DNA of 64,000 nucleotides from an uncultured delta proteobacterium (lineage in GTDB: Bacteria; Myxococcota_A; UBA9160; SMWR01): contig CAWHTE010000002.1 in NCBI GenBank assembly GCA_963832165.1, positions 160,001-224,000 on the forward strand, written 5' to 3'. Below the pieces are notes generated by a model. It saw only the letters and a list, made by a program, of their open reading frames with translations, ran no database searches and was not told the DNA's origin. Made by a program: the position numbers and the translations under genes. Positions 1 to 64,000 of the stretch are shown here, in pieces (position 1 is the stretch's first letter; the number at the start of each line of letters is the position of its first letter).

Positions 1-1067
1 GCCGTTGCTCTCCATGTCGAGCTGCTGGAGGTGATTGGGGAGCAGCTCGAGGTACTGGCTGTAGGGGAGCACGGCCGTCGTCTCGGCACCGAGCAGATCG
101 CGGTACCAGATGCCGAGCAGCGCGAGCAGCACGGGGAGGTTCCGCTCGAACGGCGCGCTGCGGAAGTGCTCGTCCATCGCGCGTGCGCCTTCGAGCAGCG
201 CGCGGAAGCCCTCGGCGCCGACCGCGAGCGCGATCGAGAGCCCGACCGAAGACCACAGCGAATAGCGTCCGCCCACCCAGTCCCAGAAGCCGAACATGTT
301 CTCGGGCGCGATCCCGAACTTCGCGACCTCCTGTGCGTTGGTGGACACCGCGACGAAATGGCGCGCCACCGCGGCGTCCGCGCCGAGTGCCGACACGCAC
401 CAGCGCCGCGCCGCGTGCGCGTTCGCGAGCGTCTCGAGCGTGGTGAACGTCTTCGAACAGACGATGAACAGCGTCTCGGCCGGGTCGAGATCGCGCGTGA
501 CTTCGGCGAAGTCCGCGGGATCCACGTTGGCGACGAAGCGCACGTCGAGCGCGCGCGGGCTCGTGCCGCGCAGCGCGTGCGCGACCATGCGCGGGCCGAG
601 GTCGGAGCCGCCGATGCCGAGGTTCACGACCGACCGGATGCGCCGCCCCGTGTACCCCGTCCACTTCCCGTCTCGCGCCGCGTCCGCGAAGGCGGTGAAG
701 CGGTCGAGCACTTCGTGTACGTCGAGCGTCACGTCGCGCCCGTCGACGCGCACGTCCGCGCCGCGCGGAGCGCGCAGCGCGGTGTGCAGAACGGCCCGGT
801 CCTCGGTGCTGTTGATCCGCTCGCCGCGGAACATCGCAGCGATGCGATCGGCGAGGCCGCGCGCGCGCCCGAGCTCGAACAGGTGCGCGAGCGTGGCGTC
901 CGTGATCAGGTTCTTCGAGTAGTCGAGCGTCCAGCCGGCCGCGTCGGCTACGAAGCGATCGCCGCGCTCGGGGTCGGCCGCGAAGGCGTCGCGCAGGTGG
1001 AAGTCGCCGAGCTCGCGGCGGTGCGCCTCCAGCGCGCGCCACGCGCTCTCGGTGTCGCGCACAGCCG

Positions 1068-1071
<4 letters not shown>
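1..1071 (-). CDS. pgi: Glucose-6-phosphate isomerase (3' end runs off the window)
   Basis: Not in the ORF track. Minus-strand translation gives [10 protein letters not shown] and [26 protein letters not shown] start at 1071 overlaps the uvrA TGA (GTGA). Confidence 0.95.
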
Positions 1072-3929
<2,858 letters not shown>

Positions 3930-3971
3930 GGGGGAGGCGAGGATACCCGGCGGCGCAAGGGGATGCCGGCG

Positions 3972-4598
3972 CTAGCGCGAGCCCTCCCGCTCGATCGTCC
4001 ACTGCAGCGCGTCGGCGGCGCGCGCGTCGCGCGGGCGGCCGCGCTTGCGCAGCTCGGCGACGACGTTGGCGCGCTTCTCGGGGCCGCGGTTCTGTCCGAT
4101 CTTCCACTTCACCTTGCGCCCCTCGATCGCGAGCCGGATCGCCGCGATCACCCCGAACGCGCCGCGGTAGATCGGCTCCTCCGGCGTCACCGCGCGGAAG
4201 CCGCCCTCGGGCTGGTAGCGCGCGAGCAGCCGGGTCTGTTGCTCGGCGAGCACGGCCGGGTCGCGCGAGATCGTCGCGACCGCGCACTCGAACAGCACGG
4301 TTCGGTGATAGGCGGTGGCCGCCACCGCGCTCTCGGGATCGACCCAGTACGACGGAACCGTCGCGAGGATCTCGTCGACTGCGAACGCACAGCGCGGGCG
4401 CGCCTGGAGGTGCGCGAGCTGATCGTCTGCGTGGTGCAGGTGGATCTCGATCGCGCGGCCGTCGTACGCGAACGGATACAGCCCGAGATGCGGGAGGCCG
4501 TCGTCGGCGACCGTGAGCAGGCGGCCCATCTCCTGCTCGCGCACGAAGGCATCGATCCGCTCTTCGGGGACGTCCGAGTAGTAGTCGTAGTGGATCAT
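3972..4598 (-). CDS. FMN-binding split-barrel protein, PaiB-like negative transcriptional regulator family
   Basis: 208 aa. Matches PaiB pattern, including ATVPSYW and C-terminal KWKIGQNR. Confidence 0.7.
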   Translation of the reverse strand: MIHYDYYSDVPEERIDAFVREQEMGRLLTVADDGLPHLGLYPFAYDGRAIEIHLHHADDQLAHLQARPRCAFAVDEILATVPSYWVDPESAVAATAYHRTVLFECAVATISRDPAVLAEQQTRLLARYQPEGGFRAVTPEEPIYRGAFGVIAAIRLAIEGRKVKWKIGQNRGPEKRANVVAELRKRGRPRDARAADALQWTIEREGSR

Positions 4599-4713
4599 CG
4601 GGGCTCCGCTCGACGTCTTTCGACGGCTTCAGACGAGTTTCGACGGAATCTGGTCAGGATCCGACGCGGTTGGCGCTGGATTCGACTGCCGATGCTCCCG
4701 CATCTCGGGCGCC

Positions 4714-5035
4714 GTGACCACGAAGTGGAAGAGGCGCGGTACATCGATCGCGGCGACCGCCTGGATCGCGGTGTGCGCGCTACCTCCATGTCGCGTGGCC
4801 GAGCCTCGCCGCGCTGCTCGAGACGCTCCCCATGCCGCCGGCGATGCAGTGGCTGCCCGGCGTTCCCCGGAGCGCCTTCCTCGCGCTGGGCGCGCTCGCG
4901 TTGCTCGGGCTCACGATCAAGGACCGATGGCTGCGCGCGCCGCTGGCGCTCGTCGTCGACGCCGTGATCGGAGCCCCCGCGTTCGCGGTGATCGCGTTCC
5001 TGCTCCAACCGTTCCTGATTCCCGTAGATTGGTAG
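4714..5035 (+). CDS. Small membrane protein, apparently frameshifted near 4780
   Basis: The hydrophobic N-terminus (MTTKWKRRGTSIAATAWIAVCA) continues in another frame as YLHVAWPSLAALLETLPMPPAMQW...FLIPVDW, giving about three TM segments. Confidence 0.45.
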
Positions 5036-5129
5036 GGCGGGAGGAGCCGAAGGCGGATCCCGCCTTTGGCGTTGCGGGGAGAGCTTCTGGCGGCGGGATC
5101 CGCTCGCTTCGCTCGCTACTCCCGCCCTA
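5033..5129. repeat. Long imperfect inverted repeat filling a convergent intergenic gap (REP-like / bidirectional terminator)
   Basis: TAGGGCGGGAG (5033-5043) pairs with CTCCCGCCCTA (5119-5129). GCGGATCCCGCC (5053-5064) pairs with GGCGGGATCCGC (5092-5103). Confidence 0.85.
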
Positions 5130-6947
5130 CGGCAGCGCGATCGCGTAGGCGATGGCGAAGCGCGGCGATGCGGCGGCTTCGTGCGGGCCGCCGGCGGGAT
5201 CGACCGTGGCCGCGAGCACGCGGCCGTGCTCCCAGGGTCCTTTGCGCTCGAGGCGGTGGCCGCGCGCTTCGAGCGCGCGCAGCACCGCGGGGTCGAAGCG
5301 CGACTCGACCGAGACGACGCCCGGGCGCGCGTGGCGCGGGTAGAACGAGCTCGGCATGTGCTCGCTGTGCGCGGTGGGCGCGTCGATCGCGGCCTGCAGG
5401 TCGCGCTCGCCACGCGCCGCGAGCCGCAGGAAGAACTGCGAGGTCCACTGGTCCTGCTGATCGCCGCCGGGCGTGCCGAACGCGAGCCAGCGGCCATCGG
5501 CGAGCTGCGCGAGCGAGGGCGAGAGCGTGGTGCGCGGTCGTTTCCCGGGCGCGAGCGCGTTCGGGTGATCGGGGTCGAGCGACGCCATCTGAAGCCGTGT
5601 CCCGAGCGGGAAGCCGAGCTCGGGTACGACCGGCGAGGTCATGATCCAGCCGCCGCTCGGTGTCGCCGACACCGCATTGCCCTCGGCATCGACGGCTACA
5701 CACTGCGTGGTGTCGGTCCGGCCGCCCTTCCGATGGCCTCCGCTCTCCGGCTCGCTGCGCGAAGCCTGCGCGGCGAGTGCTCCGGGCTCGGCCGGCACCA
5801 GCGCGGAATCCGCTTCGAAGACGATCGGCCAGCCCGCGGGCAGCCGCCCGAGTCCGGGCCGCAGCTCGAACGAGGCTTTCTCCGGGTCGACGAGCGCGCG
5901 GCGCTGTGCGGCGTAGTCGCGCGAGAGCAGCGTCTCGATCGGCACGTCCGCGAAGCGCGGATCGCCGTAGCACGCGTCGCGGTCGGCGAACGCAAGCTTG
6001 GCGGTCTCGAGCCAGAGGTGGAGCGCGTCGGCTCCGCCCGGATCGAGCGCGCCGAGGTCGAAGCCCTCGAGCAGACGAAGCTGCTGCAGGAACACCGGCC
6101 CCTGACCCCACGGGCCCGTCTTCCACACGCGCGCGCCGCGGTAGTCGACCGAGAGCGGATCCTCGGTCGCGCCCGCATAGCCCGCGAGGTCGGCTGCGCA
6201 GATCAAGCCCGCGTGCTTCTCGCCGCTCGCGTCGCGCACGGGCTTGCGCGCGAAGCGGTCGATCGCCTCCGCGCCGGCGCCGCGGTAGAACGCATCGCGC
6301 GCGGCGCGGATTCCCGCCTCGCGCGTTCCGCCCGCGGCGCGCTCCGCTTCGCATAGCGACGCGATCCAGTGCGCGAGCGGCGGGTTGGTCTGGCGCTCGC
6401 CGACCGCGCGCACAGGCAGATAGATCGCAGCGCTCGTGGGCCAGGAGCGCTCGAAGTGCGGTGCGATCAGGTCGATCAGGTCGCGCAGGAACGGGTACAT
6501 CGGGAACCCGCGCTCGGCGAGCGCGCGCGCGGGCGCGATCACGTCGGCGAGCCGGCGCGTGCCGAACTCCTCGAGCAGGCGGCACCACGCGTCGAGCGCC
6601 GCGGGCACGCAGGCCGAGACGAATCCATCGGGCGGCAGGAGGTCGAAGCCCTCCGTGCGCACGCGCTCGATCGTCGCTGCAGCGGGCGCCGGGCCCTGGC
6701 CCGAGATCGCGAACACACGATCGCGTCGCGAATCGCGCACGAGGATCGGCACTTCGCCGCCGGGGCCGTTCTGGGTCGGCTCGAGCACCCAGAGCGCGAA
6801 GCCCATGGCACATGCCGCATCGGCGGCGTTGCCGCCATTCGCGAGCTGTTCCGCGCCGATCTGCGCCGCGAGGTGGTGACCCGCGGCAACGGCACCGCCG
6901 AAACCGCGGACGGTGGGTCGCGTGGTGGTCACGCGGGCAGTATGCAT
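5127..6947 (-). CDS. Gamma-glutamyltransferase family protein
   Basis: GGNAADAA, catalytic Thr in DTTQC, PGKRPRTTLSP, GTPGGDQQDQ. Confidence 0.93.
   Translation of the reverse strand: MHTARVTTTRPTVRGFGGAVAAGHHLAAQIGAEQLANGGNAADAACAMGFALWVLEPTQNGPGGEVPILVRDSRRDRVFAISGQGPAPAAATIERVRTEGFDLLPPDGFVSACVPAALDAWCRLLEEFGTRRLADVIAPARALAERGFPMYPFLRDLIDLIAPHFERSWPTSAAIYLPVRAVGERQTNPPLAHWIASLCEAERAAGGTREAGIRAARDAFYRGAGAEAIDRFARKPVRDASGEKHAGLICAADLAGYAGATEDPLSVDYRGARVWKTGPWGQGPVFLQQLRLLEGFDLGALDPGGADALHLWLETAKLAFADRDACYGDPRFADVPIETLLSRDYAAQRRALVDPEKASFELRPGLGRLPAGWPIVFEADSALVPAEPGALAAQASRSEPESGGHRKGGRTDTTQCVAVDAEGNAVSATPSGGWIMTSPVVPELGFPLGTRLQMASLDPDHPNALAPGKRPRTTLSPSLAQLADGRWLAFGTPGGDQQDQWTSQFFLRLAARGERDLQAAIDAPTAHSEHMPSSFYPRHARPGVVSVESRFDPAVLRALEARGHRLERKGPWEHGRVLAATVDPAGGPHEAAASPRFAIAYAIALP
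5731..5769 (-). repeat. Degenerate in-frame copy of the GNA mini-hairpin element inside the GGT gene
   Basis: cgatggcctccgctc---tccggctcgctgcgcg aligns to the copy at 46785-46826 with a 3-bp gap. Encodes QASRSEPESGGHR. Confidence 0.65.
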
Positions 6948-7006
6948 CGGTTCGGCGCGCTCGGGGGTATGATCCCGGCCGCCAGTCGTTCAAGGAGATT
7001 CCCCCG

Positions 7007-7931
7007 ATGGCGCTCGACCCCCAGGCGAAAGCCCTGCTCGACACGATGCCCCCGATGCCCGACTTCTCGACACTCGACCTCGCGCTGATCCGCGCGGGCA
7101 TGGCGCAGGCCGTTGCTCGGCGTCGGCGAGCCCGAGCCTGTGGCGAAGGTCGAGAACCGAACGATCCCGGGCCCGGGCGGAGACATGCCGGTGCGCGTGT
7201 ACACGCCGCAGGGTGAGGGGCCGTTTCCGGGGCTCGTCTACTTCCACGGCGGCGGCTTCGTGTTGTGCAACCTCGACACGCACGACGGCATCTGCCGCAG
7301 CCTCGCCAACGCCGCGGGCTGCGTCGTGGTGTCGATCGACTATCGCCTCGCGCCGGAGCATCCGTATCCCGCCGCGCCGGAAGACTGCTATGCGGCGACC
7401 CAATGGGTGGCGAAGAACGGCGCCGAGCTCGACATCGACGTCTCGCGCCTCGCGATCGGCGGAGACAGCGCCGGCGGAAACCTCACGGCGGTGACCGCGC
7501 TGATGGCGCGCGACCGCGGCGGTCCGACGCTGCGCTTCCAGCTGCTCGTCTATCCCGTGACCGATTGCGCGTTCGACACCGCGTCCTACCGCGAGAACGC
7601 CGAGGGCTACTTCCTGACGATCGGCATGATGCGCTGGTTCTGGCAGAAGTATCTCACCGATCCCGCGCAGGCTCGCGACGGCTACGCGTCGCCGCTGCGC
7701 GCGGCGGACCTCGCGAACCTTCCGCCGGGTCTGTGCATCACCGCGGGCTACGACCCGCTGCGCGACGAAGGCGAGGCCTACGCCGAGCGGCTGCGCAAGG
7801 CGGGCATCGACATCCGCACGTCGCGCTATGCGGGCATGTTCCACGGCTTCTTCGGCATGGGCGGCCAGATCGACAAGGCGCGCGAGGCCATCGCGGAGGC
7901 GGCCGCCGCGCTGCGCGCCGCGTTGGCCTAG
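7007..7931 (+). CDS. HSL-family alpha/beta hydrolase (esterase/lipase), frameshifted near 7110
   Basis: RBS AAGGAG and ATG at 7007 (MALDPQAKALLD...) are in a different frame from the body carrying HGGG, GDSAGG, DPLRDEG and HGF. Confidence 0.88.
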
Positions 7932-7933
7932 CG

Positions 7934-8653
7934 ATGGCGACGGCGCTCACGCCCGAACAGAAACGCGAGCTGCTCGCGCGCGTGCCGCTGTTCCAGGGCT
8001 TTGCGCCGCGCGACCTCGACGCGCTGGTCCCCGCCGCGCGGCCGATCGCGGTGGCCGCGCGCGACGAGCTGTTCCACAAGGGCGACGTCGGTTCACAGCT
8101 CTACGTCGTGATCGAGGGCCGGCTCAAGGCGCTCACGACCTCGGCCGACGGCGACGATGTCGTGTTCAACGTGATGGGCCCCGGCGAATGGTTCGGCGAG
8201 ATCGCGCTGCTCTCCGAGAATCCGCGCAGCGCCACCGTGCGCGCGATCGAGCGCTGCGAGCTGCTCGTGCTGGACCGCCGCGACTTCATCGCGTTCCTGA
8301 AGCGCAGCCCCGACGTGGCGCTGCGCATGCTCACCGTGCTCGTCGAGCGGCTCGTGCGCATCTCCGAGTTCGTCGAAGACGTCCAGTTCCTGAACCTGCC
8401 GGTGCGGCTCGCCAAGAAGCTCATGCTGTTCGCCGGCCGCTACGGCTGCAAGGCCAAGGACGGCAGTGTGAAGATCGACCTCAAGCTCTCGCAGGAGGAA
8501 TGGGGCGACCTGGTCGGCACCACGCGCGAGAGCATCAACAAGCAGATGCACATCTGGAGCGATGCAGGCCTGATCCGCATGGACTCGGGGTTCGTCACGC
8601 TCGTGCGGCCCGACGCGATCGAGCGCCTCGCGTCCGCCATGAGCCCCCCGTGA
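7934..8653 (+). CDS. Crp/Fnr family transcriptional regulator
   Basis: cNMP-binding domain (FGEIALL...PRSATVRA) plus HTH LSQEEWGDLVGTTRESINK. Confidence 0.93.
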   Translation: MATALTPEQKRELLARVPLFQGFAPRDLDALVPAARPIAVAARDELFHKGDVGSQLYVVIEGRLKALTTSADGDDVVFNVMGPGEWFGEIALLSENPRSATVRAIERCELLVLDRRDFIAFLKRSPDVALRMLTVLVERLVRISEFVEDVQFLNLPVRLAKKLMLFAGRYGCKAKDGSVKIDLKLSQEEWGDLVGTTRESINKQMHIWSDAGLIRMDSGFVTLVRPDAIERLASAMSPP

Positions 8654-9378
8654 AACGACGCATCGCCGTCGATGGCTGCCTCAATTTCCGCGATCTAGGC
8701 GGCTATCCGACCGCGGACGGCGGCGCGTTGCGCTGGCGACAGCTGTTTCGCGCCGACGGCCTGCACGCGCTGACCCCGGGCGGGGTCGCGACACTGCGCG
8801 ACGAGATCGGGCTCGGCGACATCATCGACCTGCGCTCGAGCGCGGAGCTCTCGCTCGACGGGCGCGGTCTGCTCGAGAGCGAGCCGATCCGCTTCCACCA
8901 CCTGCCGCTCTTCGACGGCGGCAGGGGAGACCGCACGCCGCCGTTCGGGGCGACCCTCGCGGACCTGTACTTCGGCATGGCCGACTTCGCGCGCGGGCCG
9001 ATCGCGAACGTGCTCACGGTGCTCGCGCGCACGAAGGATCCCGCGGTGTTCCACTGCGCAGCGGGCAAGGACCGCACGGGCGTGATCTCGGCGCTGCTGC
9101 TCTCGCTGCTCGGCGTGCGCGATGAGGTGATCGTGGCCGACTATGCCGCCACGCGCGAGGCGCTCGACGCGATCGTCGAGCGCCTGATGGCGAGCGAAGG
9201 CTACCAGGGGATGTTCGACGAGCTGCCCCCGGACACGCTGCACGCCAACCCCGAGACGATGGAGCGATTCCTCGCGCGTTTGCGGGATGAATTCGGCGGC
9301 GTGCCCGACTACGCGCGCGAGATCGGCGTGGACGCGTCGGACGTGGCGCGCCTGCGCGCGAGGATGGTCGAGCGTTGA
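8650..9378 (+). CDS. Tyrosine-protein phosphatase family (IphP/MptpB-like)
   Basis: NFRDLGGY, IDLRS, P-loop HCAAGKDRTG, ADY. GTGA overlap with the Crp gene. Confidence 0.9.
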   Translation: MKRRIAVDGCLNFRDLGGYPTADGGALRWRQLFRADGLHALTPGGVATLRDEIGLGDIIDLRSSAELSLDGRGLLESEPIRFHHLPLFDGGRGDRTPPFGATLADLYFGMADFARGPIANVLTVLARTKDPAVFHCAAGKDRTGVISALLLSLLGVRDEVIVADYAATREALDAIVERLMASEGYQGMFDELPPDTLHANPETMERFLARLRDEFGGVPDYAREIGVDASDVARLRARMVER

Positions 9379-10694
9379 CGAGCGTGGTGTTGCTCACGGG
9401 CGCGACCGGGTTCGTGGGCAAGGTCGTGCTCGAGGAGCTGCTGCGCCGACGCGAGTCGCTGGGAGTCGAGCGCGTGCTCGCGCTCGTGCGCGCGCGCGAT
9501 CCCGATCACGCGACCGCGCGCCTGCGCGCCGACGTCACCTCGTCGCCGTGTTTCGCGGCGCACCCGCGCGGCTGGGAGGCGCGCGTCGAGGCGCTGCCCG
9601 GAGACGTGACGCGGCCGGGGCTCGGGCTCGCGCCGCTCGCTCGCGCGCGCATCGCCGCGGACGTCACGCACGTGATCCATTGCGCGGCATCGGTCGAATT
9701 CACGCTGCCGCTCGCAGAGGCACTCGCCGTCAACACGCGGGGCGCGCTCCACGCGCTCGAGGTCGCGCGCTCGTGCGCGCGGCTCGAGTCGTACGTCGCT
9801 GTTTCCACCGCCTACGTCACTCCGCACCCCGATCCGTACGGCCGAAGCATCCACCGCGTGGAGGAGGTGCTCGCGCCGCTGCCGCGCGATCCCGAGACGC
9901 TGTTCGAAGCTCTGTGCGCGGGCAGGGAGGACGAGCGCCGCCTGCTCGCCGAGACGCGCCACCCCAATACCTACACGTTCACCAAGTGCCTGGCCGAGCA
10001 CCTGACCGTGCGGCGCGCGAGTGATCTGCCCATGACGATCGTGCGCCCGAGCATCGTCTCGGCGTCCCGCACCCATCCGAGGCCGGGTTGGATCGACAGC
10101 CCCGCGGCGTTCGCGGCGTTCGTCGCGATGATCGGTGCGGGCAAGCTCCGCGTGCTCGCGGGCGACCCGAGCACGCGGCTCGACGTCGTTCCGTGCGACG
10201 TCGTCGCAGAGCGGATCGTGGCGTCCGCGTTCGCGCCGCCGCCGCGCGGCGCGCCGCGGATCCAGCACGCGGTGGCCGGGCTCGCGAGCGCGCTTCCGAT
10301 CTCGATGTGCCGCGAGCGGATCGTCGATTGGTTCCGGAGCCACCCGGTCGGAGGCACGCCGCGTGTCGAGTACGTGGGTCGGCGCGGCCCTGCGCTGCGC
10401 GCGGCGTACGCGCTGCGCCACGAGCTGCCCGCGCGAGGCGCGGCGCTCTGGCTCGATCTGATCAAGGAACCCCAGCAGGCGCGCGCCATCCGCAAGCTGG
10501 CCCTGCGCCAGCGCGTGCTCAACGACGACTTCGCCTACTTCACCCATGCGACGCTCGACTTCATGAGCGCGGTACCGAGCGAGCCGCTGCAGCCCGAGCA
10601 CTATCTCGACACCGTGTGTGCGGGCGTCTCCCGCCACCTGATGACGCGCGAGGGCCGGCCGCGGCGTACCGCGGCCCACCTGAGCGCTAACTAA
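9375..10694 (+). CDS. Fatty acyl-CoA reductase-like extended SDR (male-sterility NAD-binding domain)
   Basis: TGATGFVGKV, HCAASV, VSTAYV, PNTYTFTK, IVRPSIV, DVVPCDVV. Confidence 0.85.
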   Translation: MTSVVLLTGATGFVGKVVLEELLRRRESLGVERVLALVRARDPDHATARLRADVTSSPCFAAHPRGWEARVEALPGDVTRPGLGLAPLARARIAADVTHVIHCAASVEFTLPLAEALAVNTRGALHALEVARSCARLESYVAVSTAYVTPHPDPYGRSIHRVEEVLAPLPRDPETLFEALCAGREDERRLLAETRHPNTYTFTKCLAEHLTVRRASDLPMTIVRPSIVSASRTHPRPGWIDSPAAFAAFVAMIGAGKLRVLAGDPSTRLDVVPCDVVAERIVASAFAPPPRGAPRIQHAVAGLASALPISMCRERIVDWFRSHPVGGTPRVEYVGRRGPALRAAYALRHELPARGAALWLDLIKEPQQARAIRKLALRQRVLNDDFAYFTHATLDFMSAVPSEPLQPEHYLDTVCAGVSRHLMTREGRPRRTAAHLSAN

Positions 10695-12438
10695 CGCGAT
10701 CCTCTGCGGGTGTGGCGGGCAGCCGCACGCGGAAGACCGTGCCGTTTCCGAGCGTCGACTCCACCTGGATCTCGCCGCCGTGGCTGGCCACGATCTGGTG
10801 CGCGATGCCGAGTCCGAGTCCGGTGCCCTCGCCGACGGGCTTGGTGGTGAAGAACGGATCGAAGATGCGATCGATCAGCTCGGGCGGGATCCCGCAGCCG
10901 TCATCGGCCACCGACACGATCACGTGATCGCCGTCCGGGCGCGTCGCGACGAGCACGTGGCCGCCCGCCTCGACGGCCTGGGCCGCATTCACGACCAGGT
11001 TCAGGAACACCTGCCGGAGCTGCTGGGGCGCGCAGACGACCGGCGGCAGCGTCTCGTCGTACTCGCGCAGCACGTTCACGCGGCTGCGCAGCTGCGCGGA
11101 CGCGACGTGGAGCACGTCTTCGAGCAGCGGCCGCAGGTCGGTGGACTCACGCGTGGCGCTGCCCGCGTGAGCGAAGCTCCTCACGCTGCGGACGATCTCC
11201 GCGGCGCGATCGACGCCCTCGATCGTTTCCTCGAACAGCGCGTCGACGTCGCCCAGCAGCTCGGCCTGCTCGGGGTCTGCCGGAAGCAACCGCAGCTCCT
11301 TCCAGATCTCCTCGAGCTGAGAGAGATTGGATCGCACGAACGCGAGCGGGTTGTTGATCTCGTGGGCGATTCCGGCCGCGAGCTCACCCACCGCGGCGAG
11401 CCGCGCCGACGTGAGCAGCTGGCGGCGCAGGTCGGCGACCTCGCGCAGATCGCGCACCACGAGCACGCGCCCGAGCGCAGCCCCGATCGGATCACACAGC
11501 GGCGCCGAGCTCACGGAGACCGGCAGGAGCTGGCCCGTAGCGGTTTGCAGCTCGGCGCGCTCGGGCTGCTCCGGGTTCCAGGCCAGCAGATCGTCGATCG
11601 CGACGCCCGCGAGCGCCGGCGTGGGCTGCCCGGACAGCTTGCCGAGACTCGGGTTCGCAAGGCGAATGCGCTCGTCCATGCCGAGCAGCGCCACGCCGTC
11701 GGGAAGGATGTCGAGGATCTCGGTGGCGAGCTGACCGGGCTCGAGCGGCGAATGGCCGAGCCTCCCGCGCAGCCACAGCGCGAGCACGGCCAGCGGCGCG
11801 AAGGCCGCAGGGGCCAGGCCCGGCGAGGACACACCGCACAGCGGCAGCAGCACGTCGACCGCGGCGACGAGCGCGACCGGCAGAATGACCGCGAAGCTGA
11901 TCGATCGCCATTGGCGATTCTCGTCCATGGAGCGCAGCGCCCGGGCGCGCCGCCCGATCGCCACGCCGAGCACGCCTCCCGCGACGTTCGAGAGCGATGC
12001 GGCCGCGAACAGCGGGCCCGGTACGACGCCCCAGCCAAAGCTCGCGCTGCGCACGTCCGCGATCACCCACGGCGTGGCGAGCGCGATGCCCAGGCCCGTG
12101 AGCGACAGCGCGGACAAGCCCCACGCGGCGTGCTCCATCCAGCGCTTGCGCGGCCCGGAGGCATCAATGAACACCCACAGGCACAGCGGGCCCAGGAAGA
12201 TCCAGCCCGGGGTCGCCGCGCGCGCGACCCAGAGCGCGATCGCGGGGTCCACCTGCAGATGGAGCACGAGCTGACACGCGCCCCAGAACGCCAACGCGAA
12301 CAGCGCCAGTGACGCGGCGCGACCGCTGCGGTCGCTCGACTGCGCGATCATCCCTCCCGCGCACGCCGCGCACGCGAGCACGGAAGCAGCGATGACTAGC
12401 AGGTAAGGATGCAATGCAAGGGCTCCCGCCGTCTGCAT
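10687..12438 (-). CDS. Membrane sensor histidine kinase (7TM N-terminus, PAS, HisKA, HATPase)
   Basis: H-box AHEINNPL, N-box QVFLNLVVNA, DDGCG, FDPFFTTK, GTGLGL; hydrophobic N-terminal helices. Confidence 0.93.
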   Translation of the reverse strand: MQTAGALALHPYLLVIAASVLACAACAGGMIAQSSDRSGRAASLALFALAFWGACQLVLHLQVDPAIALWVARAATPGWIFLGPLCLWVFIDASGPRKRWMEHAAWGLSALSLTGLGIALATPWVIADVRSASFGWGVVPGPLFAAASLSNVAGGVLGVAIGRRARALRSMDENRQWRSISFAVILPVALVAAVDVLLPLCGVSSPGLAPAAFAPLAVLALWLRGRLGHSPLEPGQLATEILDILPDGVALLGMDERIRLANPSLGKLSGQPTPALAGVAIDDLLAWNPEQPERAELQTATGQLLPVSVSSAPLCDPIGAALGRVLVVRDLREVADLRRQLLTSARLAAVGELAAGIAHEINNPLAFVRSNLSQLEEIWKELRLLPADPEQAELLGDVDALFEETIEGVDRAAEIVRSVRSFAHAGSATRESTDLRPLLEDVLHVASAQLRSRVNVLREYDETLPPVVCAPQQLRQVFLNLVVNAAQAVEAGGHVLVATRPDGDHVIVSVADDGCGIPPELIDRIFDPFFTTKPVGEGTGLGLGIAHQIVASHGGEIQVESTLGNGTVFRVRLPATPAEDRVS

Positions 12439-12468
12439 CGGCCCATCCGCACCCCTGCTTGATCCGGG

Positions 12469-13509
12469 TCAATTTGCCGCGAGGAGCTCTCCGGCGGCCT
12501 CGATCGCGCGTTCGGGCGCCAGGCGCACCAGGCAGCGCTGATCCTTGATCGGACACACGCTGCGTCCGCACGGACGGCAAGCGACGTCCTCGAACAGCAC
12601 CCGCTGGCGTTCGAGCAGATGGGCGGTGTGGCGCGGATCGGTCGGGCCCATGAGCGTGACGACGGGGCGCCCGAGCGCGACGGCGACGTGCCGCGGGCCC
12701 GTGTCGTTGGTGAGCACGAGCGCCGCGCGCGCGACGATCGCCACGAAGACTTCGAGCGAGGGGTCGGGCTCGAGCAGCACCACGTGCCGTTCCGTCATCG
12801 CCTCGGAAACGCGGCGCGCGATCGCGATCTCCTGGGCGTTCGGCGCGGGCGCCACCACCGGAAGCAGGCCGTGGCGCCGCCGCAGCTCGTCGCAGGCGCG
12901 TGCGAAGTGCTCCGGCGGCCACAGCTTGCTCACGCCATAGGCGGCGCCGGGCGTGACCAGCAGCACCGGATCGCTGCGCCCGACGCCCGCGCGCTCGAGC
13001 AGCGCGTCGGCCCGCGCCTGCGCGTCGTCGTGCACGTGGAGCTCGAGCGCGTCGCCCGCATCGCGCACGCCGAGCGCGCGCACGAGGCGCAGATAGCGCT
13101 CGATCATCGAGATCGCGACGCGCTGCCCGCGCGCGCGCGGCGGATCGATCGCCTGGCTCAGCAGGAAGCGGCGCAGCGGATCGCGCGCGTAGCCGATCCG
13201 GATCGGCACGCGCGCCGCGAACGGGTCGAGCGCGGCGCGCGCCGAATCGGGCAGCAGCAGCGCTGCGTCGAACTGATGGCTGCGCAGCTCGCGCGCGCGC
13301 TCGGCGACGTCGCGCAGCCGCAGCCCGCGCAGCGGCACGAACGCGTCGAAGTTCTGGTTCCCGCGCAGCAGGCCCTCGTGATGCGGCGGCCCGAGCACTG
13401 CGATTTCCGTCTCGGGGAGACCCCGCCGCAGCGCGCGCAGCGCGGGCGTGGCCATCACCGCATCGCCGAGCGGATTCGGAAGCCGCACCAACAGGCGCCG
13501 CATCAGCAA
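12469..13509 (-). CDS. waaF: GT9 glycosyltransferase, LPS heptosyltransferase II-like
   Basis: RLPNPLGDAVMATP, PGAAYGVSKLWP, TNDTGPRHVA, GPTDP, C-terminal CxPC...C. Confidence 0.82.
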   Translation of the reverse strand: MLMRRLLVRLPNPLGDAVMATPALRALRRGLPETEIAVLGPPHHEGLLRGNQNFDAFVPLRGLRLRDVAERARELRSHQFDAALLLPDSARAALDPFAARVPIRIGYARDPLRRFLLSQAIDPPRARGQRVAISMIERYLRLVRALGVRDAGDALELHVHDDAQARADALLERAGVGRSDPVLLVTPGAAYGVSKLWPPEHFARACDELRRRHGLLPVVAPAPNAQEIAIARRVSEAMTERHVVLLEPDPSLEVFVAIVARAALVLTNDTGPRHVAVALGRPVVTLMGPTDPRHTAHLLERQRVLFEDVACRPCGRSVCPIKDQRCLVRLAPERAIEAAGELLAAN

Positions 13510-13530
13510 CGAGGCCGACTCGTCGGCCGA

Positions 13531-13556
13531 CGCGCAGCGAGCCGAAGGCGAGCGGA
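13531..13556 (+). repeat. GNA mini-hairpin element, intergenic copy
   Basis: CGCGCAGCGAGCCGAAGGCGAGCG (13531-13554) is a 24-bp exact match to the reverse complement of the copy at 46788-46826. Confidence 0.85.
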
Positions 13557-13579
13557 AGCGGGCCCCTGCATGGGTGGGC

Positions 13580-14800
13580 CTACAGGAAGAAGTCGAAGCG
13601 CTCGTCGCCGGGCTCGATCGAGAACGTTTCGCGCGGATCTTCGATCATCTTCTCGAGCCACCAGTTGACGCCGTTGTAGAGGCAGGTGACCTCGCGGCAT
13701 TCGTGACTCGCGTCGAAGCGGTCCATCAGGTCGGTGAGCTGCCCGGCCGTGAGCTTCGCCATCGCCTCGTCCGCGAACGCGTCGGCGCCGGCGATCCGCG
13801 CCTTCTCGACGCCGCGGTGTGCCGGGCAGTTGAACGTGCCCATCGGAGTAAGCACCTGGCGCAGCGCCTGCATGTGGCACACGCGCGGTTGATGCGTGTA
13901 CTCGCGCCAGCTGCCCTCCTCGAGCACGCGCAGGTTCGTGCTCACGCGCACCTTGAAGGTCGGGGTCTCGAGCAGCTTCGCCTTGTCTACCTCGGCGCGG
14001 ATCCGCGCGATCGTGCGCTCGAGGTTCTCGGCGGCCTGCGGGTCCATCACTTCCGCGCCTTCTTCTCCGCGCTCGAGCACAGGCTTCAGCGCGATGTAGT
14101 CGAAGCCGTAGCGGCGCGCGCGCTCGGTGGCCATCACCACCTCGTGGATGTTCTCGTTGATCGCGACGTCCTCGCGCGTCGCGCCACCCCAGACGATGAT
14201 GTACGAGAAGCCGAGCTGGAACTTCGGATTGCGCTCTTTGATCTTGGGGATCCACTCGCAGATCTCGTCGAGCGTGAGGGACTTCTTCACGGGCTTGTGC
14301 ATCGCGCGGAACAGCTCGTCGCTGCCCGAGTCGAGCGAGAGGCGCACCCAGTCGCGCTCGTCGAGCACGTCGGCCACTTCGAGCAGCTTGTCGCCGCGGC
14401 TTCCGTTCGAGACCACCGCGATCTGGAGATCGAGATCCTTCAGGAAGCGCACGAAGTCGGAGAAGCCAGGGTAGATCGTCGGCTCGCCGCCGCCGATCAG
14501 GATCACCGAGCGCAGCCCGCGCTCGACCATCGTGTTGATCGACGAGCGCAGCGTCTCCTCGTCGTGGCGGTGTTTAGTGTTGAGGATGTCCCAGTCGATG
14601 CAGTGGTCGCAGCGGTAGTTGCAGGCCGTGGTGAGATCGAGGTTGATCGAGATCGGAGCGATCGCGGGCGGCTCCGGGTCGGGGCGTCCGACCGCGCGCG
14701 CGTGGCGCAGCTCGCGGCGCCAACCGATGTACGCGGAGAGATGCTCGCGCAGCGAAGGCTGGCGCAGCTTCCCGGTGAAATCGTGGATTGCCTCGGTCAA
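13580..14800 (-). CDS. Radical SAM protein with C-terminal Cys-containing (SPASM/twitch-like) region
   Basis: CNYRCDHC motif, GGGEP, VSNG, VRLSLD; C-terminal CH...NCP...C...CLY. Confidence 0.92.
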   Translation of the reverse strand: MTEAIHDFTGKLRQPSLREHLSAYIGWRRELRHARAVGRPDPEPPAIAPISINLDLTTACNYRCDHCIDWDILNTKHRHDEETLRSSINTMVERGLRSVILIGGGEPTIYPGFSDFVRFLKDLDLQIAVVSNGSRGDKLLEVADVLDERDWVRLSLDSGSDELFRAMHKPVKKSLTLDEICEWIPKIKERNPKFQLGFSYIIVWGGATREDVAINENIHEVVMATERARRYGFDYIALKPVLERGEEGAEVMDPQAAENLERTIARIRAEVDKAKLLETPTFKVRVSTNLRVLEEGSWREYTHQPRVCHMQALRQVLTPMGTFNCPAHRGVEKARIAGADAFADEAMAKLTAGQLTDLMDRFDASHECREVTCLYNGVNWWLEKMIEDPRETFSIEPGDERFDFFL

Positions 14801-15759
14801 GGGGCCTCCTGCTGGAGGTAGGCGCTGGCGAGCTCCGAGAGGAGTCGCATGCGCTGCTCGATGATTCGTGCTCGGGAGGTTCGATCACCTTGGTCCGGTG
14901 TGCGCAGACGCGCGACGAAATCCGCGACCAGGGTGGAGAGGGGGTCGTCCAGCGGGACGATTCGGTCGGAGGAAGCGAAAGATAGCCGGTAGGTCTCCGG
15001 AGCGACCACACGCCGCGCAGTGCGGCCGTCGATCTCGATGGCGGCGCGGCGCGGCAGCTCTTCGGAGCTCGAGAGCGCGACCTCGACCGCGCAGCTATTT
15101 CCACCGGATCGGTAGCGAAATCGGAGAGTTAGCGGCGCGTCTCCGATCGGCTGCGGGTCGATGCGGAACTCGTCGACCGCGGGCTCGGGGCCCGGCAGGA
15201 GCGCCTGGAGCAGCGAGAGCGGGTGGGAGAGCGAGTCGCCGAGCGCGCCGAGCCCGCGCGAGGCGGGCTGCAGCTCCATGCGGAAGCTGCGCGGCGGGTC
15301 CGCGAGCGATCCGGGGTGAAGGCGCTCGAACGCGGGCAGCGCGAACGGCCACTGGCAGTTCTCGTAGAGCAGGAGGTCCCGCTGCGCGAAGGCCGCAGTG
15401 ATCTCCGCGGCGCGCTCGGCGAACGCGGGCTCGCCCCACACGAGCGGCTTCTCGCACAGCACCGGCAGACCGCGGCGCGCCGCGCGCCTCAGGTGTTCGA
15501 GGTGCGATTCCGCGGGCGACAGGATCGCGATCGCGTCGAGCGGCTGCTCGTCGAGCATCCGATCCACGTCGATGTAGCCGCGCGGTGACACTCGAGCGTG
15601 TCGCTCGATCTCGGCGAGCGCGGGCGCGAGCGCGCGCTCGGAGGTGACCGAGAAGCACGGCACCGCAGCGCCCGCGGCGGTCAGGTCGCGCGCCACGAAC
15701 GGTCCGAGCCCCTGCCGCACGCGCCGAGCGCCGATGATCCCCACACGCGGCGCGCTCAC
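14797..15759 (-). CDS. Gfo/Idh/MocA-like oxidoreductase (divergent)
   Basis: N-terminal VGIIGA, LDAIAILSP...H, VLCEKPL. Confidence 0.75.
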   Translation of the reverse strand: MSAPRVGIIGARRVRQGLGPFVARDLTAAGAAVPCFSVTSERALAPALAEIERHARVSPRGYIDVDRMLDEQPLDAIAILSPAESHLEHLRRAARRGLPVLCEKPLVWGEPAFAERAAEITAAFAQRDLLLYENCQWPFALPAFERLHPGSLADPPRSFRMELQPASRGLGALGDSLSHPLSLLQALLPGPEPAVDEFRIDPQPIGDAPLTLRFRYRSGGNSCAVEVALSSSEELPRRAAIEIDGRTARRVVAPETYRLSFASSDRIVPLDDPLSTLVADFVARLRTPDQGDRTSRARIIEQRMRLLSELASAYLQQEAP

Positions 15760-16880
15760 GTTGCACCTCGCGCGGGCTCGGGCTCCGCGAGGATCTCGCG
15801 GTAGAGCGCTTCGTACGAAGAGACCATCTGCTCGGCCAGGAACTGTTTCGCCACGCGCGCCGCGCCTGCGGCACCGAGGCGCCGCGCGAGCGCGGAGTCG
15901 GGGAGCAGCCGCTCGAGCGCGGCCGCGAGTGCGGCGGCGTCTCCGGGCGGAACCAGGAGCCCCGTCTCTTCGGGGATCACGATCTCGGCGAGTCCGCCGA
16001 CCGCCGACGCGACGACGGGCCGACTGCGCGCCATCGCCTCGAGCGCCGCCACGCCGAGCCCTTCCTTGCGCGAGGGGAGCGCGAACACGTCGCAGGCTTC
16101 GAGCAGATCGGGCACGTCGCTGCGGCGCCCGAGGAAGCGCACGTGCTCCGCGAGCCCGCGCCGTGCCGCGTCGGCCTCGAGTGTGCCGCGCTCCGGACCG
16201 TCACCCGCGATCCAGAGTGTGTGGTGCACGCGCGGCGCGAGCTGCGCGCACGCCGCGAGCAGCACGTCGACTCCCTTGCGGTGAACGAGGTTCGCGGCGA
16301 CGAGGACGCACGGCAGATCGGGCGCCGCGCCGAGTTGCGCGCGCACGGACTCTCGCGAGGCGCTGGGCTGGAGCTTCGCCGGATCGACCGCGCTCCAGAT
16401 CACGCGGATCTGCTGCGCATCGACGCCGGCCTCGCGCAGGCGCCGCTCGACCGCGGGCGAAATCGCAGCCACGCGCCGCAGCAGATGCCGGTACAGCCAG
16501 CGCGTGCGCGGACCGCGCTTCACGCGCCGATCCATGCGCCGCGTCGAGAGCGCGGGCACGCGCGCCCAGCACGCGGCGAGTCCGCCGAGCCAGTTCGCGC
16601 GCCCCGTGTGACAGTGCACGAGCGCGGGGGAGTGCCGGCGCAGCGCTGCGGCGATCCGGCGCGTTGCGAAGAGCGAGAGATCATTTCGCATCGCGACGCA
16701 CTCGACCGGAAAGCCGCGCTGGCGCGCCTCGCGCTCGGCGGCGCTACCCGGCGGGCACACGAGCAGATTCGCGTGTCCGCGCGCGCGCAGCCCCTCCATG
16801 AGCAGGAACACCTGCACCTCTCCGCCCGAGAAGCCGCTCTCGCCCGTGACGTGCGCGATGTGCAGCGGTGTCGTCGTCAC
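15756..16880 (-). CDS. GT4 glycosyltransferase
   Basis: SGGEVQV, RKGVDVLL, PSRKEGLGVAALEAMA, VGGLAE. Confidence 0.93.
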   Translation of the reverse strand: MTTTPLHIAHVTGESGFSGGEVQVFLLMEGLRARGHANLLVCPPGSAAEREARQRGFPVECVAMRNDLSLFATRRIAAALRRHSPALVHCHTGRANWLGGLAACWARVPALSTRRMDRRVKRGPRTRWLYRHLLRRVAAISPAVERRLREAGVDAQQIRVIWSAVDPAKLQPSASRESVRAQLGAAPDLPCVLVAANLVHRKGVDVLLAACAQLAPRVHHTLWIAGDGPERGTLEADAARRGLAEHVRFLGRRSDVPDLLEACDVFALPSRKEGLGVAALEAMARSRPVVASAVGGLAEIVIPEETGLLVPPGDAAALAAALERLLPDSALARRLGAAGAARVAKQFLAEQMVSSYEALYREILAEPEPARGAT

Positions 16881-17767
16881 GCGTCGCAGCGGATCAGCGC
16901 CCGCAGCGCGTCGGGCGTGATCGTGTAGGACTCCGCGCAGAACTCGCAGCGCACCTCGAGCGCCTCGCCCGCCTGCGCCGAGCGCGCGATCTCCTCCTCG
17001 CCTAGCAACCGGACCGCGTTGGCGACGCGATCCTGGTTGCAGTTGCAGCGGAACGCGACCTCGCTCTCGACGCGTTCGCGGCTGCCGAGGCCTTCGAGCA
17101 GCCGGAGTGCGAGCTCGTGCGCGTCGCAGCCGGCGGCCACGAGCTCGGAGGGCAGCGAGGTGGCGCGTACGTTCTGCTCGGCGCGCCGCGTCTCCTCGTC
17201 GCTCGCGCCCGGCAGCGCGTGCACGAGGTACCCGGCCGCCGCGGCAATTCCATTCTCACCGGCCTCCTGCACGCCCAGCCCCACCGCGGTGCGGCTCTGC
17301 TCGCTCTCGTGCAGGTAGTGCGTGAGGTCGCGCGCGATCGTGCCGTACACGATCTGAACCACGCCGGTGTAGGGCGGCTGGCCCGGCCGCTGGCGCACCA
17401 CGGTGAGCACCCCGGCGCCGATCGCGCTGTGAACGTCGAGCTCGCCGTTCACGCGCGGCGGATGGGCGCGCGGCCGCACCACATAGCCGCGCGCGCGGCC
17501 CGCATCGTCGGCGAGCGCCACGACGCCGCGCAGCGGTCCTTCGCCGCGAAACTGGATCTGCACGCTCTCGCCGCCCTTGCCGCCCGAGGCGAGCAGCAGC
17601 GCGCCGAGCAGTGTGCGCCCGAGCGCGGCAGTCGCCGTCGGCGAGGTGCCGTGTCGGCGCGCCGCCTCGGCGACGAGCCGAGTGCCCACGATCGCGCGCA
17701 CGGCGATGCCGCCGTCGCGGGAGATCGTCCGTACCAGCCGATCGGGCGCGCAGCGCTCGGGGTTCAA
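16877..17767 (-). CDS. hslO: Hsp33 redox-regulated chaperone
   Basis: ATAALGR, SEQ, C-terminal CNC...CEFC zinc motif. Confidence 0.93.
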   Translation of the reverse strand: MNPERCAPDRLVRTISRDGGIAVRAIVGTRLVAEAARRHGTSPTATAALGRTLLGALLLASGGKGGESVQIQFRGEGPLRGVVALADDAGRARGYVVRPRAHPPRVNGELDVHSAIGAGVLTVVRQRPGQPPYTGVVQIVYGTIARDLTHYLHESEQSRTAVGLGVQEAGENGIAAAAGYLVHALPGASDEETRRAEQNVRATSLPSELVAAGCDAHELALRLLEGLGSRERVESEVAFRCNCNQDRVANAVRLLGEEEIARSAQAGEALEVRCEFCAESYTITPDALRALIRCDA

Positions 17768-17789
17768 CGCGACCTCGCTTCGGAGAGAA

Positions 17790-18998
17790 TCAGAAGAGGG
17801 TCGAAAACATCTCGGCGAGCCCGACGTAGTTTCCGGCCAGGCTGCCGAAGGTCGTGAGCAGGAAGACCAGGAAGATGCGGAGCAGCCGGTTCCGCCACCA
17901 CTGCAGTGGAGATCCGAAGTCGTCTGCGACCTGCTCGAACTCGCGCACGACCGGAGGCGCGAGGTAGGCCTGGAACAGCGCGAGTACGTGCCCCGCGCCG
18001 ATCACGGGCGAGAGCGTGGTGATCGGCGCGACACCGATCGACGACACCACGACGAGCGGATGCGCCAGCGCGAGCACCGCGCCGAGCGCGGTCAACCCCC
18101 CGTTGGCCGCGATCCAGAACAGAAGCTGATTGCCCGCGACGGATGCGCCGTGTTGGATGCCGATCCAGAAGAATGCGAGCAGGAGCAAGGCCGGCAGGCC
18201 GAAGCCCAACCACTTCCAGACCGCGGACACCGGAGGAATCTGGCAGATCGCGTCGATGTCGACTGCGCGCCGCTGCACGAGCGCCTCGCGGATGCCCGCG
18301 ACGTGCCCGGCGCCGATCACCGCGACGACCCGCTCGCCCTCGACCGCGAGGATCTTGTGCGCGAGATAGGCGTCGCGCTCGTCGATCAACGTCGTCTTCA
18401 CCGAGGGCAGCTCATTGCCGAGCTCGCGCATCAACTCGGAGATCACGTCCTGGTTGCGGATCCGCCGCAGCTCGTCCTCGGTGAGCTCGGGTCGGTCGAC
18501 CACGCTCGCGATCAACGCCGCGAGGAGCTTCGACTTGTTCCAGAGCGACATCGAGCCCCACGCGCGCCGCAGCGTCACGCGCACGTCGCGGTCGCACAGC
18601 GCCACGGGGATCTGGAGCCGCTCGGCCGTTCGCGCAGCCTCGAGCAGCTCGGTGCCCGGAATCACGCCGAGCGCACCGCCGAGCTTCTTCTGGTACGACG
18701 CGAGCACGAGATTCGCTAGCAGCGGCGCGAGCTGGCGCTGGCGGATCACCTGGCGCAGGTCGAGGTTCTCCCAGCGCTGGCGGTGTGACAGCGCTTCGAA
18801 GCGCTGCGAATCGAGCTCGATGCAGACGCAATCGGGGCGCTCCTTCTCGATCACCTCGCGCACGAGGTCGGCGGACTCGCGCGAGACGTGCGCGGTGCCC
18901 ACGAGGATGAACTCGCGCCCGTCGATCTCGAGCACGTGCACATCGGGCGGGTAGTCGCGCGCCGTTGCCACCGCGGGTTCGTCGCTCGAGGTCGTCAT
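17790..18998 (-). CDS. TraB/PrgY family protein
   Basis: VGTAHVS, CIELD, PGTE, DRDV, LIDERD, VIGAGH; C-terminal TM helices. Confidence 0.9.
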   Translation of the reverse strand: MTTSSDEPAVATARDYPPDVHVLEIDGREFILVGTAHVSRESADLVREVIEKERPDCVCIELDSQRFEALSHRQRWENLDLRQVIRQRQLAPLLANLVLASYQKKLGGALGVIPGTELLEAARTAERLQIPVALCDRDVRVTLRRAWGSMSLWNKSKLLAALIASVVDRPELTEDELRRIRNQDVISELMRELGNELPSVKTTLIDERDAYLAHKILAVEGERVVAVIGAGHVAGIREALVQRRAVDIDAICQIPPVSAVWKWLGFGLPALLLLAFFWIGIQHGASVAGNQLLFWIAANGGLTALGAVLALAHPLVVVSSIGVAPITTLSPVIGAGHVLALFQAYLAPPVVREFEQVADDFGSPLQWWRNRLLRIFLVFLLTTFGSLAGNYVGLAEMFSTLF

Positions 18999-19153
18999 CG
19001 GGGTGCCACCCTAGCTCACCGGGCCACACTGGATCCGGGATCGCGCGCGTCTTCCCCGGGGGTGGCGCAACCCTCGTTCCCACTCCTTCCCGGACCCTGA
19101 TTGCCGCATTTCTGCTCATGATCTGCGTGCGCGTTGCCGATGGGTGGTAGGTC

Positions 19154-19726
19154 ATGCCTCAAAACACCCGCGGAATCGACGTCTCGAAGGAAGAAGAGCA
19201 GTACCTGCGCCACGCGTTCCGACGCTTCGCGCTCCCGTACGTGCTCGTGTTCGCGTTGGTGGCGTGGATTACCTCCACGGCAATGTCGTCGAGCGATGTG
19301 CCGGTCGGCTCGTCCGAGGATCTCTCTTCGCTGCACGAGGAGATGTCGTCGGTTCGGGAGTCGATCACCGCACTCGAGGGCCGCCTCGCGAAGTTCGACG
19401 CAGAGCTCGGGAAGGCCGTGGGCCGCGTCGGTGCGCTCGAAACCCGCAAGCCACCGACCCGCGCGGAAGCTCCGCCCAGCGCCGATAAGCTCGCGTCGCT
19501 CGAGCGCGCGCTGAAGGATTCGACGCGGCGTGTCGCCGAGCTTGAGCGGCGCGGTACCTCGACCTCGAAGGCGAGCGCGGACGAGCGGATCGATGCGCTC
19601 GTGGCGCGCATCCAGCGGATCGAGGCTGCGCGTTCGCCTGCACTCTCGCCCACGGCGCCCACGGCGCCCACCGCGCCCGCGCCGGCCGCACCGGCACCTG
19701 CACCGGGTCCCGCTCCCGCTCCGTGA
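19154..19726 (+). CDS. Membrane-anchored coiled-coil protein with Pro/Ala-rich tail (hypothetical)
   Basis: One TM helix, heptad segments, and a PTAPTAPTAPAPAAPAPAPGPAPAP tail encoded by short tandem repeats. Confidence 0.7.
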   Translation: MPQNTRGIDVSKEEEQYLRHAFRRFALPYVLVFALVAWITSTAMSSSDVPVGSSEDLSSLHEEMSSVRESITALEGRLAKFDAELGKAVGRVGALETRKPPTRAEAPPSADKLASLERALKDSTRRVAELERRGTSTSKASADERIDALVARIQRIEAARSPALSPTAPTAPTAPAPAAPAPAPGPAPAP

Positions 19727-19823
19727 TCCGAGCCGCGCCGCGGTAGACCGCGCGCTTGCATAAGCGGATCGCATTCGTAGCCTTGGGACCCAGGGCCCCA
19801 TCAGGCCCGGAGGTCCGATCGCC

Positions 19824-20711
19824 ATGAAACGCGTGCTGCTCTTCCTCGTCACGAACATCGCCGTGATGATCGTGCTCTCGATCAGCGCGACGCTGCTCGA
19901 GGGCTTCCTCGCCCGGCAGGGCATCCAGATCCCGCAGATGCAGCTGCTGGTGTTCGCCTTCGTGTTCGGCATGGGCGGCAGCTTCATCTCGCTGCTCATG
20001 TCGAAATGGATGGCGATCCGTCTGACGGGTGCGCAGGTGATCGATCAGCCCCGCAACGACGCCGAAGCGTGGCTCCTCCAGACCGTGTCCCATCAGGCGC
20101 AGGCGGCCGGGATCGGCGTGCCCACCGTCGCGATCTTCCCCTCGGACTCTCCCAATGCGTTTGCGACCGGTGCGCGGCGCGATAGCGCGCTCGTCGCAGT
20201 GAGCTCGGGGCTGCTCGCACAGATGAGGCGCGAAGAGGTCGAGGCGGTGCTCGGCCACGAGGTGTCGCACGTCGCGAACGGCGACATGATCACGCTCGCG
20301 CTGATCCAGGGCGTGCTGAACACATTCGTGCTCCTCTTGTCGCGGCTGATCGGCGGCGTCGTGGATCGCGTGGTGTTCCGGAACGAAGAGCGCGGTCACG
20401 GCATCGGTTACGTGGTAGTGGTGATCGCCGCGCAGATCATGCTCGGCATCCTCGCGAGCATCATCGTGATGTGGTTCTCGCGGCGCCGGGAATTCCGCGC
20501 CGATCAGGGGGGCGCGCGCCTGGCAGGGCGCGGCGCCATGATCGCAGCGCTGCGCAGGCTGAAGCAGGTGACCGAGACGGCGGGGACCCAGCCGCTCCCG
20601 CAGCAGATGCGCGCGTTCGGCATCACCGATCGGGGAGGCCTCATGCGGCTGTTCATGAGCCACCCGCCGCTCGAGGAGCGGATCGCCGCGCTCGAAACCG
20701 CCGCGCTGTAG
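19824..20711 (+). CDS. htpX: Zinc metalloprotease HtpX
   Basis: PNAFATG, HEVSH, NGDMITLALIQG, FSRRREFRAD, SHPPLEERI. Confidence 0.96.
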   Translation: MKRVLLFLVTNIAVMIVLSISATLLEGFLARQGIQIPQMQLLVFAFVFGMGGSFISLLMSKWMAIRLTGAQVIDQPRNDAEAWLLQTVSHQAQAAGIGVPTVAIFPSDSPNAFATGARRDSALVAVSSGLLAQMRREEVEAVLGHEVSHVANGDMITLALIQGVLNTFVLLLSRLIGGVVDRVVFRNEERGHGIGYVVVVIAAQIMLGILASIIVMWFSRRREFRADQGGARLAGRGAMIAALRRLKQVTETAGTQPLPQQMRAFGITDRGGLMRLFMSHPPLEERIAALETAAL

Positions 20712-20740
20712 GCGCAGCATCGGGTCGAGGGGCAATCCGC

Positions 20741-21880
20741 CTACGGCCCTGCGATCGAGGCGACGCCCGAGACCACGAGCCGCACGAGCTCGCTCTGCCG
20801 GCTCGTGTGCGTCTTTGCGAACACCTGCTTGAGCTGGCTGCGCGCGGTGTTCATCGTCACTCCGCGCGCGCCCGCGGCTTCGTCGAGCGAGCTCCCCTGG
20901 CACAGCAGCTCGACGAGCTGCGTCTCGGCCTCGGTCAGACCGTAGAGTTCGCGCAGCGTCTCGCGGCGGCGCAGCACACCCTGCTCGAGATCCGCCACGT
21001 AGAGCACTACGACCGCGTCGGCCAAGGTCGGATCTCCCTGGTGCGGACGCAGCGGACCCACGAGCACCGCGTACGGCCGGCGTCCCGAGCGTCGGCTCAC
21101 CGACAACACGGCGCTCTCGATCAGGCGACCCGAGACCGCGGCCTCCACCGAGGCCGTGATCGCGCGCCGCAGCGCTGCGTCGTCGCTCGCGACCGCCGCG
21201 TGCATCGACTCGCCCGCGTCGAGCGCGATTCCGTCGTTCTGCGTGAAGATCTTCCGCGCTCCGCGGTTCGCGAGCAGGAGATGCCCGCGCGCATCTAGCA
21301 GCATGACACCGGTCGGGAAACGATCGATCGCGTCTTCGAGCGCCTGATAGCGCCGGTTATCCGCCATCAGCCGATAGCCCAGCGCGAGATGCGGCGCGAT
21401 CAGGTCGCCGAACTCGAGATGCGACGCGTCGAACGGTCCGGTCGCCTCGGTGGGGAAGATCGCGAGCGCAGCCGCAGGATCTCCGCGCTCGCCGAGCGCG
21501 ATCGTGTGCGCGATCGGCGCGTGCGGTCCGAGGCCCTGCGGCACCATCCACTCGCGGTAGAAGTCGGACGCGCGCAGGCGCTCGTCCGAGATCACCTCGC
21601 TCGTGAGCCCGAAGCGGCCCACGAAATTCCGCCGACGGCCTTCCTCCCACGGGAGCCCTTGCTGCGCGTAGGCGGCGAAGCGCGGATGGTACTCGTCGCG
21701 GAAGCCACGAGATCGCAGGATCACGCCGGCGAGTGGAGATCCCGGCGGCTGGAGCGCGATCCCGGCGGGGGCACCCCTGAATGCGTCGGACAGCGCCTGG
21801 ACGAAGTCCTGCCACAGCGAGACGTCGAGGGCCGCCTCGTAGATACGCTGGACGAGGGGTAGGGCAAGAGACCGGTCCAT
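20741..21880 (-). CDS. LuxR-type HTH regulator with GAF/PAS-like sensor region
   Basis: C-terminal YGLTEAE...NTARSQLKQVFAKTHTSRQSELV; PAS-like GVMLLD..G.LLLAN. Confidence 0.88.
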   Translation of the reverse strand: MDRSLALPLVQRIYEAALDVSLWQDFVQALSDAFRGAPAGIALQPPGSPLAGVILRSRGFRDEYHPRFAAYAQQGLPWEEGRRRNFVGRFGLTSEVISDERLRASDFYREWMVPQGLGPHAPIAHTIALGERGDPAAALAIFPTEATGPFDASHLEFGDLIAPHLALGYRLMADNRRYQALEDAIDRFPTGVMLLDARGHLLLANRGARKIFTQNDGIALDAGESMHAAVASDDAALRRAITASVEAAVSGRLIESAVLSVSRRSGRRPYAVLVGPLRPHQGDPTLADAVVVLYVADLEQGVLRRRETLRELYGLTEAETQLVELLCQGSSLDEAAGARGVTMNTARSQLKQVFAKTHTSRQSELVRLVVSGVASIAGP

Positions 21881-21915
21881 GCCCGATTCCTGCGTAGAAC
21901 CCGAGCAGGGTACCC

Positions 21916-21953
21916 GGAAAGAATGAGGCCCGCTCCGATCTGGAGCGGGCCTC
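21916..21953 (-). terminator. Intrinsic terminator
   Basis: Perfect 12-bp stem GAGGCCCGCTCC (21925-21936) / GGAGCGGGCCTC (21942-21953), followed on the minus strand by ATTCTTT. Confidence 0.75.
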
Positions 21954-22236
21954 GAGGATCAATCATGTGCGCAAGTGACTGGAGTCGTGATTGTCCTCAA
22001 CCGAGGAGAAACCAGAGAGCCGTGGGCACTGCGACATCAGCGGTCCCTCATCCGCCAACGTCACCGGCATCTCCAGGTCCGCCAAGGGAGAAGCATGCCC
22101 GAGGCGCTCTAACGCTGTCACCACCCATTTGGGGGCCAAACCACGAGAATCGCTCATGGTTCGAGCCCCGGATAACACGCGCTAAGGCCAGTTGGGCCGA
22201 TACCCGCACAGCATCGCCCTCCGGGGAGATCGGGCG

Positions 22237-25116
<2,880 letters not shown>

Positions 25117-25291
25117 GGCGGCACAAGGGATACCCGCTTGCCTGTTGGGCCGCCATCGCCGCGGCACTGCTCGGGATTCCGCTCGTCCGCGCTCGGCGCC
25201 AGCGACCCGGCCGGCCGCGCGCTCGGCGCCGGCCAGCTCGGTGGGGATCGGAGCCGAAGTCGTGAACGGACTGCAGGCCCCCGGCGTCCAA

Positions 25292-25319
25292 GCTTCGCGC
25301 CCAATGCTTCGCGCCCAAT
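25292..25319. repeat. Perfect 14-bp tandem direct repeat immediately upstream of the sigma factor RBS
   Basis: GCTTCGCGCCCAAT x2 (25292-25305, 25306-25319), then GGGAGG. Confidence 0.85.
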
Positions 25320-25335
25320 GGGAGGATCACAGACC

Positions 25336-26715
25336 GTGTCGGATCGAGACGCCGCGCTGTCGGGGGACGAAGGCCGAATCGGGGACTTTGCAGCCGAGAG
25401 CGCCCCGGCCTGGGATGGCGAGCCCCTGGAGAAACCCGTGAAGCGCAGGGCTGCGGCAACGCCCGCGCGGCTGCGCAGCTCCGGCGCCATGCTCGACGCG
25501 CGCCAGCTCTACATGAACCAGATCCAGGACGTTCCGGTCCTGAGTCGCGAAGCGATCGCGGTGATCTCCGATCGCATCCGCGAGCAGCAGGTGGTGTTCG
25601 AAGATTCGCTGCTCGCGATCCCGGGCGCGGCGAAGCGGGTGGTCGCGGAGTGGGATTCGCGGCGCTCGCGCGGGCTCGTAACCGCCGTGCTATGCCGGCA
25701 CGCGCGCGACGGCAGCCGGCGCGATTGGGGCAAGCACATCGACGCCCACCTCGTGCGCGCGCAGCAGCAGCTCGCGCGAAACCCGGTGTCGTACGCGCGC
25801 GTCGCGGAGACGCTGAAAGCGGCACAGCTCGCGTTCGACCTCCTGGTCGAGATCCACACGGAGCTGGTCGCTGCCGCCAAGCCGGACGCCAACCGTTCTG
25901 AGCGGCGCCGGCTCGGATTGGACAGCGCGACGGCACGCCGCCGCCTCGCGTGCGCGGAGCGCGCACTTGCCGAGTACCACCGGAACGTGCAGACGTTCGC
26001 GCAACACAACCTGCGGCTGGTCGCGAAGTGCGCGCATCGCTACCGCGGCCTCGGCCTGTCGTTCATGGATCTGGTGCAGGAGGGGAATCTCGGCTTGATC
26101 CGCGCGATCGAGAAATTCGAGCCCGAGCGCGGCTTCATGTTCTCCACCTATGCAGTGTGGTGGATCCAGCAGGCGATGATCCGCGCGGTCCAGAATCAGC
26201 GCCGCACCGTGCGCGTTCCCTCGCACGTCTGCGAGCAGCAGATCCGGCTGCGGCGAATCGAGAGCGAGATGTCGCGGCGGCTCGGGCGCGATCCGACGGG
26301 CGAGGAGCTCGCGCCGAAGATGGGGCTCTCCCCCGACGCCGTCGACGAGCTCGCGGCGACACTGGCTCCGATCCGCTCGCTCAACGCGCCCGCGCCGGGA
26401 CTCGAAGACGTCGAGCTCGCGGACCTGATCCGCGACGAGACGGTCACCGACCCCACCCTCGCGCTCGAGCGCGGCGAACAGTCCGCGGCGCTCGCGGGTC
26501 TGCTCGATTCACTGCCCCCGCGCGAGCGACAGGTGATCGATTGGCGCTTCGGCCTCTCCGGCGGCGACGAGCCGTCGACGCTCGGAGAGATCGGCGCGCG
26601 ACTCGGTCTGTCGCGCGAACGCGTGCGTCAGATCGAGGCGGCTGCGCTGTCGCGACTGCGCGCTACCGCGGGCCCGAACCGCACGCCTTTGGGCCCCTTC
26701 GACGACGCCGCCTGA
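25336..26715 (+). CDS. Sigma-70 family RNA polymerase sigma factor (RpoD/RpoS-like alternative sigma)
   Basis: Region 1.2 LYMNQI..VPVLS; region 2 NLRLV...[33 protein letters not shown]; region 4 [26 protein letters not shown] at 25321. Confidence 0.93.
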
Positions 26716-27197
26716 GCTCGGCAGCGCTGCTCGTGAGCGAGCAGCCAGCGCTTGCCCTCGAGCCCGCCGGCGTAGCCGACCAGGCTTCCGTTGGCGCCGA
26801 TCACGCGATGACACGGGATCGCGATCGCGATCGGGTTGCGTCGATTCGCGTCCCCGACCGCGCGCGCGGCTCCGCTCGATCCGACCCGCCGCGCGATCTC
26901 GCCGTAGCTCGCCGTGGCTCCGAGCGGGATCTCGCGCAGCGCGCGCCACACGCGGCGCTGGAACTCGCTGCCGCTCGGATCGAGCGGCAGCGACGCGAGC
27001 GCTTCGGTGGAGCCCGCGAAGTAGTCCGCGAACGCCGCGCGGGCCTGCTCGAGCACGCGCTGCGCAGCGCGGCTCGGCGCATCGCTGTGGGGCGACGACT
27101 CGATGCGCGCGGGTGAGACCCGCACCAGGGCGACCTCGCTCGCGACCAGCGCGTACCGGCCGAGCGGTGTGTCGATCGAAGTGGCGACGAAATGCAT
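26628..27197 (-). CDS. ogt: Methylated-DNA--protein-cysteine methyltransferase
   Basis: SYGEIA, ARAVG, active-site [28 protein letters not shown]. Confidence 0.93.
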
Positions 27198-27298
27198 CGG
27201 ATCCTCCTGCGCGATGTGAGGGGCGCCGGAGACGAGGATCGCGCGAGGCGAGCCGCGTGCTGGCGATTTTCGGACGCGGCAGGGCGGATCAGCGAGGG

Positions 27299-27895
27299 CT
27301 AAGGCACCTCGGCGCGTGCGACGAATCCGCGTAGCGCCTCGATCAGCGCATCGAACTCGAGCCGGTGCGCAGTCGGCAGCGCGTCGCAAAGCAGTGCGTG
27401 CGCAGATTCGTAGTACCAGCGAGTTCGCTCGGGACTCGCCGTGAATCGCTCGAGCACGCCGGGGCCCTCGCTGCGCAGATCCGCGATCAGCGTGCGCAGG
27501 TTGTGCAGCTTGTCGCACGCTGCGACGAGTCGGGCTCGCGGGCCCGCCGACGCGAGCTGCGCGAGGTAGCGCTTCTTGCGATCGCCCCAGGCCGACTTGC
27601 GCTTTCGGGTGTCGCCCGGAAGCAAGTCGGTGCACGCGGCCACGATCGCGGCGACCTCGCTGCCGAACTGCGCGCGCAGCCGGTCTTCGTCTACGCCCTC
27701 GCCGTCCTCGAGCGTGTCGTGCAGCAGCGCAGCGACGGCCTGCTCGACGTCGCCCCCGGCTTCGAACACGAGGCCCGCCACCGCCAGCAGATGGCTCCCG
27801 TAGGGCACGTCCGTGCCCTTGCGGGTCTGATTGCCGTGCACCGTCAGCGCGAAGTCGAGCGCTTCCACGAGGCGGCGTCGATCGGTTTCCTGCAC
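27299..27895 (-). CDS. HD-domain protein, RelA/SpoT hydrolase-like (small alarmone hydrolase / Mesh1-like)
   Basis: HGNQTRKG..VPYGSH, AALLHDTLED, DKLHNLR; no synthetase domain. Confidence 0.85.
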   Translation of the reverse strand: MQETDRRRLVEALDFALTVHGNQTRKGTDVPYGSHLLAVAGLVFEAGGDVEQAVAALLHDTLEDGEGVDEDRLRAQFGSEVAAIVAACTDLLPGDTRKRKSAWGDRKKRYLAQLASAGPRARLVAACDKLHNLRTLIADLRSEGPGVLERFTASPERTRWYYESAHALLCDALPTAHRLEFDALIEALRGFVARAEVP

Positions 27896-28030
27896 GCCCT
27901 CCCTCCTCGGTCGCTCGCGGGTGCCTCCCGATGGCCCCGCGCGAATGTGATAGCTTTCGCGCGGATCGCTGGCCTCCCTCACCCCGAGATTGTCACAGCG
28001 CGCCTGCGCAAACGTGCGGAGCATTGCCGA

Positions 28031-29089
28031 TTGAGCCATCCGCTAGTCGCGCTCGCCCATGACAAGGCCGTCCGCCAGGCCGCGGAGTTCCGCGACGCCG
28101 CGGCGCAGCTGACACCGGATCGGCTCGCGGAGATCTACGCGGGGGAGCGCGCCGCCGCGCCGAGCGTGCACGAGGCCGGGCGCACCTACTTCGTCGACCG
28201 TTCCGGCAAGCCCGCGACCGAGCGGCGCAAGAACCGCGACGAAGAACACCTCGGTGCGGCGCTCGTGCGCGCCGCAGGCGACGCGGGACTCGAGCTACCC
28301 GACATGGCGGAGCGCCTGCGCCTGCTCGACTACCAGGTGCGCGCCAAGATCGGTCCGGTCGACGAGCCGGCCACGAAGGGCATCTCCCGCTTCGATCTCC
28401 TGGGCATCGGCCCCGGCGATCGGCTCGCGGTGATCCAGATGCGCTACCTCGAGCCCGCCGCGACGCGGTGTCACATCGGCGACACACCCCTGCGTGTGCT
28501 GATCGAGGGCCTCACCTACTGCGCGATCGCCGAGGCGAATCGCGCCGCGCTTGGGCAGGAGATCCTCGAGCGCTTCGGCCGCACCGTCGCGAGCGAGCCG
28601 CCGATCCTGTTCGTGATCGCGAGCACCCGCTACTGGGAGCTGTGCCGCAAGCGATCGACCCAGAAGGGAGCGGCGTGGATCCGCGAGCTCGAACGGATCG
28701 CCGCGGAGGCACCCGCCGCGATCGGCGTCCCGGTGCACTACCTCGCGCTGCGGCTCGACGGCAGCCCGGGCTGGAACTACGGCGAGGATGGACCCGTGCT
28801 GAGCGGCAATGCGCGCCTGCTGCCGGCGTGGGAGCCGAGCGCGGGGCGCGTGCGCCCGAAGCCGAAGTCGCGACCGCGCGTGCGCACCGAGCCGGTCGAG
28901 CAGGTGGTCGAAGGCGATATGTCGCGGCCCGTGCGCACCTACAGCCTGAGCGACAGCTACCGCGCGGGCGATCGGATTGCGCACCCGAAACTTGGAACGG
29001 GCGTCGTGCAGGGCACCGCGGGGCCGGGCAAGATCCGCGTGCGCTTCGACGAGCGCCAGAGCGTGCTCGTGCACGAGCGTTCGGCCTAG
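28031..29089 (+). CDS. Hypothetical protein: PD-(D/E)xK-like fold plus C-terminal PcrA/UvrD-type Tudor domain
   Basis: FDLLGIGPGDRLAVIQMRY...GDTPLRVLIEGLTY; C-terminal YRAGDRIAHPKLGTGVV...KIRVRF. The TTG start is a guess. Confidence 0.7.
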   Translation: MSHPLVALAHDKAVRQAAEFRDAAAQLTPDRLAEIYAGERAAAPSVHEAGRTYFVDRSGKPATERRKNRDEEHLGAALVRAAGDAGLELPDMAERLRLLDYQVRAKIGPVDEPATKGISRFDLLGIGPGDRLAVIQMRYLEPAATRCHIGDTPLRVLIEGLTYCAIAEANRAALGQEILERFGRTVASEPPILFVIASTRYWELCRKRSTQKGAAWIRELERIAAEAPAAIGVPVHYLALRLDGSPGWNYGEDGPVLSGNARLLPAWEPSAGRVRPKPKSRPRVRTEPVEQVVEGDMSRPVRTYSLSDSYRAGDRIAHPKLGTGVVQGTAGPGKIRVRFDERQSVLVHERSA

Positions 29090-29249
29090 CGAGCGCAGCC
29101 TGACGCGTCGCCGCCTACAAATTCGAGCACCTAACGATCGCCAATAAGGGAAACCGGATTCCACGCGACCTCGATCCGGTATTCCGGCTCAGCGCGATTA
29201 AGTGCTTGTTTCTAATGGTTCGTTCGAGTGATGATTCGCCGGACGACGC

Positions 29250-29264
29250 TGGCACGCAGCTTGC
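29250..29264 (+). promoter_or_regulatory. Sigma54 (-24/-12) promoter
   Basis: TGGCAC-GCAGC-TTGC, an exact consensus, preceded by an AT-rich tract, about 90 bp before a PEP-CTERM gene. Confidence 0.8.
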
Positions 29265-29353
29265 GTTGGGCGTTTGGAACCAGGAAGGGGAGCGCGGTTC
29301 GGCCAAGCTGCCGGTCGTGATGCTCTCACCCCAGAACTTCGGGAGAGCAAGCT

Positions 29354-30181
29354 GTGCTGAACCGCTGTCGGACTCTGGCTGCCGCATCGCTCGTCGCCTT
29401 GGCCACTGCGCCGTCTCAAGCGCTCGTGATCGACAATTTCGAGGAGGGAACCGTTCTCCCGGTCATCGATACGGGACTGAACGACTTTCTCAATACGATC
29501 CCGATCATCCCGGTGACCAACCCAGTGGGGGCCCAGACCGAGGTGTCCGGTCTCTCGACGGCGAACGTGGCTGGCGGGGTCCGGATCGTCGGAGCCGTCG
29601 CCACGACCGACCTGCTGGATCTGCCGGTCGATCCCTCGGACATCACCGGTCCGCTGCCGATCGCCCTGCCGACGGCCGTCCCGGGAACGGCCAGCGCGTC
29701 GCTCTTGCTTCCCCTGCCCGGACTCCCCGACGACGGACTCACGATGACCGCGCTCGGGGGAGCGGCGTTCCGGCTCATCTACGACGGACTCCCCGGTGGG
29801 AACACCGGATCGGGAATCAACGGCAACCTGAACCTGAATCTGTCGTTCTTCGACCACATCGAGCTCACGGCGCTCGCCGTCGTCACGGGCGTGCCGACTG
29901 AGATCCCCCAGATCCGCTTGACGCTGTCGGACTCGGTGCGCACCCGGAGCGGGTTGTTCGTAAACGTCGCCGAGGGCGTGAACATCCTCCCGATGAACAT
30001 CAACGCCTTCAATCTGATCGACAAGACCGACATCCAGCAGATCCTGATCGACATCCGCGGCATCACCACCACGTCGACCTTCCAGCTGATGCACATCGAA
30101 GCGGTTCCGGAGCCGAGCACGGCGCTGCTGGTCGCAGTGGGTCTGGTGGGATTGGCCGCGCGCCGCCGATCGGCGCGTTAG
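29354..30181 (+). CDS. PEP-CTERM sorting domain protein
   Basis: Signal peptide, low-complexity Thr/Gly/Pro/Asn/Ile body, C-terminal VPEPSTALLVAVGLVGLAARRR. Confidence 0.92.
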   Translation: MLNRCRTLAAASLVALATAPSQALVIDNFEEGTVLPVIDTGLNDFLNTIPIIPVTNPVGAQTEVSGLSTANVAGGVRIVGAVATTDLLDLPVDPSDITGPLPIALPTAVPGTASASLLLPLPGLPDDGLTMTALGGAAFRLIYDGLPGGNTGSGINGNLNLNLSFFDHIELTALAVVTGVPTEIPQIRLTLSDSVRTRSGLFVNVAEGVNILPMNINAFNLIDKTDIQQILIDIRGITTTSTFQLMHIEAVPEPSTALLVAVGLVGLAARRRSAR

Positions 30182-30194
30182 CCCCGACGCGCAT

Positions 30195-31685
30195 CTAACG
30201 CCTTAGGACTCCGCGGTTCCTGCCGACCTGGACGGGTGTGCCCGGTCGGCGCGGGTCGTAGAGCACGAAGTCGGTGAGCCGATCGCCGTCGATGTCGCCG
30301 AAGCGGATGCGCCCGCCCGTGTCGAGCGGCTGGCTCGCGTCGAGCTTCTCGTAGCCGGGCCTGTCCCGGCCGAGCCGCACCTCGAGGCGGTCACCCGCGC
30401 CCGAGCCCAGCAGGTCCTTGATCCCGTCGCCGTTCAGGTCGACCTCGAGCGTGGGCACGAAGCCGATCGAGCGGAACGTGTCGAAGCTGAACGGCACGCC
30501 GAGCTTCCAGCGATGCCACGGCTTGGCGTCGAACGGGGAGTGCTCGCCGAAGCGGTAGATCGACACCTCGGCGTCGATCTCGCGCGTCACGAGGATCTCG
30601 ACCACCTCGAGCACGCCCGCGGGAACGCGTGCCTCGATCAGCTCGACGCGTCCGTCGCCGTCGAGATCGATCACCGCGTTGCCCGAGAGCCCGCCCTCGG
30701 CGCGGATCTGCTGGTCGGGCTTGGCGAGATTCCAGCTGCCGCCCCGGTTCAGGTGGATCGACGCCGTGGTCGGCGCGGAGAACGAGAACACGCTGCCCAC
30801 CAGGTGCGAGATCAGGAGATCGAGGCGGTGATCGCCATCGAGGTCGATGGCGTCGACGCGCACGATCCCCGAATTGCGGATGTGGTCTTCTTTCGCGAGC
30901 AGACCGAGCGCGACCTGGCGCGTCGCGCGCTGCGGGAAGTGGCCCTGCGCGTCCTGCAGGAACACGCGCAGCTCGTGGCGATTCGAGCTCACGATGTCGC
31001 CGCGTCCGTCGCCGTCGACGTCGCCCACCGACAAGCGCGGGTGATCGAAGAAGATCTGCACCTCGCTCTCCGCGACGAGAGGTCCGGGACGCCGGGGTGT
31101 GTAGTAATTGGCGCGCGCGCCCACGTCGAGCTTGCCGACCACCTCGCCCGAGGGCGTGAGTACCGTGACGGTGCCGAAGCCGGGCACGAGCAGGCGCGGT
31201 GCGTCCGCGAGGCCGTCGCGCGCGATCCTGAGCCGGTCGATGCCGCGCTCGTCGGTGATCACCCCGATCGTGGGCGCGGGCCCGACCGCGAGATCGCGCG
31301 ACGAGAGCTCGCGGCCCGACAGCGACAGCAGCGTGACGCGGTCGCTCCGCAGAAGCATCAGCTCGGCACCGGGGCGCTCGTCGAGCTCCGAGAGGTCGTA
31401 CGCGGCGGATCCGCTCGGCAGCCGCGTACTCCAGTCGGGCTCGGCGGCGTACGTGCCATCCGGCCGCTGGTAGAACACGTGCAGCGTGCGCCGCTCCTCG
31501 GGCGGCATCCCATCGATGCGCGTGCACAAGAGATCGCCGCGCGCGTCGCCGTCGAGGTCGACGAGGTCCGCCTGCACCACGCGTGCGCCGAGCGCGAACT
31601 TCTGGATCGCGAACGGATCCTCCGCCGCCGCGGGCAGGGCGAGCGCCGCGCTGATCGCCGCGGCCGCGCACAGCCGGCCGATCAT
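30195..31685 (-). CDS. Secreted FG-GAP/VCBS repeat protein
   Basis: Signal peptide and repeated DLDGDxRxDL Ca-binding motifs. ATGA overlap with the upstream gene. Confidence 0.85.
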   Translation of the reverse strand: MIGRLCAAAAISAALALPAAAEDPFAIQKFALGARVVQADLVDLDGDARGDLLCTRIDGMPPEERRTLHVFYQRPDGTYAAEPDWSTRLPSGSAAYDLSELDERPGAELMLLRSDRVTLLSLSGRELSSRDLAVGPAPTIGVITDERGIDRLRIARDGLADAPRLLVPGFGTVTVLTPSGEVVGKLDVGARANYYTPRRPGPLVAESEVQIFFDHPRLSVGDVDGDGRGDIVSSNRHELRVFLQDAQGHFPQRATRQVALGLLAKEDHIRNSGIVRVDAIDLDGDHRLDLLISHLVGSVFSFSAPTTASIHLNRGGSWNLAKPDQQIRAEGGLSGNAVIDLDGDGRVELIEARVPAGVLEVVEILVTREIDAEVSIYRFGEHSPFDAKPWHRWKLGVPFSFDTFRSIGFVPTLEVDLNGDGIKDLLGSGAGDRLEVRLGRDRPGYEKLDASQPLDTGGRIRFGDIDGDRLTDFVLYDPRRPGTPVQVGRNRGVLRR

Positions 31686-32737
31686 CGATCTTCCGGCGGC
31701 AGCCACACCTCGCCGATCGCGAGCGAGCGCACGCGCTCCGGGTCGAGGTGCTCCCGCCCGACGATCTCCGCGAGCTCGCGCGGCGGCAGGTCGGCAGGCT
31801 CGTCGGTGAGATCGAAGGTGCCCCAATGCATCGCGAGCATCGCGCGTGCGCGCAGGTCGCGGTAGGCCTGCACGGCCTCGGCCGGATCCATGTGCTGCCA
31901 ACGCATGAACCAGCGCGGCGCATACGCGCCGATCGGGAGCAGCGCGACGTCGATCGGCCCGAAGCGGCGGCCGAACTCGGCGAAGCCGTGGAAATAGCCC
32001 GTGTCGCCCGCGAAGAAGTAGCGGCGCGCGCCGGAGTCGATCAGCCACGTGCACCAGAGCGATTCGTTGGTTCCGAGATCCGCACGGCGCGACCAGTGCT
32101 GCGACGGCAGGCAGGTGATCGTCCAGCGGCCGCGTTGCGCGCTCTGCCACCAGTCGAGCTCGACGACGTTGGGGCGCTCCCGGTCGCGGAACCAGTCCGC
32201 GAGCCCGAGCGGCACGAACCACTGGACGGTCGCGGGCAGCGCGTCGACGGTGTAGGCGTCGAGGTGGTCGTAGTGGCTGTGGGAGATCACCGCGAACGCG
32301 TCGGGCGGGACCGCCTCGATCGGAACGCCGGGGGGTACGAGCCGCGCCGGGATCAGCGCGCGCGGGCCGAAGTGCGGATCGGTGAGGATCACGTCGGGGC
32401 CGTCGTGGATCGCGAAGGTCGCGTGCCCCACCCAGGTGAAGCTCGCGCTGTGCTCGACCCCGGCGAGGCCGCGGCCGTCGTTCGCGGCGATCGGAACGAC
32501 CGGCGCGCGGCTCTTGTCGTAGGGATTGCGCGAGAACAGCTGCCAGCGCAGGAAGCCCCAGACCGACTTCGGGTCGCTCGACCACGGCGTGAAGAAGCCC
32601 GCGTCTCGATCGCCGTGGGGCGCGTAGAGGGAGCGGGCGTTCTCGGGCGCGTCTTCGGGGGCATCCGCGGTGCGCACCGGGAATGCTGCGAGCAGCGCGA
32701 ACCCCACGGCGGCGCAGGCAAACAGCGAACGCTTCAC
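31682..32737 (-). CDS. MBL-fold metallo-hydrolase (NAPE-PLD/RomA-like), secreted
   Basis: TWVGHAT, LTDP, ISHSHYDHLD, QHWS, FAGDTGY, PIGAYAPRWFM, MHWGTF. Confidence 0.9.
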   Translation of the reverse strand: MKRSLFACAAVGFALLAAFPVRTADAPEDAPENARSLYAPHGDRDAGFFTPWSSDPKSVWGFLRWQLFSRNPYDKSRAPVVPIAANDGRGLAGVEHSASFTWVGHATFAIHDGPDVILTDPHFGPRALIPARLVPPGVPIEAVPPDAFAVISHSHYDHLDAYTVDALPATVQWFVPLGLADWFRDRERPNVVELDWWQSAQRGRWTITCLPSQHWSRRADLGTNESLWCTWLIDSGARRYFFAGDTGYFHGFAEFGRRFGPIDVALLPIGAYAPRWFMRWQHMDPAEAVQAYRDLRARAMLAMHWGTFDLTDEPADLPPRELAEIVGREHLDPERVRSLAIGEVWLPPEDR

Positions 32738-32831
32738 TCCATCTCCACGGACGCGGTGCGGTACATACGGTATCCGGCCCGCGCGCGAGCGTCTTCTCGA
32801 ACGGGCCGGGTACACTCGCGAGCCCGCTTGG

Positions 32832-32870
32832 TGGTCTTCGCTCGCCTGCGGCTCGCTGCGCGCAACTTGC
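32832..32870 (-). repeat. GNA mini-hairpin element, full 39-bp copy abutting the HAD gene RBS
   Basis: 37/39 identical to 46788-46826. Confidence 0.9.
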
Positions 32871-32880
32871 GGAGGTCACA

Positions 32881-33639
32881 GTGCCGATTCGCGCCATCGT
32901 CTTCGATCTGTTCGACACGCTCGTCGACCTGCGCTGGGAGCGCCTGCCGGTCACCGAACACCGCGGGAAGAAGCTGCCCGCGTCGACGCCGGAGCTCCAC
33001 GAGCGTGTGCGCGGCCGCTGCGCCGTCGATCTCGACACGTTCGTGGATGCGATGGTGCAGGGCGATCGCGACTTCGCCGAGTCGCACTACAAGCACGACC
33101 GCGAGGTGCCGACCGAGCTCCGGATGGGAGCCGTGTTGCGCCGGCTGGGGGTCGAGGATCCCGCCCTCGCGCGCGAGCTCACGCTGCTACACATGAATGT
33201 GGTGCGCAGCGGGGTCGAGCTCGTGGCGCACCACGGTGCCGTGCTCGACCGCCTGCGCCAGAACCGGCGCCTCGGGCTGTGCTCGAACTTCAGCCACTCG
33301 GAGACGGCGCTCGCGGTGCTCGAGGACGCCGAGCTCCGCCACCGACTCGATCCGGACGCGCTCGTCGTCTCCGATGCGTTCGGCCTGCGCAAGCCGCGCG
33401 CCGAGATCTTCGCGGAGGTGGTCGCGCGGCTCGGCGCCGCGCCCGAAGAGACGCTCCACATCGGCGATAGTCTGCGCGCCGACGTGGGCGGCGCGGCGAG
33501 CGCGGGTCTGCGCACGGCCTGGATCACGCGGCGCGTCGCCGACCCGAAATCCGCACTCGCCGAGCACGAAGGCCCGCGTCCGGATCACGTGATCGGCGAT
33601 CTCGCGGAGCTGCCCGACCTCTTGACTCAGTTGGGCTGA
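32881..33639 (+). CDS. HAD family hydrolase
   Basis: FDLFDTL, CSN, KP..EIF, HIGDSLRADV. RBS GGAGG. Confidence 0.9.
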   Translation: MPIRAIVFDLFDTLVDLRWERLPVTEHRGKKLPASTPELHERVRGRCAVDLDTFVDAMVQGDRDFAESHYKHDREVPTELRMGAVLRRLGVEDPALARELTLLHMNVVRSGVELVAHHGAVLDRLRQNRRLGLCSNFSHSETALAVLEDAELRHRLDPDALVVSDAFGLRKPRAEIFAEVVARLGAAPEETLHIGDSLRADVGGAASAGLRTAWITRRVADPKSALAEHEGPRPDHVIGDLAELPDLLTQLG

Positions 33640-35504
33640 GCGCGCAGGCAACCGACGAAGAAGTTTCCCGCGCTCGTCTCTACGATCGACTCGTCGCGCT
33701 CGCCGGGCTGGCGCCGGAACAGCTCCACTTCGGCATCGTCGGGGCTCATCGAGATCACGCAGGGAATTCCGCGCGCGTCGAGCTCGGCGAGGTAGCGCGC
33801 GCGCAGGCGGTTGTTGTGGATCGTCTGCGACGGCTCGGGGTCGGGCGTGGCCGGCACGAGGTCGGCGAAGAAGTACCAGTGTCCGCGGCTGCCGATCGCG
33901 CTCGCCACGACGACCGGGCGCGTCCCGACCTTCTCGCGCAGGCGCCGAGCCGTGTCGAGGAACTCTCCGAGCGGCAGCGCGCTGAACACCGAGTAGGGCT
34001 GCGCGAGGTCGTAGCGGTATCCGACGCGGCCCGGAACCGGATCGACCTGCGCCCCGCGCGCCGCGAAGGCGCGGGCTCGTCCGGCCGGATCACCGGAGAG
34101 ATGCGCGAGCTGCTCGGTGCGCAGCGCGCCGAGCACGGGCAGGAGCATCAGCACGAGCACGGGCGACGAGGCGAGCCGGAGGTCGGTGCGCCGCAGCCCC
34201 GCGACGGCGGCCGCGACGAGGAAGGCGAGCGGCACGAGCATCGCGAGCACGTGCGACTCCTCGCTGCGCAGGAGCGCAGGTGCGTGGCCCGCGAACGCCG
34301 CAGCGGCGACGGCCGCCGCCGTCACGCGCCAGTGCCGCGAGCGGTGTCCGCCGAATGCGGCCACCGCGAGCAGCGCCGCCGCCGCGATCGGAACGGCGAG
34401 GAAGAGGATTCCGACCGGGTCGAGGAACGAGCCGTCGAACGGCATGTTCGAGAAGCCCGAGACGACGTAGCCGCCGACTTCGAAATAGCGCCGCACGAAC
34501 GCGCCGAGCGCGCCCGCCGACGCAAACAGCAGCAGCATCGGCGCCACTGCGAGCAGCGCGCCCGCACCGAACGCGGCCGCGATCGCGGCGACGCGCGCGA
34601 ACGATGCCGCGCGCGTCGCCAGCGCGAACGCGGCGAGCAGCGCCGCCCCCGCGACCCCGCAGCCGAGATTCTCCTGGGCGATCAGCGCGAGCCAGCCCCA
34701 GACGAGTCCGCCCGCGGCGAGGATCAATCCCTCGCGCGCCGAGAGCGGCGCATCGCGCGGCGGAACGCGCGCGAGCACCGAGCCGATCGTCAGCACGGCG
34801 TGGACCCCGCCCGCATAGCGGATGCAGGTGGCCCATCCGTAGAAGAACTCGTAGCTCCCGCCCGCGGTCGGCCACAGGAACGCAAACGGGGAGAAGAGCC
34901 GCAACGTCACGAGGCCCGCTGCGACCGCCGCCAGGGGGAAGAGCCACGCGAGCCAAGCCACAAGCAGTGCGCCGCCCGCGAAGTTCATCCACAGCCAGAA
35001 CTCGCGGAATCGCTCGAGCGACACACCGAAGTGTTCGAGGTACTGGACCGCGAGCATCTGCATCCCGGGCCCGTACTGCGTGCCCGACTCGAGGTAGAAG
35101 TCCTTCCCGGCGAGCAGCGCCTGGATCGGGCCGAGGTGGGCCAGCTCGTGCCACTCCATCGGACGCGCAGCCTGCTCGAGGTTCCAGGGTGGCCCGAGCC
35201 AGAGCGCGTAGACGGCGAGCGCGCCGAGCACGCGCGCAAACGAGGACGAGTCGCGCGGGGCCGCACCCACGGGCGAGTGACTCCACCACGCGCGGGACCG
35301 CACCGCGAGCAAGGGCACGAGCCCGAGCGACGCCACGCCCAGCCAATAGCCGATCAGCAGCCAGCGCCGGTCGTGGAACTCGTAGCCGAACCAGACGATC
35401 TCGGGATCGGGCCCGGGCAGCCACGCGCGCGCGGCGAGTGCGACCGCGAGCGAGCCCGCGAGCGCGACCAACGCCGCCGCGAGCGAGCGGTGCAGATGCC
35501 GCAT
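33627..35504 (-). CDS. Polytopic membrane protein, possibly a GT-C-fold glycosyltransferase
   Basis: More than 10 TM segments; first large loop WHE...LLAGKDFYLESGTQYGPG; soluble C-terminal domain. Confidence 0.55.
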   Translation of the reverse strand: MRHLHRSLAAALVALAGSLAVALAARAWLPGPDPEIVWFGYEFHDRRWLLIGYWLGVASLGLVPLLAVRSRAWWSHSPVGAAPRDSSSFARVLGALAVYALWLGPPWNLEQAARPMEWHELAHLGPIQALLAGKDFYLESGTQYGPGMQMLAVQYLEHFGVSLERFREFWLWMNFAGGALLVAWLAWLFPLAAVAAGLVTLRLFSPFAFLWPTAGGSYEFFYGWATCIRYAGGVHAVLTIGSVLARVPPRDAPLSAREGLILAAGGLVWGWLALIAQENLGCGVAGAALLAAFALATRAASFARVAAIAAAFGAGALLAVAPMLLLFASAGALGAFVRRYFEVGGYVVSGFSNMPFDGSFLDPVGILFLAVPIAAAALLAVAAFGGHRSRHWRVTAAAVAAAAFAGHAPALLRSEESHVLAMLVPLAFLVAAAVAGLRRTDLRLASSPVLVLMLLPVLGALRTEQLAHLSGDPAGRARAFAARGAQVDPVPGRVGYRYDLAQPYSVFSALPLGEFLDTARRLREKVGTRPVVVASAIGSRGHWYFFADLVPATPDPEPSQTIHNNRLRARYLAELDARGIPCVISMSPDDAEVELFRRQPGERDESIVETSAGNFFVGCLRAQPN

Positions 35505-35612
35505 TCCACCGAGCGGGATCGGACTCCGGACCCGCCGCGAGCAGCGCTCGCCCGAGGTCGCGCGCTGCCGCGAGCAGTTCGCGGGCCGGTGAAGCGAATC
35601 CCATGGACCCGG

Positions 35613-36458
35613 TTAGGGGAGCCCGGCTCCGGGCACCGACACCTCGACGACCTCGATCTTCGCGCTGCGCTTCGCGCGGCAATCCTCCGCCGCGAGGCTC
35701 TCGGAGGTGCACACGAACAGCGTGGTCCGCTTCGGACCCCCGAGCATGCACGCAATCGCCTGCGTGGCGACTCGGATCCGCTCGGTCACCTCGCCACCCT
35801 CGCGCACGCGCAGCACCTCGCCGCTCATCGGAGAGGCCACCCAGATCGCGCCCTCCGCATCGAGGCAGATCCCGTCGGGCACGGCCTTCTCGAGCTGTGC
35901 CCAGACGCGGCGGTTCGAGAGCGAGCCGTCTTCGGCCACGTCGAACGCGGTGAGACGCGAGCCGAACGATTCGCCCACGATCAACGTGCGGCCGTCGGGC
36001 GTGATCACGGTGCCATTCGGGAACGAGAGATCATCCGCGGCGATGCGCACCTGGCCATCCGGTGAGACGAGCGCCATCGCCGTCGTGCGCGGCTTTTCCC
36101 CCTTCGAAAAATCGAAGCCGAAGTTGCCCACGTACGAGCGGCCGCGCGCGTCGGTCACCATGTCGTTGCAGTGATAGGTGGCCACGCGCGAGAGATCGGC
36201 GACTTCGTGGAGCCCATCGGGGTCGAGGCGCAGCAGGCGGCGGTCTCGCATCGATACCACGAGCAGGCGGCCGTCGGGCAGCCAGCCGAGGCCGGAGGGA
36301 TCGTTCTCGACCCGCACGATCTCCTCACAGCGGCCGTCGAGATCGACCGTCTTCACGAGCTGGTCGTGCATGTCGGAGAACCAGAGCTTGCCGTCGCGCC
36401 AGCGCGGGCCCTCGGGAAACGCGAGGCCGTCGAGCAGGACGTCGGTCGTCTTCGCCAT
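35613..36458 (-). CDS. SMP-30/gluconolactonase/LRE family protein
   Basis: FPEGPRW, CNDM, FPNG, PDGICLDAEG. Confidence 0.92.
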   Translation of the reverse strand: MAKTTDVLLDGLAFPEGPRWRDGKLWFSDMHDQLVKTVDLDGRCEEIVRVENDPSGLGWLPDGRLLVVSMRDRRLLRLDPDGLHEVADLSRVATYHCNDMVTDARGRSYVGNFGFDFSKGEKPRTTAMALVSPDGQVRIAADDLSFPNGTVITPDGRTLIVGESFGSRLTAFDVAEDGSLSNRRVWAQLEKAVPDGICLDAEGAIWVASPMSGEVLRVREGGEVTERIRVATQAIACMLGGPKRTTLFVCTSESLAAEDCRAKRSAKIEVVEVSVPGAGLP

Positions 36459-36468
36459 TTTGTTCGAT

Positions 36469-36498
36469 CTCCGCTCGGCTCCGCCTTCGCTGCGCGCG
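36469..36498 (-). repeat. Variant GNA mini-hairpin element overlapping the RBS of the SMP-30 gene
   Basis: Minus strand CGCGCGCAGCGA-A-GGCGGAGCC-GAGCGGAG; central stem swapped (GGC/GCC) with a GGA loop. Confidence 0.7.
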
Positions 36499-36619
36499 AG
36501 GAACCGCTTGCGCGCAGCATACCAGCAGCGAGGCGCCGTGCAGCGACGATCGAATCGGCGATGGGCTCGCCCCGGTCTTCCGGTTACCCTCGCGAGTGAA
36601 GCGTCGAACCGGGGGATGG

Positions 36620-37069
36620 ATGCAGGCGGGCGACGAGGTGCGCGCCGCAGCGCAGCGGGATCTCGCTTTGCCGCCGCGTCGCGCGGCCGCGTGGGCGGCG
36701 GGTGTGTGGCTGCTCGTGATCGTCGTGCTCTCCGCCACCGCGACGATGAGCCCGCGCGTCGTGCTGCAGTGGACCCCCTACCTGCCGGGGCGCGACAAGA
36801 CGGGCCACTTCCTGTTGATGGGAGGATTCGCCGGGATCTCCGTGCTCGCGTTCGCGGGCCGGCGACTCGGAACGCGGCGCGTCTCGGCGCTCGGCGTGCT
36901 GGCGGTGGTGACGCTGCTGGTCGTGCTCGAGGAGTATCTGCAGGTCTGGCTGCCGCACCGAACGTTCTCGTCGGTCGACCTCGCCTGGAGCCTCGCGGGC
37001 GTGGCCAGCTTCGGCGCGCTCGCGGCCGGCTGGCGCGCGCTGCGGAGCCGGCGCAAGCCGCCGCGTTAG
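36620..37069 (+). CDS. VanZ family membrane protein
   Basis: DKTGHFLLMG, EEYLQVWLPHRTFSSVDL. Confidence 0.8.
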   Translation: MQAGDEVRAAAQRDLALPPRRAAAWAAGVWLLVIVVLSATATMSPRVVLQWTPYLPGRDKTGHFLLMGGFAGISVLAFAGRRLGTRRVSALGVLAVVTLLVVLEEYLQVWLPHRTFSSVDLAWSLAGVASFGALAAGWRALRSRRKPPR

Positions 37070-37100
37070 GTGGATCGCGGGCCGGCGGCGGCCCGCGGAC

Positions 37101-37444
37101 TCACGACCCGCGCAGCGGTACACGTCGAACGAGCGCCGACCCTCCGACGACGTCGGACCCTGGGGCACGATCGTGTCGCCCCCCATCTCGCTCGCTTCGT
37201 TGCGCGCGAGTCTCTCGAGCTCCTCGTTCACCTTCATCGGGCTGCGCGAGAAGAAGGTCACCCGCGTGCTGGTCTTGGCGTGGGTCGCGCCGAGCTTCTC
37301 GCAAGCACCCACCTGGGCCATCGTGCCGACCTGGATGCTCTCGCCAGGTGGTGTGAGCTTCACCCAGGTGCAGGCGCCCGCGAGCATGGCCGTGCCCGCA
37401 ATCGCCGTGATTCGCAACCCCAGTGCGATTCGTGTGTCGTGCAA
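37101..37444 (-). CDS. DUF4156-like small lipoprotein (stop codon out of frame as sequenced)
   Basis: Lipobox LAGAC-TWVKLT, C..LG, LARNEA..MGGDTIVP, DVYRC. RBS AGGAG. As sequenced, the ORF runs on to 36584 antisense to vanZ. Confidence 0.75.
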
Positions 37445-37581
37445 AGCTTCGTCTCCTGCGATTGGCCCCGCGCAGGGTAACGCACGATCGCGCGTATGCG
37501 CCGGCATGCCGATCACTGCGCGCATGGAGCGGCCGATCGCGCGGCGCTAGCCTGGAGCGTCGTCCAGGAGGATCCCCCCCC

Positions 37582-38769
37582 GTGGCATTGCTCGACTACC
37601 TCGCATTCGACTGCGACAACCACTACTACGAGGCGCACGACGCCTTCACGCGCCACGTTCCGCGCGCGATGCAGCCGCGCTGCGTGCAGTGGGCCGAGAT
37701 CGAGGGGCGCAAGTACCACGTCGTGGGCGGCAAGCTGTCGCGAGCGGTCGTGAACCCCACCTGGAACCCGATCGCGAAGCCCGGAGCAATGTACGAGTAC
37801 TTCCGCGGCAACCCGCACGGCCGCAATCCGCTCGAGATGCTGCGCGACCGCGAGCCGCTGCCCTCGCATTACATCGACCGCGACGCCCGCGTAGCGGTGA
37901 TCGAGCGTCAGCAGCTCGAGGCCGTGTGGCTGTTTCCCACACTGGGCGTGCTGTACGAGGAGCTGCTCAAGCACGATACGGAAGCCGTGGTGACGTTGGT
38001 CCGCGCGTTCAACCGCTGGCTCGAGGAAGACTGGGGCTGCAACTACAAGGGCAAGATCTACGCGGCGCCCTACATCTCGCTGGTCGACCTCGACTTCGGT
38101 TGCGGCGAGCTCGACTGGGCGCTTGCGCAGGGCGCGCGCGTGGTGGTGATGCGACCGGCGCCGATCTGGACCGCGCAGGGGCCGCGCTCGCCGGCCGACC
38201 CGATCTTCGACCCGTTCTGGGCGCGTGCAGCGGAGGCCGGGATCACCGTGGTCGTCCACGCGGGCGACTCGGGCTACACCACGCACGGCTACGTGCGCGA
38301 CGGCTTCGCCTCGGGCTTCGACGGGGGGAACAACTACAAGCCGTCGGTGAAGTCGTTCCTGATCGAGCGCGCCGCCTACGACTTCCTGATCACGCTCGCC
38401 TACGAGAAGCTCTTCGAGCGCCATCCGAACCTGCGCGTCGCGTCGGTCGAGAACGGCTCGGAGTTCCTCCCGGATCTGTTCCGCAAGCTCGAGCAGTCGA
38501 AGAACCGCATGCCGGGCTACTACGCGGAGGACCCGTCGGCGCTGTTCCGCAACAACGTCTGGATCAACCCGTTCTGGGAGGACGACGTGAACGAGGTGGT
38601 GCGCCTGCAGGGCGCCGACCGCGTGATCTTCGGCTCCGACTGGCCGCACATCGAGGGGATGCCCGAGCCGCTCGACTACCTGCGCGACCTCGCCCACTTC
38701 GACGCGGTCACGAAGCGCAAGATCCTGCGCGAGAACGGCGTCGAGCTGAACAACCTGCGGCCGGCCTGA
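37582..38769 (+). CDS. Amidohydrolase family protein (Amidohydro_2)
   Basis: [38 protein letters not shown]. Confidence 0.9.
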
Positions 38770-38771
38770 GC

Positions 38772-40250
38772 GTGGCGGATCCGATCCTCGTCGCGCGGAA
38801 CGGCGACGTGGAGTGCAACCTGCTGCCGGCCATGGCCAACCGCCACGGGCTGATCAGCGGCGCCACGGGCACCGGCAAGACGGTCACGCTACAGGCGATC
38901 GCCGAGGGTCTCTCGAAGCAGGGCGTGCCGGTGTTTCTGGCCGACGTGAAGGGAGACCTCGCCGGAATTTCGCAGGCGGGAACGCTGCCGCCGAAGGTGG
39001 CCGCGCTGATCAAGGAGCGCGGCCTGCCCGAGCCGCAACCGATCGCGTGCCCCGCGACGCTCTGGGACGTGTTCGGCGAGCAGGGCCATCCCGTGCGCGC
39101 GACCGCGAGCGACATGGGGCCGCTGCTGCTCGCGCGCATGCTCGCGCTGAACGACATCCAGTCCGGCGTGCTGAGCCTCGTGTTCAAGGTCGCCGACGAC
39201 AACGGCCTCGCGCTGCTCGACTCGAAGGACCTACGCGCGATGCTCCAGCACGTGGGCGAGAACGCGCGCTCGTTCACGACCGAGTACGGCAATGTGAGCC
39301 CGGCGTCGATCGGTGCGATCCAGCGCGGCCTGCTGCAGATCGAGGAGCAGGGCGGCGACCGCTTCTTCGGCGAGCCGATGCTCCAGATCGCCGACTTCCT
39401 GCAGACGGCCGACGGCCGCGGCGTGGTCAACGTGTTGGCCGCCGACCGGTTGCTCCAGGCGCCGAGGCTGTACGCGACGTTCCTGTTGTGGCTCTTGTCG
39501 GAGCTGTTCGAGGCATTGCCCGAGGTGGGCGATCTCGACCAGCCGAAGCTCGTGTTCTTCTTCGACGAGGCCCACCTCCTGTTCGAGGACGCGCCGGCCG
39601 CGCTCGTCGAGCGGATCGAGCTCGTCGTGCGCCTCGTGCGCAGCAAAGGCGTCGGTATCTTCTTCGTCACACAGAACCCGCTCGACATTCCCGATACCGT
39701 GCTGGCCCAGCTCGGCAACCGCGTGCAGCACGCGCTGCGCGCGTTCACGCCGCGCGACCAGAAGGCGGTGAAGGCGGCCGCGAGCACGATGCGCGTGAAC
39801 CCGAAGCTCGACGTCGAAGCCGCGATCGGCGAGCTCGCTGTCGGCGAGGCGCTCGTCTCCCTGCTCGACGAGCAGGGGCGCCCGGGTGTCACGCAGCGCG
39901 TGTTCGTGGTGCCGCCCGGTAGTCAGATCGGGCCGATTGCGAGCGAGCAGCGCAAGGCGCTGGTCGCGAGCTCGCTCGTCGCTGGGGCCTACGACGAGGC
40001 GGTCGATCGCGAATCCGCCTACGAGAAGCTCAAGGGCCGGGCTGCCGCGAGCGCCGACGCCGCGAAGAGCGGACCGGATCGCGATTGGAAGGATCTCGTG
40101 TTCGGACATACTGGACCGCGCGGCGGACATCACGAGGGTCTCGCCGAATCGGCCGCGCGCAGCGCGGTGCGCAGCATCGGCTCGTCCGTCGGGCGCCAGA
40201 TCGTGCGCGGTGTGCTCGGATCGATCTTCGGCGGCGGACGCCGCCGCTGA
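38772..40250 (+). CDS. DUF853/YjgR HerA-like P-loop ATPase
   Basis: [46 protein letters not shown]. Confidence 0.93.
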
Positions 40251-40275
40251 CTTCTACTACGAGAAAGGAACCCCC

Positions 40276-41187
40276 ATGATCGCTTCACGACGATTGATCG
40301 CCTTCGTTCTTCCGGCCATCGCCCTGATCTCGGCATCCGCCTGCAACAACGCGGCGAAGATCGCCGAGTACACGGCAAAGGCACAGCAGCTCGTGACGAC
40401 GTACTCGCCGCAGGTCGCCCAGCTGCAGACCCAGCTCCCGGATCTGCTGACGCGCGCTGGGGCGATTCCCGACGAGGTTCCTGGCGCGAGCGACGTGAAG
40501 ACCGCGCTCGGGACCAGTCAGGAGACGCTCGCGAAGCTCCAGTCACTGCTCGTTGCGCTGCCGGACCAGGTCGCGAACCTGATCAAGGAGCGCAAGACCG
40601 AAGAGGCCGACGCCGCGCTCGCATCCGCCACCCAGGCGCTCGAGACCGGCCTCTCGGAGGCGCAGGCCCATCTGGGCACGGCCACCGCGCAGATCGCGGA
40701 ACTCGAGGCGAAGGCGATCGAGATGGCGGGCTTCACCAAGGCGCTCTCGTCGGGGTTCGAAGTGAAGGGTGCGACGGACGGTCTCGAGAGCCAGCTCGTC
40801 GCATTCCTCGACGACAGCGCGCAGCCGATCGACAAGACGAAGTGGTTCACGTGCGACAAGCTCGTGTTCCGGGCGGAGGCGCCCGAGCTCGACACGGAGC
40901 AATCGAGCGGTCAGGTCACGAACATCGCCGAGATCCTCAAGGCGTATCCGACCGCGAAGCTCACGATCGGCGGATTCACCGACAATACGGGTACCGCTGC
41001 CGCCAACAAGGCGCTTTCGAAGAAGCGTGCCGACGCGGTGGTGGCGGCGCTCGTGGCCGCGGGCGCCCCGAAGGACCGACTCGTGGCCGAAGGCCAGGGG
41101 CCCGAGAACCCGGTGTGCGCGGCCAACGACACCGAGGAGTGCAAGGCGCAGAACCACCGCATCGCGGTCAACGTGCGGTCGCGCTGA
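40276..41187 (+). CDS. OmpA-family lipoprotein
   Basis: Lipobox SAC, helical N-domain, GFTDNTG...N..LS..RA..V peptidoglycan-binding motif. Confidence 0.88.
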   Translation: MIASRRLIAFVLPAIALISASACNNAAKIAEYTAKAQQLVTTYSPQVAQLQTQLPDLLTRAGAIPDEVPGASDVKTALGTSQETLAKLQSLLVALPDQVANLIKERKTEEADAALASATQALETGLSEAQAHLGTATAQIAELEAKAIEMAGFTKALSSGFEVKGATDGLESQLVAFLDDSAQPIDKTKWFTCDKLVFRAEAPELDTEQSSGQVTNIAEILKAYPTAKLTIGGFTDNTGTAAANKALSKKRADAVVAALVAAGAPKDRLVAEGQGPENPVCAANDTEECKAQNHRIAVNVRSR

Positions 41188-41188
41188 G

Positions 41189-42409
41189 ATGTCGTTCGAC
41201 ATCAACGATCTCGACAGCGACCCCGCTCAGCGCGAAGCCGAGCTCGCGCGGCTGCGGCGCGAGGATCCGGTCCACTGGGACGAGACGAACGGCTTCTGGC
41301 TGCTCACGCGCTACGCCGACGTGCGCGCCGCGTCGAAGGATCCGGAGCTGTTCTCCTCCCAGGCGAAGGGTCCGTGGCACACGTTCGACGTCCACTTCTC
41401 GATGCAGGCGCTCGACGGGCCGGAGCACCGCCGCCAGCGCGGCATCGCGTCGAAGGGGTTCACGCCGCGCATGGTGCGGCGGCTCAGCGAGACGGCGCAC
41501 GCGACGATCCACGCGTGCATCGATGCGGTCGAGGCGCAGGGCGCGTGCGAGTTCGTGAGCGCGCTCGCGGCGCCGGTCCCGCTGCGGCTGATCGCCGACA
41601 TGCTGGGCCTGCCCGCCGAGCACTTCGATCTGTTCCAGCGCTGGAGCGACGGCACTGCGTCCGCGGACCTTCAGCTGCGCAGCTCGCCGGGGTTCGCCGC
41701 GGATCAGGCACGGCTCGAGGCGCTCCTGCGCGAGGAGGCCGAGCGGCGGCGCAGCGAGCCGCGCGAGGACCTGATCAGCGCCGTGGTCGCAGCCGAGGCC
41801 GGCGGTGTGCTCGACTGGGGCGGCGCCGACTCGTTCGAGGGCTTCGCGAAGGACGACCTCGTCTCGTTCGCGCAGTTCATCCTGCTCGCCGGGAACGAGA
41901 CCACGCGCAACGCGATCTCGCGCGGCATGCTCGGGCTGATCGAGCACCCCGAGCAGTGCGAGCTGTTGCGCGCGCGTCCGGAGCTGCTCCCGAGCGGCGT
42001 CGACGAGATCCTGCGCTGGTCCAGTCCCGTGCGCGTGCTGCGCCGCGTGGCGACGCGCGACACGGAGCTGCGCGGAAAGAAGCTGCGCGAGGGCGACTCG
42101 GTGCTCCTGCTCTACGCCTCGGCGAACCGCGACGAGGAAGTCTTCGCCGATCCGTACGCGTTTCGCGTCGATCGCAGCCCGAACGAGCACATCACGTTCG
42201 GGCTCGGCCCGCACTTTTGCCTCGGCGCCAACCTCGCGCGCATGGAGATCGAGACGGTGATCGGCGCGCTGATCGAACGCCTGCCCGATCTGCGCCTCGC
42301 GCCGGGCGCGCGCGTGCGCGAGGCGCGCAACCCGATCCTCTCGGCGATCGAGGAGATGCCGGTCGAGTTCTCGCCGCGTGGCGAAGGCGGATTACGGCCT
42401 TTGGCCTAA
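41189..42409 (+). CDS. Cytochrome P450
   Basis: AGNETT, EILR, ANRD, FGLGPHFCLG. Confidence 0.96.
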   Translation: MSFDINDLDSDPAQREAELARLRREDPVHWDETNGFWLLTRYADVRAASKDPELFSSQAKGPWHTFDVHFSMQALDGPEHRRQRGIASKGFTPRMVRRLSETAHATIHACIDAVEAQGACEFVSALAAPVPLRLIADMLGLPAEHFDLFQRWSDGTASADLQLRSSPGFAADQARLEALLREEAERRRSEPREDLISAVVAAEAGGVLDWGGADSFEGFAKDDLVSFAQFILLAGNETTRNAISRGMLGLIEHPEQCELLRARPELLPSGVDEILRWSSPVRVLRRVATRDTELRGKKLREGDSVLLLYASANRDEEVFADPYAFRVDRSPNEHITFGLGPHFCLGANLARMEIETVIGALIERLPDLRLAPGARVREARNPILSAIEEMPVEFSPRGEGGLRPLA

Positions 42410-42415
42410 TCCGCG

Positions 42416-44428
42416 CTAGAGCGTCTTCAAGTACTCGATGATCGCGCGCCGCTCATCGTCGGTGAGCACGGCGCTGAACTCGTGGCCCTCGTTGCCCTGC
42501 GCGAACATCCAGGTGTTCATGATCTTGCGGTCTTCCATCTGGACGGGCAGCAGCGGCGGCGGGAAGAAGATGTTCCAGGCCAGCAGCACGTTGGTGTAGA
42601 GCGCTGCGAGGATCTGCTCGGCGAGCGGGTCCTGCTGGTCGGCCTCGCTCGGCATGCAGTTCACGTAGGGAGAGACGGACGGGGTCGTCGCGTTCTCCAC
42701 CTGGCAGGGGATCTCGTCGTAGCGCCACCCCACCTTCTCGGTGTCGAACGCGCGCGCGAGATCGGTGTCGTAACCCATGATCACGTTGCCGAGCACGTTC
42801 AGGATCGACGGGGCGGGAGCCGGCTTCGAGACGCGCTTCCAGATCCGCTTGCGATCTTCGGGCTCCAGAACCTCCCAGAGGTTGGGCACCGCGCCGTTGT
42901 GGAAGTAGGGCGCCGTCGCCCAGATGCCGTAGAGCGGCGGCGCGAGGTAGCCGAGCTCGCGCCCGGCCGGGCGGACCAGATCGCCGTTCTGCGGCCCGCA
43001 GTCCTGCGCGGTGTCCTTGGTGGGCGGATAGCCGAAGAAGCTGTCGCGTCCCGACGCCTGTACCGCCTCGTTGTTGGCGAGCAGCCGCTCAGGGTCCGTT
43101 CCGATGATGTCGAGCGGCACGATGTAGGCCGCGATCCCCTCGAGCTCGGGAGTGTCGAGGAAGGCGGGATCGTTGACATAACGCTTTGCGTACGCGCCGT
43201 GGCAGCTCGCGCACGAGCCGTTTCCCTCGGGCCGGCGCACCGGGTTGTCGCGGTCGGGACCCCACAGATCGAGCTTGTGGAACAGCTTCGCGCCATGCTC
43301 GGCGAGCGCGGTGTCGATCGGGTAGGGATAGGCGGGAGACTTCAGCGCCTCGACCCACGCGTTGAGATCGGGGCCGTTGTCGCGCATCCACGTCTGGCCC
43401 TCCGGCGTGATGCCGATGGTGGGCGCGTAGAACACGGCGTCCACGCGCGGCGTGTCCATCGCGAATACGCCGTCGACGAACTTCGCCGGGCGATGGCCCA
43501 TGTTCCACCACGCGGGCGTATCCAGGTCGGCCGTCGAACCCGAGGTGAGCACGCCCGGAAGGTTCGGTATCGCACTGGGCCCGGCGGCCGCGAACGCGAG
43601 GTTGATCAAGCTCGCGTCGTTGCGTCCGCGCGTGTGGTTCAGGTTCAAGAGCACCGCCGCGGAGGCCTCGTAGCCGAGCACGAGGAAGTCGCGCAGGAAT
43701 AGATTCAGATCGGCGAGGCTGCTGCCGCCGCCCCAGATCATGCCGGGCCCGTCGCCGTTCTGGCCCGTGCCGACGGTGCCGCTGTGGCACGCGTGACAGG
43801 TCACGGTGATCTCGCCGCTCCAGCCGCCGTACGGGCCGCCGCGCAGCTGCGTGAACATCTCGGGCAGGCGCCCCGATCCGCCGTTCGTGAGGTTCGGATC
43901 CTCGCCGGGCAGCGGGTAGGGGTTGGGATTGGTCCCGAACCCCGAGCCGTAGCGCTCCGCCACGAGCTCATCGAAGTTCGCCGGCCGCTCCAGGAAACCG
44001 CCCCAGATCCGCCAGACCTCGTTGTACGCGCTGGCGCTGATCGTCGACGTGCCGGTGCTCGGAGTGGTGCCCGTGAACAACCCGCCCGCATTGGAACTCC
44101 CGGTGTCGAGCAGCAGCTCGCCGCGGTAGAAGCGCTCGCGCAGCTCGCCGCAGGTCTCCGCGGTACCGACCTCCTGCACCGCTGCGGGATCGACGTGGCA
44201 GTTCTTCCAATACACGTTCATGTGTACGGCTTTGCCCGCATTGGTGCCGGGCTGCGCGAGCGTGCGGGGGTCGGGCGGAAGCGGAGTCGCGTCGGGCTTG
44301 CCTTCGCAGTAGTCCCACGCGAACGACCCGCCGCGAGCGCTGTTGAGCAGCGCGTCCGGCGGATCCTCGGCCGTCGCGGACAGCGGAGAGAAGAGGGGCA
44401 GCAGCGCGAGAGCGGCGATGCGCCGCAT
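42416..44428 (-). CDS. Rubber oxygenase-like diheme c-type dioxygenase (RoxA/RoxB family, probably RoxB-type)
   Basis: Signal peptide, about 670 aa, heme motifs CHACH and CASCH, MauG-like PYFHNGAVP, Rox-type segments PLPPDPR, NPYPLPGEDPN.TNGGSG.LP, PAWW, GHEF...IEYLKTL. Confidence 0.88.
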   Translation of the reverse strand: MRRIAALALLPLFSPLSATAEDPPDALLNSARGGSFAWDYCEGKPDATPLPPDPRTLAQPGTNAGKAVHMNVYWKNCHVDPAAVQEVGTAETCGELRERFYRGELLLDTGSSNAGGLFTGTTPSTGTSTISASAYNEVWRIWGGFLERPANFDELVAERYGSGFGTNPNPYPLPGEDPNLTNGGSGRLPEMFTQLRGGPYGGWSGEITVTCHACHSGTVGTGQNGDGPGMIWGGGSSLADLNLFLRDFLVLGYEASAAVLLNLNHTRGRNDASLINLAFAAAGPSAIPNLPGVLTSGSTADLDTPAWWNMGHRPAKFVDGVFAMDTPRVDAVFYAPTIGITPEGQTWMRDNGPDLNAWVEALKSPAYPYPIDTALAEHGAKLFHKLDLWGPDRDNPVRRPEGNGSCASCHGAYAKRYVNDPAFLDTPELEGIAAYIVPLDIIGTDPERLLANNEAVQASGRDSFFGYPPTKDTAQDCGPQNGDLVRPAGRELGYLAPPLYGIWATAPYFHNGAVPNLWEVLEPEDRKRIWKRVSKPAPAPSILNVLGNVIMGYDTDLARAFDTEKVGWRYDEIPCQVENATTPSVSPYVNCMPSEADQQDPLAEQILAALYTNVLLAWNIFFPPPLLPVQMEDRKIMNTWMFAQGNEGHEFSAVLTDDERRAIIEYLKTL

Positions 44429-44433
44429 CGGGT

Positions 44434-45447
44434 TCAGCACGCGGTGTTTCCTCGGTGTTCGCTGCGTCGGCGCAGGCCCGCGAGGGTCAGCGCTCCCGCG
44501 ACGAGCAACACACTCGCGCCGGGCTCGGGCAGACTCACGACGCGAAAGCCCATGATGCTGCCCTCGGCGTCGGGAACGGTGTGACTGCGAGATTCCGCAG
44601 CGAGGTGGGTCGGCTTGACGTTGAAGCTCCCGCCGCGCAGGCCGCGGCTCGCGCCGTCGACGACCGCCTCGTTCCACTCCCAGACGTTGCCGCCCTGGTC
44701 GAGCGTCCCGTTCGGGCTGGCCGCGCCCGGATAGCTGCCCGCCGCGGTCGGATTGCCGACGCCGGGCGTCCCGCCCGCGGAGCCGCAGTTCGCGGTGTTC
44801 GCCGTGGCCGCGGGCGGCGCACACACGGACGCGGTGTTCGCGCCGGCCGGGTAGTCGAAATAGCCCGCACTCGCCGCGTCGTAGTAGGCCGCCTTGTACC
44901 ACTCGGCCTCGCTCGCGAGCGCGACGGTGGCGCCCGCATTGCGCGCGATCGAATTGTTCGCGATGCCCTGCGCAGTGATCGTGTAAGCGCCCGCCTCGGT
45001 CGTCGCCGGGCCCTGCGCGCCGACGGGCTGTCCGTTGTGCAGCCAGTTTGCGAAGCGCAGCCCGTCGTAGAACGACACGTAGTTCACGGGCTGATCCTCG
45101 CGGCCCGTGACCGCCGCGTAGCCGTAGTTTCCCGGGCTGCCGCTGCGAGCGATACCGCCGAAGCCGGCGCCGTTCGAGGCCATTGCAGGGTTGTAGAGCG
45201 CGTTCGGGTCAGCCTTCGCCACCGCGTTCAGGAACGCGGTGTACTGGGCGTTGGTGATCTCGGTGCGCGCGATCCGGTAGGCGCCCGCCACGGCACCGAA
45301 GCAGCCCTGGGGCTGGGCGTCGCAGGCGTTGCCCGCGCCGCCGACGTCCACCCAGTCGACCGCCACCGCCGAGGCGGTCGGAGCCGTCACGAGCGCCGCA
45401 ACCCAGATGGCGGTGCAGAGCAGGAGCGGTCGCGCTGAGCTCTGCAT
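44434..45447 (-). CDS. FGE-sulfatase (SUMF1) domain PEP-CTERM protein
   Basis: TEITNAQY, EAEWYKAA, DQGGNVWEW, RGGS, GFRV, then LPEP-TM-RRR. Confidence 0.9.
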   Translation of the reverse strand: MQSSARPLLLCTAIWVAALVTAPTASAVAVDWVDVGGAGNACDAQPQGCFGAVAGAYRIARTEITNAQYTAFLNAVAKADPNALYNPAMASNGAGFGGIARSGSPGNYGYAAVTGREDQPVNYVSFYDGLRFANWLHNGQPVGAQGPATTEAGAYTITAQGIANNSIARNAGATVALASEAEWYKAAYYDAASAGYFDYPAGANTASVCAPPAATANTANCGSAGGTPGVGNPTAAGSYPGAASPNGTLDQGGNVWEWNEAVVDGASRGLRGGSFNVKPTHLAAESRSHTVPDAEGSIMGFRVVSLPEPGASVLLVAGALTLAGLRRRSEHRGNTAC

Positions 45448-45471
45448 CCGATTTCCCTTTCGCGGCCGGGA

Positions 45472-45499
45472 GAGTAATGATAAGATCATTCTATTACTC
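45472..45499. promoter_or_regulatory. AT-rich palindrome, candidate TetR operator in a divergent promoter
   Basis: GAGTAAT...ATTACTC outer arms, with inner AATGAT-AAG-ATCATT. Confidence 0.7.
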
Positions 45500-45519
45500 C
45501 CATTCGGAAGGACTGTCAA

Positions 45520-46161
45520 TTGGCAAAGCAGGCCGCCAGGCAGGTGCCGCGTGCGAATCGAGACGCCGCGGCCGCGGAGCCGGTGCGCGAACGGATCCTC
45601 GCCGCGTTCTCGGCTCGCGCTAGGCGTGAGGGAATCCGCGCGATTCCGATGGGCGAGCTCGCCTCGGAGCTTCGCATGAGCGCGATGACGCTATACAAAC
45701 ATTTTGCTTCGAAGGACGAACTTGTTGCTGCGATGGTCGACGCGTGGGCGCTCGAGCTCGCCGCGCTCGACGCGCTCGATTGGGACAAGGCCCGGAGCTG
45801 CAGCTCCGCGCTCGAAGTGCTGCTGTCGTGGGCGGACGCCTGGACGGCGAGCCTGTCGCGCGTGAGCCCGACCCTGTTCGCGGATCTGCAGCGCGATCAC
45901 CCGGTGGCCTGGAAGCGCTTCCAGTCCCAGATCGAGCAGCGCAAGCAGATCGCGGCACGACATCTCGCGCCCTACCTGCGCGACGACGTCCATCCGGGCG
46001 TGGCGATCCTGATGCTCGACAGCCTCGTGATGCAGGCCGCCGATCCGGGCTTCATCGAGATGCTGGGCATCTCGCGGCGCGAAGCGGTCCGCAGCGCGCT
46101 CGCGCTCTGGGGCGGCGGTGCGCTTCGCGAGCGCGCGATTCTGCGTCCCGTGAAAGGCTAG
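45520..46161 (+). CDS. TetR/AcrR family regulator
   Basis: RERIL...GI...MGELASELRMSAMTLYKHFASKDEL HTH. Confidence 0.92.
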   Translation: MAKQAARQVPRANRDAAAAEPVRERILAAFSARARREGIRAIPMGELASELRMSAMTLYKHFASKDELVAAMVDAWALELAALDALDWDKARSCSSALEVLLSWADAWTASLSRVSPTLFADLQRDHPVAWKRFQSQIEQRKQIAARHLAPYLRDDVHPGVAILMLDSLVMQAADPGFIEMLGISRREAVRSALALWGGGALRERAILRPVKG

Positions 46162-46184
46162 TCGGGAGAACGGGGGGCTCCGCC

Positions 46185-47309
46185 CTACGCAATCGGCCCC
46201 GCGACCTTTGGCGCCACCTCCTCGACGAGCATCCGCAGCGACTCCTCCCAGCGTTCCTGCTCTCCGGTGAAGTCGTAGAGCACCACGAGCAGCGTGCCGA
46301 AGCCGCCCGTGTCGTGTTGCAGCTGCTGGAGCTTCTCGGTCACCGTCGCGGGCGAGCCCACGAGCCAGTTGCGGTCGACGAGGTAGTCGACGTTCAGCAT
46401 CGAATCCGGCTCGCTCGGATCGTTCTTGAAGTGCGCGCCCATTCCGCTGCCCACGTAGAACGGCAGCAGGTATTCGCCCCAGCAGCGCCCCATCGCGCCG
46501 TCGCGCGCATATGCGCGCGCGCGCGCATCGGTGTCTGCGATGTACACCTCGCGCACGAGGCGCCACTCGCGGCGGTCGGGCACGCGCCCCGTGCGCGCGG
46601 CGCCGCGCAGCACCGAGTCCCAGTGCGACGCCGTGTGCGCCGGGTTGAGCGAGATCGAGAGCGGGAGGAAGCCGCGCTCGCCCGCGAGCTCGAGCGTCTT
46701 CGAGCCCGCGGAGAGGCCGGCGATGCCGATCGGCGGATGTGGAGTCTGGTAGGGCTTCAGGTGGACGCCCAGGAAATCGAGCCACGATGGTCTTCGCTCG
46801 CCTTCGGCTCGCTGCGCGCGACTTGCAGCGGTGTCGAGCCGTCGCACGTTCCAGAATTCTCCGTCGAAGTCGAATGCTCCCTCCTGCCAGAGCCGCAGCA
46901 TGATCTCGAGCGATTCGAGCGTGCGGCGCCGGTTCTCGCCGCCTTCGGCGTCCATGTCGTAGAGCATGAGGTCGCCCGGCAGCGCGCTGATTCCGACGCC
47001 GAGCATGTAGCGGCCACGTGCCATGTGATCGAGATAGGCGACGCGATGCGCGAGCTCGATCGGGTGGTGATAGGGCAAGAGGTGCGCGCCGGGCGCCAGC
47101 ACGATGTGCTCGGTCTCGCGCAGCGCCTGCGCGATCAGCAGATCGGGAGCTGGGCACGGCTCCCAGGGCGCGGTGAAGTGCTCGCCGATCCAGGCCTCGC
47201 GGAAGCCGAGTCCGTCGAGCAGGCGCAGCTGCGCGAGGTCGTAGTCGATGCCTGCGCGGATCCCGCGCTCGGGCGGGTGCGACGGCATGATGAACGCGCC
47301 GAGTTTCAT
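46185..47309 (-). CDS. LLM-class flavin-dependent monooxygenase (limonene/diketocamphane monooxygenase-like)
   Basis: MPSHPP, WIGEHF..WE, LPYHHP, KPYQ.PHPPI, VGSP.TV. Confidence 0.9.
   Translation of the reverse strand: MKLGAFIMPSHPPERGIRAGIDYDLAQLRLLDGLGFREAWIGEHFTAPWEPCPAPDLLIAQALRETEHIVLAPGAHLLPYHHPIELAHRVAYLDHMARGRYMLGVGISALPGDLMLYDMDAEGGENRRRTLESLEIMLRLWQEGAFDFDGEFWNVRRLDTAASRAQRAEGERRPSWLDFLGVHLKPYQTPHPPIGIAGLSAGSKTLELAGERGFLPLSISLNPAHTASHWDSVLRGAARTGRVPDRREWRLVREVYIADTDARARAYARDGAMGRCWGEYLLPFYVGSGMGAHFKNDPSEPDSMLNVDYLVDRNWLVGSPATVTEKLQQLQHDTGGFGTLLVVLYDFTGEQERWEESLRMLVEEVAPKVAGPIA
46788..46826 (-). repeat. GNA mini-hairpin element, full 39-bp copy in frame inside the LLM gene
   Basis: Exactly 13 codons, ASRAQRAEGERRP; 37/39 identical to 32832-32870. 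Confidence 0.9.
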
Positions 47310-48517
47310 GCACGACTCCCTGTGTTCAAGCGAACGTCCGTGACCCCGAACAGGAAGCGCCGCGCACCGAGGCCGATCACGAGCGGAAGGATGCCCGCGC
47401 GCGCAAGCGCGGGCACCACCCGGTTCACGAAAAAGCGCGCAGGCGCAGAGCGCTGGAACATGAAGCGCGGCGGTACCCGTTGCAGACGCTGGACCACGCG
47501 CACCTCGGGCAGGCGCTCGCGGTTGATGCGCTCGCATGCCTCGAGCACCGCGCGCGCGTCCCCGGGGCCGGCCGCGAGCGGTGCGAGGTGGTTGGCGGCC
47601 ACCAGCGCATCGCGCAGCGCGATGTTGATGCCCTGCGCGCCGACGGGTGACATCGGGTGGGCCGCGTCGCCGAGCAGCAGCAGCCCGGGCGCGCACCACT
47701 GCTCGAGGTGATCGCACACGACGTCGAGCAGGAAGAAGTCACCGACCGCGTCGCGGTGCGCCTCGAGATGCTGCGCGAGATCCGGCGAAACCGTGCGCGC
47801 GAGCTCGCCGAGCCAGTCGCTGATCCCGCGCCGACGCAGCTCGCCGAACGTGCCCTTCTCGATCACCCAGCCGATCTGGAGCCGGCCGTCGGGTGCGGGC
47901 AGCGCGATCGCGAAATGTCCCTGTCCCAGATACAAGCGGGCCTGCTGCGCGTGATCCTGCAGCGGCGGCACCCGACACCAGACGACGTCGAAGATCTGGG
48001 CCTCGCTCTTGCGGTCGAGCGGCGAATGCTTGCGCGTGGCCGAGGCGCGTCCGTCGGCGCCGATCACCCAGTCGGCCTCGACTTCGCGCGGGCCGCTCGG
48101 CGAGTCGCCGCGCACACCGACGACGACGCCGTCGCGGGTCAGGAGGTCGCGCACGGTGAAGCCGCGCTCGAGCCGGAATCCGGGCCACTTGCCCGACTCG
48201 TGTACGAGCATCTCGAGCAGCGCGGGCTGCGACACCACGCGCGGACCGCCGCCACCCGCGAGCGGCAGCTCGAAGAGCGGGCGCGCGCCCTGATAGAGCG
48301 CGATCCGCGCGACGCTGCGCTGCGGCAGAGCTTCGAGCGCGCTGCCGAGGCCCATCTGCGCGATCGCGTCGAGCCCGCTCGGCATGAGCACCTCGCCGCG
48401 GAACTCTCGCGCGAAATCGGTCTGGCGCTCGAGCAACGTCACCTGACCGCCGGCCCGCGCGAGCAGGTAGCCGAGCGCCGCACCGGCGGGACCCGCACCG
48501 ACGATCGCGAAATGCAC
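47306..48517 (-). CDS. FAD-dependent oxidoreductase (UbiH-like monooxygenase family)
   Basis: GAGPAG, GADG, GDAAHPMSPVGAQGINIALRDA. Confidence 0.9.
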   Translation of the reverse strand: MHFAIVGAGPAGAALGYLLARAGGQVTLLERQTDFAREFRGEVLMPSGLDAIAQMGLGSALEALPQRSVARIALYQGARPLFELPLAGGGGPRVVSQPALLEMLVHESGKWPGFRLERGFTVRDLLTRDGVVVGVRGDSPSGPREVEADWVIGADGRASATRKHSPLDRKSEAQIFDVVWCRVPPLQDHAQQARLYLGQGHFAIALPAPDGRLQIGWVIEKGTFGELRRRGISDWLGELARTVSPDLAQHLEAHRDAVGDFFLLDVVCDHLEQWCAPGLLLLGDAAHPMSPVGAQGINIALRDALVAANHLAPLAAGPGDARAVLEACERINRERLPEVRVVQRLQRVPPRFMFQRSAPARFFVNRVVPALARAGILPLVIGLGARRFLFGVTDVRLNTGSRA

Positions 48518-48527
48518 GATCCGGAGT

Positions 48528-49814
48528 CTACGCGAGCAGCCTCGCGTAGTCCGCCTCGACTTGCGCGAGGTCGAGCCGCTCGAGGAAGCTGCTGTAGGCG
48601 AGCCACGCGGAAAGACCGTTCAGGTCAGCGACCGGAGGCGGCAGGTAGAGCGGCGGCACCACGAGCCGTTGCTCGACGAGGTCCGAGAGCGTGCCGACGT
48701 CTTCGAGCGTGAGCTTTCCGCAGAACAGGAGCGGGATCCGGTCGAGTCTGCCGCGCCGCACGGCGATCTGCATGAAGCAGTAGATCGCCACGAAGCCCTT
48801 GTGATAGGCGAGGTCCTTCGTGAACGGGCTCGCGGTAGGAGTGCTGCCGCGGAACACGCGCACCGAAGTGGTGTACGCCTCGTCGCGCGTGCGCCCGCGC
48901 GCGATCAGTGCGTCGAACACCTCGACGAAGTTTGCGCCCGATTCGGCGAGCGAGATCGCGTGGACGCGGTCGGTGATCCGGCGCAGCCGCGTCGGGTGCG
49001 AGACACCGGCGAGAATCTCGACGAGCAGCGCGAGGCCCTCCTGCGTGATCGTCGTCGACGGCGTGCCCTTGGCCAGGAACGTGCAGAACGGCTGGCGCTG
49101 GCCGTTGAGCGTGGTGCCCACGTGCACCCAGCCCTCGTGCGCCTCGAGCACGCGCAGGTCGCGCTCGCTGAACCGAACGTCCTTTCGCAGCTTGATGTAG
49201 TCGGAGCCCGCCGCGGCGTCGGCCACGATGCCGTCGCTCTCCGTCACGCGCACGCGGGACCCGGGCTCGGAGAAGATCCGATCGAGTCGTTCCTGGAGCC
49301 TTGCCACCGCATCAGCGGTGGGGATGTCGTGCGAGGTGCGGTCGAAGAACGCGCTCTCGTCGATTGTGCGCAGCGCCTGGTCGAGCGACGCGGCGAGATC
49401 GGTGATCGACGGGCCGCCCGCGTGGAACGCGTCCGAGGCGCTTCCGTAGAGGTGTCTCGAGATCTCGCCGAAGCTGCTCGTGCCGCGCGCTCCGATCAGC
49501 TCGATCACCTCGAGATACTCGTCGCACATCCGGTGCATCAGCCGGCCGGCCGGGTTGGCGCGGCCGAGCTGGGCCGCGATGTCGCGCTGGATGTCCCGGA
49601 ACGCGGTGCGCGCGTCGGCCGGATCGAACGCGAGTGGTGTGCGCTGGTAGTAGTCGGCGTCGACCTTCGGAAGCTCGCGACAGTCCGATGCGTAGAATGC
49701 AGTCTGGACGTCCTCGCCCCACTTGATCGCGTCGAGCACGCGGATGCCCCGCTGGGCTGCGACGACGCGCTCCGAGAGCGCGCGCACGCGATCGGCATAG
49801 CTGGGCTCGTCCAT
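48528..49814 (-). CDS. QEGLA-motif / DUF1704 metallopeptidase-like protein
   Basis: HEGWVH, TQEGLA, RVFRG, FTKDL.Y. Confidence 0.88.
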   Translation of the reverse strand: MDEPSYADRVRALSERVVAAQRGIRVLDAIKWGEDVQTAFYASDCRELPKVDADYYQRTPLAFDPADARTAFRDIQRDIAAQLGRANPAGRLMHRMCDEYLEVIELIGARGTSSFGEISRHLYGSASDAFHAGGPSITDLAASLDQALRTIDESAFFDRTSHDIPTADAVARLQERLDRIFSEPGSRVRVTESDGIVADAAAGSDYIKLRKDVRFSERDLRVLEAHEGWVHVGTTLNGQRQPFCTFLAKGTPSTTITQEGLALLVEILAGVSHPTRLRRITDRVHAISLAESGANFVEVFDALIARGRTRDEAYTTSVRVFRGSTPTASPFTKDLAYHKGFVAIYCFMQIAVRRGRLDRIPLLFCGKLTLEDVGTLSDLVEQRLVVPPLYLPPPVADLNGLSAWLAYSSFLERLDLAQVEADYARLLA

Positions 49815-49824
49815 GCTCCCCGGC

Positions 49825-50220
49825 TTAGCAAGCTTCGACGATCAGCGTAAGCCCCCGCACTTCGCACACGTGCACGTGCGCGCCCGCGTCGATCGCCGCG
49901 CATCCCGGGGCGAGCTCGGCGCGCCAGAGCTCGGCGCCCACACGCACGTAGCCCTCTGGATCGATCCGCTCGCGCGCGATCCCCGTGCGGCCCACGAGCA
50001 GCGTGGCCGCCGAGGGGTCGCTCACGGCGTAGGCGTCGCGCAGCCACGGATAGAGCGCAAAATCCTTGATCACGAACAGCGTCCAGCCGAGTGCGGCGAG
50101 CCACGGCGCGATGCCGGCCTTCGCGGTGAGCCACCACGCCACGACCGCCGCGAGCACCCAGCCGGGCGTCTCGAGCGCCACATAGCGCACGAAGGTCCGC
50201 TGCCAGAATCTGCGGACCAC
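49825..50220 (-). CDS. NfeD-like membrane protein with C-terminal OB fold
   Basis: Two TM helices then LVGRTG...GYVRVGAELWRA...GLTLIVE. Confidence 0.8.
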   Translation of the reverse strand: MVRRFWQRTFVRYVALETPGWVLAAVVAWWLTAKAGIAPWLAALGWTLFVIKDFALYPWLRDAYAVSDPSAATLLVGRTGIARERIDPEGYVRVGAELWRAELAPGCAAIDAGAHVHVCEVRGLTLIVEAC

Positions 50221-50224
50221 GGCG

Positions 50225-50725
50225 CTAGCTCCGGTAGCTGACGCCCGTGATCTCGAACACGGCGTCGCCCTTCGGGCGCCGCACGGTGACCTCGTCGCCG
50301 CGGCATTTGCCGAGCAGCGCTTGTCCGAGCGGCGAGTCCATGCTGATCCGACCGGTCTCGACGTCGAATTCGTCGGGTCCGACGATCTGGTATTCGATGC
50401 GCTGGCCGTCCCCGTCCGCGAGCTGGACCCAGGCGCCGAAGCGCACGACGCCGTCGCCCAGATCCTCGGGTGCGATCACGCGCAGCTCCTCGAGGCGCTG
50501 GCTCAGGAACTCGAGGCGGCTGTCGATCTCGCGCAGGCGGCGTTTGCCGTAGATGTATTCGGCGTTCTCGGAGCGATCTCCCTGCGCCGCCGCCTCGCCG
50601 ACTTCACGCGTGACGCGTGGCCGCTCGACCGACCACAGCCGCTGATATTCCAGCTCGAGGCGCTGACGACCCGCAGCCGTGATGCAGGGCGAGCGCGGCG
50701 CGCGCGGTGTCGGGCGGCGGCTCAT
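50225..50725 (-). CDS. greB: Transcription elongation factor GreB
   Basis: ERP.VT..V..AAAQGDRSENAEYIYGKRRLREID, IVGPDE, ISMDSPLG. Confidence 0.94.
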   Translation of the reverse strand: MSRRPTPRAPRSPCITAAGRQRLELEYQRLWSVERPRVTREVGEAAAQGDRSENAEYIYGKRRLREIDSRLEFLSQRLEELRVIAPEDLGDGVVRFGAWVQLADGDGQRIEYQIVGPDEFDVETGRISMDSPLGQALLGKCRGDEVTVRRPKGDAVFEITGVSYRS

Positions 50726-50789
50726 GGGTGCCCGAGCGTACCGGAACCGCGCCGCGAGCGCGTACACTGCGCTGCGATCGGAGGCGCGC

Positions 50790-51392
50790 GTGAAGCTCTA
50801 CGACTACCTCGAGTCCGGCAACGGCTACAAGGTACGCCTGCTGCTGAACCAGCTCGACGTCCCGTACCAGCGCATCGAGGTCGACATCAATGCAGGTGCC
50901 ACGCGCACGCCCGACTTCCTCGCGATGAACCGCAACGGGCGGATCCCGCTGCTCGTGCTCGACGATGGCACCGCGCTCGCGGAGTCGAACGCGATCCAGT
51001 TCTACCTGGCCGAGGGCACGCGGCTCATGCCCGCGGGCCGCGTCGAGCGCGCCCAGGTGCTGCAGTGGATGTTCTTCGAGCAGTACAGCCACGAGCCGTA
51101 CATCGCGGTCGTGCGCGCGTGGTGTCACTGGCCGCAGCGCGCGCCGGCCGATCCGAACGAGCTCGCCGCACGCCGCGCGCGCGGCTACGACGCGCTCGCG
51201 GTGATGGAGGATCACCTCCACGTGCGCGACTTCTTCGCGGCGGGCCGGTACACGATCGCGGACATCGCGCTCTACGCCTACACGCACGTCGCGCACGAGG
51301 GCGGCTTCGATCTCGAGCCCTATCCGGCCGTCCGCTCGTGGCTCGACCGCGTGCGCAGCCAGTCGCGCCACATCCCGATCACACAGGGCTGA
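50790..51392 (+). CDS. Glutathione S-transferase family protein
   Basis: SGNGYKVRL, GRIP, ESNAI, FFEQYSHEP, TIADIALY. Confidence 0.93.
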   Translation: MKLYDYLESGNGYKVRLLLNQLDVPYQRIEVDINAGATRTPDFLAMNRNGRIPLLVLDDGTALAESNAIQFYLAEGTRLMPAGRVERAQVLQWMFFEQYSHEPYIAVVRAWCHWPQRAPADPNELAARRARGYDALAVMEDHLHVRDFFAAGRYTIADIALYAYTHVAHEGGFDLEPYPAVRSWLDRVRSQSRHIPITQG

Positions 51393-51444
51393 GCCCGGTC
51401 CGCGCCGATCAAGCCGGGGCCGCGGATTTTCGATACGACCCCCC

Positions 51445-52050
51445 ATGAGCCGTTTGCTGCGTCTGATCCCGATCCTGCTCCTGGCCGGCGTAGTCGCCGC
51501 GTTCAAGGTCCTGCCGTGGTGGGGCAGCGTGGCTCTGCTGGTCGGGCTCGGGCTGTGCGTGAAGCTGTTTGCGTGGCGCCTGCTGAAGGGCCTCATGCTG
51601 GGTGCCTTCCGGGCCAAGGGCGCTGCGCTCGCGGGGGCCGACGCCACGCTGCACGCGATTACGCACGCCACGCCGCCCAAGCCGGGCGCGGACGACTCCC
51701 AGGACGACGAAATGGAGACGTCCGGCACCCTGCGCTGGGTCCACATCGATCTGACGGTTCACGTGCCCGAGAACAACTCGAGCAAGACGCCGTTCCGGCT
51801 CTGGGACGCCGGCGAGCTCAGCATCGTCCCCGTCGACGCGAAGGCCGGTCCGCCCGAAGACGAGGACTCGCTGGGTACGATCGCGGGCGTCGAGCTCTTC
51901 CGCGACGGGAGCTGGGTGACGCTCGACGAGAAGCTCGAGGGCAGTCAGCGCATCCGGCTGCACGCCGGGATGAAGCCGGACGTGCAGTACTTCAAGCTCC
52001 GCTACTACTTCGAGATCGTCGAGAACCGCGCCACCGTCCGGCGCAGCTGA
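51445..52050 (+). CDS. Hypothetical membrane-anchored protein
   Basis: Two N-terminal TM helices and a beta-rich acidic domain; coding-like codon usage. Confidence 0.65.
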   Translation: MSRLLRLIPILLLAGVVAAFKVLPWWGSVALLVGLGLCVKLFAWRLLKGLMLGAFRAKGAALAGADATLHAITHATPPKPGADDSQDDEMETSGTLRWVHIDLTVHVPENNSSKTPFRLWDAGELSIVPVDAKAGPPEDEDSLGTIAGVELFRDGSWVTLDEKLEGSQRIRLHAGMKPDVQYFKLRYYFEIVENRATVRRS

Positions 52051-52068
52051 GCGCCCGATCCAACAGGC

Positions 52069-52908
52069 TCAGCTCGCGCGGTCTCCCTGCTCGGCGAACT
52101 GCGGCCGATAGCGCCCGTAGATGTGGTCGCCGATGCGATGCAGGCGCTTGAGCTCGTCGGGAGCCAGCGGTCCGGCCTCGAGCGCGCGCAGCGCCTCCTG
52201 CATCTGATCGCGGTTCTTGGGTCCGCACAACACCATGTCGACGTCCGGATGGGAGAGCGCGAAGCGGTAGCAATCGCGCGCGGGAGGGGGTGCCTCACCC
52301 GCGGGCATCTTGGCCGGATCGCACAGATGTCCCCAACGCGTCGCGGTGTAGGCGACGATGCCGGGGCGGCGCTCGGGCAGATGGGGGAACACATCCTGCT
52401 CCGCGCCGCGGTGGACCGCGTTGTAGCGCAGCATGAAGGCGTCGTAGGGGCTCTCTCCGCGCTCGAAGTCCTCGAAGTGGCCCTGGAGCGAGGGGCGGTT
52501 GTGGGTGCTCATCATGAGGTGGCGCACGAGCCCGCGCGCCTTCAAACGCTGGGCGGCCTCGACGAGCGAGGGTCCCGGCGGCCGGTTCCACATGCCGAGC
52601 AGCAGGAAGTCGAAGTAGGCCAGGCCCGTGCGGCGCAGCGCGATCTCGACCGAGGGCGCCATGAGCGCCGCCACGCGCGTGTAGGACTGCACCGTCACCA
52701 CGACCCGGTCGCGGTCGCGGCGCGCGACGTTGCGGATCGCGCGTCCGAACGCGGTGCGGCGCAGCGACCCCCAGTAGAGGTAGTTGATCCCCTGATCGAC
52801 GGCCTCTTCGATGACACTTTCGTCGGTCGTGAAGCTGCTGCCGATTCCGAGGCGCGACGCGCGCAGACCGGTCTGGCCCAGGACGATCGGATTGTGGAAA
52901 TCGGGCAC
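52069..52908 (-). CDS. Aldo/keto reductase family protein
   Basis: LGQTGL..SRLG, GINY, G.VR..MMSTH, RYN, RFALSHP.V. Confidence 0.82.
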   Translation of the reverse strand: MPDFHNPIVLGQTGLRASRLGIGSSFTTDESVIEEAVDQGINYLYWGSLRRTAFGRAIRNVARRDRDRVVVTVQSYTRVAALMAPSVEIALRRTGLAYFDFLLLGMWNRPPGPSLVEAAQRLKARGLVRHLMMSTHNRPSLQGHFEDFERGESPYDAFMLRYNAVHRGAEQDVFPHLPERRPGIVAYTATRWGHLCDPAKMPAGEAPPPARDCYRFALSHPDVDMVLCGPKNRDQMQEALRALEAGPLAPDELKRLHRIGDHIYGRYRPQFAEQGDRAS

Positions 52909-53044
52909 GGCTTGCCTCCTCGGCGGATTCTCCCGCGTACTGCGCCATCGCGAAAGCGGAATCGTGCACCGGCCGGGCCGGACCGCGGCTTTGCGGTTGA
53001 CCGGCCGCTTGCAGGGCTGCGATCCTCGCCCCCACGAGGTGCCC

Positions 53045-54361
53045 GTGGACCGCTTCGATCCGCTCGATCCCGAGGTGATCGCAGATCCCTATCCCTGGTA
53101 CCGATCGCTCCTGCGCGAGGCTCCGGTCTACCACGACGAGGCCAACGCGCTCTGGGTCCTCTCGCGCTACGACGACGTGCTGGCCGCCACGCGCGCGCCC
53201 AACGCGCTCTCCTCCGAGCAGGGCGTCGCCTACCGGCGCATCGGCCTGCCCATGATGATCTCGATGGATCCGCCCGACCATACGCGGCTGCGCAGCATCG
53301 TGTCGCGCTCCTTCACGCCCAAGAGCCTCGAACGCTGGCGGCCGATCGTGGAACGGCTCGCGCGCGAAGCCGTGGATCGGTTGGTCGAAGACGACACGGC
53401 CGACTTCGTCAGCACCGTGGCGTCGCCGTTCCCGGTCGCAGTGATCGCGGAGATCCTCGGCGTGCCGCACGAAGACCTCCCGCTCTTGCGCCGCGTCTCC
53501 GACGACTTCATCGAGGGCTTCAAGATCGGCCAGGAGAAGAGCCGCGTCGCGGGGCGCTTCATGGACGTGATGTCGCGTCGGACCGTGGTCCACTCGGTCA
53601 GCCGTCTCGGCATGCGCCATCCGCTCGCGATGCGAGCGTTCGTCGGAGGGGTGGCGGCGATCATCCGCGCCGTCGAAGGCACGAGCGGCCGCTGGGCCGA
53701 CGATCTCGACCGCGTGCCGCGCGCGGTGGCGGATCTCCAGGCCTACTGCGTGGACTTGATTCGGGAGCGCAAGCGGCGCCCCGCCGACGACCTGATCTCG
53801 AAGCTGATCGCCGCACAACCCGAGGGTGAGCTCTCGTCCTACGAGATCTTCTGGTTCTTCGTGCTGCTGCTCATTGCGGGCCACGAGACCACCACGAGCC
53901 TGCTCTCCAACCTCGTTCTGGCGCTGGTCGATCACCCCGATGAGTGGGACTCGCTGCGCCTCGATCCGAAGACCGTGCCCGCCGCCGTGAACGAGGCCCT
54001 GCGCTACGACGCGCCCGTGCAGGGCTTCTTCCGCTCCGCGCTCACGCGCTATGCGGTGGGCGACCGCGAGATCCCGGAAGGCGCGCGCGTGCTGCTGCTA
54101 TTCGGCGCAGGCAACCGCGACCCGCGCAAGTATCCGGATCCCGACGTGTTCCGCGCCGCGCGCAATCCCGAGGACCACCTGGCCTTCGGCGGCGGCATCC
54201 ACTTCTGCCTCGGGGCCTCGCTCGCACGCATGGAGGGCGCCGCCGTGCTGGGCGAGCTGGTGCGGCGCGTGCGAAACTTCGAACTCGCGGGTCCGGTGGA
54301 GCGGACCTGCAATCCCACGCTGCGCGGAGCCAGGAAGCTCCCGCTGCGCATCGCGCGATAG
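53045..54361 (+). CDS. Cytochrome P450
   Basis: DPPDHTRLR, AGHETT, EALR, FGGGIHFCLG. Confidence 0.95.
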   Translation: MDRFDPLDPEVIADPYPWYRSLLREAPVYHDEANALWVLSRYDDVLAATRAPNALSSEQGVAYRRIGLPMMISMDPPDHTRLRSIVSRSFTPKSLERWRPIVERLAREAVDRLVEDDTADFVSTVASPFPVAVIAEILGVPHEDLPLLRRVSDDFIEGFKIGQEKSRVAGRFMDVMSRRTVVHSVSRLGMRHPLAMRAFVGGVAAIIRAVEGTSGRWADDLDRVPRAVADLQAYCVDLIRERKRRPADDLISKLIAAQPEGELSSYEIFWFFVLLLIAGHETTTSLLSNLVLALVDHPDEWDSLRLDPKTVPAAVNEALRYDAPVQGFFRSALTRYAVGDREIPEGARVLLLFGAGNRDPRKYPDPDVFRAARNPEDHLAFGGGIHFCLGASLARMEGAAVLGELVRRVRNFELAGPVERTCNPTLRGARKLPLRIAR

Positions 54362-54370
54362 GACGAAGTG

Positions 54371-55045
54371 ATGGCCCAATCTCCGACGATGGCACCCGGC
54401 GACACGCCGTCCAACGCGCGCGAGGCGCTTCCGGTGTTCTTCTCGCACGCGAGCCCGCGCCTCCTGCTGATCGCGTTCACGGCGGCGCTGTCGGCGCGCG
54501 TCTGGCTCGGCGGATGGTCGGTTTGGGACCTCGCGCCCGTGGCCGTGATCGCGGTGCTCTGGCCGCTCCAGGAGTGGCTGATCCACGTCCTCATCCTGCA
54601 CGCCAAGCCGAAGCAGATCGGCCGCTTCACTTTCGACGGACAGGTGCCGCGCAAGCACCGCGCGCACCACGGCGACCCGTGGAACTACCACCAGTTGTTC
54701 ATTCCTTTCCACTCGTTCACCTATTCGCTGCCGCTGCTCGCAGTGCTCTGCTACGTGCTCACTCCGAGCCTCGAGCTCGCGCTCACGGCGCTCGCGTCGT
54801 ATCTGTTGCTCGCGATCCACTACGAGGCCGTGCACTTCCTGATCCACACGCGCGTTACGCCCTGGGGTGCCTACTACCGCGGGCTCTGGCGCAATCACCG
54901 GCTGCACCACTTCAAGAACGAGAAACACTGGTTCGGAGTGACCCGGCTCGAGGCCGATCGCGTGCTCGGAACGGCGCCGGTCCCGACCGAGGTGCCCGCG
55001 TCGGCGACGGCGCGCACGCTCGGCGTCGCTCCGCCGGCGATCTAG
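54371..55045 (+). CDS. Sterol desaturase / fatty acid hydroxylase family protein
   Basis: His boxes HVLILH, HRAHH, HFLIH, HRLHH. Confidence 0.88.
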   Translation: MAQSPTMAPGDTPSNAREALPVFFSHASPRLLLIAFTAALSARVWLGGWSVWDLAPVAVIAVLWPLQEWLIHVLILHAKPKQIGRFTFDGQVPRKHRAHHGDPWNYHQLFIPFHSFTYSLPLLAVLCYVLTPSLELALTALASYLLLAIHYEAVHFLIHTRVTPWGAYYRGLWRNHRLHHFKNEKHWFGVTRLEADRVLGTAPVPTEVPASATARTLGVAPPAI

Positions 55046-55057
55046 CCCGCCTTCTGG

Positions 55058-55924
55058 CTAGGCCACACCCTTCGCGCGCAGCGCGGTGAGGATCTCGCGC
55101 GTCGCGGGCGAGCGGTTCAGCGTGAAGAAGTGGATGCCCGGGACGCCGCGCGCGAGCAGCTCTTCGCATTGCTGCGTCGCCCATTCCACGCCGGCCGCAG
55201 CCACCGCATCGGCGTCTCCGTCGACGCGCTCGAGCTCCTTGGCGAGCGCGTCCGGAATGCGGTTGCCATTCATCGCGGCCATGCGCTTGATGCCGGCGAC
55301 GCTCGTCACGGGCATGATCCCCGCGACGATCGGCACCCCGATGCCCGCAGCGCGCGCGCGCTCGACGTAGGCGAAGTAGTCCGCGTTGTCGAAGAAGAGC
55401 TGCGTGATCAGGAACTCGCAGCCCGCGGATACCTTGTGCTGCGCGCCCGCGATATCGACGGTCCAGTCGTGCGAGTGGGGATGCATCTCGGGGTGCGCGG
55501 CGCCGCCGATCGAGAATCCGAACTCGCGTGCGAAACCCGCGAGGTCCGACGCGTGGGCGAAGTCGCGCTGGGCGTCGGCGCCCGCGCCATCCGGCAGATC
55601 GCCGCGCAGCGCGAGCAGGTTCTCGATCCCTTCGTCGCGCAGCTGCTCGAGCACCGCGCGCACCTCGTCGCGCGCGTAGAGCACCGTCACGAGGTGAGCC
55701 ATCGCGGTGAGGCCGAGCTCGCGCTGGATCCGCGCGACCAACGAGAACGTGAGCGGCCGGCGCGGCTTGTCGAGCGGGCAGGTCACGGAGACGAAGTCGG
55801 GGCCCAGGCGCGCGAGCTCCTCGAGCGCGTCGAACAGCGACGTCACGCCCGCGTCCGTCTTGGGCGGGAAGAACTCGAACGAGAACACCGGGCGCTCGAG
55901 GCGGTAGAGTTCGGCGATGCGCAT
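55058..55924 (-). CDS. metF: 5,10-methylenetetrahydrofolate reductase
   Basis: SFEFFPPK, LALRGD, HPE, ITQLFF, GIMP, HFFTLN. Confidence 0.94.
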   Translation of the reverse strand: MRIAELYRLERPVFSFEFFPPKTDAGVTSLFDALEELARLGPDFVSVTCPLDKPRRPLTFSLVARIQRELGLTAMAHLVTVLYARDEVRAVLEQLRDEGIENLLALRGDLPDGAGADAQRDFAHASDLAGFAREFGFSIGGAAHPEMHPHSHDWTVDIAGAQHKVSAGCEFLITQLFFDNADYFAYVERARAAGIGVPIVAGIMPVTSVAGIKRMAAMNGNRIPDALAKELERVDGDADAVAAAGVEWATQQCEELLARGVPGIHFFTLNRSPATREILTALRAKGVA

Positions 55925-55961
55925 AAGGCCCCGAAGGGGTCGCCGAGTATAGGATGCGGCG

Positions 55962-56177
55962 GTGAAGCCGGTCGAGGTGCCGCCTACCGCGCTCTCGCGC
56001 GAGGCGCTGCGAGCGCTGATCGAGGAGTTCGTCACGCGGGACGGCACCGATTACGGCGCCGTCGAGCGCAGCCTCGACGCCAAGGTGGCCGACGTGTACC
56101 ACCAGCTCGAGCGCGGCGAGGTGCGGGTCGTGTTCGATCCCGAAACCGAGACGACCACGCTCGTTCTGTCGCGCTGA
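55962..56177 (+). CDS. YheU (UPF0270) family protein
   Basis: LIEEFVTRDGTDYG..E.SL..KV...QL..G...VFD. Confidence 0.88.
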   Translation: MKPVEVPPTALSREALRALIEEFVTRDGTDYGAVERSLDAKVADVYHQLERGEVRVVFDPETETTTLVLSR

Positions 56178-56368
56178 ACAAAGCGCGGAGCCAGCGGTGA
56201 CCCGCCGACTCCGCGCTCGGGGCGACAGCTGGCCCCTTCCCGTGCCTCATTCTGTCCCCGCGGCGCGCTCGCGGTCAACGGGAATCCCCGGCCCTCGCCG
56301 GCCGGTGCGCGAGGGGGCATCTTCCGGGCGCGCGCCTGTTCCACTGCGCGCAACCGCGGAGGAACTCA

Positions 56369-56770
56369 ATGAAGGCAGTGCTTTGGGTCGGGCTCCTGCT
56401 CACGCTCGCAGGCGCCGTGCACGCGGCCGAGATCGACTGGCAACGCTTCCAGGACCAGGACGTGATCGAGATCGTGACTCACGACGAGGACGGGTCGCTG
56501 CGCGAGACGTCGATCTGGATCGTGACCTTCGACGGGCACGGATACGTGCGCACCAACGACTCGCGCTGGCTCGCGAACATCCGGCGCGGCTCGACCGTGG
56601 CGCTGCGACTCGACGAGCAGGAGTTCGCGGTCGCCGCGCGCGAGCTCGACGATGACGCGATCAATGCGCGCGTGGAGGAGGGCTTCAAGCAGAAATACGG
56701 CTTCACGCAGCGCGTGATGAGCGTGTTCCGCATGACCGAACCGACCTTGCTCGAGCTCAGCGCGCGCTGA
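56369..56770 (+). CDS. Secreted DUF2255/split-barrel-like protein
   Basis: Signal peptide; RETSIWIV...YVR...W..NI...KYG pattern. RBS GGAGG. Confidence 0.6.
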   Translation: MKAVLWVGLLLTLAGAVHAAEIDWQRFQDQDVIEIVTHDEDGSLRETSIWIVTFDGHGYVRTNDSRWLANIRRGSTVALRLDEQEFAVAARELDDDAINARVEEGFKQKYGFTQRVMSVFRMTEPTLLELSAR

Positions 56771-56784
56771 GCAGGAGGGCTGCG

Positions 56785-57810
56785 ATGACGCAACGCCGCA
56801 ATCGCCAATGGCTGCTCGCGAAGCGCCCGGCCGGCATGGTGAGCGCCGCGAACTTCGAGTTTCGCGAGGTGCCCGCTGCCGTGCCCGGCGCGGGCGACAT
56901 CCTGGTCAAGAACCTCTACCTCTCGTTCGATCCCGCGATGCGCGGCTGGATGGAGGACCGCCCGAGCTACATGCCGCCGGTCGGGCTCGGCGAGGTGATG
57001 CGCAGCGGCGCCGTCGCGCAAGTGATCGAATCGCAAGACGCGGCGTTTCCGGCCGGAAGTTTCGTGTCGGGGATGTTCGGCTGGCAGGAGTACGCGCTGG
57101 CGGGACGCGGCCGCGCGACGCCGATACCCGCCGGCACGCCGCTGACCTGGCCGCTCGGCGTGCTCGGCATCACGGGGCTCACCGCCTACTTCGGCATGCT
57201 CGACATCGGGCAGCCGAAGTCCGGCGAGACGGTGGTCGTGTCGGGCGCCGCGGGCGCGACCGGATCGATCGCGGCGCAGATCGCGCGGATCCGCGGCGCG
57301 CGCGCGATCGGCATCGCGGGCGGTGTGGAGAAGTGCGCGTGGCTGCGCGAGGAGGCTCGCCTCGACGCCGCGATCGACTACAAGTCCGAGGACGTCGGCG
57401 CGCGCTTGTCCGAGCTGTGCCCGAAGGGCATCGACGTGTTCTTCGACAACGTCGGCGGCGAGATCCTCGAGTCGGTGCTCGACCGGATCGCGCTGCGCGC
57501 GCGCATCGTGCTGTGCGGCGGTATCTCGGGCTACAACGAGAAGGAGCCGCCGCCCGGCCCGCGCAACCTGATGAACCTCGTGCGCCTGCGCGGACGCATG
57601 GAAGGGCTGATCGTGATCGATTACGCGGCGCGCTTCGGCGAGGGCGTGGCGCAGCTCTCCGAATGGGTGCGCGCGGGCGAGCTCGCTCACCGCGAGGACA
57701 TCCAGGAGGGGATCGAGAACGCGCCGCGAACCTTCCTGCGCCTGTTCTCGGGCGAGAATCTGGGCAAGCAACTGCTTCGCGTCGGTGAACCCGAAGGAGA
57801 CGTCCGTTGA
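56785..57810 (+). CDS. NADP-dependent alkenal/double-bond reductase (CurA/PTGR-like MDR)
   Basis: LSFDPAMRGWM, GLTAYFG, VSGAAGATGS, FDNVGG, CGGISGYN. Confidence 0.92.
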   Translation: MTQRRNRQWLLAKRPAGMVSAANFEFREVPAAVPGAGDILVKNLYLSFDPAMRGWMEDRPSYMPPVGLGEVMRSGAVAQVIESQDAAFPAGSFVSGMFGWQEYALAGRGRATPIPAGTPLTWPLGVLGITGLTAYFGMLDIGQPKSGETVVVSGAAGATGSIAAQIARIRGARAIGIAGGVEKCAWLREEARLDAAIDYKSEDVGARLSELCPKGIDVFFDNVGGEILESVLDRIALRARIVLCGGISGYNEKEPPPGPRNLMNLVRLRGRMEGLIVIDYAARFGEGVAQLSEWVRAGELAHREDIQEGIENAPRTFLRLFSGENLGKQLLRVGEPEGDVR

Positions 57811-58760
57811 TCTACGACAGCATCCTCGACACGATCGGCAATACCCCGGTCGTGCGCCTCAACCGCATCGCGCCCGCGGGCGTCGAGATCTTCGTGAAGG
57901 TGGAGGCGTTCAACCCGGGCGGCTCCGTGAAGGACCGCCTCGCCTACGCGATCGTCGCCGACGCGGAGCGACGGGGTACGCTCTCGCCGGGCCAGACCGT
58001 CGTGGAGGCCACGTCGGGCAACACGGGCATCGCTCTCGCGATGGTGTGCGCTGCGCGGGGCTATCCATTCGTGGCCACGATGGTCGAGACGTTCTCGATC
58101 GAGCGGCGCAAGGTGATGCGCGCGTTCGGCGCGAAGGTGATCCTCACGCCGGCCGCCGAACGCGGCAGCGGCATGGTGAAGCGCGCTGAAGAGCTCGCGG
58201 AGAAGCACGGCTGGTTCCTCGCGCGTCAGTTCGAGAACCCCGCCAACCCGGAGTATCACCGCCACACGACGGGTCCCGAGATCCTGCGCGACTTCGCCAA
58301 CCGCCGGCTCGACTACTGGGTCACGGGCTGGGGAACGGGCGGAACGCTCACGGGCGCCGGGCAGGTGATCAAGGCCGCGCGCCCCGCGGTGAAGATCATC
58401 GCCACCGAGCCCGAGGTCGCGTCACTGCTCGGAGGGAAGGATTGGAAGCCGCACAAGATCCAGGGCTGGGTGCCCGACTTCCTGCCCGACGTGCTCGACC
58501 CGAACGTGCACGATCAGCTGGTCCCCGTCACGGAAGACGACGCGCGCAAGTGGGCGCGCCGGCTCTCGACCGAGGAGGGCATCTTCGTGGGCCTCTCCGC
58601 GGGTGCCACGCTCGCGGCCGCGATGCAGGTGGCGCGCGACGCGGCGCCCGGCACCACGTTCCTCGTGATGCTGCCCGACACCGGAGAGCGTTACCTCTCG
58701 AGCTGGCTGTTCGACGACCTCGAGTCCGGCTCCGACGAGGCATGGCTCGAGAGCTTGTAA
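57807..58760 (+). CDS. cysK: Cysteine synthase A
   Basis: IGNTP, NPGGSVKDR, EATSGNTG, GTGGT, HKIQG, PDTGERYLS. Confidence 0.93.
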   Translation: MIYDSILDTIGNTPVVRLNRIAPAGVEIFVKVEAFNPGGSVKDRLAYAIVADAERRGTLSPGQTVVEATSGNTGIALAMVCAARGYPFVATMVETFSIERRKVMRAFGAKVILTPAAERGSGMVKRAEELAEKHGWFLARQFENPANPEYHRHTTGPEILRDFANRRLDYWVTGWGTGGTLTGAGQVIKAARPAVKIIATEPEVASLLGGKDWKPHKIQGWVPDFLPDVLDPNVHDQLVPVTEDDARKWARRLSTEEGIFVGLSAGATLAAAMQVARDAAPGTTFLVMLPDTGERYLSSWLFDDLESGSDEAWLESL

Positions 58761-58768
58761 GCGCCCGC

Positions 58769-59869
58769 TCAGAAGTGCAGGTGCACACCGATCCCGATCG
58801 TGTCGATGCGGCGCACGAAGAACTGTCCGTTCGGTGAGTTGCCCTTGAAGAAGTGGGCGAGCAACTGCACGCGCATCTTGGAGAGCTTGGGATTCTCGAG
58901 CTGGATCCCCGCCGCACCCGAGAGCTCCTCGCGCCAGTGGAGCTCCTCTCGCGACCCGTAGTTGAACGCGGCGAGCGGGCGCACCGCGTTGCCGATGAAC
59001 GCGACCGGGCTCTCGAGCTCGACGCCCGCCTGCGCCGAGAGGCGGTGCATGCCCTTGGGGTATGAGTGGAGCAACACGCCGGGGCCGGCATAGAGGCGCA
59101 GCCACGGCCACGGATCGGCCGAGATCAGCAGGTCGGCGCCCTCCCAGCTCAGGTTCACGCGCTCGACCTGGTTGTTCAGCAGATACTCGTCGCCGAGGTG
59201 CGAGCTCTGGTGGTAGAGCCGCAGCTGCGCCGACACGCCGTCGTTGCGCGCCGAGAACGTCGCGCCCGCCCGAAAATCCGAGTTGATCAGATCGTACGAG
59301 TCCTTGTCCATGTCGAAGATCGAGAACACGCCGCCGAGCGCGCCGATCTCCCAGCGCCCGCCCCAGAGGTCGCCGCCGAACAGCGCGAAGGTCTCGCCGA
59401 AGTTCGCGCTGCCGACGTCGCTGAGCTCCGGATCGTCGCGATACCACTGGTAGAGCACCGAGAAGTGGGTCTGACGCGGATCTGCGATCAGGGGATCGAA
59501 GAGCTCGCCGCGCGGCAGCAGCTCGAACAGGTCGGGCTCCTTGGTGGTCTCCGGACCCGGCTCACCGTTCGCCGGCGCGGTGGGCTCTGGTGAGATGCCC
59601 TCGTCGGCTTCGCTGACCTCGACGCGCTCGATGCCCTCGATCTCCATGAGCGCCGTTTCGATCCGCTCGGCCGGTTGATCCCCGAGAGCGACGACCACGA
59701 CGCGTGCGACGCGATCGCGCACTTCGAGGCTCACGACCTTGAGACCGAGATCGCGCTCGATCACGGCCGTGGCGTAGCCCGCGAGGTACGTCTCGTCGGG
59801 AACCGCAAGCGAGCTCGCCGCGCACAGGAGCAGCGCGGCCGCGCACAGCGCGCGAATCGCCGCGCTCAC
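58769..59869 (-). CDS. DUF1207-like secreted/outer-membrane protein
   Basis: Signal peptide, FDPLIADPRQ, LINSDF, HQSSHLGDEY, G.SPNGQF, terminal Phe. Confidence 0.8.
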   Translation of the reverse strand: MSAAIRALCAAALLLCAASSLAVPDETYLAGYATAVIERDLGLKVVSLEVRDRVARVVVVALGDQPAERIETALMEIEGIERVEVSEADEGISPEPTAPANGEPGPETTKEPDLFELLPRGELFDPLIADPRQTHFSVLYQWYRDDPELSDVGSANFGETFALFGGDLWGGRWEIGALGGVFSIFDMDKDSYDLINSDFRAGATFSARNDGVSAQLRLYHQSSHLGDEYLLNNQVERVNLSWEGADLLISADPWPWLRLYAGPGVLLHSYPKGMHRLSAQAGVELESPVAFIGNAVRPLAAFNYGSREELHWREELSGAAGIQLENPKLSKMRVQLLAHFFKGNSPNGQFFVRRIDTIGIGVHLHF

Positions 59870-60654
59870 GCGGTCCGCCGCGGCGGGCGCGGCACGAACG
59901 CGCTCGTGCGCGCGGCGTAGTCTGCGTAATCGGGGCGGCGCTTCGCGATCGAGCGCTCGAGCAGCGCGACGCCCGAGACGCGCAGCAGCAGGAACGTCAT
60001 CGCGACCGGCGACGCGAGCGTCCAGATCCCGATCGGCGTCGCAGCTGCGATCAGGTAGAGACCCCACCACACGCAGCAGTCGCCGAAGTAGTTGGGGTGG
60101 CGCGTGTAGCGCCATAGCCCGCGGTCCATCACGCGCCCGCGATTCGCGGGGTCGGCGCGGAAGCGCGCGAGCTGGAGATCGCCGACGGCCTCGAAGAACA
60201 GGCCGATCAGCGCGAGCGCGGCGCCCGCCGCATCGAGCGCGCCGAGCGGCCCGCCCGAAGAGACGTGCACCGCCTGCACCGGCAGCGACACGAACCACAT
60301 GAGCAGACTCTGCAGGCCGAACACCGTGAACAGGCTCGCGAGCGGGAAGCGGTCGCCCCAGCGCCGGCGCATCGCCTGATAGCGCGGATCCTCGCCGCGG
60401 CCGATGTTGCGCCACGCGAGATAGCCGCCCAGGCGAACGCCCCAGAGCGCGACGAGCGCGGTCGAGAGCGCGCGGCGCTCCGCATCGCCGCCCGATCCGA
60501 GCAGCCAGGACGCGCCCGCGATCAGCGCGAAGCCCGGCCCCCAGAAGATGTCGACGATGCTCGCGTCGCGCAGCGCGAGCGATACCAGCCACAGCGCGGC
60601 CATCGCCGCGGCGCCGATGGCGAGCGCCGTGGCGAACAGGGTCGGGGCATCCAA
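59866..60654 (-). CDS. DUF1295 family (steroid 5-alpha reductase-like) membrane protein
   Basis: DASIVDIFWG, EDPRY, EAVGDLQL, GLWRYTRHPNYFG, SGV.LLE. Confidence 0.9.
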   Translation of the reverse strand: MDAPTLFATALAIGAAAMAALWLVSLALRDASIVDIFWGPGFALIAGASWLLGSGGDAERRALSTALVALWGVRLGGYLAWRNIGRGEDPRYQAMRRRWGDRFPLASLFTVFGLQSLLMWFVSLPVQAVHVSSGGPLGALDAAGAALALIGLFFEAVGDLQLARFRADPANRGRVMDRGLWRYTRHPNYFGDCCVWWGLYLIAAATPIGIWTLASPVAMTFLLLRVSGVALLERSIAKRRPDYADYAARTSAFVPRPPRRTA

Positions 60655-60731
60655 AATGTGATCACTCCGCAGCCACCCCCAGCATAGCGACAGCGGACGG
60701 AGCGCAAGGGCTGCGCTACGAAGGCGCCGCG

Positions 60732-61637
60732 ATGGCAGTCGACGAAGCGCGCGAGCCGAACGGCGGATCACCGCGCACGCGGCTGTGGCTCGCGCTCGGC
60801 GCCGCGGCGGGAGTCGGCTGCGCGGCGATCGGTCTGCTCCTCCCGGGTGAAGGCGGCCGCGAGCTGCCCGCGAACGCCGCCGCCTCGGTGAACGGCGCGG
60901 TGATCCGGCTCGAGGAGTACGACCGCGCGGTCGCGGCGTTCGCGTCGGACCGCCGCGAGCCGATCGGGCCCGAAGAGCGCCGCCACGTGCTCGATCGGCT
61001 GCTCGACGAGGAGCTGCTCGTACAGCGCGGCCTCGACCTCGGCCTCGCGCGTCACGACCGCCGCGTGCGCGGCGACATCGTATCGGCCGTGATCGAGCTC
61101 GTGGTGTCGCAGGCCGACGCCGAAGCGCCGAGCGACGCCGACTTGCGCGCGTTCTACGAGGAGAATCGCGACTACTTCGCCCGCACCGAGCGGCTGCTCG
61201 TGCAACAGATATTCGTTCGCGCAGCGCCGCTGCGCTCGGAGGACGAGGCGCGCGAACGCGCCGCGGACGCGGCGGCACGGCTGCGCGGCGGCGAGCCGCT
61301 CGAGCGTGTGCAGGCGGCGCTCGGAGATTCCGAGGTCGCGCCGGTGCCGCGCGACCTGCTGCCGATCGCCAAGCTGCGCGAGTATCTGGGCCCGACCGCC
61401 GCGCGCGTCGCGCAGGAGCTCGACGTCGGTGGCACGAGCGAGCCGCAGCGCTCGGCGAGCGGCTACCACGTGATCGTGCTGCTCGACCGCTCGCCCGGGT
61501 TCGCGCCGCCGCTCTCCGAAGTAGAGGACGAGGTGCGGGCCGAGCTGCGCCGACGCGCGGGCGAGCGCGCGCTGCGCGCCTATCTCGACGATCTGCGCGA
61601 GCGTGCCGACGTGCGCGTACGCAGCGAAGTGCCGTGA
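60732..61637 (+). CDS. PpiC/SurA-like peptidyl-prolyl isomerase domain protein
   Basis: N-terminal TM, DEELLVQRG..LGL, DLRAFY, SEP..S..GYHVI. Confidence 0.75.
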   Translation: MAVDEAREPNGGSPRTRLWLALGAAAGVGCAAIGLLLPGEGGRELPANAAASVNGAVIRLEEYDRAVAAFASDRREPIGPEERRHVLDRLLDEELLVQRGLDLGLARHDRRVRGDIVSAVIELVVSQADAEAPSDADLRAFYEENRDYFARTERLLVQQIFVRAAPLRSEDEARERAADAAARLRGGEPLERVQAALGDSEVAPVPRDLLPIAKLREYLGPTAARVAQELDVGGTSEPQRSASGYHVIVLLDRSPGFAPPLSEVEDEVRAELRRRAGERALRAYLDDLRERADVRVRSEVP

Positions 61638-62863
61638 GGCGCGCTGCACTCGTACTGGCGCTTGCCGGTGCCGCGGCGCTCCCGGCGGCTGCGCACACGC
61701 GCAGCGTCTCCTACTCGAGCTGGCAGCTCGAAGCGTCGGGGGCCACCGTGCAGGTGCGCATCTCGCTGCTCGAGCTCTCGCGGCTCGCCTTCGATCCGGT
61801 GCTCGACGTCGGAAGCGGGGGCCCGGCCGCGCAGTATCTCGCCTCGCACCTCACGCTCCTCGCTGGCGACGCGGTGTGCAGCACGGCGGAGCCGCCCAGC
61901 GCCGAGTCCGCGCCGATCGGCTGGGCCCACTTCCGCTGGCGGATCGCGTGCAGCTCGAGCGGGCCGCGCTCGCTCGAGAGCCGCGTGTTGCTCGACCGCG
62001 CTCCGTCGCACCTCCACTTCGCGCGCGTCGCGAGCGAAGGCGCGTGCAAGGACGTCGATTGCAAAGACTGGCGCGAGCGCGTGCTCACCGAGGCGGAGCC
62101 GACCTGGGCGCTCGAGACCGCGCGCGGCGCGGGCCCGGTCGACGCAAAGGGAACCACGCTCGCGGGATACGTCGGGCTCGGCATCCTCCACATCACCACG
62201 GGCTGGGATCACCTCGCCTTCGTGCTCGCGCTGCTGCTGCTCGCGCGCCGCCTGCGCGAGGTGGCGGTGCTCGTCACCTCGTTCACCGCGGCGCACAGCG
62301 TGACGCTGGGGCTCGCCGTGCTGGGCCTGGTCCGTCCCGACGGTGCCGCGATCGAAGCGCTGATCGGCTACTCGATCGCGCTCGTCGCGGCCGAGAACGC
62401 ATGGCTGCTCGGCGGGCGCGGCGTGGCGGTGCCCGCGGCGGTCGCACTCGGAACCGGGCTGCTGGCGCTCTTCGCCGCGCTCGGCACCGGATCGGTAGGG
62501 CCGCTCGTGTTCGCAGGGCTCGCGCTGTTCGCGAGCTGCCATTTCGCGCTGCTCGCGCGCGTGGCGCATCCCGCGCGCCTGCGCGCCGCGGTGGCGTTCG
62601 TGTTCGGTCTCGTGCACGGCTTCGGCTTCGCGGGGGTGCTCGCGGAGATGGAGCTGCCCACGTCGCGCCTGGCTCCGGCGCTGTTCGGCTTCAACCTCGG
62701 CGTCGAGCTCGGGCAGCTCGCGGCCGTGGCGTTGGTGTGGCCCGCGCTCGTGGCGATCTCGCGCGCGAGTCCGCAGCGCTTTGGCCCGCGCATCGCCGAG
62801 GTCGGCAGCGCTGCGGTCTGCGGGCTCGGACTGTTCTGGCTCGTGACCCGCGCATTCGGGTGA
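61634..62863 (+). CDS. HupE/UreJ family protein
   Basis: Signal peptide ending AAAH, HI..GWDHLAF, FT.AHSVTL, FGLVHGFGFA, FNLGVELGQ. Confidence 0.9.
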   Translation: MRRAALVLALAGAAALPAAAHTRSVSYSSWQLEASGATVQVRISLLELSRLAFDPVLDVGSGGPAAQYLASHLTLLAGDAVCSTAEPPSAESAPIGWAHFRWRIACSSSGPRSLESRVLLDRAPSHLHFARVASEGACKDVDCKDWRERVLTEAEPTWALETARGAGPVDAKGTTLAGYVGLGILHITTGWDHLAFVLALLLLARRLREVAVLVTSFTAAHSVTLGLAVLGLVRPDGAAIEALIGYSIALVAAENAWLLGGRGVAVPAAVALGTGLLALFAALGTGSVGPLVFAGLALFASCHFALLARVAHPARLRAAVAFVFGLVHGFGFAGVLAEMELPTSRLAPALFGFNLGVELGQLAAVALVWPALVAISRASPQRFGPRIAEVGSAAVCGLGLFWLVTRAFG

Positions 62864-62868
62864 GCCCG

Positions 62869-63771
62869 TCAGATCCGCTGCAACCACTCTGCGATCGCGC
62901 GGCCGATCTCGTCGGGTGAATCTTCCTGGATGAAGTGCGAGCCGCGCACGCGCACCTCGGTCTGGTTCGGAAACGAGCGACAGAACTCGCGCTGGGCGCC
63001 GATCAGGATCGCGCCCGGATCCGCATCGATGAACAGCTTCGGCACGTCGCAGCGAGCGAGCCAATCGGCGTAGCTCTGCACGATCGCGACGACGTCGGCG
63101 GGCTCACCGTCGAGCGGGATCTGGCGCGGCCACGAGAGCGTCGGGCGCCGGTCCTCACCCGGAGTGCGGAACGGTCGCCGGTAGACCTCCATCTCCGCGT
63201 CGCCGAGCACGCGCAGCACGGAGGACGGAAGCACCCGTTCGATGAACAGGTTGTGCTCGAGCACCATCGCCTCGCCGGCCGGCGAGCGGAAGCCCTCGAA
63301 CACCTTGCGCGCGGCTTCGGGCCACTCGCCCCAGCGCAGCGGGCACACGATCGCCTCCATGTACGCGATGCCGCGCAGCGCGTCCGGATGGCGCCGCGCC
63401 CAGTCGAAGCCGAGCGCCGAGCCCCAGTCGTGAATCACCAGCGTGACGTTCTCGCGAACCCCGAGCTGCTCGAGCAGCGCGTCGAAATAACGCCGGTGCT
63501 CGACGAACGTGTAGCGGTCGGGTCCGCTGCCCGGAAGCTTGGCCGAGTCGCCCATTCCGATCAGATCGGGCGCGATGCAGCGGCCCAGGCCTGCCAGGTG
63601 CGGGATCACGTTGCGCCACAGATACGACGAGGTGGGGTTGCCGTGCTGGAACACGATCGGATCGCCGCTGCCGACCTCGACGTACGCCATCTCCAGCCCG
63701 AGCACCGACGCGCGCCGCTTCGGGTAGCGCTCGTCGGACGGGATCGCCGTGGCCGGGTCCGCCATCTCCAT
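62869..63771 (-). CDS. Haloalkane dehalogenase (LinB/DhaA-like)
   Basis: [12 protein letters not shown], nucleophile [26 protein letters not shown]. Confidence 0.93.
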
Positions 63772-64000
63772 CTAGGACGGCATCAGCCTCTGCGCGCACT
63801 CGGGACAGATGCCGTGCGTGAGCTGAACGCCGGAGTGGTCGCGCATGAAGGCATCGAGCTGCTGCCAGTATCCCTTGTCGTCGCGCACCGCTTTGCAGTG
63901 AGAGCAGATCGGGATCAACCCGGAGAGCACCTTCACGCGGTCGAGCGCGGCCTGCAGCTCGCGGATCAGGCGCTCGCGTTCGTCCTCGGAGCGCACGCGT
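63772..64000 (-). CDS. C-terminus of a signalling protein (PAS/response-regulator type) with a Cys-rich tail; 5' part lies outside the window
   Basis: ERERLIRELQ.AL..VK.LSGLIPICSHCK.VRDDKGYW...THGICPEC. Confidence 0.75.
   Translation of the reverse strand, partial: RVRSEDERERLIRELQAALDRVKVLSGLIPICSHCKAVRDDKGYWQQLDAFMRDHSGVQLTHGICPECAQRLMPS

Follow-up and report, generated by a model that had tools for sequence, protein, structure and literature searches.

A short, class-wide bacterial repeat with a predicted G·A hairpin and its possible modes of spread

What is the short repeat scattered over this stretch of DNA, does it move, and by which enzyme? The case bears on the wider question of how REP-like repeats are spread and what mobilises those that lack a RAYT (CGTC repeats and Rickettsia palindromic elements, RPEs). 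The window discussed here is the whole stretch of 64,000 nucleotides that was analysed; the genome containing it (G000) measures 5.5 Mb at 70% GC.

Copies in the window and beyond

A first-pass annotation of the window had proposed a repeat of about 39 bp at 32832-32870 and 46788-46826. The repeat is real: the identity of 37/39 was verified and both copies lie on the minus strand. Its length was put too short, as the period of the tandem arrays gives 42 nt as the commonest unit; elements measure 42-60 bases (Table 1). The further copies that had been named are present as well, namely a 24-nt exact core at 13531-13554 on the plus strand, a GGC-GGA-GCC variant at 36469 and a degenerate copy placed at 5731-5769. 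The hairpin at 5033-5129, also counted as a member, had to be taken out: it belongs to another family, being a doublet of GTAG REPs, and only the apical module is common to both.

Table 1. Copies of the repeat and associated features in the window.
Feature	Position	Strand	Remarks
42-nt unit	32829..32870	-	GCAA foot, G-NNN-C mini first arm, predicted long G·A hairpin, tail
42-nt unit in luciferase-like monooxygenase gene	46785..46826	-	in-frame insertion
Host gene, luciferase-like monooxygenase (PF00296)	46185..47309	-	reading frame intact
Long-first-arm variant	13506..13558	+	antisense, between two minus-strand genes
Variant whose middle stem is swapped (GGC-GGA-GCC), with one additional A	36469..36511	-	sense
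Degenerate copy in gamma-glutamyltranspeptidase gene	5730..5769	-	in-frame reading AQASRSEPESGGHRK
Host gene, gamma-glutamyltranspeptidase (PF01019)	5127..6806	-	contains the degenerate copy
GTAG REP inverted doublet (REPIN), outside the repeat family	5032..5130	.	shares GNA/GA apical module

The first unit sits between divergent genes, in sense relative to a metallo-beta-lactamase-fold gene (31682-32737) and antisense to a HAD gene, 11 nt from the start of the latter at 32881. The variant with the swapped stem lies about 11 nt upstream of the ATG of an SMP-30/gluconolactonase gene at 36458, and the site of the long-first-arm variant is also occupied in the congeneric genome G004. Gene positions in G000 are those of our own gene caller, which wrongly fused some genes. 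An Rfam search gave no match in the 64-kb window at the gathering score.

That the repeat is abundant genome-wide had been predicted and is borne out. The 26-nt core pattern GCGCAGCGA-NNNGNANNN-GAGCGNAG, allowing at most one mismatch, has 173 matches in G000 (144 exact and 29 with one mismatch), against one single-mismatch match and no exact one in each of three order-5 Markov genomes of equal length. With an nhmmer profile, 177 matches reach at least 20 bits in G000 and none does so in the reversed genome.

The exact core is found in 39 of 61 relatives, with copy numbers from 0 to 577; where copies are few they are located in housekeeping operons. A sample of the phylum places the repeat in 29/58 genomes of the class and in 3/243 outside it. 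Entire families are without it (for instance f10, with 0/18 genomes). A pattern scan listed 80 GTDB records; by hand count of those listed, the title is Myxococcota, Myxococcales or Deltaproteobacteria/delta in 52, uncultured Spirochaetales in 25 and something else in 3. The plasmid collection gave partial, chance-level matches only. In the viral collection two contigs match, apparently representing one phage stretch: they are near-identical (L203/L204) and carry a single copy upstream of what by eye is a terminase-like gene block. A phage carrying a copy is a possible vehicle between hosts.

Architecture and predicted fold

The 5' end of the element is sharp. It starts with GCAA, followed by a first hairpin that opens with G, closes with C and varies in length, then by the 26-nt core and a fuzzy tail that loses conservation over about 12 nt. 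The GCAA-G..C foot is present in 120/130 copies of G000, 23/29 of G004, 25/31 of G028 and 84/95 from GTDB; at random sites it occurs in 179/5000. First arms range from G-NNN-C (5 nt) to more than 40 nt, the long ones mostly with GNA loops. Upstream of GCAA the sequence is near background. There are no terminal inverted repeats: the 5' end is fixed and the 3' end variable and unrelated. Nesting occurs in G000, where 16 copies lie within the 5' half of another copy and 3 within the loop of a GTAG REP.

One subfamily, in G028, consists of foot-to-foot doublets of about 200-215 nt with a long imperfect inverted spacer. These are found at C13:70431-97542 and on C4, C20, C22 and C30, clustered between housekeeping genes, and can be regarded as a REPIN-like higher-order form.

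To describe the core we number its positions 0-25. Mutual information was computed from a pool of 633 copies, those of G000 together with those in the fetched loci; these copies are not independent, and each covarying pair may go back to few events inherited widely. Two pairs stand out, 10-16 with 0.86 (C-G 403, G-C 219) and 6-20 with 0.34 (C-G 580, T-A 46, the latter count being enriched because 20 T-A loci had been fetched deliberately beforehand). The next-highest value among core column pairs is 0.06. The core had been parsed as three tandem mini-hairpins, a reading that finds no support: the pairs 0-6, 1-5, 21-25 and 20-26, on which it depends, have values of at most 0.02, the third mini-hairpin pair G20-C26 is present in just 70/633 copies, and the two pairs that do covary fit one long hairpin. 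The predicted fold begins with the pair C1-G25 and an internal loop (GCA/GNA); the pairs G5-C21 and C6-G20 come next, then tandem G·A/A·G and a stem of 3 bp with a GNA loop at its tip. Covariation thus supports one long tandem-G·A hairpin after the GCAA-footed first hairpin. The first mini-hairpin may form as an alternative fold, since G0·T6 is able to wobble.

The compensatory swap of the middle stem and the variable N of the GNA loop were seen correctly at the outset and extend over the 173 G000 copies (stem C-G 121, G-C 46, other 6; loop A 125, C 27, G 15, T 6). The second pair was followed through the class by searching for a base other than C at position 6. T stands there in 143 of the 150 rows listed (out of 842 matches; hand count), and among these 143 rows A20 is found in 117, G20 in 26 and G0 is kept in 141. 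In five genomes picked for their richness in T6, 278 copies have T6-A20 against 7 in which C6 faces a base other than G. Both forms, C6-G20 and T6-A20, retain pyrimidine-GA-purine on each strand. This swap from C-G to T-A across the tandem G·A block provides comparative evidence that a natural bacterial DNA has been selected for a sheared-G·A hairpin.

Folding energies are silent on this point. ViennaRNA z-scores range from +0.4 to +1.2 as DNA and from 0.0 to +1.6 as RNA, hence no excess stability is found for either; to our knowledge, the model has no terms for sheared pairs in DNA. The GNA loops and the motifs of tandem G·A lead us to infer a structure that works as DNA and not as RNA. As far as the accessible text of PMC10085684 goes, NMR on a human promoter oligonucleotide shows that in DNA the G·A pairs formed by CGAG blocks are tandem and sheared; the GNA triloop is described there as a stable DNA loop.

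The GNA/GA apical module also tops closed stems elsewhere, in the GTAG REPs of G000 and in two IS3-like loci. The latter come from a record titled Longimicrobiaceae (L077:1462-2936, L161), another lineage; in them the core tips a stem of about 15 bp where, on the 5' side, the frame of an IS3-like transposase with HTH_Tnp_1 begins, followed in L077 by rve.

Insertion sites and orientation

Comparison of congeneric genomes shows the repeat to be mobile. From G004 we fetched 90 loci that surround 100 of its 132 exact copies. They form 86 clusters, of which 75 are syntenic with G000, 7 lack synteny, 3 lie at a contig edge and 1 is too far. At the 75 syntenic sites G000 is empty in 63 cases, filled in 9 and filled in reverse orientation in 3. 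Together with the covariation this upholds the earlier suggestion of a mobile, non-autonomous element selected for pairing with GNA loops. In four DNA sequencing runs there was no same-strain junction spanning a copy.

Where the empty site lies within G000 coding sequence, the net length of the insertion is divisible by 3 in 17/17 rows (16 distinct sites). Judged on the G000 frames, these insertions measure 24 to 159 nt, with 16 in sense and 1 in antisense. In the other 46 empty-site rows the net length is divisible by 3 in 26 (hand count). Over 40 anchored empty sites, the first G of the foot is shared in 27 and the C in 21, against 11 and 12 for the following two bases; one or two 5' bases may therefore derive from the target. 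No target-site duplication is evident in the 16 coding pairs, in which the divergence of G004 (about 15%) blurs the ends. Nor is there a fixed target of 4-5 bases 5' of the element: the upstream sequence is near background and at most G/GC is shared. In three spacers the element is found in opposite orientations in G004 and G000, for example L051 versus G000:C11:597133 and L067 versus G000:C7:428815, which suggests repeated independent insertion at favoured places.

We lean towards a reading in which the repeat folds as single-stranded DNA and spreads as a non-autonomous miniature element that a trans-acting HUH-type enzyme cuts and rejoins, and consider this somewhat probable. The polymorphic, class-wide insertion of 42-60 bases is predicted to fold as single-stranded DNA. 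By analogy with TnpA-REP, the HUH-type enzyme would read the foot and the irregular stem on one strand only. The spread that is seen goes to new sites without clear target duplication, into 42-nt tandem arrays and into apical loops, its own and those of GTAG REPs. For TnpA-REP, the available portion of PMC8266576 reports substrates that are single-stranded and strand-specific, carry a tetranucleotide on the 5' side and have irregularities in the stem.

Many copies have ended up inside proteins. The copy in the monooxygenase adds a net 15 residues around AASRAQRAEGERRPS when compared to four orthologues without the insert (G004 with 93% identity, G013, G012 and G047); a solved relative (4uwm) shows a similarly long loop at this point, which is neutral as evidence. 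Altogether 26 G000 copies are internal to called genes. This number is an upper bound, because at least 3 (L522, L523 and L525) of the 20 other host genes that were scanned look fused by the caller. The NCBIfam cut-offs are passed by RadA, PurH and ATP synthase gamma, in each case with a matched span that includes the element, and BirA with the element inside passes its domain model. Alignment gives 15 additional residues for RadA (against 5lkm) and about 29 for ATP synthase gamma (against 5dn6). Hundreds of such natural insertions of 13-15 residues chart the tolerant loops of conserved enzymes.

ATP synthase gamma carries an in-frame element in two distant genomes, at G000:C7:395312-396280 (L521) and G043:C1:4886025 (L284). 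In G000 it occupies approximately residues 205-233, which we take to be the region of the redox insert of chloroplast gamma. Another observation concerns a UvrC-like gene, where an element lies at the start or within in G005 and G003 (L370, L371); REPs have been noted in DNA-repair genes in the part of PMC3733652 available to us.

Orientation is far from random. The 168 G000 loci comprise 65 within coding sequence (59 in sense and 6 in antisense), 73 in tandem spacers (52:21), 22 in divergent and 8 in convergent spacers, and the element is in sense in 111 of 138 cases (p=3e-13). The bias is found again in GTDB loci (45:19), metagenome loci (41:11) and G004 (20:2), though not in the small sets of G028 (5:4) and the T-A loci (3:2). 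Unlike the repeat, the GTAG REPs of G000 are unbiased (31:22 and 8:7), with 15/163 coding and 94/163 convergent. The scarcity of convergent spacers is seen in G000 and G004 and is not general, since 21/97 classified GTDB loci and 30/91 metagenome loci are convergent. Replication strand was considered as a cause of the bias and rejected, as sense copies also prevail on genes against the GC skew (42:13, compared to 69:14 with the skew; the leading-strand assignment is rough because the skew is weak).

The bias is stronger in coding sequence, and one open sense frame is avoided: the frames reading AQRAEGERR and RSEPKASE are used 25 and 33 times, the arginine-rich third frame 4 times. Both observations point to selection, which would be the main cause of the sense bias. 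Mean hydropathy is -1.3 to -1.6 for the sense frames and 0 to -0.5 for the antisense frames, computed on one long-arm variant. Copies would thus persist mostly in sense, since read in two of the sense frames they encode loop peptides that are short and hydrophilic, and since a stop codon and a sequence resembling a ribosome-binding site can be supplied by the tail. Part of the bias may come from insertion into the strand exposed by transcription.

Orientation could also be fixed entirely at insertion if the element entered the displaced non-template strand of bubbles or R-loops. We regard such transcription-coupled targeting as possible but rather doubtful. It would fit a bias that holds irrespective of GC skew and in non-coding tandem spacers, that is lacking in the GTAG REPs of the same genome and that recurs in the GTDB, metagenome and G004 loci; it does not explain why the coding bias exceeds that of the spacers or why one sense frame is avoided, and the G028 and T-A loci are unbiased, with small numbers. 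If it were correct, the repeat would represent transcription-directed transposition with a tiny cargo, and a potential tool for in-frame insertion.

A different function is suggested by the position of 76/173 copies, which lie at most 80 nt upstream of a same-strand start. An SD-like word is present in 58 of those 76, compared to 2476/4734 genes, a comparison that is partly circular as words of this kind are favoured by the gene caller. A regulatory RNA or a signal bound by protein, domesticated in operons and acting on mRNA stability or translational coupling, would be expected at such places, but we judge it very unlikely: sites are not kept between congeners, host genes are unrelated, whole families do without the repeat, and neither an RNA folding signal nor an Rfam match was obtained.

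Candidate movers and known systems

G000 has 12 Y1 matches, among which one is a true RAYT (NF047646, 200 bits at a cut-off of 80). This gene (G000:C4:535324-535848, L205) is flanked by many GTAG REPs and forms a textbook REPtron; the same GTAG REP makes up the doublet at 5032-5130 in the window. Its matches number 110 in G000 (about 110-160 genome-wide), 7 in G002 and at most one elsewhere among the 61 genomes, so the REPtron of G000 was probably acquired recently. A RAYT had been proposed as the mover. However, the sole RAYT of the genome is flanked by GTAG REPs and was not found in most of the repeat-bearing genomes searched: it was detected in 1/61 genomes and the repeat in 39/61. With its REP nearly confined to G000, it offers no explanation for a class-wide repeat. 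Within one genome this makes a clean contrast between a REP/RAYT pair of the textbook kind and an older repeat, found class-wide, that is indifferent to the pair.

The remaining 11 matches belong to a multicopy orphan Y1/HUH family present in 15/61 genomes. Its members (L001 and L003-L012 in G000; L206-L235) have about 230 aa and a YVLLN motif, with 3-22 matches per genome that are diverged within genomes. They score below the RAYT and IS200 NCBIfam cut-offs and match none of the Y-motif signatures in the accessible part of PMC6006769. The genes have an AT-rich leader that resembles a promoter; those of G000 often also have a flanking motif of the TTGAGGGAAG type.

That this orphan family moves the repeat in trans, with repeat-rich genomes that lack the family holding relics, seems unlikely to us. 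Genomes with the gene have a median of 87 repeats and those without it a median of 1, and all five of the richest belong to the former, but seven genomes without the gene hold at least 50 copies and G015 combines 7 gene copies with 0 exact repeats. Moreover, the core lies within the locus in 1/12 cases in G000 and 7/30 elsewhere, at variable position; several genes have their own flanking motif, and the related genomes are not independent. Taking any Y1 gene, matches occur in 23/61 genomes, and the repeat is found in 20/23 genomes with Y1 and in 19/38 without. In the incomplete assemblies that make up all searched genomes, a Y1 match is absent from 19/39 repeat-bearing ones, including G005 (99% complete, 73 copies). 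The search for Y1 genes flanked by the repeat gave none with a copy at a fixed place.

Other enzymes were sought as well. For Y2 (PF04986), the transposase of IS91/Helitron-like rolling-circle elements, no match was obtained in G000, nor in the control genomes. GIY-YIG domains number 1-2 per genome; 5/7 lie in long UvrC-looking frames, which we presume to be UvrC, and one is a contig-end fragment. A DUF559 partner was not found, DUF559 itself being present in 1/5 genomes. Clustering of 529 neighbouring proteins yielded common host families only, with no recurring nuclease, and neither Y1 was matched by tblastn. In G000 a copy stands on each side of seven genes, which by eye resemble ordinary host genes.

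A more far-reaching version of our reading holds that class-wide mobile DNA of about 42 bases with sheared G·A pairs has a mover outside the Y1/Y2 families, targets the transcription-exposed strand and writes loops of 13-15 residues into housekeeping proteins, RadA and ATP synthase gamma among them. We put this forward tentatively and would not bet on it. Transcription-coupled targeting and the orphan Y1 family can both coexist with the preferred reading.

The repeat could also do without a dedicated enzyme, being copied by host repair or replication through template switching at microhomologies of 1-2 bases and through slippage. This is quite improbable in our view. The searches of G000 and its relatives that found no enzyme agree with it, as do the partial G/GC match at the 5' junction, the fuzzy 3' end, the tandem arrays and the self-nested copies; it leaves unexplained both the foot, which is fixed across genomes although the first arms vary from 5 nt to more than 40 nt, and the compensatory changes.

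A retron is a further lead, drawn from the myxobacterial literature. A hairpin copied back by a retron reverse transcriptase, in the manner of msDNA, would account for single-stranded DNA features and for one fixed end only. We give it hardly any credence: among five genomes searched (71-99% complete), PF00078 has no match in G000, G003, G004 and G005, and the single partial match in G028 has no repeat in its locus.

The repeat can be set against known systems, to begin with the GTAG REPs/REPINs and their RAYT. Both are short, high-copy, irregular hairpins with a conserved 5' tetranucleotide foot, polymorphic and in some copies in frame within genes (as described in the available portions of PMC3733652, PMC6006769 and PMC8266576), and they share the apical GNA/GA module. 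The repeat differs in its foot (GCAA, not GT[AG]G), its two hairpins, its lack of a flanking RAYT, its mostly single copies (foot-to-foot doublets being seen as a subfamily in G028), its strand bias and its more frequent location in coding sequence. It is also class-wide, whereas the GTAG REP of G000 has more than one match in 2/61 genomes only.

In-frame insertion in conserved proteins is shared with CGTC REPs and RPEs, and as far as the accessible text of PMC3733652 goes no dedicated transposase is known for CGTC repeats. Our repeat lacks the CGTC tag, has another sequence and a non-canonical stem and, unlike RPEs, resides in a free-living lineage of 70% GC, for which run matches weakly suggest a soil habitat. 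Hairpins beside TnpA-Y1 of subclass 2.6 and class 3, in what is available of PMC6006769, are likewise atypical, high-copy and without a GTAG foot. Theirs is a different foot (CnGA for class 3 in the same source), no such gene flanked by the repeat was found, and the structures were compared by description. With the ends of IS200/IS605 the repeat has in common two hairpins, a strand-specific single-stranded substrate and no clear target duplication. [quoted passage not shown] Terminal inverted repeats, expected of a MITE, are missing.

Overall, the repeat resembles REPs and RPEs in its working, but by its foot and enzyme it falls outside both. No description of it was found in the text of the mostly open-access literature that was searched. 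An unrelated 16-mer family, GCCGCAGCAAGCCAAC, is also over-represented in G000, with 21 copies.
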